Notes under the pieces: generated by a model
Seen by the model: the letters and a program-made list of their open reading frames with translations, nothing else
What the model was told of the DNA's origin: nothing
Database searches by the model: none
Translations under genes and position numbers: made by a program
Assembly (NCBI RefSeq): GCF_009834535.1
Contig: NC_045696.1
Coordinates: forward strand, 42,906,001-42,970,000
DNA length: 64,000 bases
From: Camelus ferus
Taxonomy: Eukaryota
Reading direction: 5' to 3'
In this document: positions 1 through 64,000 of the stretch, piece by piece
How the letters are laid out: every line of letters starts with the position of its first letter
Position numbering within the stretch: position 1 is the stretch's first letter

Positions 1-1269
1 ATAAAAAGCCATTTATTTTCTAGAGAATTGTAGTGAAACAAAATATGGCCACAGTTTAATCACAGTTCTCAAATGTGCAGCGATACCCATGGCCTCCCTC
101 TGCCTCAGCTCGTTTCTCCGCATGTTCTCCTTACATCATTTTTAAAACTGCTTTTCTTTTGGACTCTGGAGGACAGCAAAGCTTTGGGCAACTTCATCTC
201 TGAGAATGATTCTACCCTTTGCAGCTTCTGATCCCTCCAGTGCTATTTTTCTGAATGGATTTGTTTTCGTTCAGCAATGTTTAGAGTACACAAACCAAAC
301 TGCATGTGAAATACTGCCCACCTGCAAAAGCTCTCAAAGGGCACTGAATGAGGTAACCATGCCATGCAGGAATGATTGTTTCTGGGATAAGAGGATGGAA
401 CTATACAAAGGCAACGCTCTCTAGGTAAACCTGAAATGAGTCATTTGACATATTTCAAGGGGCAAACAGAGCAGTTTAAATAAGACTTGTTTAGTATCAG
501 AAAAGATAGAAACTGATAGAGCTATGTGTTTGTTTGCTTAGATTGGCTCCACGTTTGCCAACCCTAAAGATTAGCTTTTCTTATATATAATATCCTTCTT
601 TTCTTAACTCCTTCCTTTTTTCTCCTGTCAAGAATTTCCAAGTGCAAATCTCTATTCCTAAGAACACATGAAAACCTCTCAAGTTCATTGTACTCTTTCC
701 TTGAAATGCCTATTGACATTATCCAGATGCTTAATTATATTTACCTCATGATTTCACATTATTGGTTACCATAAATATTTTCTCTGTGAAATATGTCATA
801 GGCAGAAAATTATTTGTATGTTTCATCAAAGAATAGGGAAAAAAAAATCAATGTCCATATTACCCAGCTTAAATATAATTGCTTCTGATTTTGAAGCCCC
901 TATGTGAAATATCTGTTTATATATTTTCCAAGTTTGCCACAAAATTGTCTTCTTACTGTTTTCTGGAGTTAATTTTATATTCCAAATGGAATCCTTCCTC
1001 AGTTAATGTGTTCAAAATCATATCTAAGTTTGTGGCTAAAATACATATATAAATATTTATACAAAATAAAGGAAATTATTCTTTATGAACTTGGGATAAG
1101 AAAGGATTATTTTTAAACAAGATATAAAAACACAAACTGTAAGGAGAGAATGGGACGTTTGTACTACATTAAAATGAACATTAATTTTAATTAAAAAGTA
1201 AAGAGAATGTAAAAACCCAAAATCATACCACAAACAATTATGTTTGTGTAGATATTTTTTCTCATCAAT

Positions 1270-2200
1270 CTGAAGACAGTATTTCATTCTCTTCTGACTT
1301 CCTTTTTCGCTATTGAGAACTGTCTGATTGTGATTCTTTTGTATATATATCAACTGTTCTTTCTTTTGTTGCTTTTTAGACCTTCTCTTTTACTTATTTT
1401 GCTCTGCTATTTTACTATGGCATGTCTAGCTGCGGATTTTCTTTTTATTAATCCTGCTTGTGATTCTTTAAGTTTCCTGAATCTGAGGAAGGATATCTTA
1501 GAGAAAGTCTAGGGTATTATTTACTGTTATTCCATTGAATATGGCCTTTCTCCTAATCTTTCTATTCTCAACTCCTCAAAATAAGATTAGGCAGAATTGG
1601 GCTTACTTGCTTAATCCTCACTATTTATATTTTTTTAATTTGTCTTTCTGAATAATTTTCTGTAGAACTATGTCCCACTTCACTAATTCTTTCTGCAGCT
1701 ATGTCCAATGGCTTTTAACTTGAAGCATTAATTATTAAAATTTGAAATTTTAATATTAGTATCATTTCCATTTTAATACTAATATCATTGATTTTTTAGT
1801 ATATTTTCATTTTTAAAATTTTAACTTGTGCTGTTCTACAAACTTCTCAGAATATTTTGTTGATGTATTGTTCATGATAACGTCAATGTCCTTTGTTTCT
1901 TTACATGTAAATACAGTTTATATTTGATGATTTCATCATCTGCAGTTTAGGAATCTGACTCTTTAGTTTGACTTTTCTGCTGGGTTTATATGATTATATG
2001 ATTCTTGTTGGGTTTCATTATTTTGTATGGGGACTGCTCTTTGGAATTCCATCAACAGGAAGGATTTGAGGCCTTTATTTAAAGAACATTTATATTTGTT
2101 TTCTCCAAACTCCTGTAGGCAAACTAACATGGGACTGCATTAGATTAAATTTTTGTTTTCATATCACTAAGGAAACAAACGATATGATTTCATGATACAA
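1270..2200 (-). mobile_element. Ancient, highly decayed L1M/HAL1-like fragment (ORF1-side region)
   Basis: T-rich stretch with 'ctattttactatggcatgtctagctgcggattttctttttattaatcctgcttgtgattc...ttcctgaatctg' and 'cttcactaattctttctgcagctatgtccaat', which resemble the antisense of old L1/HAL1 ORF1 consensus. Boundaries are approximate. Confidence 0.6.
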
Positions 2201-3514
2201 ATGTGTGATTGTGAGCTTATGGTTAGGGAAGTTTTTGGTTTTTTCTTTTTTCTTTTCTTTTTTTTTCCCTTTCTACTCAATTCCATTTCAAGGCCAAATC
2301 AAGCAGGCATACTTTAGCAGGGATTGGGTTTGTTTATTTTCGGTTTGTTTTCCTAATTCACTTACTGAGCGTGTTATCCTTTTGCTTTCTTTGGAGAATT
2401 CTGAGTGATACTTTCTTTGGAGGCCAAGTTTTTTTCTCGTTTCTCTGGTGTGTGATTCTTTTAAGCCTCATGTATGGCCTCTGAAGATTGACAGATGACT
2501 TTCAGCCAGATGTTAACTTTATTGCTGCCTTGTCCTTATTCAATCACATATTCTCTTTTTTTCTGGCTTCTCTTCCCCTTACAATACTGCTAGTGCATAT
2601 GTAAGTTAATATACATATATTAAATATTGCAGGATTTAGTGTTCTGTCTCAGGAATGGTTTCTCTTTTTCGGTTCTATCCCATCTTAGGATTTTTTTCTC
2701 ATTGTAGTTATAAACTACTTTTAGGTATAAATATTACCATAGTTCTCACTGAAACTAGTGTATATCTTGCTTAGTTAATGTATTTAGAAGGTGCTAAATT
2801 TTCTAAAATGGATTAATGTTAATATTTACTCAATGACTGAAAATCTTGTATATGAGTTGCAGTCTTCACTCATGCGTATTGGAGATGTGTGTCAAATAAA
2901 TAAAATCTCTATATTGAGATTGAATAAAATGCCTTTAATCTCTATAAGGCATTGTGTCAATTCCTGTGATCACAAGAGGCAGCAACTGAACTCAACTGGC
3001 TGAAAGTAATTTAAGTTGAATTTGATGCCTCTCAAAAGAGTAAAAGAAAATACCTTATTAATTTAAATTTTTATATAGTTGCTACAATCCCTGATGCTGG
3101 AAACATTTAAAAAATTATATATGTTGGACTTAATTGGAGTGGTGTACCCAGTTGAAACATAATCATTGAATTTTTTTAACTGACTAGTAAAATCTTTAAG
3201 TGCACTGAGTTTTTTAATTTAAATTTAATGTGCTAATTTGCTTCTTTGGAGTAAATATTAAGAATTCAGTCTAAGTTAAAAGCCCTTCCAAGGGTTTGGG
3301 GAGAGTGACTGAATTCCAGTATTTGTTCTCAGGAGGAGAGATCAAGATTAGTTCAATCTACCAAAAATAATATGTAACGGTGTAAGAATCTGAATGTGAC
3401 TCGTTTATCTGAATTAAAGCGGAAAGCTGCTAATGTAACCCGATATTTTTCTCAGTAGACTGAGTTAATTGGTTTTAGAAGAAAACATCCCATAATATCA
3501 AGGGCATATGTTAT

Positions 3515-3690
3515 GAATATGTCTTATCAATGATACTATCCTTGATCACTTAGCTGAGGTAATGGTTGTCAGATTTTTCCACAATAGTTTTTTTTCTTCC
3601 TTCCACAGTACTCTTTAGAAGGAAGTCACTATGAACATCCTACACTTTCCTTTTGGGGATTTATGTTCTACCTCCATAAGGAGGGAGTTG
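3515..3690 (-). mobile_element. L1MC/L1MD-type 3' UTR fragment
   Basis: 'ccttgatcacttagctgaggtaatggttgtcagatttttccac...tactctttagaaggaagtcactatg' resembles the antisense of the L1MC/MD 3' end. A related motif occurs at ~58170-58200. Confidence 0.65.
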
Positions 3691-3974
3691 CTATTGCTCT
3701 CCTGGCATTGGAAATATGGTGCAACTTAATGTACCTTCCAATTCAAGAATTTAAATGATGGATAAAATATCTTTACAAATTCATTTAAAATGGATTGCTG
3801 AGCTGGTACAAAAGAAAATAATCTGACAACATGAACTTTTAAGAAAAACAGAACACTGGATGGTAAGGATATCTTTTATTTTGGAGATTTCCTTTGAACA
3901 CTGGACATGATGAGCTTTCACTTTGATGGTAACAGAAGGTTTAAAAAAGGATAAAACTGAGTCACCCAATAATG

Positions 3975-4320
3975 GCACTGTGATGTGCCATGCAACCCCC
4001 ACTTCATCGAACAATAATTTGTTCAAGCTGCTGAGAATGTTGCCAGTAGATAACCTCACTCTGTCAGAGTGTCAGGAAATGCCTCAGGGCTGGCCAGTGA
4101 TCTCCCAAAGATGTTGGATACCAGAGTACAAAGTCCCTCTTGGCTTCTCAGGACTTCCCTGAGGGCCATTCTAAACCCACCACTGAGACTTTCAAAGGGC
4201 CTGCATCACAGATGAACTTATCCCTCTGCACAATTCTGTTTTTTCTCTCTTGCTTACAAAGAGTTTGATCTCAGGGCTCTTCCTTATTAAACATCATGGA
4301 TGTTAATTCCTCAGACTATG
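3975..4320 (+). mobile_element. ERVL solo LTR, LTR16-like
   Basis: 3' half 'ctgcatcacagatgaacttatccctctgcacaattctg...gtttgatctcagggctcttccttattaaacatc' resembles the LTR16 family end, including a variant poly(A) signal ATTAAA. Confidence 0.6.
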
Positions 4321-4359
4321 TACATCAGTAAAAAAAATTTTCAAATTAATAATTTTTTT

Positions 4360-5960
4360 GAATTTGCATTTTTCACTGAATATTATGTTTGTAAAATTCA
4401 ACCATGCTCTTGTCTTCATGATATATAAATAAATTCTAGCTTTTGATAGGAGAAGCTGCAAAGGGAATTGCAAAGGGGTGTACACATAAGGAAGAGAGGA
4501 ATTTGAGGCCATTAAACAATCTACCACAAGAGGTTAGACTTAGATAATATCATATAGTTTTCCTAAGAGTGTTTTGAAATTGCCCTAGCAATGTGTAAGA
4601 TTCTATTGCTGTATTGATCTATATTGTGCAACACTTGAAAGTATCTAACTGCTTAATTTTTCTAGATTGAAATGGTATAAGATGATAAATCATTTTAGTA
4701 TCAATCCACATTTCCTAATTACTTATTTTGAACATCATTTCATACATTTACCATTCATATATTTTCTTTTTTATAAAATGCCTTATCAAATTGTTTGCTT
4801 TTTAAAAATTCGTTTATAGCACCTTTATATGCTTGAAAATATTTTGTCAGTAATATGTGTTGCAAGTATTTACTTCAAGCATGCAGTTTAGTTTTTGAGT
4901 TTTGAACTTTAAGATATCCATTGATCAAGAGAACTTCTTAATCTTCATATAAAGTAACTTAACAAGTATTACTTTTTATTTTAGAGATTTGGGTTTCTTG
5001 TTTTAGAAATCTTTGTTCAATCTCAGATTAGAAATATTAGTTATATTAGTTATATTTTTAAATTTTCAAATGTTAACTTTACACACTTAAATTCTTAATC
5101 TATCTGGAGTTGTCTTTCTCTCATCTTTAATTTTTTCTTTCTTTTTCATTATAAAGTGGGAGATAAGTATCCAATTTTTTTCCCCTACAGGAAAAAAATT
5201 TAATGGCACTTTTATCTCTAATTTGCCGTTGTATCTTGGTCAGATACCAAAACTCTGTATATATATGATTCTATTACCTAGTCTGTTCCATTCAGCATTT
5301 AGTCTACCCTACACCAGTACCAACAATCTTATTTAATATGGTTTTATAATCATATTCACATATGGTAAAGCAAGTAAATCTATAGTTTTCTTCAGAATGG
5401 TGCTTTGCTCTTCCATATACATTTTAGAGAAAATTGCTCAAATATTATTAAAGTCCTGTTTAAGATTCTGATTGAAGTTTCAGTAAATTTATACATACAT
5501 TTGGGGAGAAATGCCATCATCCATTGGGGAGAATTATCTTCACATCATGAAGTCTTCCCACCCACATGAGCTATGTCTCTTATTACTTTTAGCCATTTTT
5601 ATTGACTTTTAGTAATATTTCATGATTTTCTGGGGGCAGGTGTTGCATGTCCTTGATTATACTTTGTTATGATTTTTAATATTTTCTATTTTAAATATTT
5701 TTAACATTTTTATAGCCTTGGCTAGTGTATGGAAGTTCAATTGAATTTTGTATATTGATCTTTAACATTTGATTAAACTCACTTTATCAGTAGTTTTTGA
5801 AACCTTTTGCTTCTCTATGTAGATTCTATCATATGAAAATTGTGACCAGTTTGTTTTCTTCTTTCTTATTTTGTCTTCAATATATTTTTCTTATGTTATC
5901 ACACTGATAAACACGATTAAACAGAAAGGGTGAGAATGGGCTTGTTTATATTTTATTAAT
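4360..5960 (-). mobile_element. Old L1 (L1ME-like) ORF2 3' part, decayed
   Basis: Collinear antisense L1 ORF2 landmarks: 'ttgtcagtaatatgtgttgcaagtatt', 'ttaatctatctggagttg', 'ctttgctcttccatatacattttaga', 'tttggggagaa', 'ttttgtatattgatctt'. Confidence 0.7.
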
Positions 5961-7790
5961 TTTTGTGCAACATCAATGTCACTAGATAAAAGATCATTCT
6001 GATACAATTTACAAAGGTGTTTTCAAAAGGACAGTTGCTGCTGTTAATTTAGACTTCCTGTAAGCTACAATATAGAAGGAATAATACAGATTTCAAAGGG
6101 ACAAAATCTTTGGTTCTCATGTTAGTCCTGCACTCCCTGGGTGGTGGCTTTGGGAGTTTCTCAGGGAATTGATCTAATATGTGTCTCTTAGAGTTGAAGT
6201 GAGGAATCAGGGAGCAGGTTAATATTTGGAATAGAGCATGTACCTAAATAGATGAGGCCAAATATTACCAGATCTTACTGTGCTATAGATACAAATGGGG
6301 GCAAGTTAATATAGTGTATGAATAACTGCATTTCCTCTGCTTATCACACATAATAAGTATTTCTGGAAGTTCTCAGAACAGATTCACATGTGCTTCCTTA
6401 TTATAGCCAGTTTCCCCCAGGCCTTTGCACTCTTTCGGCGAGTATTTCTCTGATGCAGGTGGCTCTTCTCTGATTTGTGGTCACCAGTGGTCCTTTAGAC
6501 ATGCTAAGAGCTGTTGATAATTGGTGCTGGTTTTATCAGATGATTGAGTGGAACTCTTGTGCTGTTCATAGCTGAGCTCTCTCTTGGCTGTCTCTGTCTC
6601 TCAAAAAGGCCAAATCACATTCTGGTCTTTCTCACTGTAACAAAAAAGGCTCCTGCCTCTTGGTGTACATGCTGGAATGATGATAATGCAGCAGCAGTGT
6701 CTATATCTCACAGGAAATAACTTTCATTTTTACTAACAACTTTATTTCTCCCTTGGGCTTGCATGTGGGGCTGGGGAGTAGGGATGGAAGTGAATTTGAA
6801 TAAATTTCATACCCCTGAACTTGGAATCACTCCCCCATTAAACAACTAAGAGTTTCTTTGTAGCTTCAGTTCAAACCTAGGCACTGAGATTTCTTCTTAT
6901 AATCAGGGTGGATTATTTAGCATAGATGCATACATAGATTTCTGTGAGACCCCATGCCACAAATTTGAAACACAAGCCAAGATAAATCGGAACCACAAGC
7001 AGTAGACAACGCTGCCTAGGACAACCAGAAATCACTCCTATAACAATGTAACAAAAAAAGATTGTGCATAGTATTTCTATCTGATTTAACCTTATATCAG
7101 GAAGGGAACACAGTGTAGTCTGAATAGCATTACTCCAGAGTAACTCAGGTTGGACTTCAGTCAGATTTTCTCGATTTAATTTTCACCAGAAGTTAGAATA
7201 AGTTTTTGCCAATTCAGGGTCTTACTCCTTGTGAAAGAGTTTTAATATCTATTTCACAGTTGCTGTTATTATGCATTTAAATTGACACTATTTTTGGAGG
7301 TAATTGCTTAGGAAGACGTCTCTATTGGACATAATTCTGTTTTGAGATTTAATTCTTAGATCAAATTTGTATAATAACATACAAATACTGTTATTTCTGT
7401 AAAACAGACCAATTCCATGATAAAGTAGGTGAAAGCAATTTTTGATCGTGCTGCTTGTAGATAAAACAGTACAGTGATTGTACTTTTCACTTTTTAATCA
7501 GGGATGGGTAGTTCAACCCAATCAAAGAGTGTTAGAGTATATGTCATGAATGACATTTATATATCTGAATTTGTGACTATAATTCTTATTTATATCATTT
7601 TTATGTTATGGGGCTGATTATCACCAAGAATAAAAATTTGACATTGTGTCATGAGCTATGTGTAACAGGAAAGCCAGTCACGACAACTGCCTGTCCAAGA
7701 ATATATGAATATCTGACTTATGCAGAATTTAAATGAGAATCTCAGAATTTCTTAAATAATTTAATGCTTAAAAGAAGCCTAGTTCAAGTA

Positions 7791-8091
7791 CTTTACTAAT
7801 GACAGTAGTCACTATGCTGAATGTTAGGTCTGTTAGAACTTATTCTTCTTATAACTGAAAAGTTATGCCCTTTGACCTACATCACCCCTGAGAGTAGATC
7901 TTAAGCATTCTTCCCCCATCTCACACACACACGGAAGTCACCTATGTTAACCACTTGAAGTGATGGATGTGTTAGTTATCTTGATCTTGGTAACCATTCT
8001 ACAACATGTGTATATCAAATCATCATGTTGTACATTTTGAATATATACAATTATATGTGTCAATTATTCCCCAGCAAAATTAAAAAAAAAA
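7791..8091 (+). mobile_element. Short L1MA-type 3' end with 5' inversion (twin priming)
   Basis: 7795-7887 is the reverse complement of the L1MA 3' UTR segment lying just upstream of the sense segment 7888-8091, which ends in poly(A) at 8082-8091. Degenerate TSD: aaaagaagcctagttcaagta (7770-7790) vs aaagaaagacctaattcatgta (8095-8116). Confidence 0.8.
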
Positions 8092-8291
8092 TTTAAAGAA
8101 AGACCTAATTCATGTAGAACTGTAAAGATAGCCAATGGTATGCTTTTGCAAATGAGTATAGTTTGAAAATAGATATTCTTCATTTTCGAAAACAGAATTA
8201 AGAATTGCATTTTTTCTTCTGTTAAGTATGAATTAAGGCTATTTGAAAGAACCTTAGTGATATTAATAATATTGCATCATAGAGTCATAGT

Positions 8292-8503
8292 TTTATTATT
8301 TTCAGCTATATTGAGGTATAATTAATAAATAAATTTGTAGGATATTTGAGGTATACAACTGATGATTTGATATACATAAACATTGTGAAGGGATTTCCAC
8401 TTCGGGTTAATTAAAACATCTATTACCTCACATGTTTATTTATCTTTTTTTTTCCTAATGAGAACTTTTAAGTTCTACTCTTTTAACAATTTCAATTATA
8501 TAA
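8292..8503 (-). mobile_element. Short L1MA-type 3' end
   Basis: 'cagctatattgaggtataatta...tgatgatttgatatacataaacattgtgaa...catctattacctcaca...ttctactcttttaacaatttcaa' is the antisense L1MA terminus. TSD-like flanks agtcatagtttt / agtcataatttt. Confidence 0.8.
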
Positions 8504-9229
8504 GTAAAAGTCATAATTTTCTGAAAACTGTCTTGAAATTTTTGAGCTAGATTTACATCCATGGGGATTATCAAAATTTCTGTTTGTCTCTTGTATCTGA
8601 AAATTTATAGGCTGTGGAATATATGACTAATTCTTTAAAGATAAGGCAATAAGAACTGTTATGTAATGTTCTATAGGATAGGAATTTCTGAATTTCGCTA
8701 TCAAAATCCTTCCAAGGCATGGGAGGTGTTTGTTACACAATAAATTGATACCCACTCACCTTGATGCTATTTCCTAAGGCCTGAAAAAGTAATAAGAAAT
8801 ATATTTTATAAGTTAACATTCCAATTCAAAGTGTTTTTGTTGTAACAAATCTGTACACAGAATTTAACAGCCACTTCTCTAGCATGACTTGAATTATTCT
8901 AATTGAAATACATCAGCTACCAAGTAAGGCCATAAGCTGGAGAGATTTTTTTTCTCCAATTGCACACCAGAGGATTTATTAACACAGTGATAGAAAAGCA
9001 TTCTTTCCTATTATTAGGCCAACATTTATTACTGGCAAATGCTTGGTTAATTTTCATTTGATTGTCTTTCATCAAAACATTCTTCAGTGTATCTGCTTAG
9101 TAAAAGACTAAAGGTTACTTTAACATTTAATGAAGTAGGGATGTTATTTTCATGTCACATAGTGTTTATATCTCCTTTAACTGTAATCACTAGTCCACAA
9201 GTCCAAAAGACTGAGTTGAGTCATGATAT

Positions 9230-9427
9230 CAAATATATTGAGCATTGATAAGTAACCTATGGCCAGCTGACCATTTAATGCCCGTGTAGCTTTGTAACTT
9301 GATCCATAATAGTACCATTATTGTGTAGAGGGAAAACGTGGCTTGAAGAGGTGAGATGACTTCTCCTGAATCATGCATGTGGGGACAAACAGAGTAAGGC
9401 CTGGAGAGTGGGCATTCCTAGATCAGA
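9230..9427 (-). mobile_element. MIR SINE, decayed
   Basis: 'ccattattgtgtagagggaaaacgtggcttgaagaggtgagatgacttctcctgaatcatgc' resembles the antisense MIR core (ccattttacagatgaggaaactgaggctcagagaggttaagtgacttgcccaaggtcacac). Confidence 0.6.
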
Positions 9428-11574
9428 TTTGTATGGCATAGGATCTTGAGAGGAGACAGACTCTGAGAGTTGGAAAGTGATGACAGTGTATATGATGTTG
9501 ATCAAATCAGTGCATGTGTCCTGGAGGCATATGTGCAAGGAAGGACTGAGGTCTTGCTCAGTAATGCTGTAAAGGTCTACATGAGCCATCCTGCTGCGTT
9601 TCAGATGGGTACTGTTCTTCGAGGGGAGATGAGAGGAATCTATTCTGGGACAAGATGAGTGGAGGATGGGAACTTAAGTGCATCAGGAAAGGGAAAAGAG
9701 ACCCTCTCTTGACTCTAAACGTGGAGCCTCTTGATTCTAAATGTGGAGCCAGAGGGAGAATTTTTTCAGAACCCTAACATGATTCAGAGGGCCCTGAGAA
9801 CAGGAGCTGTGAGTCTCTCCTCTGATGATTACTAGGGAGAATGTATAGTAATAACTGTGAATATAAAAATCCCTAAACATATTTGCAATGATAATGTTTG
9901 TAATAAAATTCAAATGATTACAATAGGAACACACAATTCAAATAAAAGTATAAATATTAAGAGTTACCATGAGTGCATATTTTATAATGAAACAGCAAAG
10001 GGAACTGGCTTCAGAATTGACATAGCAATAGCAAAATCTGCTCAAAGGCACTGCAGTATGTACTTGTTATAAAGCTTTTGGAATTTTAACTAGATTAATG
10101 AAGTCATTTAGTGACTAGGAAATACTAAAAGAATATTGCAGATACTGAATTTCCTGATATTTGCAGTGTAAGATTTATTAAACATAATGGTGTCTTAAAA
10201 GTGAATAGTATTCTGGTGCAAAAATTGTGTTCCTCTCTACCATAAAAGATTAGATCTGAGACTACTGACAACATTCAGGCTCTCTCTCTAATATCATGGT
10301 GTTACTCAGCTGAAAATTGTTTGGGATTTACTTGATTTGCTGGGAACACACGTTTTACCTCTTCGTTAAAACTAGATGGATTATTTGTGTAAAAATATTT
10401 TTCTGCTGCATATTCTTAGAATGATAATTTTATAGAGAGAAAGATCATGATGACTTACATACCTGAAATGATAAAATAAATCTAGGAGTAAATCATCACA
10501 TAAAAATCATTTTTGCCACCTCTGTCAGAGTAAAATTAACTTTGGGAGCTTTGTTGTGCACCCACTATCACACTTTTGTAGCCTATATGAGACTGACCAA
10601 CAGATCTTGGGTTATGTTCACAGAGGTATGAGGAAATAGAAAATCGAGCTGATTGAAGATTTTTTTTTCTTTAATAGTATGTCACTTGAGGAAAGCATAG
10701 ATTGAGGCCTTGAGGTCTCTGTAATATTTCACCATATTCCTCAGATACATATTCAACTTTATTCCTCTCTTTCTTTGTAAACATTTGACCCACAATTCAA
10801 GGTCAGAGCTTTACTTAGTAATCATTTGTAATGGCCCTTTACAATATCATTCTATAGAAATCTAAGATGAGAAAACATTTAGTAGTTCAACTCTTCTAAT
10901 TGTCTAAAAATAGGCCACTTAATCTTTAGGTTGGCACATTAATGAGCTGCCTGCATTCCTGTGGTAAGCCTCCCCACCACAGCAACAGCAAAACCTTCTC
11001 ATTTACGGAAGATCAATAGCCATAGTGCATTTTTCTTTATGCAGTCCAGTTTACAACTCACTTTTAATAACATTTAAAAGTACACAAGCAAATCCTACAT
11101 GACATTTTTATTACCATTGTAATATCTCAAGTTTAATTTTTGGCAGTAAACACAGTCTGGTGCAAACTGAGACGCAAAAAAAAAAAAAAACTTGAGTTTT
11201 AAGTATATTTTTGATTTATATGCTAGTTTGACTTCTGGGGGTAAATAACTATCTTTGTAGGAGACACCTGTGCCTGTGATAAATCTTAAGTCATTTGATT
11301 TTCAAGTTATCTCTAGAGGTTATGTTTTATTTGTTTTTAATAGACATTACATTTTAGGAAGCCTACAAAGTTAAAAATTACATGTTTTTAAAGGCTTCAT
11401 ATGTAGTATATCAAATGGATTTTAATGGACCCAGTTTACTAATTTGTGTTTTTGAAAAGCTCCAAATTAATTGTAGAGTCCAGAGAACCAAAAATGATTA
11501 TTTTACCTTTAAATACATGTTTAATCATTGACACAAATGTTTAGAATCTGTTAGATAAAAGGGAAAAATTAAAA

Positions 11575-11820
11575 GCCAGGACTCTGACATCACGCAGACT
11601 TTCGGTTTCAGTTTCTGCCCTGCATCTTCAAAGTTGAGTAATCAGGGCAAGATAATTTATCCTTTCTACATCTCAATTCCCTTATCTGTAAAAGTGTGTG
11701 TGTGTAAAAACAGTCTTTACTGTGTAGGGTTAATGTAAAAATAATTGTAAGATTACAGCTAAAGAACACAGAGTATTTAGAAAGTAATCATCACACACTA
11801 AATGTTGTTTCTTATTATTA
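11575..11820 (+). mobile_element. MIR SINE
   Basis: 'ggactctgacatcacgcagactttcggtttcagtttctgccctgc...agggcaagataatttatcctttctacatctcaattcccttatctgtaaaa' matches the MIR core, and the element ends in 'aaatgttgtttcttattatta'. Confidence 0.75.
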
Positions 11821-11953
11821 GCATCTTACTCTGGTCCAGAAATGGATTTGGTGGAGACTGATGGAGGGTGAGGCTTCCCAGGGTAAAACACACAGAATTA
11901 GTTCTCTGTAAAAGTGAGTATAAGTCCAAACTCAGGAGGGCTGCTCAGAACAC

Positions 11954-11967
11954 ACGCCAGAGGGCAC
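11954..11967 (+). promoter_or_regulatory. Candidate CTCF core motif
   Basis: ACGCCAGAGGGCAC matches CCRSYAGRKGGCRS at 13/14 positions. It lies in non-repeat DNA and retains a CpG. Motif match only. Confidence 0.4.
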
Positions 11968-13689
11968 TCTGCCATTATCTTGGCCACATGTAATAATGGT
12001 TCCCAAACTTTGTAGGTAAACCTGCTTAGGTTGTTTTTTCTGACTCATGATTCCTGCGCCTCAGAGAGAAATCAGAACAGTGATGTCAATTTGAGTTTTC
12101 AGAAGTTAATACCAAAACATGGTAAAATATACACTCATGTAAGATTCACAAAATTAGTGATTTTTAACTATTATTAAGTTATTAGAGCTATAAATGTAGT
12201 ACAGTATAGTCTTTTTTTTTATCTGCTTTGTCTCACTTTTGTGTTACAAATGAAGCATATGAGTGAAAAATTCTGAGCACCTTTGAACAAAACAATGAAA
12301 TAATATAAATAGTATTGTTGCTGACCTAGTTTTTGGAAAAGACTCAAAGCAAGCATGGAAATGATAGTAATTCTTGAATTATATGTGTGTATTTGAAAGA
12401 ACTGACTTTTCAATGACCTATTATTCTAAAGGATTTTTACTTTTCTTAGTTTTGTATCCAAGAAGAGTATGGATTTCTGAAATAGCTGGATTTTGACATT
12501 CGTTTTGGCCGTTACAAGTCTTAGTAATCCAATCAGCAAAGCTTTTAATTTCTCACTGTTTTTGAATGCTGTTTTGGCCAAAAATTGGAGATCCAGCAGG
12601 GTAGAGTCCACTTCGTCTTGGCATCTAGTAAGGAGTGGTTTAATGACTGAACTCTCACAGCACGCTCAGGCTGAATCATTAGTGCTGTGTAAAAACCTTA
12701 TGATTTACTTATTGTGCTCCCTCTGCTTCATATTTTGTTATTTTTAAATGGTAACACACCATGACTGTTTTATGTCAAGTCACCTTAAAACTGGCTGGTT
12801 TCTGTACATTATCAATCTAGGATATTTTAAAAAGGTTAAACAGGTTTTAGTTTTCAGTGCAGTATTCAAATATGTTTATTATGCAGTAAAATTGGTTATA
12901 TGACATGTTTACATTTGAAATTAAGTATGTAAAAATACATGGAAATGAATGCAATGGCTGCACCATTGCTTTCAATGGAACTTGATGTGGAAGGAATATC
13001 ACACAGTCATGTTGCTTTATGTTGTAAAGATGGGATCTGAAGTAACTACATTAACGCTGTGAGATCATCTTGCATTCTGTGCTACCATGCGTTTTCCCCC
13101 TGTGATCACAGTGTCAGGTAGAGGCAAAGACTTTGGAAACTGTCAGAAGCTCTTTTGCCTGGAATGGTATGTCTTCCTTTCAAGTCTAAGGATTCTTTCA
13201 CAGAATATTATACATAAAATGATCAGCACATCAACCTCTTTATTGACCACAACCCTCTAAAAAGCTTGGCAAATGAGTTTTTATTTCAGGTATTAATTAT
13301 TAAAATTATTTTTTCTGATTCACTTGTGCTTACTAAAATATCTCAAAATAAATTGAAATCTACACATACATATAAAATTCATTACATTAAAGCTGGCACT
13401 CATTAATTTATTTTTTAGGTAATAAAGAATTAATAGCACTGATTTCAAGTTTATATCCACCATTTTCATTGCCTTTTCCATTTATTTACTATTAGAATTT
13501 CACGTGTGGGAATTAATGAGTATTGGTACGAAGGAACATCTCTATTGATTGTAAAATATTCTAGTAATTAAAGACAGAAGGAAAACAGACCTTTGGAGTA
13601 TTAGTTAAAATACTTTTTTCATTTTTTTAAATGTATCTTTTGACTTTGCTTATAGTGAATTTTGCCATGTGGATTAATTTATATGTAGA

Positions 13690-14600
13690 TATAATTTTGA
13701 GATATATAGAACACCTAAAATTACATTAAAACAAGACCAAACCTAGGAGGCAAATAAAAAGAGAACATTTAGGGACGAGTAGCTCATAGAAAAATAAAAA
13801 TGACTCAAAGTAATACAACTCTGCTCATTTCTACATATAAAACAAATAACGCAAAACAAAACTGTACTCAAACACACACTATATGTGTATACGTATAATC
13901 TGATGCATGATTCTGTCTGATTAATCTGGTTATATATATAGAAATATGTATATATAATCAGAAATACATATACATATAATCAGAGTTCTTAAGAAAGAGC
14001 AAAGCCTCATGTATCTACATAGATAGATAGACAGACAGACAGACAGGTCTGATTAGAAAATGACCCCAGACATACATGGGAAATAACACTGTCACCTAGT
14101 CTATGGGAAAACAGAGACACTTGTATATTTCTGGTTTCAATATGGGCACCGTGAGGAATATAACCACTATGAAAGATAGTTTGGCAATATTGAACATAGT
14201 TAGAAACAAATATTCTTTGATCCTTACAGTTTAATTATTTTATCTTTGCACTAGAGACATTTTGCACAATGTAATGACACATATAAAAACATACTCATTT
14301 CAGCATTATTTAAATAATAACAGAATAGAAACATCCTACATGTGTATTATTGGTGGACTATTTAAATGATAGCACAGTAATTAGAAACATAACTTTTTGT
14401 GATGTTATGGAAAGAGCTCAAGGATTTATCGTCGAGTAAAAAGAATGTAACTGAACATAAACAAAAGACTAATAGCAGTGATGTGGGGAGACAAATGGGT
14501 GGCTGTGAGAAGGAAACTTTTTGACGTATCTCCTCTTTGTACCTTTTCATTTTGGAATCAGTGACTGTACTATCTATACAAAAATATATTATGAAATTAA
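13690..14600 (+). mobile_element. Old L1ME-type ORF2 end / 3' UTR, decayed
   Basis: 'aaccactatgaaagatagtttggcaatat', 'actcatttcagcattattt', 'atggaaagagctcaaggattta', ending 'tttgtaccttttcattttggaatcagtgactgtactatctatacaaaaa'. Confidence 0.6.
14019..14045. repeat. (TAGA)n(CAGA)n microsatellite
   Basis: 'atagatagatagacagacagacagaca' is seen directly. Confidence 0.85.
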
Positions 14601-14989
14601 AATTAAAAATAGAAATGAGATGCAATAAAATTAGCAAGGGTATTCTCTTAGATCACTATTCTCTGTAGACATAAAATCAACATTGAGACTTACGTAAAAT
14701 GATTGCTTTACAAATCACACACACAAAGTGTATGAAGGAACCAAGAACACTGGTAACTAGCAATAGATTTACAATTGATGGTAGAGTATGACTGCTCGGA
14801 TTGATATGCTGAAATTTCACATCTCTGTGTCTTTTCATAGATTGTTCATCTCATCGTGACTAAAATCTCCTTCTCGTGTGGTTTTTTTTTTTTTAATTTG
14901 AGGAACGATATTCATTCTCCAATGCCTAGCCTAGCTCAAACCTTACTTTTAAAAATGGCAAGATACTCCAGTACCATTAGCTTCTTGCA

Positions 14990-15172
14990 CTGGTCTTTCA
15001 TGAGAACTCTGATCACATATGTATTTTAGCACACGCAGTCTCTGACTGTATTCTTCCTTGTCCTTCCCCTTAACGTACTGAGAGCAAGGATTGCACCTTC
15101 TTCGTTGTGTCTTCTCGGCATTGCTGTCTGGCACGTAGTGGGAGACCAATGAATGTTTTGAAATAATTGAAC
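14990..15172 (+). mobile_element. L2 3' end
   Basis: 'tgagagcaaggattgcacc...gtctggcacgtagtgggagaccaatgaatgttttgaaataattgaa' resembles the L2 terminus (gcctggcacatagtaggcgctcaataaatatttgttgaatgaa). Confidence 0.6.
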
Positions 15173-15329
15173 AATAAACAAAATGTATAAGGTAATCAAA
15201 ATGACTACATGAATATAAACTGTTTTAAAGAAAAATGTAAGAAAATAAAAGGACTTTTTATACTATGACTTTTTTACGACTATTATGAGGTATGAAAGAG
15301 TGCTATCAAAGGGGCACAACAGCAGCATT

Positions 15330-15497
15330 AGTTTTGAACAATGTGCTCAGGCCTTTACGTTATCCTAGTTTTGTGGGTTGGTTAACTGAAGTGAATAAAG
15401 GTTAAGTAATTTTCCTCAGATAAGACAATATAAAAATTGAACAACTAGGGATTAGAAAGCAGTCTGTATTTCCTCAAAGCCTGAACCCTTTGCATCA
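15330..15497 (-). mobile_element. MIR fragment
   Basis: 'aactgaagtgaataaaggttaagtaattttcctcaga...ctagggattagaaagcagtctg...caaagcctgaacccttt' resembles the antisense MIR core. Confidence 0.5.
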
Positions 15498-15768
15498 CAA
15501 ATCTCAGATACTCTAAACCAGGGTGACACAGATGACTAAAGCAGACCGTAGACTCCAGGGACTACCTAGAGATGTGTCTGCATTTATTTATTCCACCAAC
15601 TGGGAACCATGAAATTAATGAGAAAAGTATATAGATGACCTGTTAGTACCATTTCTTTGCATTACTTTTAGCTGTGGCTTCTTAGCTCTGCTTCGTATTC
15701 ATTGAAGATGTAGAAGATGACAAGATGAAACTAAGAACCATGTTTTTTTTTCGAAATATATTTCCTGA

Positions 15769-15925
15769 GGGGGAGGGTGTAGCTCAGTGATACAGTGTGT
15801 GTTTAGCATGCAGGAGGTCCTGCGCTCAGTCTCCAGTACCTCCGTTCAATCAATCAATCAATCAATCTAATCCCCCCCACCATAAAAAATTTTAAATACA
15901 GCCAAAAAAGTTCACAAATGAAAAA
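15769..15925 (+). mobile_element. tRNA-Ala-derived SINE, Vic-1-like (camelid)
   Basis: tRNA-like head GGGGGAGGGTGTAGCTCAGTGATACAGTGTGTGTTTAGCATGCAGGAGGTCCTGCGCTCAGTCTCCAGTACCTCC with an A box, a decayed B box and a TAGCA anticodon-loop remnant. It is followed by (CAAT)n, a C-run and an A-rich tail. Degenerate TSD aatatatttcctga / aaaacattttctga. Confidence 0.85.
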
Positions 15926-17665
15926 ACATTTTCTGAAAGAATGAAAAACTGTCACGGGTTAACTATGAAAGTAGTGGACATTCTAATTAGTTAGTCTTTT
16001 TAAGATAGTAAGATTATCTGATGACCCAGATGCATTAGATTTGCTTCTATCAAGAGGTAGGTTGGTGAGTTCATACAATGCTGTCTTCTGATTCCTCTCT
16101 TCTATCAGTGTTCTGAGTGTTAAACAAATGAAGAATTAAGTTTTAGGTCTCAATCCCTATACTACTTTCTCCTTTATTTCTAGCCTTTTTTTTCCTTCCC
16201 TTTCTTTTGTAATTTATACCAAAGCTAAAATATACTTATTTTGCCTGTGGGCAAATTTTACCACCAGTGGGCTTCACTGATACATTCAGTTACATTTCCC
16301 TCTCATTATTCAATTGGTTTATATGTGTTCACGGCTTTGTGATTTTTTTTAATTCTTAGTATACATCAGTGGAAATACCACTGCTTATTGTTCAGAAGCA
16401 AAAATTTAAAATAATAACTAAAACCCCAAAAAATGAGGCTCAAGCTTGGTTAGAAAAAAACACTTCTGTTTATTCTATTTAATTAAATGGATGTGTATTC
16501 AGCCTATTTTTTTCTTTCCATAGTTTTAGATTTAATACAACTAAAAATAGAAAGTAAGAAATGACTGCTAAGTGCTAATTAATACTATTTGTTATCTCTG
16601 ATGATTCTATTTTATGTTCTTTAATCATATGTCTTAAATTACAGGAATGATATGGAAATACATTGATATTTATAAAATAGTTTGATGTAATAAAGATATT
16701 ATCTACACAGACTGACATTTATTACTTTTATACATGACTGACATTTATGGCTTTTTTGATGCTCAACATATGTTTACTCCAAAAGAGTCATGAACTCTCC
16801 TTTGACCTTGAGAAACAGAAATCTTTCAGATAAAGGTCTTTTTAGACATATTAAAATAGATCATGCAATGGTTTATCAGATAGTCAGCTGACACATTCTG
16901 TGGTCTCAGAAAATCCCATTTCCCACTGAGAGTAGTTCTTTGGTCATATGAATTCATCGGAAGTTGAGGAAAGGGGAGAATGCAAGTTTCACGATGTATT
17001 TCAATAGTCTCACCTAGTGTATTATCCTTAAAAGTCTAGCCACAGAGCAGGAAGTAGCTGAACTTTGGTTTGACACATGCAGTGACAGACTGAGCAGAAG
17101 AGGGAATGGATAAACTTACGAGGGAGGCAAAATAGAAGTCATTTCTGTTTCCATAGTACATTTCTTTGAAGGAGCTCAGGGCAAGTGATGAAAAAGATAA
17201 GATGCTGTATATGAACTAATTTTCTCTCAGAAACCAGTCTAAAAACGAGGAATACAGAATACTCACTGGCACATGGTCATGTGTGCTGAGGAATCGTTAT
17301 AGGCCATTTGTTAACTTAGGACCTGATCCTGACAGTGGTGGAGGCAGGATTTGTGACCTTCTCTGTCGACTCAGTCTTTACTCATTTTTCAAGGCTTTAG
17401 CCCCTTCTCCCATGAAACCCTCTTGAGAGCCTCAATTCAAACTGCTCTCTTCTCTCTCAGAAGACCTGTTAAAACCATTAAGCAGTTAAAACCTCATATT
17501 TTGGGTGAACTAACAACTACTTGGACACTGACATCAAGGCAGTCATTTATTGAAGGAAAGCCCCACTTAAGCAGCTTTGTTATTATTCTTGTTCCATTTA
17601 GGAGCCCGCCCCAAAGATACACCATATCTTTTCTTGCCTGAATGCTGGAGACTTTTAAGTGTGAT

Positions 17666-18041
17666 CATCGTGGTTAATTTGATGTATCAACTTGACTAGG
17701 TCACGTGGGGCCCAGATATTTAAACATTACTCTGGGTGTGTCTGTGAGAGTGTTTTTGGATGAGATTTATATCTGAGTTGATCAAGTGAGGAAAGCAGAT
17801 TGCCTTCCCCAAAGGAGAGGGCTTCATCCAACCAGTGAAAGCCCAAATAGAACAAAAACGCTGAGCAAGACAGACTTTGCTCTCCCTGCTTGATGGTTTG
17901 GAGCTGGGGCATTGGTTTCCTTCTGGTTCTCAGGCCTTCAGATGGCAGCTCTTGGGACTTCTCAGTCTCCATAATCATATGAACCAGTTCCCTTTATGTA
18001 TAAGTCCTCTTAGTTCTGTTTCTCTGAAGAACTCTAATACA
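17666..18041 (+). mobile_element. MLT2 (ERVL) solo LTR
   Basis: Begins 'gtggttaatttgatgtatcaacttgactagg...cccagatattt..aacattactctgggtgtgtctgtgagagtgttt' and ends 'ttctgtttctctgaagaactctaataca'. 5-bp TSD GTGAT at 17661-17665 and 18042-18046. Confidence 0.9.
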
Positions 18042-19161
18042 GTGATCAATGGAAAAAGACCTCTTAAAAGCAAAAGTTCTGGGAGAGAAGGGGCAGGGAG
18101 GTGGAGTAGGAAGGACACAGGGAGAGAGGAAACAGTCATTGCATTTCGGACTGCTTCATTGAAAATTCTGGTATTAACTCCATCCAGTATAAACTAAGTA
18201 CAAGGTTTCAATACACTTGTGGAAATCTAAGGAATTAGTGGAAAAATCAGTTTGGTCCATATGTTCCAAGGCAACTAAACTGGGCAGCATTTATCCAAAT
18301 GTATAATCTAAAAGTAAAGGCCCAACATATTTTCATATCCTCTCTGCAATTCTATTTGACTTCTTTTCCTTTCTCTGGCTCTAATCTTTCTATAAATAGA
18401 ATAAATAGGGAAATGCATGGATACTAATTCGTAGCTCTCTTCCATATTGTAGCATCCCTATCTTTTAAAATAACATGACAAAGAAGGAAAAACAGCATCA
18501 AGGGACCTCTCTGAAAAGAGATATCAGGGTTAAGGTTAAGAATGGCTCACATAGAAGGTGTTCTCCTTCCTGTTACACTCTCTTGTTCACCGTAAACTGT
18601 GCTAACCTTACACATTATTTACATACGTCTGTCAATTCTTACTCTATACCAATGTTTGTCACTCAGTCCAACAGTAATACAATTGGATTTTGCATATCTT
18701 TGGGGCCTCAGTGTCTTTACAAGATGTAATGAGAGTTTTAAGGGAGTAAGAATGTCTTTTTTACCCTGCTCTAATGTTGAGCCTGCGAGGAAAGGCTTAA
18801 TGCTTTTCATTTCTACTCTTTCTCAATTTGTCTTCTCCCTTAGAAAGAAAGACAGGAATGTAACTAACCATCTCGAAAGGTATTACAATGCATTGTCTCC
18901 AGAGGATGCACTGAATCTAATACACCGTTCCACCATGTTTTAAGTCATCAAAACTTCCTATTTTATATCATTAAGATGTGCAGTTGCGATGATTTTTTTG
19001 TGTAATTGTTTTTATCAAATTGGTAATTTTGATCAGTTGTGTATTAGTTATAGTTGTGTACTATGATGTAATAACAACATAAAACACAACACTAAATTTG
19101 AATTTTTGTGCTATGAAGTATGTTATCATAATCAATAGAAATTCCTTTGAGCAAACAAATA

Positions 19162-19487
19162 TAGTTGTCCTTCAGTATCTACAGTGGATTGGTTTCAGGA
19201 CTCCCACAGATAACAAAATCAACAGATGCTCAAGTCCCTTATATAAGATGTCATAGTAATTTTGCGTATAACCTACACACATACTTCTGTATACTTTAAA
19301 TCATCTCTAGATGACTCAAAATGCCCAATACAGAGCAAATGCTATGTAAATAGTTGTAAGTACAATGGAAATACTGTGTAAAAATTCAAGTTTTGCTTTT
19401 TGGAACTTTGTGTATTTTTTTCAAATATTTTCCATTTGTGATTGGTTGAATCCATGGAACAGAATCCACAGATATGGATGCCAACTG
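19162..19487 (+). mobile_element. MER2B-like TcMar-Tigger MITE
   Basis: 'tagttgtccttcagtatctacagtggattggtttcaggac...gatgctcaagtcccttatataa...ctttaaatcatctctagat...gatatggatgccaactg' has degenerate TIRs and TA on both flanks. Confidence 0.9.
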
Positions 19488-19744
19488 TATACAGTTAGGA
19501 TAAGATTTTGTGGAGTAACTGGAATGTAAACATGAGCTTCAGAAGGTAACTTGAACTTTCAGACTGCTAAAGAAGAGCTTGTTTATATTTGTTCCTGAAT
19601 AGATGATGGTAGCTACCAAACCATAATGTTTGTAGTCTACTCTGTTGGATGTATTTAAGAATAATGTACATCAACCATTCAGATTGTTTTCTCCAACTAG
19701 AATTCCTCACTGACAAGAATCAAGATTTTTTGGTATTAATGGTT

Positions 19745-21020
19745 GGTTTTAAGTCTGAGGCAGAAAATGTACAAAATAATTACTGGGGCAGATTTTTCAT
19801 GTGACAGAAAGCAAGTTAACTATTAGAAAAGCCAAAAGCAGACAAAAGAAACCTAATGGGTCATGCAAAAATAAAGGCTTCTAATGGCCAAAGATGAGAG
19901 TGTCACAATAGGGAATACAACTAATTTAAGAATATTGAATATAAATTAAATTATCCAAAATGATACACAGTAAAAAAAAAAAAAAAAAGAATAGTTTCCA
20001 AACACAACTCTCGTGACTGAGTTGCAGCTAACTGGAGTGCTGATAACTTACTGTAGTATTTGAATATTTAGGAAAAAATTAACCTTTTGTCCCACATTTC
20101 TTGCACAAACTGTATTTTAGGTTAACCAAATAGTCAAAATTGTTAAAGGAAATTCCTCCTTACAGAATTCCAGCTAATGAATGTAGATGAAATTGTGTAA
20201 TTATAAAATCACTATTTTATAGCCTGTATTTAATTTTTTTAAAGATAATGACCATAAATGGATGAAACTGTAACAGGAAGAAATGACAGCAGACTTTATA
20301 ATTGAGGAAACCAGCTGCTGTCATTTGAACCCACTGAAATCTTTGTACCCCTAAACACGATGAAATCCTCCTCTATCCTTCTAATAATATTCAGAATAAA
20401 GCACCTGGCAGACCCTGTGAGACACTCTTGCCAAAATACTTTTACCTAATTTTAGCCTTGATAGTGGTTAAATTTATGGGAAATAAAGGGACTAGAAGAA
20501 TAAGCAGAATAATACAAAAAAAGCAAATTGACACATTTAGAATGTGGATCATACTAGAGGTCAACTTCATCTGTTTCTATAAAGAATTTTGGCACAAAAT
20601 ATGAGAAGGGAAGAGGAAGATGTGTGATTAAAAAGTTTTAAGATGTATAACATCAAAAGTGATGTGTGGTCCTCAGGTAATCTTGTTTTGAATAAAAGGA
20701 CTTTAGAAAGATGTTTTTGAAAGAAATAGAAAAATTGGATTATGAACTCTATCAGATGATACTGAAGACATCATTAATTTGTTAGGAATGGTAATGGTTA
20801 TAATAGAAAAGTGCATGTTACTTACAAATTCATACTTAAATAGAGTAAAATGACATTTCTGGGATTTCTTTTATAATGCCTCAAGAAGGAGTAAAAAAAT
20901 TTAGAGGAAGCAAAACCAAATAATTATTGAATCTAGGATAATGGATAGAAAGGATTCAGTGTACTGTTCTCTTTGGTGTAGTTTATACATGAATATTTTT
21001 CCAATAAAATAAAATTTAAA
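19745..21020 (+). mobile_element. L1MC4/5-type long 3' UTR fragment
   Basis: 'tctgaggcagaaaatgtacaa', 'aactgtattttaggttaaccaaatag', 'ccttacagaattccagctaatgaatgtaga', ending 'ttgaatctagg...gaatatttttccaataaaataaaatttaaa'. Confidence 0.7.
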
Positions 21021-24000
21021 GTGTCAATATCTACATATTTCAGAAATACATCATTTGTAATTAGTTAAATGTATGACAAAATCTTGCATTTCAACCAAAT
21101 AATGTGTAGAAGTATAGAGTTTTTCAAAATTAACTTGGAGATTGCACAAAGAATTTTGAAGAACCTGGTCAAAGTAAACCACCAAATCGATTGAACTGTG
21201 CCTATGGCCTGATCTTGAATGTAATTTTGACATCTATGATCCATTTAGATACCATCACCAAAAAAAAATAGTTGATGTGGCTGCAAGGATTCTAGAGTTA
21301 TGTGCTGATTTATTTACTTACTTAAATACTGATTGATCTGGCATCCAGAGTTTTGCTCCTGAGGTCTAAGTTGAAACCCTTAATCTGCCATCTTCCTCAG
21401 AACAAATTTCCTCTATTGATGGTTGCCATATCCTTTTGCAAGCAGAACCCTGTGATATTTTTAACCCTGTTTCAGTTTCCTGTGTGAACTTGAACTTAAA
21501 GTTGTAAATTACTTGCCTCCTGAAGTGTTATATGCAAATAATAACTTAATCGCTTTCCAGCAGAAATTGAGGTTATGATTTATTTGTCAATTTATTTACA
21601 AAATATCCCTTTTTCCACCAAAGGAAAGAATATCTTCAAATATGGTTATGTTTGGACAAAGTACATAAAATACTATCAAGAGCTTTCCCTTAAACCCCTG
21701 TTTTGGAATCGGTGCCTTGTATGAAATTACAAGTAGCTGCATTTTATTGGCCAGTAGTTGACAAAATGGAGTGCTAGTTACAGTATGAAAATATATCCCA
21801 AGTTGTGTTGCAATGAAATGACACTTCTTGGGCAGCAAATGCAAATAAATTGGGGCATTAAGCACCCAAGTTCTAAAACAAAAATACTGAGAGTAAAATG
21901 GATTTTGTGTTTGCAGTTATAACATACGTACTTTCCCACAAATCTCTCACTTGAATAGGGCACAGCTGCTTCTGTATTAAGTCATTTTAGCAGTATGAAA
22001 GAGAAAAATTCAGTGAAAGATTATTTCACATTGAAAATGTTTTTCATTGTATACTTCTGAAAAGATTTACCACTGAAGAACTATGTTATGGTAAACCTGT
22101 AATATGAAGTGCCGGTGAGCTCTTTTCCTATCGCATTAAAGTAAGAAGCCATTGGATAAAGCAGTTACGGAGTGAAGGTTGGGCCCATTAACACCTTGAC
22201 CTCACACTAGTAGTTTGACAGTCAGTACCCAGGACTTGGACTTCATGTACTGAAAGGAAAGTGTAAACAAAGCCTTAGAAACAGCGGGATTGTTGGAGGT
22301 CAATGGACGCGTTGCTGCTGCTGTAAAGCCTTCTCTGCCCTGTGCATCTATCAGACCTACACGATGCTCGTATGAGGAGAGTGAAAGTTCAAAAACTAAG
22401 ATGTTAGAGTGCTCCAAGGCCGTCTAGGGAATGTGGAGATTCAGAGGGCCTTAGTGGGCTTAAAAGAAGCATCAGCCAATTTCTCCCAAGAGCCTGTCAT
22501 CCTCAGAAAATGTACAGCTGAATTCTGATTTAGATAAAGTCATTAAATGGGGCTGACAAGTCTTTTGAGCCAAGAACATACTATCAAAGTGAGGCTTATC
22601 TGTAGATGAAGCAGGATGTTTCTTCACAGCATGAATTAGAGGGGTTTAAAAGGACTTGTATCCCCAAATGTCCTTTTCTTCTGCACACTTAGGCCCCCTA
22701 CCCCGACACACACAGACAAGATTCACTGAACTTCTTGAAGTCCTCTGTACACATCCTAATTTTTTTGTGTGTTTTTATAATGTAACCATTTTTCCTCTCT
22801 GCAATGCAGTGTTGTTCCTCCCCAGTCTCACTCAATGTCCACTGTATTCTTATCCTTTAAATTTTTATTTCTAAATAATCTCAACAATATTCCCATAGAT
22901 TATCATACTCTTTAATCTCTTACCTCCATCCTCAACTTTTCCATTTCTTCACAAACAATACTGGAGCGAGATTTTCATTGTCCCTCCTTCCCAATATTAT
23001 GCTTATTTATTCATCTTTATGCTTATATTCAAAGGAAGATGTACCCCAAAGCAAATCCCTAGATGGGCACTGATTTTATCTTCAGCTGTTGAAGACAATG
23101 CTGTTCCATGAATTGTCCTGTTTCTTCAAACTCTCCTCTCTGATTGGCAGTTCTTTTTACCATATATAAATAAAGAAATCACTCCTATATTTAAACAAAA
23201 CAGTACTCTTTTCTGTTTTCCAGTCATTTAGTTTTTATCCTGTGTTTCTCTAACTTCAAAAATGAGCGATTATAAAAAAAGTTCTACACCAATTTTATAT
23301 TTCCTATACCCTGGTATTTGGTGTCTCCCCTATTTATCTACTGGTGCTCAATAAATTTAATAGTTTCATAAATTCATAAAAATGCATAAGGTCTCAAAGT
23401 TCTTGCATTTTAGATACATACCACAAAATATGTGCAAATACTATTTTGATTTACTTCTAAATATCCTAAAATATCAGTGTGTACATCTCTACCCTGATAA
23501 CATTTTATTAAAATTCCTGTGTTACACATGAGAATTTTAGACTGCTAGAGTATAGGAACCATGTTTGATTTTATTTTTACCCTTCTCATTTGTACAGCAG
23601 GGTATTGATATTGGTAGGGATTTGTTTTTAGGACCCAGTTGTCACCAAGAGGTACAGAAAAGATAAAGAGAAAAGGAGAATTCATGCACGCACTTGGAAT
23701 TGACAGAAAAATAACCAACCCAAATCCACACCGAATGTTGCTGCTGAAATATTTACATGTGAGAGGACACGCTAGAAGGAAGGACTTTTTAAAAAATACA
23801 TTGTTCACATACCCTCATCACCATTGCCCTCATGAGCTCTTCAGAAGAGACGGTTTTCCTTGTGACCAGAGCCTTAAGATAAGTCTGTCCATACAGATAT
23901 AACAGAAATCCAGGTGTGAGTAGGAAGCAGCAGAGAAGAGATGATTAGTGGGGGTGGCAATAGCTTTTCCTTTCTCAATGTTCATTTCTTTCTGATGACT

Positions 24001-24270
24001 GGCTAAATTTTTGACCCTGAATTCTAAGGTGCACCTACATCATCATAATATATTATTCTTTCTTTAAACTTTCAAGTTGGTTTCTGATACTTAAAACTAG
24101 AGTCAACTCACTTGAGTAATGAAGAGATATAGAACTTTTAAGTTGAATTAGGTCCCATTTCTTTATTTTTGCTAAAGAGATTACTACTCTTAGCACTACC
24201 TGGTGGATTGGCCTCAATATAAATGTCATTTTTAATTTAAATTTTTCTTTCTGAGAATCTGATACCTTCA

Positions 24271-26657
24271 TTTTTTAAAAAAATTGAAATGTAGTTGATT
24301 TACAGTCCTACTGGTTTCATGTGTGTAGCATGGTGAATCAGTATTTTTTTGGATTATATTTCATTCTAGGTACTAGATAATGGGTATAACATTGCTTGTG
24401 CTATACAGTTTATCCTTGTCACTTATCTATTTTATATATAGTACTTTGTATCTGTTAATCCCATATCCCTATTTGTCTTTCCCCACCTCCATTTCCCCTT
24501 TGGTAACCACAAGTTTGTTTTCTGTATCTATGAGTCTGTTTCTGTTTTATATATACATTAACTGTATTACTTTTTAGATGTCATGTATAAATGATATTCA
24601 TATAGTATTTGTCTTTCTCTGTGTGACTTAATTCACTTAAGATATTTTCTAGGTCTATCCATGTTACTACAAATGGCAATATGTCATTTTTTAGGGTTGA
24701 GTAATATTCCATTGTGTATGTATGTATTATATATATATGTATATATGTGTGTATGTATATACCACATCTTAAACCAATTGTCTGTTGATGGGTACTTGAG
24801 TTGTTTCCGTATCTTGGCTATTGTAAATAATGCTGCTGTGCACCTTGAAATGCACATATCTCTTCGAATTAGAGTTTTTTTTTTTTTCTGGTTATACACC
24901 CAGCAGTAAAATTGATTGGTCATATGGTAGTTATATTTTTAGTTTTTTAAGGAATCTCCACATTGTTTTCCATAGTGGATGCACCAATTTACGTTCCCAC
25001 AAGCAGCATTCAAAGGTTCCCTTTTCTCCACATCCTCTCTAACAATTGTTCTTTGGAGACTTTTTGGTGATAGCCATTCTGACAGGTGTGAGATGATACC
25101 TCATTGTGGGTCTCCTTTTCAGTTCTCTAATAGGTAGCAATATGAGCATCTTTTCATGTTTCTGTTAGCCATATGTATATCTTCTTTGGAAAAATTTCTT
25201 TTCAAATTTTCTGCCCACTTTTTATTGGATTATTGTTTTTGTTTTTGTTTTTGTTTTTTGATACTGAGTTGTTTGAGCTCTTTGTATATTTTGAATATTA
25301 ACCCCGCATTATTTACACATATTTTCTCCCATTCCGTAAGTTGTCTTTTCATTTTGTTGATGGTTTCCTTTTCTGTGCAAAAGTGTTTAAGTTTGTTTAG
25401 GTCCCACTTGTTAATTTCTGCTTTTATTTCTTTTGCTTTAGGAGACTGATAATAGAAACATTGCTTCAAGTTTTGTCAGAGTGTTCCGCCTCTGTTCTCT
25501 TTTAGGAGTTTTATGGTTTCAGGTCTTACATATAGGTTTTTAAACTATTTTGAGTTTATTTTTGTATATGGTATGAAGGATTGTTCTAATCTCATTGTTT
25601 TACATGTAGCTGTCCAGGTTTCACAGCACCAATTGTTGAAGAGACTGTCTTTTCTTCATTGTGTATTCTTGCCTTCTTTACCATAGATTGTTTGTGTGGG
25701 TTATTTCTGGGCTCTCTATTCTGTTTTAATGATCTATGTGTCTGTTTTTTGTGCCAGTACTGCACTGTTTTGATTATTGCAACTTTGTAGTATAGTCTGA
25801 AGTCTGGAAAGGTTATACCTCCAGCTCTGTTCTTTTTTTCTCAGGGGTGCTTTGGCAGTTTGGGGGTCTTTTGTGGTTCCATGTAACTAAAGGAAAGACA
25901 AAAAAATCACATCATCTCTATAGATGCAGACAAATCATTTTATGGAATTCAACATCTGTTCATGATAAAACTCTCGTAAAAGTGGTTATAGAGGAAATGT
26001 ATATCACAATAATAAAGGCCATTTTTGACAAACCCACAGCCAACGTAATACCCAACACTAAAAAGCTAAAAGCCTTCCTGCTAAATTTAGGAACAAGACA
26101 AGAATGCCCACTCTCGCTGTTTCCATTTAACATAGTATTAGAAGTCCTAGCTCCACCAATCAGACAAGAAAATGAAAATAAATGGTACCCAAATTTGAAG
26201 GGAAGAAGTAAAACTGTCACTATTTGCAGATGACACATTGAGAACCCTGAAGTCTCCACCCAAAACTGTTAGAACGAATAAATGAATTCAGCAGGTTGCA
26301 TGATATAAGATTAATATACATAAATCTGTTGCATTTCTTTACACTAATAATGGAATGTTAGAAAGTAAAAAATATCCTCATTTAAAAATCACATTTAAAA
26401 AAAATACCTAAGAATAAACTTAACCAAGAAGATGAAAGACCTATCTTCTATACAAAGCAAAGTTCTATAAAACACTGATGAAGGAAATTGAAGATAATTC
26501 AAAGGGAGAGAAAGATATCCCATGCTCTTGGATTAGAAGAATTAATATCAAAATGGCCATACTACCCTAAGCAATCTAAAAATTTGATGCAGTCCCTGTT
26601 AAAATACCCAGGACACTTTTCAACAAAACTAGAACAAATAATTCTAAAATTTATATG
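24271..26657 (-). mobile_element. 5'-truncated L1 with 5' inversion (minus part 24271-25884, inverted plus part 25885-26657)
   Basis: Minus-strand ORF2 C-terminal peptides appear in the ORF track ([39 protein letters not shown]). Plus-strand RT peptides are also present (DKPTANVI...[18 protein letters not shown]; 'tttgcagatgac' = FADD). The plus part ends 'aaaatttatatg', which abuts the minus part's 'atggaaccacaaaagaccc' in L1 consensus order. Confidence 0.92.
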
Positions 26658-27315
26658 TAACTATGTTCATCTTCTAAGAACCAACAATTCAGGTTGGTTA
26701 CATAAAATAGAAAAGAACAGTTGGCAATATGAAATGGAAAAGAGGTTTTTTTTAAATTTAGTTAATTTAAAAAACTTTTTTTAATAAAAAGGATTGATAG
26801 GAAAACTGAGAGAATTATAATTAAGTTTAAGAATTCATAGAGTATTTTACAAATTGTATATAGACCTTATAGCCACTGTTTTACTTTTAAAAAATCAATT
26901 TCAGCTAAAACATTAGTATTTGGTTGAATGCAAAAAAAAAAAATAGATGTTTACTATAACTCCAGATCTGTCTCCTCAGTCCTATAATCAATAATACATA
27001 TTGATGCACACTGTACCTTTAGTAAGATTAAAAACCGTCATAGAATTTAAAGGCTGTCTGTAAAGGCATAATAATAAGGCTACTTTTGCTAACTGCTGAA
27101 TTGCCTTTCTGACAGAAAACAGCAGCTAACATAAAGAAGTGCTATTCAGCAAATTACAAGCAAACAGGCCAAAAAAAACCCCAGCTCATTCAATTATAGA
27201 AAGAAGGTGAAATTTAGATAGAATAGAGGTAATGTTTGAGATGGGACATTTGGCTGCATACTTCCAGAAACACAGCAGAACTGAATAATGATAGTATTCT
27301 CATAGATACAATAAA

Positions 27316-28558
27316 TTTTTTTCTTTTTTTAATATATTTTTATTGAAATATAGTCATTTGGCAATGTTGTGTCAACTTCTGGTGTACAGCACAATGCTCT
27401 AGTCATATCGGGACATACGTATATTCATTTTCATATTCTTTTTCACCATAAGTTACTACAAGATATTGAATATAGTTCCCTGTGCTATATAGTATAAACT
27501 TGTTATTTATCTATTTTATATATATTATTTTTAGTATCTGCAAATCTCGAACTCCCAATTTATCCCTTCCCACCCCCTTCCCACCCTGGTAACTGTAAAT
27601 CTGATTTCTATGTCTGTGAGTCTGTTTCTGTTTTGTAAATAAGTTCATTTGTTGTCATCTTTTTTTTTTTAGATTCCACATATAAGTGATATCATATGGT
27701 ATTTTTCTTTCTCTTTCTGGCTTACTTCACTTAGAATGACATTCTCCAGGTCCATCCATGTTGCTGCAAATGGCACTATTTTATTCTTGTTTATGGCTGA
27801 GTAGTACTCCATTGTATAAATATTCCACAACTTCTTTATCCAGTCATCTGTCGATGGACATTTGGATTGCTTCTGTGTCTTGGCTATTGCATATAGTGCT
27901 GCTGTGAACCCTGGGATGCACGTATTTTTTGAATTAAGATTCCCTCTGGATATATGCCCAGGAGTGGGATTTCTGGATCATATGGTAAGTCTCTTTTTAG
28001 TCTTTTGAGGAATCTCCATACTGTTTTCCATAATGGCAGCACCAAACTACATTCCCACCAACAGTGTAGTGTGGAGAATTCCTTTTTCTCCACACCCTCT
28101 CCAGCATTTATTGTTTGTGGACTTTCTAATGATGGCCATTCTGACTTGTGTGAGGTGATACCTCATTGTAGTTTTGATTTGTATTTCTCTGATAATTAGT
28201 CATACTGAGCATTTTCTCACGTTCCTATTGGCCATTTGTATGTCTTCATTGGAGAATTGCTTGCTTAGGTCTTCTGCCCATTTTTGGATTGGGTTATTTG
28301 TTTTTTCTTTTTTTTTTTTTTTTCCTTTTTTTAATTTGTCTTTTTCTTATTAAGTTGTATGAGCTGTTTATATATTATGGAAATCAAGCCTTTGTCAGTC
28401 TCATCTTTTGCAGATATTTTCTTCCATTCCATAGGTTGTCTTTTTGTTTTGCTTATGGTTTCCTTTGCTGTGAAAAAGCTTGTAAGTTTAGGTTCCATTT
28501 GTTTATTTTTGCTTTTGTTTCTATTGCTTGGGTGGATTGCCCCATGAGAACATTGCAA
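27316..28558 (-). mobile_element. Lineage-specific L1 3' fragment (~1.25 kb)
   Basis: Poly(T) at 27316-27330 and an intact poly(A) signal (tttatt at 27339-27344). ORF2 C-terminal peptides [41 protein letters not shown] and FFTAKETISKTKRQPMEW. Confidence 0.93.
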
Positions 28559-29394
28559 AATATATATTGAAAGTCCTTTTGACTCATGGGTGATAGATAA
28601 TCTTGGTGGATATATGAATACAGAAGAGGGAATGTTCTTTAGTCAATATGATAGGGAAGATAGCCAGATGCCTTTTTCATTTTCTAAGAAGGTTAGGATA
28701 TTATAAAAACGATTAAGCATAATAAACCTTTTGTTTTTGTTTTTTTGATTTGCTTTTATCTTTTTATTTTATCATTTCACTTTCCTTTTCAAAACTCATG
28801 TCTCACCTTCTATTCTTCATTATTTATTTCCTCTGGTTCTTGAGCCCCTTTCTTTGACAGAATTTATTTTTATTTTGTTATTGCAGCTATTTTTAGCCAG
28901 TGTTTAGGAAAATACCCTGTACTATTAATTTAATTAATGCTATAATGTAGAGTACCAGTAACAAGAGTTTGTACTTTATTTTTTCCTTCTGTCTTTAGTT
29001 ACTAAATTTCTATCATGTTCCTCAAGCTGGAAGTTACTGAGAGACTCAGACTCCAGCCCTTTAAGGAGATCTCACAGACAGATATGAAAAAGAAAACTTT
29101 CCATGAACTGTTGGTTGTCATGAAATTTGTATTTACAACATAAATATACAAATATGAGCTTGATTAATTTCATAAGGGATGGGAGATCAGAATAGCTTTA
29201 TTCTTAAAATAATATTTTGAGGAGAAATTGATTGCTTTGTGTAGGAGAAGGAGGAGTACATTCTAGGAAAAAAGAATATATGAATGTGCATAAAATTTTG
29301 GAGGTAACAAACACTCCAGGACAACTGTGCCTTCACTTGGGGAGGAAAATATTATACTTAGACGATCGTACTTCAGGGGTTCATTGAAGTCGCT

Positions 29395-30935
29395 TTCTAT
29401 TAACTTGATAATGTGTTTCACAGAGCAGAAGTTTTTGATGTTAATGGAGTTAAGCTTACAAGTTATTTCTTTCATGGATTGTGTCTTTGATGTTGCACCT
29501 AAAGAGGCAGCACCATGCTCAATGACCTCTAGGTTTTCTCCTATGAGATTCATAGTTTTGCATTTTACATTTAGGTCTATTATCCATTTCAAGGTAATTT
29601 TTGTGACATGTATAAGACCTGTGTCTGGAGTCAATTGTTTCATGTGTATGTCCAGTTGCTCCAGTACCATTTGTTTAAGAGACTCTCTTTGCTTCATTAT
29701 ATTGGTTTTGCTCCTTCATCAAATATCAGTTGACTGTATTTATGGAGGTCTATTTCTCGGCTCTGTATTCTGCTTCATTCATATATTTGTCTATCTTTTC
29801 ACCAATACCACACTGTCTTGATTACCATGGTTTCATAATAAGTCTTGAAGTTGGCTAGCATCAGTCCTCCCAATTTTTCTCCTTCAAAATTGTGTTGCCT
29901 CTTTTGCGTTTGTTGCCACACTATAAAAACTTTAGGATGAGTGTACTGATATCCATGAAATATCTTGCTGGTATTTAGAGTAGGATTACATTGAATGGAT
30001 AGATCAAGTTGGGAATAACTTATAAATAGACAATATTTAGTCCTCCTACCCATGAACATAGAATATGTTCCACATCATATGTCACCATAATGCAAATTAA
30101 AAGCAAACAGATACTACTACATGCTTAGTAGAACAGCCAGAATTTGAAAGACTGAATACACCAAATGCCAGTGAGGAAGTGGAGCAACAGAAACAGTCAT
30201 ACATTGACAGTGGGAATACAAAATGACTGAGTCACTTTGAAAGACAGTTTGGTGGTTTCTTACAAAACTAAGAATTATGCTCTTACCATCTTATCCTCCA
30301 GTCATGCTCTTTGGTATTTACACAAAAGGGTTAAAACTTACGTCTACATAAAAATATGCACACATATGTTTATAGAAGTTTTATTCATAATTGCCAAAAA
30401 TTGGAATCAATCAAGATGTCCTTCAGTAGGTGAATGAGTAAATAAATAGTGATGCATCCAGACAATGGAATATTAGTCAGCACTAAAAACACTTGAGCTG
30501 TCAAGCCATAAAAAGACATGGAGGAACCTTAAATGTATATTACTAAGTGAAAACGCCAATCTGAAAAGGCTACATGTTGTATGATTCCAATTATATGACA
30601 TTCTGGAAACGGCAAAATAGCAGAGACATAAGATCAGTAGTTGCCAGTGGTAAAGGTGGGAGGAGGGACAGATAGGCAGAGCGAGGATTTTTTAAGGCAG
30701 TAAAAATAATCTGCATGCTGTTATAGTGATAGATATTTGTCTTTATACCTTACCCCAAACCCATAGAATGTACGTGAACTCTAAGGTTAACTATGGAGTT
30801 TGGGTGATTATGATATATTAATGTAAATTTATCCTTGGTAAAAAACATGCTTTTCTGGTGACCTATGTATATAACAGGGAAGGTTGTGTATGTGTGGGAC
30901 AAGGGGAAATGGGAAATCTCTGTACCTTACCTGAA
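29395..30935 (+). mobile_element. L1MC1/L1MB-like element with inverted 5' part (29395-30070 antisense; 30070-30935 sense)
   Basis: Minus-strand ORF2 peptide KITLKWIIDLNVKCKT...KNFCSVK is followed by a sense ORF2 end and 3' UTR (KICTHMFIEVLFIIAKNWNQSRCPSVGE; 'gggaaatctctgtacctt'). Confidence 0.85.
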
Positions 30936-30979
30936 TTAGTTATCCCCTCTTAAAAGAGAGAATGACCAAAAGGGGATAC

Positions 30980-31400
30980 TGAGAGACTGAATACAGAAGC
31001 AAGCAATAGCCAGACCAAATAGGCAAATAGTACTGTCAGTCATTTTTGCAGCAACCAGCCTGGGAAGCCAAGACACAACTGCAGAACGGCTAGTACTTGG
31101 TCAACAACTGCTCCCACTTCCAAATCAGGATCCATCTGAAGAAGTCAGATATGTTACCCAAAGTTACCACATAAGATGACCCACTTTAAGTTAGTTCACC
31201 TCCAGTTTCCCCACCAACAACCTCTGTTCAGAACATCCCTGAAATCTTTCTTTTTTGACCCCAAAGCTCCCTGAATCCTTTGCTCACCCTTGAACCTCTG
31301 CCAAATGCAAATCATGTTAGGCTGCCTCCTTTGCTCTAGCAAACTTTGAATTAAAAAAAACTCTGTTTTTTCTTGTTTGGAGTTGTTGTTTATTTCTACA
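30980..31400 (+). mobile_element. ERV1-class solo LTR (MER89/MER110-like; family uncertain)
   Basis: TG...CA ends. Internal 'tgcagcaaccagcctgggaagccaa', 'ctccagtttccccaccaacaacctc' and 'ctctgccaaatgcaa...cctttgctctagcaaactttgaattaaa...tttatttctaca' are typical of this LTR group. Confidence 0.7.
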
Positions 31401-33039
31401 TGATTGAAAAAGAATCTCAGAAACATATACATTTATAGATTAAGAATATTGAAATAAATGGGGACATGAAGCCAAATAGTTTTTTTCAGGATGACAGAGG
31501 GAAGTTGTGGGAGAGAAGGGGATGTCATTGAACTTACACAGGATAGGACATAATTTGCATGCCTATAAATAAGAATTATTTTGCATTTCTGTGACCTGAC
31601 ATTGACAGAGTTGTAAAATAGCTTCCGCAGGATCGTGATCAGACAATTCTGAAGAGTGTCCTCCAAGATCTCCACAGAGCAGTTTCCCAGTGTAGCACAG
31701 CACATTCCATGTACCCTTTAGCTAAACCTGAGATCTGAGCAGGAAAAACTAAATATGGAACAGGAGTTAGAAAGAGATTCTTTACCACATTGTTCTTGTT
31801 GACTCCCTAACTTTTATTTTTTACAGATCTCAAGCTCTCAAGCTACCTATGCATCCAGCAGGTACAAAGATAGCCTTTCCCTCGTGGCTTCCTTGTGAGT
31901 TCCCTATCAGCACCAGTGACTTAGCTTCTCAGCCTAAGCTGAAATCCTTCATATATTTTTATGAGGTAGGACAGATTTTACTAATTTTATTTTTTCCTGT
32001 AGATAACAAAACTAAGACCAAAAGAGTTAGTGTGAATATCTTCTGATATATGGGGTATAGTGCCTGGCTAGACCCCACATCAGAGAGCTCTAAGTTATAC
32101 TCACTGTACTTTCAAATACATGATTGCATTTATGCCCATGGTCCCTTCTCAAGGCCAATGTCTTATTAAACACATCCTTACGGCACAATTTGTGTGTATT
32201 TGATGCAACCCCCCCCTCAATTAAAAAAACAAACTAATGAAAAACTAGCACAAATTGTGAAGAAATGTGTCAAATATTAGTTATGTACGTACTTCCTGTT
32301 TGGCCATGGATGTTGCAATTACAACTGAGTATCTGGATAGCTTTTCTTCATGGTAAATCCCCCTCCTGTTCTGCCTTAGTTTATAATTTTTTGATATCTA
32401 CTCATTAGTTTGTCACTGTCTGTTCGTACAATCACCTGATATTTCATTACAACAGATTACATATTTTTTTCTCCAATTCTCCCTCAATGATGCACAGACA
32501 AATTAAGGGAGAGATATTTTTTTTTTTTCAGAATCTGACCAGTACCATCCACTGATGCAAAATATATTTTCTTTTCCTCTTTGATTTATCATCTAGTTTA
32601 GCTCTCACCCAAGGCATTGAAGAAATTATCTCCATCTAGTTGCATTAGGTGATTAGCACCTAGATTCCTACCAAGCTTGCAGGCTGCTGAGCAGCTTTAA
32701 TTCTTGACCACTGCCTCTCTCGTGGATTTCTGCTTTTGTGAAGATAAGAGATTTTCTTAGTAAGACTATAGCCATTATGGCTTGCTCCTCCCACTCCAAA
32801 TGTCAGGTTGTAGTTAGTGAAGTTATTGGATCATTTTTATTTTCTAATACACAGGCTTGTAAGGTCATTAACAGTTTTGTGTAGAATTTTACTGCAGGCT
32901 GATCCTCATTAAGGATCATTTTGCAGGAATCATTGCTTGACATAATTTAATGTTGGATAGTGAGCATATGCAGAACTGAGATTAATTTTTCAATGAAGGG
33001 CTATATGTTTTAACCTGCATCACAAACTTAGAATGCACA

Positions 33040-33889
33040 CATTCATAAATTTATTAAATATTATTATGCCTACACCTACTATGTGTAATTTTCTCTCTTG
33101 GGTGCTGTGAAGGGTATGAAAGTCTATAAAACATTTTATAATGAGCTTATGGTAAAATAATGCAGATGTATTAAAAAATTACTGTAGCATAAGGCAGCAT
33201 ATTTTATACTATAAGATTGCTGTTACTGCTAAGTACTGCGGGGTTCTGGGAACAGAGAGATCATCTCTTCATAGAGCACATGATTTGTGTTGGGTTTCTG
33301 AGGATGGGTGGCATTTTGAGAGGGACAATATTTTAAGTGAAAACACTGTTGTTAATTAGAGCTGGTAAGCCGAAGAAATGTCCAGAGAAACAGAAAACAT
33401 TCATTTTGTTGTAGGATAGGTTATATCTAGGAGGGTGATGGGATATTGTGTTTCTAAAACAGAAAAGGAGATTGGGCGGAACATCAACAAGGAATTTCTA
33501 TTTTTTAAACATAGGCAATTGGGTGTCACTAAAATGTTTTACACAAAGAATTTTCATAATGTGTTGCTATTTCAGAAGGGTTTACCTGCTGGCTATGGGC
33601 AAGCTGGATTATAAGGGGTTGGCAAGAGAATAGAGTGAGTTCAAGTTGGGAGAAGGTGCAGTAGTTTAAGAATATTACATTTCTTATTTTTGTCTCTCAT
33701 TATCTATCTACTAATATCATACATTTTGATGTATCATCATTTTGAATCTGCTTATTGGAAAACCAATCAACAGGTTAATGTAAATCAGAAATTTAAAAAA
33801 TAAGCAGAGTGTACTTTGAAAACTAAGAGTTCTTAGGGTTGACTGACTGTAAAATACAGTAAAAACTAGAAGTTTGATTTGGATAACCA
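33040..33889 (-). mobile_element. L2 fragment (probably continues at ~40990-41230 beyond the L1 insertion)
   Basis: 'cacctactatgtgt...tgggtgctgtg...tgagcttat', 'ataggcaattgggtgtcactaaaatgtttta' and 'tttcagaagggtttacctgctggctatggg' resemble antisense L2. Confidence 0.55.
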
Positions 33890-34399
33890 CTTATTTATTA
33901 ATTTATTTATTGAAGGATAGTGATGTACAATATTATGTAAGTTACAGATGTACTGTATAGGGTTTCATAATTTTTAAAGGTTTTGCTTCATTTGTAGTTA
34001 TTATAAAATGCTGGCTTTATTCCCTGTGTTGTAAAATATATCCTCATAACTTTTATATACATCATAGTCTGTACTTCTGAGTCCCCTGCCCATATGTGTA
34101 TGGCCCATTCCCTCTCCACACCGCTAAGCCCTAGTTTGTTCTCTGTATCTGTGATTCTGCTTCCTTTTTGTTATGTTCACTGTATTTTGTTATGTTCGTT
34201 GTATTTTTTAGAATCCATACGTAATTGATACCATATAGTATTTGCCTTTCTCTGACTTATTTCACCTAGCACAACGCCCTCCAAGTCCATCTATGTTATT
34301 GCAAATGGGGAAAAAAAATTTTGAGGTTAAGTATTATTCCAGTGTGTGTGTGTATGGATATGTGTGTGCATACACACACACACACATGCACACACACTT

Positions 34400-37300
34400 T
34401 CTCTTCCATATCTTGGCAGTTGTAAATACTGCTACATTGGGATGGTGTATATTTTTGAATTAGTGTTTTTCTTTTTATTTTGGATATATACCCAAGAGTG
34501 GAATTGCTGAATTTAAGGTACTCCTATTTTTCATTTTTGTTTTTTGTTTTGTCAGTTTTTTGAGAAACCTCCATACTGTTTTCCACAGTGGATGCACCAA
34601 CGTACATTCTCATCAACAGTGTATTAGGATTCCCTTTTCTTCACATCCTCCCCAACATTTGCTATTTTTGTTCTTTTAGGTGATAGCCATTCTGACAAGT
34701 GTGGGGTGAAATCTCATTGAGGTTTTGATTTGCATTTTCCTGATGATTAGCAATGCTGAGCATCATTTCGTGTGCCTATTAGTCATCTGCATTTCCTCTT
34801 TGGAAAATGAGATTTTTTGCTCATTTCTAATTGGGTTTTTTTTTTTTTTTGAAGTTGAGTTGTATGAACTCTTTATATATTTTGGATATTAACCCTGTAT
34901 TGGTCTTATCATTTGCAAAAGAAATTTCCCATTCAGTAGGTTGTCTTTTAATTTTGTAGATGATTTCCTTTGCTACGCAAAAGCTTTTAGGTTTGATTAG
35001 GTCCCATTTATTTATTTTTGCTTTTATTTCCTTTGCTTTAGGAGATGGATCCAAAAAAATACTGCTGCTCTTTATGTCAGAGAGTGTTCTGCCTATGTTT
35101 TCCTCTAGGATTTTTATGGTTTCTGGCCATACATTTAGGCCTTTAATTCATTTTTAGTTTATTTTTGTCTATGGTGTTAAAGAATGTTCTAATTTCATTT
35201 ATTACAGGGTTTTCCAACACCACTTAATTAAGAGACTGCCTTTTCTTCATTGTATATTCTTGCCTCCTTTGTTGCAGGTTTAATCGACCATACATGCATA
35301 GGTTTATTTCTGGGCTCTCTATTCTGTTTTGTTGATCTATTGTCTGTTTTTGTGCCAGGACCATACTGTTTTATTACTGTATTTTAGAATAGTTTGAAGT
35401 CAAGGAATGTGATTCTTCCAGCTCCATTCTTCTTTCTCAAGATGTTTTGGCTATTTAGGGTCTTTTGTGTTTCCATACAGATTTTAGAATTAATTGTTGT
35501 AGTTCTGTGAAAAATACCACTGGTATTTTGATAGGAATTTGATTGAATCTGTAGATTGCCTTCAATACTATGTTCATTTTAACATTGTTAATTCTTCCAA
35601 TCCAGGAACATGTTATATCTTTCCATCTGTGTCATCTTCAATTACTTTTATCAGTGTCTTAGTTTTTGGAGTACAGGTCTTTTGCCTCCTTAGGTAGGTT
35701 TATTCCTAGGTATTTTATTCTTTTTGATGTAATGGTAAATGGAATTGTTCCCTTAATTTCTCTTTGCTGATACTTCATTGTTTGTATACAGAAGTGCAAC
35801 AGATTTCTGTATAGTAATATTGTATCTAGCAACTTTACCAAATTCATTGATAAGCTCTGGTAGTTTTCTGGTGACATTTTTAGGATTTTCTATATATAGT
35901 ATCATGTCTTCTGCAAACAGTGACATTTTTTACTCCTTTCTTTCCAATTTGGGTAATTTTTCTTTCTTTTTCTTGTGTGGTTGCTATGGCTAGGACTTCT
36001 AATACTATGCTGAATAAGAGTGATGAGAGTGGGCAGCCTTGTCTTTTTTCTGATCTTAGAAGAAATGCTTTCAGTTTTCATTGCTGAGTATGATGTTAAA
36101 TGTGGGTTTGTTACATATGACCTTTATTATGATGAGATATGTTTCCTCTATACCCACTTTCTGGAGATTTTTTTGTCAAAAATGATAAAATGCTTATGAT
36201 GAATTTTGTCAAAAGCTTTTTCTGTGTCTGTTGAGATTATCATAGGGTTTTTATTCTTCAGCTTGTTAATGTGGTGTATCACATCAATTGATTTGTCAAC
36301 ATTGAAAAATTCTTGCATTCATGGGATAAACTTCACTTGATCATGGTGTGTAATCCTTTTAATGTATTGTTTGAATCTGTTTGCTAGTATTTTTTTTGAG
36401 GATTTTTGCATCTATGTCAGGCAGTGATACTGGCCTGTAATTTTCTTTTTCTTTTTTGTGGTATCTTTGTCTGATCTTGTTGTCTGGGTGATGCTGGCCT
36501 TATAGAATGGATTCAGAAGTGTTCCTTCCTCTGCAGTTTTTTTTTTTTTTTTTTGGAATAGTTTGAGAATGATAGGTGTTATTAACTCTTCTCTAAATGT
36601 TTGATGGAATCCTTCTGGCCCTGAACTTTTGTTTTTGGGGAGTTTTTAAACTTCTGATGCAATGTCATTATTGGTAATTGGTCTGTTCATATTTTTTTCT
36701 CCCTGAAACAGTCTTGAGAAATCTTACTTTTCTTAGAATTTGTCCATTTCTTCTAGATTGTCTATTTTTATTGGCGTATAGTTGTTCACAATAGTCTCTT
36801 GTGATACTTTGTGTTTCTGTGGTGTTGCTTGTTATCTTCTCCTTTTTCATTTAGAGATTTTATTTATTTCAGCCCTCTCCTTTTTCCTTGATGAGTCTGG
36901 CTAACTGTTTATCAATTTTGTTTATCTTTTTAAAGAACCAGCTTTTAGTTTTTTTATTTTCTATTTTTTATCTTTATTTCATTTATTTATCTTCTGCTTT
37001 TCTTTCCTTCTAACTTTCAGTTTTGTTTGTTGTTGTTGTTGTTTTTCCTCTAGTTCCTTTTTGTACAAGATTAATTTGAGATTTTTCTCATTCATGATAT
37101 AAGCTCTCTTCTCTCTAAACTTTCCTATTAGAATTGCTTTTGCTGTGTTTTGGTTTTGGATCATTGTGTTTTTATTTGCATTTGTCTCTAGGTACTTTTT
37201 CATTTCCTCTTTGATTTCTCCAGTAATCCATTGGTTGTTTAGAAGCATATTGTTTAGGTTCCATGTGTTTGTGCAGTTGCATAGTATTGTGGTCAGAGAA

Positions 37301-37990
37301 GATGGCTGACAGGATTTCAGTCTTATATTTACTGAGATTTACTTCATGATCTAGCATTTGATCTCTCCTGGAGAAATTCCATGTCTATTTGAATGTGTTT
37401 TCTGCTGCTTTTGTATGGAATGCTTTATGTACATCAGTTAAGCCCATATGATCTAATGTGTCACTTAACTTGTTGATTACCATGGCACCCAAATCTGGGT
37501 GATAGGTCTACTACCTTGGAGGCACCTCATCCACAGTGGGAAATTAATGTGTTAAGCATAGTTTTCCGTATGGATTTTCTGTCTGGATGATCTGTCCACT
37601 GACATAAGTAGGGTTTTAAAGTCCACTACTATTACTGTGTTTCTGTCAATTTCTCCTTTTAAGTCTATTAATATTTACTTTATATATTATATATTTAGGT
37701 GCTTCTATGTTGGGTGTATTTATATTTAGAGATGTTGTATCTTCTTGGATTGATCCCTTGATCATTATGTAGTGTCTTTCTTTCTCTGTTATAACAGTCT
37801 TTATTTTAAAGTCTATTTTGTCTCATGTAAGTATTGCTACTCCAGCTTTTGAGTCTTTTGATTTCCATTTGCTTGGAGTACCTTTTCTATCCTTTCACTT
37901 TCTGTCTGTGTGTATCTTTAGATCTGAAGTGAGTCTCTTGTAGGCAGCATATATACGGGTTTTGATTTTGTATCCATTCAGTGACTCTGT
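34400..37990 (-). pseudogene. Disrupted L1 ORF2 (endonuclease / reverse transcriptase) remnant
   Basis: Fragmented frames carry EN-, RT- and C-terminal-domain peptides. The RT motif 'tctgcaaacagtgaca' reads as SLFA.. on the minus strand near 35910-35925. No continuous ORF. Confidence 0.85.
37469..37551. mobile_element. 83-bp TTAA-flanked insertion, candidate non-autonomous piggyBac-type element
   Basis: TTAA at 37465-37468 and 37552-37555. Removing the insert restores L1-like 'atctaatgtgtcacttaagcatagttttccgtatggattttctgtctggatg'. The ends are degenerate inverted repeats (8/13). Confidence 0.5.
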
Positions 37991-38225
37991 CTTTTGATTG
38001 GAGCATTTCATCCATTTACATATAAGGTAATTATTGATATGTATGTTCTGATTGCCATTTTGTCAATTGTTCTGGCAGTTGTTTTGTAGGTTCTTTTTTC
38101 TTCATCTTTTGTTTTCTTATTCCATGACATCTTGAGAGTTATGTTTGGATTCTTTTTCTTTTCTTTTTTTCTGTCTATCTTTTACAGATTTTTGATTTGT
38201 GATTACCATGTGGCTTTAGGTTACA

Positions 38226-38256
38226 ATCTATATATCTATATCTATATCTATATCTA
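38226..38256. repeat. (TATATC)n microsatellite in the L1 spacer
   Basis: 'atctatatatctatatctatatctatatctat' is seen directly. Confidence 0.8.
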
Positions 38257-41200
38257 TTTATCATTGATCTCTTAATTTCTAATGCACTTTAAAAGCCCTG
38301 CATTTATATTCTTCTTTATGATTACTGTTTTTGATAGCATTTTACATCAAATTACTTTGTGTATTTCTTAACTGCTTATTGTGGATACAGATGATTTTAC
38401 TACTTTTGTCTTTTAACCTCCCTACCAGCTTTGTGTTTGGATGATTTCCTACCTTTACTGTATGTTTACCTTTAATGATGAACTTTTTCTTTTTATAATT
38501 TTCTTGTTTCTAGTTGGGCTCTTTCCTTTTTTGCTTAGAGAAGTTACTTAAATTTTGTTGTAAAGCTGATTTATTGGTACTAATCTCTTTTTGATTTGGT
38601 TGTCTGTAAAGCTTTTTATCTGTCCACCAAATCTAAATGAGAGCCTTGCTGGGTAGTGTATTCTTGGTTATACATTTTTCCCTTCATGATTTTAAATATA
38701 TTGTGCCACTCCCTTCTGGCCTGCAGAGGTTTGACTGAACAATCAGCTGATAGGCTAATGAGTGTTCCCTTGTATGTTTTTGTTGCTTTTCCCTTGCTGA
38801 TTTGAGTACTTTCTCTTTATTTTTAACTTTTATCATTTGAATTAAAATATGTCTTGGTGTGTTTCTTTTTGAGTTAATCCTATATAGGATTCTGTGCTTC
38901 CTGGACGTGGGTTTCCATTCACGTTAGGGAAGTTTTCAGCTATTATGTCCTTAAATATGTTCTCATCCCCTTTATCTGTCTCTTCTCCTTCTTGGACCCC
39001 TGTAATGTGAATATTAGTCTACTTGATATTGTCACAAAGATCTTTTAAACTGTCTTAATTTGTTTTCTTTTCTTTTTTATATTTCTGTTCAGCAACAGTG
39101 ATTTCCACTGCTCTCTGTCTTCCTGCTCACTGATCCATTCCTCTGAATCATCTAGTCTACTGTTAATTTCTTCTAGTATATTTTTCATTGAAGCTATTGT
39201 ACTTTTCATCTCGGTTTTGTTCTTTATATTTTCTCTTTTTATAAAACTTCTGACTTCTCACTCTGTGCATCCATTTTTCTCATGACTTTTTGATCATCTT
39301 TACAATCATTGCCTTGGACTCTTTCTAGGTAGATTGCCTATCTCCACTTCATTTAGTTTTTCTTTTGAGTTTTTATCTTACTCTTTCCTCTGAAACATGT
39401 TCCTTTGCTGCCTCATTTTGCCTAAGTTGCTGTTTGTGTTTTTATGTATCTGGTAGGTTAGTCATGTTTCCTGACCTTGGAGAAGTGACCCTCTGTAGGA
39501 GATGTCCTATGTGTCCCAGCAGTGCATTCCCCTCTTGGCACCCAAGCTATATCTTCTAGGGTTTCCCCCGATGAGGGCTGTGTGTGTTGTTCTGTTGTGG
39601 CAGGCTGAAAATGTGGGCAGTCTTGTAGGCTTGTTTGGCCCCTAGCCTGGTTGTTTGCTAGGTCCTGCCTTGTGCAGAGGCTGCCTGTTGCTGGTTGGCA
39701 GGGCCTTATCATGAGGCGGCCGACTGAAGACCTCCAGGTGGGCCCAGAACTAGTGCTTGCTCACTGATGGGTGTAGTCAGAGTCCTGAAGACTCTGGGGC
39801 TCTGAAACCATGACCTGGGGTTAGTGCCAGACTATTGGCAGGCAGAGCTGGTTCCTGGAGTCTGGCTTCAGGGCCCAGGGATCCCAGAATGGGTGTCTGA
39901 TTGCTGGTGGATGGGGCTGATCCCTGACACAATTCGATAGGTAGTTTTGGGTGTCCTGAAGCTAGTCTTGGCTTGCTAATGGGAGGGACCATGGCCCAAC
40001 TGATCCCAGGGCAGTGTCTGGCCTGCTATATGTACACTGGATATACAGGCTGTGAGACTATGATTTTCTTGCATCTGGCATCTGCCTCCTGGTGGATGAG
40101 GCTGTTTCAGAAGCCAGAGTAGGCTTCCTGGAGGGCAGGGCCAGTGCCTGCCCACTGGTGAGTGGAGCTGTGTCCTGGTCCTCTGGTGGGCAGGGCAGTG
40201 TCTAGAAGCATGTCTAGAGGTGACTATGGGCTCATGTAGTCTTTAAGCAGCCTGCCTGCTGATTGGTGGAGCTGTGTCCTTGCCCAGTTAGTTGTTTGGC
40301 CTGAGGCATCCTAGCACTGGTGCCTATACGCTTTTATGTAGGGCCAGGTCTTGGTGCTAATGAGCTAGATGGAGGAGTTTACAATGGTGCCCACCTGAAC
40401 CAGTGTCCACAGGATAGAGTAAACTCCCAAGAATGATTGTTGTCATTGTCTTTGTCTCCAGGTTGAGCTTCAGCTGCTTCCCACCTCCCTGGGAGACTCC
40501 TCCAAGACCAGCAGGTAGGTCTGGCTCAGGCTTCTATCAGATTACTGCTTTTGCCCTGGATTCCAGAGCATGTGAGACTTTGTGCACACACTTTAAGAGT
40601 GAGGTCTCTTTCCCCCAGTCCTTTGGGACTCTGGTAATTAACCCCTGCTGGCTTTACAGCCAAATGCTCTGGGAGCTCCTCTTCCTGGTGCCAGACTCCC
40701 AGGCTGTGGAGCCTAGCATGAGGCTCATAACTCTTACTCCTGTGGGAGAATTACTGCAATATAATTACTCTCCAGTTTGTGGGTTGCCCACCCCAGGGTA
40801 TGGGACTCCATTGTATTGTGAGTCCACCTTTCCTATTCGTCTGATGCTTGCTTCTTTGTGTCTTTAGTTGCAGATCTCTTCTGGTAGGTTTTGGTCTTTT
40901 TCACCTATAGTTCTGCAAAGAATTGTAATTTTGGGGTGCTCGTGAGAGGAGATGAACTCAGGGTCTACTATCCGGGCCAATCTCTCACATATATTGATTT
41001 TAGATGTTAGAGAAAAGCATGACAAAAAGAGAAAAGTCACATAAAGTGTGCTTGGAAGGCAAAATAATCAATTTTAGACCTACTGAAATTGAGTATCTTA
41101 GAAATCTACTCCAATGTGTGCATCTAGAAATATAATTAGAAGCTAGGTAGTGGGAAGGAGTAATAAAGATTTGAATGTCTTCAACATATATCTTAACATT

Positions 41201-43134
41201 GAATTTGTGAGACTATATTAAATTACTTAATGACATAAATTTACACACATTTACACATTCATTTTCTTCTAAGCTCCAAATAAAATTCTGCACTTTAAAA
41301 TAATACCTCATTCATTTGAACTACTCAAATAAGAATTTGTGATAATTTGAAAGCAGCTATGCCATCTGTGAAAAACAGAAGTTGCCAACAAAATCCATTG
41401 GGTAATCAAATTTGTAGACTGGGAAAAGGAATAGTAAACTGCTCAGGAGAACAAATTGTTTTCAAATATTTAACTGTTAGAGAAAAGCAGTCATTAAAAT
41501 AAAAAAAAGAACCACATATCTTTTTGACCTCTGAAAGTTTGTAATTTACTAAAGAACAACATTTTATATGTAGATATGGCATACTGATGGAAATACCTTG
41601 AATAATTATAAATATTGACTGAATAAAATAATTGACTATATTTTCAAATATTCTTTCAATGTATGTGGTAGTGGTAAAGAGCTAAAATTGTAAAGGCTGT
41701 CAGACATGAGTTGGAGCACTGGCTATGGCACTTTGTAGGGAAAAATAACTATTCCATAGATTTATAATGATAAATAAAATAATGCATATGAATAAAATAA
41801 TAAAAATAGAGTTTATATTCAGTAAATTTAGGATGAAACCAACTCTATTTGATAATGCAAATTAATGGGAAGCTCACTGGTCCCTCCACTCTAGCCTCAC
41901 TCTGTTCACAAAGAGGAGGTAGCTAGCTATGTATTGATTATGTTGGCTGTGTAAAATAGAATATTTGTTTAATAGTATCATTCACTGAAGCTACCAGTAG
42001 TCTAAAAGAAGATAAAGTTTGTGCCTACATGTGACTAAATTTTGTTATGCTTGGCTTTTTTAATGAGCAACTGGAAAACAAAGTCAAGTTTAGAGGTATT
42101 TCTGCTTTGGTATCTGTCTCTCCATAAGGATACCTGTGGTAGAAGTCTAGGACAGCTCTCTTCTAGATACTGGGGGAAAATACATATCTTTCTTTAGCTA
42201 TGTTGTTCTTGAGCTGGCTTGTATGTTCTTGATGGCTCGTATGTTCTTCTGGCCTGATCTTTTATGCCACTGGAGTTGCAACTGTTTAGTTGAATATTAC
42301 TGTGGCCTTAAGGAAGGAAAGTTTGAAAGTGGCTGCTCTTCCACTATCACTTTGAGGCTTTAGAACTGACTCAGGTTTGAGTAAAAGCAGCCACCTTCAC
42401 TGTTCAGTCAAGATACATAAAAGACTATATTAGCATCTGTGGCCAAATTTCATAGTATAACAGAATTAAAAGGGTAGAACGGAGAGGTTACCATGATTTC
42501 ACTGAACTAGGCATTTGAGATTTTTTCAATCCCCTCCTATCTCTATTATATATTTATATATTTATTGGTTCCCTTTATAGTGTAGTATTTTGTTACACTA
42601 GTTTTTATATTCACATACAAAACCAAATATACTATCTATAGTAGGTATTCATAATTTATCTAATATTGTGTGTTCCATAAACATTAAGTATCTTCTCTTT
42701 TTAAGTCAATATGCCTAGAATTTCGAAGTATGTCAAAAGGAAATAGATATGCATTGTTCTTAAGACACTTTCAGTATAAGGTGGGAGAAAAATCAAATAA
42801 TACAATAAGATGAGGTAAATATTTTAAAATTTGGGAATGGTGTTGACATGAACATAAAAATAGTTACCAAAGCTCCTTGAAATAGGAGATGAAGAATTCA
42901 GTTATACACCCAAAGTTTGAGTTTAAGGCAATAGAAGTAGGTAGAAACATTTCATAATTAGTTGGACATACAAGGCTGAAGCCATGAGAAAGGTCAGTGC
43001 TACAGTGAAGCAAGCTAAGGAGTATATAACACCAAAATAAACAAATCCATGAAAGTAAGAATGTAAAGGAATCCTTTTTGTGGATAGGAGTGTCACATAA
43101 TTTTCCAATAAGTTCTCAGGTTGTTCTTTGCCTT

Positions 43135-44690
43135 AAAAAATATTGAGCACCTACTGTAACTCTGGGATTTGGCAGTGAACAAAATACAGTTGACCCTTGA
43201 ACAGCTCAGACATTAGGGGCACTGACCCTTTGTGCGATTGAAAGTCTGAGTATAACTTAACACCTTGGTGTCTGTGGTTCCACCTTCATGCATTCAACCA
43301 ACCCTGGATTGTGTAGTATATATGTTTATTGAAAAAATGCTCACATAAGTGGACATGCAGTTCAAATCTGTATTGTTCAAAAGTCAACTGTAGTTTAAAA
43401 TCTCTGTCCACATGGAGCTTACAGTCTAACAAAGGAACAAAAAAAAAAAGAAAATTTTAAAAATATATGCAATATTTTATATGGGGGTAAGAGCTTTGAA
43501 GAAAAATAAAGCAATATAAAAGGGCAGGGAGTACTGGAATTGGGAGGGAGGATTTCTAGTTAACATAGAAGGTTGTTGAAAAAAGTGAAAAGCTTGAAGA
43601 ATTTAGGGTAGGTATGTGGGTACCTGGGGAAGAACATTTCTGGTAGAGGAAATAAGCATGTAAAGTCTCTGAAAAGGATACATGTTTGGAATATTCCTGC
43701 TTATAAAAGTACCAATGAGGCTAATGTAACTGAAATGCCATGAGTAAGATGGAAAGGAGTGGATGCCTACAGAAGTTAATTTGGAAGTGAGAGGGCTACA
43801 TTGGATAGAGATAAATTGTGAGAAGGTTGACGTTTTCTGAGTGATTGAGTGAGATGTCATTTTGAGCAGAAAAGTGATTGGCATGATCTAAATTTTATTC
43901 TTCGTGTGTGTAAAACAGAATACAGGGAGTCAAAAGACAAGAGCAGGGCATTAAGTTAAAAGCTGATGGCAATAACTCAGACAAAGGATGAGGATGGCCT
44001 GGCCCTGCATGTTAATGTATAAGTGATTAAAATAATGGTTTCAAATTATGTTTTGAAGGTTAAACAAATTGAATTCACTGATGTGTTGAGTATGTGGTTT
44101 GAGAATCAAGTTTTTTGCTCCAGGCAACTGGAATAAGTGGAATTGACATTTACAGAGATAGGAAAGAAAATGCATTTTGGGGAATATCTGGAGTATTGTT
44201 TGAGAATTTTAAATTTGAGATGCTTACTTTATATTCAAGCAGAGTTGCCAAAAAGTCAGTTTAATATTTAATTCTGGATCAAAAGTTAGGTCTGGACATA
44301 TATATGTGGGGATGGAAGGTATTTAAAGCCTTGAAGCTCAATGAGTATAAATAGTGGGAGTAGGGAGTAAACAAAATATTCACAGGCTGGATGAGAGACC
44401 CCAAGTCTCTCCAAGATTTCAGAATTTGAATTTAAAATATGAAAATTAAAAAGTCAACCAGTTAGCAAAGAAAAGTACCAGGAGAAAGAAGTGGCTTAGA
44501 ATCTAAGTTACTTTGTTTTAAATGGAGGAATAATTGATCTGTCATGTCAAATGATGCTTATAGTTTAAATTAAGATGAGGACTGAGAATTAACCATGGGA
44601 TTTAGTTATAATCATAGGAAAGTCATTGATGATTGACCATCAAGTGAGCATGGACAATTAGTATGAGTCTAGCCAAGAAAGAATGGAAGG
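43135..44690 (-). mobile_element. L2 (long fragment, interrupted by a Tigger MITE; further piece at ~45580-45745)
   Basis: Starts 'tattgagcacctactgt...ggcagtgaacaaaata' and resumes 'ctctgtccacatggagcttacagtcta'. Also 'ctggggaagaacatttctggtagaggaaataagcatgtaaag' and 'taagatgaggactgagaattaaccatgggatttag'. Confidence 0.85.
43187..43390. mobile_element. Tigger2-derived MITE (MER8/Tigger2a-like)
   Basis: TIRs cagttgacccttgaaca / tgttcaaaagtcaactg and TA target duplication at 43185-43186 and 43391-43392. Confidence 0.9.
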
Positions 44691-44692
44691 AG

Positions 44693-45165
44693 TGTCATAC
44701 AAGGGGTAAGGTAGCCCAGAATGGTATTATGTGCTTCTTGAATGTTGCCTGCACAGTTTGTGCACTTTTGCTGCATTAAAAGAATGATAGTTTTCTTCTA
44801 ACAGCAGGGATTCTTATCATCCTATGAACCCCAACTAGAAATCCACAAAAAAACTGAAATTCAAATCCATTGCTAACAGAATTGTCTACTTGTTTCTTCA
44901 CTTACAAGACTTCTTTCTTAAGGTTGCCTGTCAAAAGTTAAAATAGCAAATGACAGTGTCCATCCGGTAAAACACAGATTCACCCTCTACGACATGGAGA
45001 CTAATCCAGGTCCCAGAATGATTTTATGGAATGAATGGGCTATGATGAAGAGTTGCCTTCCCTTCTCTAGCTGAACTTAGTCTTGTAAATTATTCCTTTC
45101 CTCAATAAAACCTATTTCTTAACCCATGCTATATGATGGGGAACCTGTCTTACTCTCTGTAGTAT
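44693..45165 (+). mobile_element. Possible solo LTR of unidentified family inserted in L2
   Basis: Interrupts the L2, starts with TG, and has AATAAA at ~45104 near its 3' end. No family recognised. Confidence 0.35.
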
Positions 45166-45172
45166 GAAAATA

Positions 45173-45566
45173 TATGGTAGATTCTTTGAAAAACATTGCA
45201 GTGTTCTCCCTGTATCCGTACTTCTTTGAAGTGTGATTTTGCAGGTCTTTCCATAAAGAACTGGAATTTTTTTCCCCACCTCTCGAATCTTGGCTTGCTT
45301 TGACCAGTAGAAAGCTGCAAAAGTGACACTGTGCCAGTTCTCAGAATAGACCTCAAGAGGCCTGTCACACGTTGTTTATTATTCAAGTATCTGGTGTAGA
45401 TGAGGACGTTATGGACAAGACAGCAGAGCTATCAGCTTACTGGAGAAGCATGAATGAGCTCAAGCAAGAGCAGTGGAAATGCCCTGCTGACTTGCAGACT
45501 TAGAAAAACAAATGTTTTATGTCACTAAATTGTGTTGTGTTTTGGTATGCAGCAATAGCTAATAAC
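45173..45566 (+). mobile_element. MaLR solo LTR (MLT1G/H-like)
   Basis: 'cttgctttgaccagtagaaagctgcaaaagtgacactgtgccagttc...cctcaagaggcct', ending 'tatgcagcaatagctaataac'. Confidence 0.8.
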
Positions 45567-45819
45567 CCTTACAGAGAGCACATAGGAAATGCCTTTCAGC
45601 TTTTCATAAAGGGGCAGAGAGAAATGGAATAGCAATTAAAGAAAGATATGAGGCCAAGAGAAGAGTCTTTTTAAAATTTGGAATAAATTAAAATTTACTT
45701 TGTATGCTACTGGAAATGAAAGACTAGAAAAGGGGAAAACAATACATTTAGAATATATAACCATTAGAATTTAATTTCCATAGAGAAAAATATTTTAGTT
45801 TTTTTTTCAGACACTGTCA

Positions 45820-45890
45820 GATCTCCAGTTTCTCAAATAGTGTCTGGTGTATAGAGTATGTTAAATATTGGTTGAATAATCAATGAATAC
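45820..45890 (+). mobile_element. L2 3' terminus
   Basis: 'atctccagtttctcaaatagtgtctggtgtatagagtatgttaaatattggttgaataatcaatgaat'. Confidence 0.6.
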
Positions 45891-46037
45891 AAGACATAGA
45901 AATACATAGACACCTCTGTATGAATGATGTAATAATAAATTAATCCAATTTAAATCAAATCAGATCAAAAAAATCAAATGCTAAACACCTAAGTTTCTCC
46001 ACGAAAATCTCCTCAGAACTACATTCAGTTTTATTTC

Positions 46038-46270
46038 TATTCATTTATTTGTTCAAAAAATATATATTTGTTAAGTGAATTCTATGTGCCAGACACTGGG
46101 TTAAGTGCAAGGTGTACAGCAGTGATTCAAGGAAGCAAGGCCCATTCTTTCATGAGCTTGCTGTCTGAAAGTCAGAGAGAGAAAAAGGAGGAGGAAACCA
46201 GAAATACTTAATTAGTTACAATTGAGAGAAACAACCGAAAAGTCATAACAATATTTAAAAGGGGGACTGT
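46038..46270 (-). mobile_element. L2 3' end
   Basis: 'ttcatttatttgttcaa...tctatgtgccagacactgggttaagtgcaaggtgtacagcagtga...ctttcatgagcttgctgtct'. Confidence 0.75.
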
Positions 46271-46535
46271 AGAAGGCATTGTTATTCTTGAGTTATGTCA
46301 ACTAGATACTTAGAAAAATCTTTCATTTTATCTTCTCTCATCTCTTATGCTCAATCAGTGATAAATCAATCTGTTTTGATTCTAAACTTTCATGTCTCTT
46401 TCATGTCCATTTTCACTGATTTGTATCAAGGACCAGGCTTGAACATCTATTTCTTGAACTGTTTCAAAAGCTTTCCAATAATCTTTCTTCACTTACATTT
46501 CTCTTATGTATACCAAGTCTCTCCTGTGCTTAAAA

Positions 46536-46556
46536 ACACACACACACACACACACA
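46536..46556. repeat. (CA)n microsatellite
   Basis: About 10 CA units are seen directly. Confidence 0.9.
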
Positions 46557-46929
46557 AAATAGAGTTTCTGTGTATGGTCCTTTTATACCTAACCCCAAAC
46601 TAACTTCCCACAGTTTTCTTTAAATGCATCCCTTTACCTGTAGCTTAAGTTGATTCAGAAATTTTTATTCCAATAAAGTCCTTCAAACTCAAGCTTAAAT
46701 TGATTTAGAATACACATTGGTTGGTAGATAATACATAATTTACATGATCTATGCCTTTGCTAAGGGTGATTCCTTTTCTTTAAAACTGCTTATCTTTCTT
46801 CAACTACTGAAATTGTCTGCATTTTTAATAGACTAATATAATTCCTCCATCTCCCATGCTGCCTGAATTAGCATTATTTATAATTGCTAAGTGTTTTTTC
46901 TGAGCTTGTTCTTCTCATGTTCCAGTGAT

Positions 46930-47297
46930 TTTATTTATTGACTGATTTATTGAAGTACAGTTGATTTACAGTATTATATTAGTTTTAGCTCTACAGCATA
47001 ATGATTCTGTATTTCTATGGATTATACACCATTAAACATGATTACAAGTTAATGGCTATAATCCCCTGCACTATACAACGTATCCTTGTCGCTTATCTAT
47101 TTTATACATAGTTGGTTGTATCCCTTAATCCCATACCTCTAATTTGCCCCTCCTCCCTCCTCTTTGGTAACCACTAGTGTGTATCCTGTATCTGAAGCTG
47201 TTTCTGTTTTGCATATACACTCATTTGTATTATTTTTTAGATTCCACATATAAGTGATATCATAGAAGTATTTGCCTTTCTCTGATTTATTTCACTA
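46930..47297 (-). mobile_element. L1 3' end (same type as the 24271 element)
   Basis: 'tttattgaagtacagttgatttacagtattatattagttt...ttttttagattccacatataagtgatatcata' is closely similar to 24285-24640. Confidence 0.9.
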
Positions 47298-48144
47298 TCT
47301 TAAGTTCTTGATTATAAAACATGTCATGTTTTACTTTCCATTCTAAGATTTGCAAATGCATTTCAACCCACTGCATTTTATATTCATTGGGAAAAAAAAC
47401 TACACCTCAGTCATATTTGAAAATGCCTATCTTGGTCCACTATACTTATTAGATGTTCCATATCTAGCTCCAATTTACTGATTTTAAGTGCCACATCAAT
47501 TAGCTTCTTACCTAGTACTATTCTTCTAACCCAGAAGTTTGTAAGTATTTATAATTGATAACAGATCATCATTTAAAAGTATTAAGTAGTTCCAATTTTC
47601 ATCGTATTAATAAGGGCAAGGAACCAAGCAATAGTCTTCAGAAGATAACCTCCTGAAGTGTAGAGAAGAGGTGGTTATATGATGATGTAGAGGGACTGAG
47701 GTGTGGTGTGGCAAATGGAGAATACCAGTACTATTTCAAAGTGTCAGCAATTACAGCAGTATTTCCACATCTTTCCCCACTGTTGACAAAATATAACTGA
47801 TCTCATTTAAGCATATAGTCACTTCCACGAATACTATTTTTCCATGCTTTTGAAATTTTCAGCAGTAATGATATCTTGTAGGAAAGAAGACCTACATTTC
47901 ATAGTAACACATAATAGGGGGAAAATGAGGAATCTAAGCCATTTTCTTCTGCAGAAGATGAGTGCAAAGAAACAGTAATGCTAAAGAAGAAAGATACTTT
48001 AAATTAGGCAATGCTACTCACTCTTTTGTAGGTATAGTTGTAGTTTAGTCTCTGATATCAGTTGACTTAATATGCAGAGATTATCATTTTGTCTGATTAA
48101 TACTACTTTCATGTCAGAAGCTGTTTCTGTACCTGCAATAGTTA

Positions 48145-48669
48145 TTATGCAATACAGGATTATCAACTATAGTTACCGTGTTTTACCTTAGATCCCCAGA
48201 TCTTATAGTTGAAAGTCTGTACACTTTTACCAACATCTGTTTCTCTCACCCCCAACACCTGTGGCCACACTTCTACTCTGTATTTCTGTGAGTTTGCCTT
48301 ACTTTTATATTCCGTATATAAGTGATCCCATGCAGTCTTCATCCTCCTCTGCCTGGCTTATTTCACTTAGCCTGATGATCTCAAGGTTCATCTATGTTTT
48401 TGCAAATGGCAAGATTTCCTTTTTTCTTATGGCTGAATAATATTCCATTGTTTATACATATGACATCTTCTTTTATCCATTCATCTATTGATGGACACTT
48501 AGATTGTTTACATATCTTGGCTATGTGAATGATGTTGAAATGGACATAGGAATGCATGTATCACTTTGGTGTTCCTTTTATATTTTTACTGAATATATAC
48601 CCAGAGGTGGAATTTCTAGATTATATCATAGTTCTCTGTTTAATCTTTTGAGAAACTTCCCTACTGTTT
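48145..48669 (-). mobile_element. L1MA-type 3' fragment
   Basis: 'ttatcaactatagttaccgtg...tagatccccaga...ggcttatttcacttagc...atggctgaataatattccattg...ttgatggacacttagattgttt'. Confidence 0.88.
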
Positions 48670-51589
48670 ATGATTCATTGTTAATTTCAGTTGAAACTGG
48701 TATGAAACTATAGCCTTAGACACTTATCCTTCACATAACTCCTTTTTAAGAAAGACTGCTGCAGATAGTGCCCTTTGTCTAATGCATTCACAAAATCTCC
48801 TATTTCCATTGCAGTGGTGGTTCATAACATCATATATCTCTGAATTATCTTTTCAAGTGATGCTGGTGCCCTAACAATTTTCTGATTTTTAGATTGTGGA
48901 ATAAACCAATGTTAAGGACGCATGATTTAGTGTCTGTCTGCTCATGCTCATGCATTCTTATGTGTTCTGAACTTTACTCTTGATAATTCACTGATTTCCA
49001 AGACTATAAAGCAGGGCACCAACTGAATTTCCTTTTTCATATTTGAGGGCGGCAGATAGAGAATTACGTCAGTAGCAGGAGCACATATATAGAAGTGCTT
49101 TCTTAGCTATGTTTATCTTCTTAGAAAAAAGCCTTACATAGTGCTCTGAGGAGAATTACAATTTTCTGCTGTGAAATACTCAACCCTTCGAGAATGAATA
49201 CTTTTTAACTCTTAAGAAATATTCCTGAAAGTCTGAATGACCTACTTGCAAAGGTTATTGCTCTCACTGGTAACTCCAATTCAGATAGATTAAGATCTAA
49301 GAAAGATGCTACAGGCAGAGATAATTGGATGAAGGGGAGAGTAGTAGTGCTGGGTGATAGAAGAACTGAGAAACAATCAAGCTTCTAAACATTTCTTAAG
49401 GCAATAGGAAAAATTCTTCTGTTATGGAATCAAATAGTTCTGATAATCTCACTACCAAAGAAATAGCTACTTGATTTACTGATAATATAGAGAAAATGCT
49501 GAGTTTGAGGGAAAAATCACTACCCTGGTAGGCAACCAGTTTTATAAGTTACATAGAGTATCTTCACTGAAAGTAACAATGCAGGCAATTTGAAAATATG
49601 CCAATATACAAATCTATTTAATAGTGAGCTGTGTTAGAACTGTTAGAATTTTTGCCTAGTCCTGTAGTGGTGACAAATTAGAACATTTAAACATTCACCA
49701 TTAAAGTGCTTTTATGACATATGTGAGTTGGGAGAAATTCAGGTGAACACAGTCAGAAATGAAAACAATGCAATGATATGACTTTTATTGACTAGAGTTC
49801 TGAAAATCAGTTTACAAAATGCATCTTTTCTGTTTCTAAGGTCACTTTGATTGCATAAATAAATACATCTTTTTTTGTGTCATTTATCAGCAAGTGATAA
49901 ACATGCATGTTGATTATTAAGGCCAACTAACTTAAGCTTCTTGATATATGAGGTGAAAAACAATGTCAATTTATGAGTATTTTGAAAATTCATAATTGAT
50001 GCACATATGAACTTAACCAAAATCATAGAGGAGAAATTGTCTAAATGTCTAATTTGTAAATGAAGCAACGTACAATGCTTGGTGAGACGGAATGGTGTGC
50101 ACTTGGCAATTCAGGATAGGTTGATTGGCACTAAAAATTATTGCAAGTACATAATGAGAATAAACTTTCTTGATGAAATAAGTAGATGAAATATAGTGTC
50201 TAACAAGACAATAGAACGTGTAACTGGATGTTGTACTGTGTTTCCTGCTGTAGATTAGGTGAACATGCACAGTAGTGTTACTATCACACACTTCAAAATT
50301 GGATTTCACCTACAAATTCTTAAATGGGTTACTGGTGGAATAAAAATAAAAAGAGAAGCGTTAGTTTAAAACAGCTTTATAAAAGGAGTAGAGGAAAATA
50401 CTGTGATTATTAGCAAGTCGTTCCACCGTGTAAAGAATTTAACAATGGAATCCAAATTGGTCTCTATATTGCAATAGTCAAGTATGGCTTGAGAAGATAT
50501 TTAAGCACTTAGAACTGACATAAGAACTCCATTTTAACAACTGACTAGGAGGGAAATTGGAAAAGTTATTATGTATATACTCTTATGTGTTATAAATATA
50601 TACGAAAGTGCATTGGACAGAGTAAGGACATAAATAAAGGTATTTTTTTCTGCTTAAAAATATTGTATCAATTTCAGATTACTAGATTATTATGAGATTG
50701 AGCTATGAAAGTATGCAATATAGAAAATATGTAGATAATTGACTTTACTTCTTTACACTTTCTAGAGAGTCCCATATCATTTGAAACATTGCATCAAACT
50801 ACTCGAGAGGAAGTCTTAATTAAGATTTAAATTGCTGGTCCTAAAGAAAATACCAAGAGTGTATTTGGTTAAATATTATGTCTGAAGCATTTCTATCAGG
50901 GGTTTGAAGATCAGTTTTTTAAGGTGTGTACATAGTATCAACTAAAAGAATGTGAGATTAAACTAAAATCCGAATATCTGTCATTAATTATTTTCAAATG
51001 CTCAGTTAATCTGTTAACTGTAAGGTTGTGGAGATTCCATCTCTAGACATCATAAGGAAAACTAGAAATAAATATACTGTATAGAAGAGCAAACATCTCT
51101 ACCTATGTTTCTAAAATTTAGTTCTGGGTAAGGCATATGAACACAATTTTGTGTAAACACCAAATGATAAAATACCTTTCATTAAAATTTTATTATATTT
51201 TTTCAAGAAACTGTTTAGAACTTTTAATGTGCTGTTAAATATGTTTGCACAGAGTCCTCCAGAGAGCACAGGATTACATTGGCAGTTTTAGGAATATTAA
51301 GATATGACACTACTGGCACCAAGATTTGCAGTCTTAAAATGACACTGAGAAAAGTGGACTGACAGACAGTGAGGAGTGACAGTCTTCATTGAAAGCGGCA
51401 AGCAAGAAAGTAGAAAAAAATAAAGTTGTAGATGTCATAGGCTAACAAAGAGGAGACATCATTTTTTAGTATTTTCTATATTAGAATTATATCAGGGTGG
51501 AAGATGTTAAATGAAGATTCTAAGTCTCATTCCCCGAGATTGAGTGAGATCTCACACATGTTTTGTAATAAAATACTAATGAGGCATAT

Positions 51590-52210
51590 ATAATGGGAAA
51601 TTGAATAATTGGCCCAAGTTGTCTGCTCCCCCTGTGCTTACACACTTTTTATGACCTCTTCATGGGCTTGATTGATAGAAATTCAGCTTGGACATTGGAC
51701 CTGTTTTGGCCAATGGCATGTGGCAATTCTAAGCCCAGGCCTTAAGACACCTCATGTGTGTCTCCTTGTCCTCTTGTATGTCTGCCAACAACATGAGAAG
51801 ATCAGCTCATGAAACTGTAGAAAGTTATGTTACTAAGAGTGGCAAATATTGCTAGATCTCTTTTAACAGGTTTTGAAGACCTGACATTTATTACAAATGT
51901 GGAGAGAAAAATGTTACCTTTACTCTACCCAGTAATTTCTAGAATAAGTTGATTGTTACCTCCATCCCCTGGGTAAATGCTGTCCCATCATTTGAGTTCC
52001 GCCCTAGCCAGTGCACAGACCTGCAGTGACAGAAAGCCCCACTCAGCGGCTGCCAGCTGGGGCTGCCTCACCCAGACAGGCCCAGTCGGGATCAGCTGAA
52101 CTGCTCCAGCAGACCCGTGGGTTCTTAAGTGTAAGTGATACTTGAGTTGCTAAGTTTTGGGGTGGTGGATACTGATGTTTTCATTTTGACAACAGTGGAC
52201 TGACTGATAA
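51590..52210 (+). mobile_element. MaLR LTR (MLT1H/I-like), possibly split
   Basis: 'ttttggccaatggcatgtggcaattctaagcccaggccttaagacacctcatgtg...catgagaag', later 'gatcagctgaactgc...ctaagttttggggtgg...tgactgataa'. Confidence 0.7.
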
Positions 52211-52229
52211 CTTACGTGATATCGTATGC

Positions 52230-52621
52230 TTTAGTAAGATTTTAGTATAGCAATGCTGAGTAACAATAATAACAAAACCTGAACCTCAAAAGCTTGTAAG
52301 GAAAAGCACTTTTTTTCTCTCTCAAGGAGTTTTGGATTACCTGGGTGGCTTTGCTTCAGGCTGCAGGTTGATTTCAGGTCACCTCCACCCGTGTCTCAAT
52401 TTGGAAACATGGCATACTCTTTTCATGGCAGAGGGAGGGCATAAAGGCAAGAGAGATGCCAATCAGGGAAGCATTTAGTACCTCTCTCATGTCATGTTTG
52501 CTCACTTTCCATCTGTCAAACATTTCCCGTGGCCGTTCCCAGTGTTAGGGAGAGTGACGTGAATTGCAGTAAGGGAGAAGGGAGTAGGTAGTAAATGTTA
52601 GCTGAACAATAATCTATCACA
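52230..52621 (-). mobile_element. MaLR LTR (MLT1L/K-like)
   Basis: 'atagcaatgctgagtaacaa...gcttcaggctgcaggttgatttcaggtc...tgtcatgtttgctcactttccat...gctgaacaataatctatcaca'. Confidence 0.75.
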
Positions 52622-52629
52622 TCACCCAC

Positions 52630-53164
52630 TGTGTTAATCTCAGTAGTCTGTGCTGAGATTTTAGGGTAAAGGCTGATGAATAAGAGCTATCAGGTGGGTA
52701 GCTGCCCCAAGTTTCTTTGGCAAGCTGGTTACACGGGTGTAAAAATGAATGGGCAGAATGTTCATTGGCAGGGAGAGATTGGAGGTCGTCCTTCCTGATC
52801 TTCATGCCAGCTCCACCTTCCTGGGGTCGGTGGAGGGAGGATTTTTGATTCTTATTTAGTCTTGATTGGGGAACTGGATGAGGTCATAATGAACAAAAGG
52901 TTACATTCAGATGGAGGTCATAACGAGTGAAAGGTTGCATTGAGGTGGGTCTATAATGAACAAAATGCTATGTTCAGATGGTGGAGATTCTTTGCCTGCC
53001 TCCAGGACACTTGTCAACCCAGAATGTATGGTTTCTTGTTAGTCCAGAGGTTCCTGTTTTTCTTGGTCTGTCCAAGGACCCCCCGTTTTAAACAATGGTT
53101 TTCTACCATTTGGCCTTGTGCCCCTCTTTCTCTACTCATATCTAGCTATTTGCCTGCTTTAACA
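52630..53164 (-). mobile_element. Probable ERV1-type LTR (partial), family not identified
   Basis: The right end reads tgttaaagcaggcaaatagctagatatgagtagagaaagaggggcacaaggcc on the minus strand, like ERV1 LTR starts. It is GC-richer than the flanks and has an internal 34-bp repeat. No TSD found. Confidence 0.5.
52880..52981. repeat. 3 x ~34-bp degenerate tandem repeat
   Basis: gaggtcataatgaacaaaaggttacattcagatg / gaggtcataacgagtgaaaggttgcattgaggtg / ggtctataatgaacaaaatgctatgttcagatgg. Confidence 0.85.
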
Positions 53165-54029
53165 ATCCTATCCTATTAATTTCCTTCTTTGTACTTAAAA
53201 TAACGTCCGAAGTTTCAAGAGCATTTTCCTTCCTCCTTTCTCTTATATTGCTTACTACTTGCACCTGTTCTTCAAATTTGAAAATGATGCCATTTATGTT
53301 TTCACATAAAGTTGTCAGAGTTTGCGTTTGTTAACGTCAGCTACTTAGCAGGAAATGTCTGCCACGAACTACTTATCCTGTGCAGTTTCATAGTTCACTG
53401 CTTCATAAATTAGTCTATTAGTAAAATTTCTCTGAATTACCAAATTCAGTTTCTGCATTATGTGCTATTTTCCTGGTTGACTAACCATAATTTTTACGGC
53501 ATCATATACCTTTTAAATAGGACTATGATAGTTTTTCTTAAAAAAAATCACAAGCTGTGACAATCATAACTATAAATATTAAATTCAGATTATCAGAAAT
53601 GTCTTCTTGATGTTAAGAAAAAATGATTCAAAGTCATCTCTTAAAAAGTTAGTTAAATTATATTGGCCCTGAAAAAAATTTAGTCTTTCTTTACACATAT
53701 TTTGTTTTTATCTGTAAGCCTTAGAAATCTAGAGTTCCATATTAATAAGTAATGAATGAATGTTACAGTAAATAAGATGGATAGTGATTAAATGGATAAA
53801 CCATCAATTTTAGATGAAGAATAATTCTCTAATCCTGGGATGTGTGAGTCCTAATATGGAATAAGAGGTGTTTTGAGTCCTGGTGTTTTTGATATGGACA
53901 AATTTTATTCTGTGATCAGTTAAATGACAATGCCAAAGACTTTTTTACTTTCATGTTCTTCTTACATATATGTGTTTGTGTATGTATACAGGTATGTAAC
54001 CACGTGTATATATTTATATAAATTTTCTT

Positions 54030-57000
54030 TGACAGCCTATGGCTTGTATTTTCATTTTTATTTTCTTAATGGTATATTTTGAAGAGCCGAACATTCTAAT
54101 TTTGATAAAGCCCAGTTTATCCATATTTTTCTTTTATGCTTTGTGTTTTGTATCGTCTTAAGTTATCTTTGCCTAACTTAATGGCCATAAAGATTTCCTC
54201 CTATATTTTCTTCTAGAATTCTTATTATTCTTGCTTTTCAGTATCAAGGCATGATAAATTTGAGGTTGATTTTTTTAAATTGTGTGATGAAACTTTTGAT
54301 CTTCACTACCTTTTTCCAACCCCAACCCTTTATGGGTATTTAGTTATTTCTGCTAGAAATATATTGGAAGTTTGATTTAAAAAAAAATCAATTGATCACA
54401 TCTGTTTGTCTAATTGTGTATTCTCTATACTGCTCATTTAATTCAGGTATCTAAGCTCACCCCACACCAGCACACACTTTATAGCTTTATATAGTAAACC
54501 TCAAAATCAGTTCATGTAATTATATTCTTTCATACACACTTGAGAATTAGGTTCTTCAAAAATTCTTTGAAATTTTGATTGGGGTTGATTTACATCTATC
54601 AGTTTAGGGTAAATCAATATTTTCAAAATATCATACGTGCCAATCCATAAGTATAATAAATCTCTGTTTTTCAGGTCTTCAGTGATGTTTTTCAGTTTTA
54701 AATGAACTTATCTTACACATATTTTGTTAAATGTATTACTAAGTATTTTAATTTTTACATGACTGTAAATTATATGATTTTTTAAAAATTTTACTTTTCA
54801 ATAGTTGGCTGTGAATATATAGAAGTAAAATTAATTTCTTTACTAATCTTATTCTGAACCTTGCTAAATATATTTATCAGTTATAATCATGTTTTGAATT
54901 TGTTAGAATGGTCTAAATTTCATTTTTTTGCTTTCCAGTTAGTTTTTAAAACAGTATTATTTTTTCTAACATTAGTGCACTAGATAGGCCCTCCAGTCCA
55001 ATGTTGAATAAAAGAAGTTCTAGTCCTGTTTTTTCTTTTAGAGAAAAAACTCTCAACATTTAATTATTAAGTATCTTAGTTGTAGGGCTTTCTTACATGC
55101 CCCTTGGTGAAGTTTTATTCCTTTCCAAGTTTGCTGCAACTTTTAATTTGTATTATTTCTGAAGTTTGTCAAATACTTTCTCATTTATTAAGGTGATTAT
55201 AATATTTTCTACTTTTTTCTGTTAATATAGTGGATTACAGTGGTCTGCTTTATAATGTTCAACTTTGCATTTTTCAGGAGAACTACTTGGTCAGGATGGA
55301 TGATCACCTTTACATTGTTGAATTTGATTTGAAAATAATTTGTTAAGATTTTTTGTTTCTTATAACATCTCACTGTCATATCAGGATAATGCTAGCTTCA
55401 TAAAATGATTTGTAAAAGCTTCTCCTCTTCTACTGTTCTGAGCTTTTGTGAGATTTCTATTATTTTATCATTAATAGTTTGATAAAATTCTTAAAATGGT
55501 GAGTTTTCCAAGCTTGGAGTTCTCCTCTGGGGAAGAGTTTGATAACAAAATTGACTTATTCTATAATAGATGTAGAGATACTTAAATTTTCAGTCTCTTC
55601 TTGGGTCAGTTTAAGAATTTGAGTCACTCAAAGCATTTGTCCATTTCATTTAACTAGTCAAATTTGTAAACATAAAACTGTCCAGAATATTTTCTTAAAA
55701 CAATTTCTTTCCTCAGATCTTTAGTGATGCCCCCATTTTGATATTGGCTATTTTGTTTATTCTTATTTCTTAATATAGAGATAATTATAGGTCTATCTGT
55801 TTTATTGATCTTTCAAAGCATCAGTTTTTCATTTTCCTTTGATTTTATCTAATGTTTGTATTCCATTCTTTTTTTTAATTTCTTTTTTTTTCTGTTTCCA
55901 ATAATTTATTGACAAGAGAGCTTTCTATATATCTTCCTATCACTCTATATTTCTTAACATTTTCTATTGATTTATAATCATTTTACAATGTTGTGTCAAA
56001 TTCCAGTGCAGAGCACAATTTTTCAGTTATACATGAACATATATATATTCATTGTCACATTTTTTTCTCTGTGAGCTACCATAAGATCTTGTGTATATTC
56101 CCCTGTGCTATACAGTATAATCTTGTTTATCTATTCTACAATTTTGAAATCCCATCTATCCCTTCCCACCCTCCACCCCCTTGGCAACCACAAGTTTGTA
56201 TTCTATGTCTGTGAGTCTGTTTCTGTTTTGTATTTATGTTTTTGTTTTTGTTTTTGTTTTTTAGATTCCACATATGAGCGATCTCGTATGGTATTTTTCT
56301 TTCTCTTTCTGGCTTACTTCACTTAGAACGACATTCTCCAGGAGCATCCATGTTGCTGCAAATGGCATTATGTTCTCGGTTTTTATGGCTGAGTAGTATT
56401 CCATTGTATAAATATACCACTTCTTTTTTATCCAGTCACTTGTTGATGGACATTTAGGCTGTTTCCATGTCTTGGCTATTGTAAATAGTGCTGCTATGAA
56501 CATTGGGGTGCAGGTGTCATCCTGAAGTAGGGTTCCTTCTGGATATAAGCCCAGGAGCAGGATTCCTGGGTCATATGGTAAGTCTATTCCTAGTCTTTTG
56601 AGGAATCTCCATACTGTTTTCTACAGTGGCTGCACCAAACTGCATTCCCACCAGCAGTGTAGGAGGGTTCCCCTTTCTCCACAGCCTCTCCAGCATTTAT
56701 CATTTGTGGATTTTTGAATGATGGCCATTCTGACTGGTGTGAGGTGATACCTCATTGTAGTTTTGATTTGCATTTCTCTGATAATTAGTGATATTGAGCA
56801 TTTTTTCATGTGCCTATTGATCATTTGTATGTCGTCCTTGGAGAACTGCTTGTTCAGGTCTTTTGCCCATCTTAAGATGAACAACTTATTTCACTAATTT
56901 GATATCTTTAATAGTTTCTAATATAAGCATTTAAGCTATAAATTTCCTATAAAGCACTGTATTAGCAGAATTCAGTAAACTTGTATATTTTGCTTTTATA

Positions 57001-57660
57001 CCCATTCCATTCAAAATATTTTCTAAATTATTTTATAAAATCTTTTTTTGACTTGTGGGTTATTGGGGTGTGTGTGAGAGAAGAGTAAGAGAGAGAGGTT
57101 TTCAAATAGTTGGTGATATCCCAGCTATCTTTCCATTATTAATTTCTGATATAATTACATTATATTGTAATCATAGAACATAATCTATATGAATTAAAAT
57201 GTTTTCAATTTATTGAGAATTGGTCTGGTCCACTTTGATGATTTTTCCATGTACACTTAAGAATTTATATTCTTTTGTCATTGGGTAAAGTTAATTGTGA
57301 ATACCAATTAGGTACTTTTGCTTGATATGGTTGTTCAAGTTTTCTATATTACTACTGAATTTTGTGTACCTATTCTATCAGTAACTGAGAAAGGCGTGTT
57401 AACATATCCAATTATAATAGTGGCTTTACCTATTTCTTTTGTTTATTTTCTTCGGTTTTGTCTATGTTCCTAAATATTTAAAGGAGCTATTATTGGAAAA
57501 TTAATCATTTGTAATTATGTCTTTTTAATGTATTTTTATCCTTTATCACCGATATACTCCTGTTTATCTGTAGTAACATTTCTTGCCTTTAAATCTATTT
57601 TATGTGTTATTAATATAGTAATTCCAACTTTCACATAATTGTCATTTGCTTGTTATATAT
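54030..57660 (-). mobile_element. Old L1M ORF2 fragment, interrupted by a young L1 at 55869-56870
   Basis: Collinear decayed antisense ORF2 landmarks: 'ttttgataaagcccagtttatcc', 'cctccagtccaatgttgaata', 'taatgctagcttcataaaatga', 'gctataaatttcctataaagcactg', 'ttctatcagtaactgagaaaggcgtgtt'. Confidence 0.8.
55869..56870 (-). mobile_element. Young lineage-specific L1 3' fragment (55954-56870) with ~60-bp 3' transduction and poly(A) tail
   Basis: Well-preserved ORF2 C-terminus ([24 protein letters not shown]...[28 protein letters not shown]...MEYYSAIK). Extra non-L1 sequence lies between the L1 end and the poly(T). Confidence 0.93.
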
Positions 57661-58374
57661 GCTACATTTATCTTTAAATTTTCATTTTGAAAAGAAAAAT
57701 TAGGGTTACAGAAATTTTGAAAACATGGTACAAAAATATCTAGTATATCCTTTAACTGACCTTTACTATTGACATCTTATGTAATCAGAGGATAGTTACC
57801 AAAACAAGGAATTAATATTGTTACAATTTTATTAACTAAAGATTTTATTTGGAGTTTGTTTTTTAACTACTGTACTTCTGTTTTAGATCCAACCCAGGAT
57901 TCTATGTTGCGTTTAGTTGTAGTGCCTCCTTTGTCTTCTCCAGTGTGGGATAGCTCTTCAGTCTTCCTTTGTTAATCATGGCCTTTGCATTATTGAATAG
58001 TTCTGTACATTATTTTGTAGAATGTGCCTTAATTTGAGTTTTTCCAACTTCTTCCAGATGAGATTGAGATTATTCATTTTTGACAAGAATACAACCAAAG
58101 TCATGTACCCTTCACAAGGGTATCACGTTAGGGTATGCAGGATGACCCTGTGCCTTATTACTGAGCATGCTAACCTTGATCACTTGGTTAAATTCATGTC
58201 TAGCATATTTCTCTACTATAAAAGGGGCTATTTTCCCCTGTATATATTCTGGGAGATACTTTGGGACTATGTAAACATCCTGTTTCTCTACAAGTTTGAC
58301 TAATTTTAGTCTCCTTTTGTAGAACCTGCAACATTTGTTACTATGGTGGTCTCATGGCCATTTTTACTTTTGTC

Positions 58375-58747
58375 TGCAAAGGACTGAATTTTGTCTCCTT
58401 CCAAATTCATATGCTAAAGCTCTAACCCTCAATGTGATGGTATTTGGAGATGGGGCCTTTGGGAGGCAATTAGGTTTAGCTGAGATCATGAAAGAGAGCT
58501 GCACATTATGGGATTGGTGCCCTTATAAAAAGAGACACTAGAGAGATTGTTTTCTTTCTCTCTCTGTTAATGTGAGGACACAGTGAGAAGGCAGCCATCT
58601 GCAAGCCAGAAAGGGGACTGTCTATAACCTGACCGTACTGGCACCCTGATCTTAGACTTCCAGCCTCCAGCACTGTGAGAAAATTATTGTCTGTGATTTA
58701 AGCTTCCCAATGAATGGTAACTTACTATGGTGCCTCAAGTTAAGACA
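58375..58747 (+). mobile_element. MLT1A/MLT1A0 MaLR solo LTR
   Basis: 'ggactgaattttgtctccttccaaattcatatg...tgtgatggtatttggagatggggcctttgggagg...gtgaggacacagtgagaaggcagccatctgcaagccag...gacttccagcctccag...taagaca'. Confidence 0.92.
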
Positions 58748-60775
58748 CCATCATTCTTCACACATTTTTAAAATGAGTTTCTTCTGTAAGGAAGGACTAT
58801 CCTTTATTCCTTATTTATTAAAATTTAAAATTATTTATGTCAGGCTGGACACAAGGACATTTTTTTTTTTGCATGGTTTAAATCTAATAGTATCTATATC
58901 TATATAATTTTATTTTTTGGCCAGAGCTTTTTCAGCTCTGGCCACGAGGAGTTTTTTCATTTGGCTCCTTCGCAATTTGAACATGCTTGTATCAACACTT
59001 TTGGGTACTTCTTTACTTTCTCTTTTATCTTCCTCTCTCAGCACTGGAATTAACAAATTTTTTAAGGATCCCTGCTTTCTTCTGGTGAAAAATTTACATA
59101 TATAAACCAACATCAAGGTGCTAAGTGTAATCTTTGCTACGGAACTGTCATTGCTTTTAGACCTTCTCAGCTGACAAAGCATATATGTATGTGGGTGTGT
59201 GTACACATAAACACACATATACATGTTATATATGTATATATACACATAAACATGCAAATGTATATACCTGTATGTCTAGTTTAAAAACTTGGAGTTCATA
59301 CTTATAGCTCTATTCTAGCCTTCCCACATTCTTTTTATGTTACTTTTCTTATAGTGATGAATTGGGCTCTTTTTATCTATAGTACATTGATTTATTTGCA
59401 ATCCAGTGAACACATAGAGTAGTTACGGAGTTACAGACTAATATCCCTGAGAATGAAAATAAAAAAAAAAAAACTATCTTTTTTGTAACTTCCTTGGGGT
59501 TTTGTTGTTAGACAGTTATTGTTTTTCTGTTATGTCCACTATTTTTTTTTACATGTTTTATTGCCCTATCTAGTGCTTCTATTTGAGTCACACAGGAGTG
59601 ATCTGAGAGGATAGCTTTACCTTGTTCTCAATCTTCAGGGAAAATCTTTTACTGTTAAATGTGATGTTAATCGCTTTGTTTTTGTTTTTCTAGTTATGCT
59701 TTGTGCTTTTTAAAGAGGCTCCTTTTTATTCCTAAATTGTTTATTGTTCTTATCACAAATGGATGTTGATTTTTGTCAAATACTTTTTCTTCATCCATTA
59801 AGAGGAACATATTTTTTTCCTTCTTTTATCTGTTAGTGTGGTGAATTACATTAATAACCAAATGTTTAATAAGCCTTCCATTATGGAAATAAACTACATT
59901 TGAAGGTGATGTGTTATCTGTTTGACATATTGCTGGATTTAATTTTTTTCTAGAACTTACATGTTTATATTCTTGATAGTATTGTCCTATAAATTGGCTT
60001 TTAGCAATGTCTTTGTCTTGTTTTGGTATTAGAGTAATGTTAGGCCAAGAAAAAATGAATTGGGAAGCAGTCTGTTATCTTTTTTATTCTAGGAAATACT
60101 GTGTAGAAGCAGTATTATTTCTTCATTAAATGTTTGGTGAATTAGAGAGTAAAACTATCTGTGATTTGAATTTCTTTTGGGGGAAGCTTTTAAAAGATGA
60201 ATATTTAATATCTTTAATAGATAGGACTGTCCATTTTATTTGTCTTTGAGGGAGTTTTGGTAGTTTGTGTCTTTCAAGGAATTAGTCCATTTTATCTAAA
60301 ATTTCAAATTTGTGAATGTAGAGGGGCCTCCTCTTACCATCTTTTTAATATCTGGGGAATCAGTGGTGATATTTCTTCTTTTATTCCAGAAATTGGTGAT
60401 TGGCACTTTCTCTTATTTCTCGTTTATGCTTGTTCAGGCAGACAGGCTGGAAATTGATCAGTTATATTTGCTTTTCAAAGAACCAGTCCATAGTTCCCTT
60501 GATTTTATGTATTGTTGATTTTTGACTTGATTTTTATAATTTTCTCCCTTCTTCTTGCTTTGGATTTAATTAATTCTCTTTTCTTTAGTGATTTAAAGTA
60601 AAGCTTAGGTCACTGTTTTTAGATATTCTTTACTAATATATGTATTTATTTCTATTAATTTTTCTGTAAGTATTGCTTTAGCTGTGTGTTACAAATTTTG
60701 GTATGTTGCATTTTCATTTTTATTCAGCTAGAAATATTTTTTAAATTTCCTGAAGCTTCTTTGACCTATGGGTTA

Positions 60776-61332
60776 TGTTGTAGAAGAGAGTTAACATAGC
60801 AGGCCTGGGAGTAAGCAGAGCAGGCTGGCTGGCAAGGATAGACTTGGCTGGTGTCTCGGAACTTAGGTTTTGACTGGGTTCCTACCACTTAACTGATGAG
60901 GAGTGGCTCTTTGTTCCTAATCTGTTCATATAAGTGCTGTGGTTTATGCTAAGCAGCTGCTTTCCTTTTGGGAATCTGGAATGTATGTGCTAGACAGAGT
61001 GGACTTATGTGTCCAGCCTCCCAATAAAAACTTCGGGCCCTGAGACTCTAAATGAGTTTCTCTGGTACACAGCATTTAAAACATACCAGAATTTGATGCT
61101 AAAAAAACTAGGGATACGTTGTGTGACTTCACTGAGAGCTCAGTCTTGGACGCTCGTTCCTAGTTTATCTGGACTTCATACCATGCGCGTTTTCCCTTTT
61201 CTGATTTTACCTGGTATCATTTCATGGTAATAAATCATAACCCTGAATAAATCTGTATACTGGTTTCTACGAGTCCACCTACCAAACCACCAAACCTGGG
61301 TTGGGGGAGCTGTCACGGGTAGCCCAGACACA
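60776..61332 (+). mobile_element. MER68-like solo LTR
   Basis: Starts 'tgttgtagaagagagttaacatagcaggcctg' and ends 'cccagacaca'. TSD GTTA at 60772-60775 and 61333-61336. The host L1 reads through when the element is removed. Confidence 0.88.
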
Positions 61333-61395
61333 GTTATTTATATGTTGTTGTTTAATTTCAAATTATATGTTTACTCTCTCTATATAAATCAATAC

Positions 61396-61440
61396 TATAT
61401 ATATATATACACACACACACACATATATATATAAATATAC
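61396..61440. repeat. (TA)n(CA)n(TA)n microsatellite
   Basis: Seen directly. Confidence 0.85.
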
Positions 61441-62342
61441 ATAATTTTGATTTTAAAATTTGTATTGAATTCAGTTTATTCAGCTTAAATTATTTTTTTT
61501 ATTAAGGTTGTGTTTTCCCACTTGGTTATCCTAGATTAATTAATTTCTATTTGAATTCTATTACTTTGTATGATTTCTATTCTTTTAAATTTGATACAGT
61601 GTGTTTATGGCCCAGAATATAGTCTATAATTGTGAGTATTCTATGCATATCTGTAAAGAAATTACATTATGCTATTGTTAGGTGGAATATTTTATAAATC
61701 TCTAAGTGGGTTAGGTAGGTTGATAGTGTTGAATAGATCCTCTAGATCATTAATGATCTTCTGCCTGTTTATTCTGTCATTACAGTGATAAGTGTTAATG
61801 TGCCTTACTACAACTACAAATTTGTCCATGTCTTATTTCAGATCTATCAGTTTTTGCTTCGTGTATTTTAAAGATATTTACCCTGACAACATCCTTATTA
61901 TGAAATCTAGATTTCTGATATTAAATAGCTCCTGTATCTTTCTTTTATATAGTTCTTACATATCTTTCTCAATCCTTTTACTTTTAATGTGCTGGTATAT
62001 TGACATATATATATGAAAGTTTACATAATATTTACATTTAAAGTGTGTTTCTTGTAAACAGCATATATTTAGATCTTCTTCACCTAATCTATTTCTATCT
62101 TTTAGTTGGTGTGTTTAGATTTCTCAGATTTAATGTGATTCTAAATATTACTGGATTAACTATTTCAACTTGCCAGTTCTTCCCTCTATTATAAATTTGT
62201 TTTTTATTCTTTTCCTCTATTTCTGCCTCATTTTAGTTTGAGCACATTTTATAATTTCATTTTATCTCTACTATTGACTTACTTATACCTCTCTTTTAAA
62301 TGCTTTAATGGTTGGCATAGGGTTTAAAATATACGTATTTCA

Positions 62343-62444
62343 TTTTTTTTTTTTGACTGATGACTGTCTGTTTATAGGCACAAGGTCCTACAGGGCCAAG
62401 ACTCCTCTGTCCCTCACCCTCTTCCCTAATTCTGAATCAGAGGA
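62343..62444 (-). other. Short poly(A)-tailed retroposed fragment of unknown origin
   Basis: GC-richer ~90-bp insert plus T12, interrupting L1-like 'aatatacgtatttc...atcacagtctacctttaaataatat'. TATAAA lies 16 nt before the poly(A) on the minus strand. Confidence 0.55.
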
Positions 62445-64000
62445 ATCACAGTCTACCTTTAAATAATATCATTAGCTCTATGTTCTAAACAAAAAATTAA
62501 GTTCTACTGTTTTTGTGTTAGATAATCAATAATTTGTTAGAACCATTAAGAATTAAAAATAAGTAAATTTTATTTCAGCTTTATTTTGTTTAATTCCTTC
62601 TGGCCCACACACTTCAGAAAGGCAATTTTCTATGACAAATAAACTTTTTTTCCTTTCTTTCTTTCTTTCTTTGTCCTTTGTCTCTGACCTGCAAATTTCA
62701 AAGTCTCAGGTCTCCTAGTTTATCCATGAAATCCTGGTAGATGGACATGTAAACTTGCATGTAAACACGTAAACTTGCTGAAATCTCAAGCCTTCATTGT
62801 GCTCAAAGTATCTCTACATGGCTTCCTTTATGCCAGTGTTCTGCCCCCAAATTCCAGCTATTTTGTTCTCCCTGAACACTGGCTTCTGTCTCCTCATCTC
62901 AGTGAGCCCATCTTTCTCTACTTGGTTTTTCCCAATCTGTGTTATGTCCCCAAAATGCCTGAAGGAAGGAAGCTGGAGTGATTGTAGGGCAGGTTTCTTG
63001 TTTCCCATCTCTCAGGACATGGAGCCCTGCACTGGTTCATTGTCTTAGGTCTGAAAATCATTGTTGTATTTTATTTTGTACAGTTTTCTAGTTTTGCTTT
63101 TTTGTTTTTCTTTAATATCAAGAAGGGATGCATCTGGTACCAGTTACTCCTTCACGACTGGCCTGTTTTAGAGTTTTGATTTTAAAATTTTAATTATATT
63201 TATTTTATTTAGTTTAAATTAGTTTTTTATTATCAAAATTGTGTGTGGGTTTCCCTTGGTTGGTTTTCTTGGTTATCCTAAGAAAATAAGTATTCTTTGA
63301 CTTTCTCATGTAAAAATAGTATATATTACCGTGACCATTCGATGATCTCACTGGAACATTCAAACTTTATTTCCACTTACTTGCTTCTGACTTTGCATTA
63401 TTTTAAACATGCATTTTAAACATTTGAAGATATTATAGTTATCATTTTGTATGGTTAACATTTGTTTGTATTTATCGACCTGCTTACTTTTATTGGTGGT
63501 TTTTATTATTTCGTGTACTTTCATATACAGAGAAAAGAACCATGGAGGTAAATAAAGAAAGCAGGAAGGGAGGAACATAAGGAGGAAAGGTGGGGAGTTA
63601 CATCCTTCTGATTTTACTCAAAGTAACACATATTTTACTTAGAGAAACAGACAACTAAATCTTAACTAAGAGGATGAATGGTAAGAATTTTATGAAATGT
63701 CTATTTTTTAGTTTAAAGATATATTAGGGAATCTGGCATTAGTTGCATCATCAATGATTTGGATTTACCGTAAGTATTTAATGTAAGGAATCATTCCTCC
63801 AGTTGAGTTAAGTATATGGAAGAGTTATCAAAAGAGCATTGCTTCACTTTTCCAGAATGTGTTCAATATGATCTTATTAGAATCAATAGATTAGATTAGG
63901 CCTGGTCACCTCTCAAGGAGAATGCCAGGTCCAAGAATACTTGTAGTATGTAAAGAAACTCCTCCTTCAGCTATGTTGCTGCGAGACCGTTCTATGGTTT

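Follow-up and report, generated by a model that had tools for sequence, protein, structure and literature searches.

A TTAA-flanked 83-base insertion in a decayed camel L1 is probably a non-autonomous piggyBac-type transposon

What interrupts ORF2 of an old L1 in the genome of Camelus ferus, and how did it get there? Within the window (the whole analysed stretch of 64,000 nucleotides), a reading of the sequence alone had described an L1 ORF2 split by TTAA, 83 bases and TTAA, and had proposed a piggyBac-type element. The split is plain to see: 83 non-L1 bases lie exactly between a TTAA at 37465-37468 and another at 37552-37555, neither target copy having a strand. As that reading also stated, there is no poly(A) at the insert, which moreover retains no CpG and codes for no protein. 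We conclude that the 83 bases are probably a non-autonomous DNA transposon of the piggyBac type, a deletion derivative of MITE size, now dead and decayed.

The host is a near full-length, heavily decayed L1 on the minus strand (about 33891-40970, both ends approximate), and the insert splits the endonuclease region of its ORF2. To one side, the stretch 37558-37671 encodes a match to residues 130-164 of the endonuclease of human L1 (E 2e-4); to the other, a minus-strand reading starts again at 37462 as a 24-residue piece, which we take to be L1-like and which found no match in the PDB. One base is absent beside the right TTAA, leaving the two L1 flanks one base out of frame. The host is riddled with stops, its longest stop-free stretch on the minus strand measuring 119 codons, and a search for its own target duplication found none. 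The 83-base copy is junk: it lies in a dead L1 and shows nothing to suggest a function. Elsewhere in the window, self-BLAST against the L1 at 34125-36172 shows that, in the L1 fragment at 24135-26660, the part 25967-26660 is inverted relative to 24504-25882, an arrangement typical of a 5'-inverted L1 insertion. Two L1 3' ends (27325-28284 and 55950-56873), 81% identical over 961 bases, form the closest repeat pair of the window.

Does the insert have relatives? A one-off repair or retro-insertion was initially favoured as the rather likelier explanation, because 37545-37551 repeats the left flank; it was dropped after contig alignment had shown dispersed copies. Contigs of four runs (DNA runs X1, X2 and X12, RNA run X19) were aligned to 37430-37585 in one alignment with an 80% likeness floor, giving 25, 26, 34 and 9 contigs, respectively, all of them lower bounds owing to a record filter, for which reason the lack of cover at 37556-37585 carries no weight. 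As every aligned contig is less than 95% alike to the window, they represent other loci and not this one. Among the 32 pieces listed out of 94 aligned, 27 cover approximately 37459-37505, and with it TTAA and the first 34 bases; their alignments run over 37-44 bases and contain 3-8 mismatches (median mismatch 13%). For the length and mismatch pairs computed, the chance expectation of such left-end matches is 2e-4 or less per genome. The left junction falls at 37463-37466 in at least 13, 13, 17 and 5 contigs of X1, X2, X12 and X19; in the DNA runs, within-group agreement of the letters before it is no more than 0.49-0.72, as expected of unrelated flanks, and those behind 37501-37502 agree 0.65-0.96 among copies, as a common interior would. 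The insert thus belongs to a dispersed TTAA-bounded family, since its first 34 bases recur in contigs of other loci that start at TTAA and have unrelated flanks. Its left end (37469-37502, plus strand) is the family terminus; copies of it abut TTAA at no fewer than 13-17 other loci, and a left terminus common to many dispersed copies is what is expected of a MITE. The sequence-only reading had named a single-copy sequence as grounds for abandoning its proposal; instead, the left end recurs at no fewer than 13, 13 and 17 other loci in the three DNA runs. Hits lacking TTAA flanks or shared termini would have told against it too; the relatives start at TTAA and have unrelated flanks. Its further expectation, that dispersed copies share both ends and TTAA flanks, is borne out for the left terminus at many loci; for the right terminus, the alignment implies one other locus.

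Most aligned relatives stop at 37502, and their continuations are 50-62% identical to the insert: three loose-end consensuses, compared with the sequence from 37503 onward ungapped and by eye, agree at 15/30, 17/30 and 18/29 positions, with an excess of transitions among the mismatches (11/15, 9/13 and 7/11). From this comparison, the interior past 37503 appears homologous to the main family and more diverged than the left end. The remaining five of the 32 pieces listed align to 37486/7-37539/40, from which they differ at 10 positions. Most listed left-end contigs end within ten bases of 37502, as assembly graphs do on entering repeats, which hints at more copies than those aligned. What is apparently one and the same other-locus copy recurs in all four runs (records 3, 11, 17 and 27, covering 37463-37505 of the window); about 20 bases past 37505, its X19 version has an inverted copy of the palindrome arm described below, so that it may be a symmetric derivative some 90 bases long, and the internal layout seems to vary within the family. 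Separately, a 1135-base X19 contig (record 19) ends in the left terminus of the family at a depth of 68, compared with 4-14 for the other listed contigs above 200 bases; this is possibly a transcribed locus carrying a family copy, in a library that may contain DNA.

Further searches addressed presence at large. Five sampled words of the insert are all present in 20 of the 24 runs listed, which comprise three organisms and RNA-type runs; this screen, in which 16 runs may be source DNA, speaks to presence in run data and not to family spread. Exact-pattern scans of viral and metagenome contigs returned no match, and these collections hold so little mammalian DNA that they are uninformative on distribution. 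A second copy within the 64-kb window was sought and none was found, the best local match being 13 bases and the best ungapped alignment of the left 38 bases agreeing at 22/38. Other repeats of the window include a 71-base AT-rich direct repeat of 80% identity (61445-61513 and 63174-63244) and a 204-base element at 43187-43390 with inverted ends matching at 15/20 positions and TA on both sides, which resembles a Tigger-type MITE.

Could the 83 bases simply belong to the consensus of this L1 subfamily, another ground on which the piggyBac proposal might have been given up? One paralogous L1 contig in X1 and one in X2 depart from the window at 37467 into L1-type sequence. Because these paralogous contigs continue in L1-type sequence at that point, the insert lies outside the L1 consensus, and this objection falls. 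The empty L1 site has one TTAA and the filled site two. Insertion into TTAA with a four-base duplication, a defining behaviour of piggyBac elements, is accordingly visible in the two flanks here, in the contigs from other loci and in the uninterrupted L1 contigs. The dispersed left ends at TTAA, their unrelated flanks and the L1 contigs that lack the insert all support the earlier piggyBac-type reading.

How well do the ends themselves fit? The left terminal inverted repeat (37469-37481, plus strand) is decayed, the right one (37539-37551, minus strand) starts with CAC, and a recount agrees with the 8/13 identity first reported for these 13-base ends. The perfect 6-bp hairpin reported at 37486-37501 is likewise present. 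Each taken alone, however, these two features amount to modest evidence: of the 83-mers of the window, 1.1% have ends matching at 8/13 or better, as do 1.5% of random TTAA pairs, while 9% of shuffles and 491 of 3196 window 83-mers (9-15%) contain a 6-bp stem. The insert strand folds no better than its shuffles (z -1.26 to +0.08). More telling is a comparison with described elements. According to the accessible part of a survey of 157 elements, piggyBac terminal inverted repeats measure 12-19 bp and begin with the six bases C[CAT][CAT][TGA][TAG][TGA] (PMC5381638). Both ends of the insert match this motif (joint chance 0.5%), and among 942 TTAA pairs of the window spaced 50-200 bases apart, this insert alone combines motif ends on both sides with an end match of at least 8/13. 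When 16538 pairs were tested, TTAA pairs with piggyBac-motif ends and 8-9/13 matches also turned up at 10540-11370 and 17315-18535; these are probably chance.

The palindrome, too, sits where a piggyBac element would have it. Its 6-bp stem spans bp 18-33 of the insert (37486-37501, no strand; centre 25.5), and in Trichoplusia ni piggyBac, as far as the available text goes, the palindrome bound by the paired C-terminal domains of the transposase occupies bp 17-33, with its centre near bp 25 (PMC7351741). A subterminal palindrome near bp 17-33 is common, albeit not universal, in the piggyBac superfamily, and 1.3% of shuffles have, at one end or the other, a perfect 6-bp stem whose centre lies at bp 23-28. 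By analogy, 37486-37501 is a candidate site for the C-terminal domains of a transposase. The inner segment that follows (37503-37538, plus strand) may possibly hold, at about 37506-37538, a worn second copy of the terminal unit; by itself such a second binding unit is insignificant, with 620 of 5000 shuffles and 124 of 488 window 83-mers as good.

The right tip is the weakest part of the transposon reading, being backed by one other locus. In each of X1, X2 and X12, the depth table implies one piece from another locus (depth 8.2, 6.8 and 9.1) that spans 37521-37555 and ends on the last A of TTAA; this is probably a single locus seen three times. For a 35-base piece inferred from depth in this way, the chance expectation per genome is 0.39 at 7 mismatches, the 80% floor, and 0.0025 at 5. 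It is here that the strongest alternative arises, whereby only the left part is transposon: a piggyBac-type left-end fragment would have been patched into a break in the L1 by end joining or aborted transposition, the last 11 bases would be a flank copy with four bases lost, and the right inverted repeat and TTAA duplication would be coincidental. Its basis is the recurrence, on the plus strand, of seven L1-flank bases (37454-37460) at 37545-37551, an echo that extends in such a way that 37545-37555 equals 37454-37468 minus four bases. Only 818 of 364212 random TTAA pairs (0.2%) repeat their flank in this manner, and the aligned relatives mostly cover just the left 38 bases. The echo was nonetheless noticed post hoc, the right end agrees with the piggyBac motif and, at 8/13, with the left end, and on the left the element end meets TTAA precisely, as expected from transposition. 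The right-end piece of each DNA run, which stops at the end of TTAA, argues against the patched fragment without closing the matter, and we consider this alternative unlikely.

Might another superfamily be responsible? Kolobok and Sola3 transposons also target TTAA, and their ends start with a purine. TTAA duplication is not unique to piggyBac, and no transposase was seen with the insert. Three Kolobok-like MITE families are moreover listed for C. ferus in the part of PMC8605555 available. Against such an origin, both ends of the insert start with C and the palindrome occupies the piggyBac position, which makes a Kolobok or Sola3 element very improbable. Least likely of all, and only barely conceivable, is that the L1 machinery copied in a short RNA, or that a unique locus served as template, and that the resulting 15-base target duplication was subsequently trimmed: the flank echo would suit such an origin, whereas the insert has no poly(A) and matches no RNA family, and the left end starts exactly from TTAA at many loci. 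Consistently, an Rfam search with the insert gave nothing at gathering score and four weak matches (E 0.79-7.6), taken as chance, and no tRNA gene was found in the 64-kb window, where a single loose B-box-like match gave no obvious tRNA-derived SINE.

Which known piggyBac elements does the insert resemble? The following comparisons rest on the accessible portions of the cited papers. The piggyBat element of Myotis lucifugus shares with it a mammalian host, the TTAA target and ends starting with CAC (PMC11707139, PMC13405395). The two ends of piggyBat, judged by eye from printed oligos, agree at 8 of the first 13 bases (PMC13405395), and its left end has repeated palindrome units, its right end none (PMC11707139). 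Because piggyBat shows both properties, weak inverted repeats and a palindrome-free right end would, by this analogy, be no objection to a piggyBac origin of the insert. In contrast, piggyBat matches the left end of the insert at 7/13 and the right end at 8/13 by eye, its palindrome is unrelated, its unit is 44 bp long compared with about 34-37 here, and it is autonomous and active. The CAC-type ends that the first description mentioned are real, both in piggyBat (PMC13405395) and in many bee piggyBacs (PMC10140906). Among the CAC-type bee and wasp elements, a Bombus pratorum family has ends of 13 bp that open with CACGT; over these five terminal bases, the only ones given, each end of the insert differs from it at one or two positions (PMC10140906); no longer end motifs were found in the supplement of that paper, as far as it was covered.

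T. ni piggyBac shows the same order of features, a 13-base terminal repeat followed by a palindrome near bp 25, and the same TTAA duplication (PMC7351741). It differs in its CCC-starting ends, which by eye bear no sequence likeness (PMC4625184), in having the palindrome on both ends and in encoding a transposase. Like the insert, the primate elements npiggy1-3_Mm (PMC2997546) and MER75, MER75A/B, MER85 and Looper (PMC5753468, PMC4625184) are short, gene-less and TTAA-flanked. Non-autonomous piggyBacs of this kind reached hundreds to thousands of copies in primates and are tens of millions of years old (PMC2997546, PMC5753468, PMC4625184). The ends of npiggy1_Mm, however, agree with those of the insert at only 5/13 and 6/13 by eye, and npiggy elements measure 240-348 bp (PMC2997546). 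Overall, by eye, the insert ends reach at most 8/13 against the printed ends of piggyBat, T. ni piggyBac and npiggy1_Mm, and the palindromes are unrelated. The piggyBac families named for human are Looper, MER75, MER75A/B and MER85 (PMC5753468, PMC4625184, PMC12324416); a RepeatMasker table for the dromedary has at least 24 rows of Looper, and among the rows covered there is no 'piggy', MER75 or MER85 (PMC6675863).

How might such an element have reached the L1? Extrapolating from piggyBac biochemistry, we envision a scenario whereby a full-length element elsewhere supplied transposase in trans. The transposase core would bind the terminal repeat and its paired C-terminal domains the palindrome at bp 18-33; the element would then be excised through hairpin intermediates and joined to TTAA in the L1 ORF2, duplicating the four bases. 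What was left would comprise only the left-end binding units and the 13-base right tip; the element may have been mobile at this size, or its interior may have shrunk after insertion. Presumably, the insertion took place some 20-70 million years ago, when the L1 was already in place and the three organisms had yet to diverge. Two flank consensuses have the same letters throughout in X1, X2 and X12, which implies that the insertions they adjoin are older than the divergence of the three organisms. Pairwise differences of 8-19% translate into 18-73 million years at rates of 2.2e-9 and, for camel, 1.3e-9 (from the part seen of the PMC10162687 supplement), a crude age given short alignments, the 80% floor and the inclusion of CpG sites. 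The same supplement, to the extent available, puts the camel-pig split at 64 million years; its Table S2 was left out for implausible values in several bovids. As a rough estimate, the age range spans the divergence of camels from other even-toed ungulates and is compatible with an origin inside or before camelids.

Is the family already known? In the accessible literature, which mostly leaves out subscription papers, no description of a piggyBac family from camelids or artiodactyls was found. Table 8 of PMC8605555, as available, assigns four piggyBac-like MITE families to each camelid genome by Repbase similarity; they share host group and class label with the insert family, a comparison by label alone, and the insert family may be one of the four. 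There is a fair chance that it already has an entry in a database. The covered parts of broader surveys locate full-length mammalian piggyBacs only in bats and mouse lemur (PMC5381638, section 10) and count 2 horizontal transfers in 46 cetartiodactyl species, camels going unmentioned in the main text (PMC10162687), and 11 in all non-bats (bioRxiv 2023.03.09.531574). An older lineage-limited family could have escaped notice, because the Zoonomia curation, according to the accessible text, focused on families under 4% divergence (bioRxiv 2022.12.28.522108). A serious but tentative possibility is that horizontal transfer brought an undescribed CAC-type piggyBac into the camel lineage once that lineage had separated from the other even-toed ungulates, and that several MITE subfamilies arose from it; the 83-base copy would then be a near-minimal mobile form, consisting of left-end binding units plus a right tip of just 13 bases.

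If so, a herbivorous lineage would join the few mammalian groups, primates and bats, with described piggyBac invasions. In the portion available, bioRxiv 2022.12.28.522108 ties the uptake of DNA transposons to a meat diet; by contrast, a wave of piggyBacs among the ancestors of camels would add one more invaded mammalian germline, that of a herbivore. The insert is a sign that piggyBac-type elements once spread in camel ancestors. Shared insertions of the family could serve as presence/absence markers for ungulate phylogeny, and its smallest derivatives would reveal the end sequences that the transposase requires.
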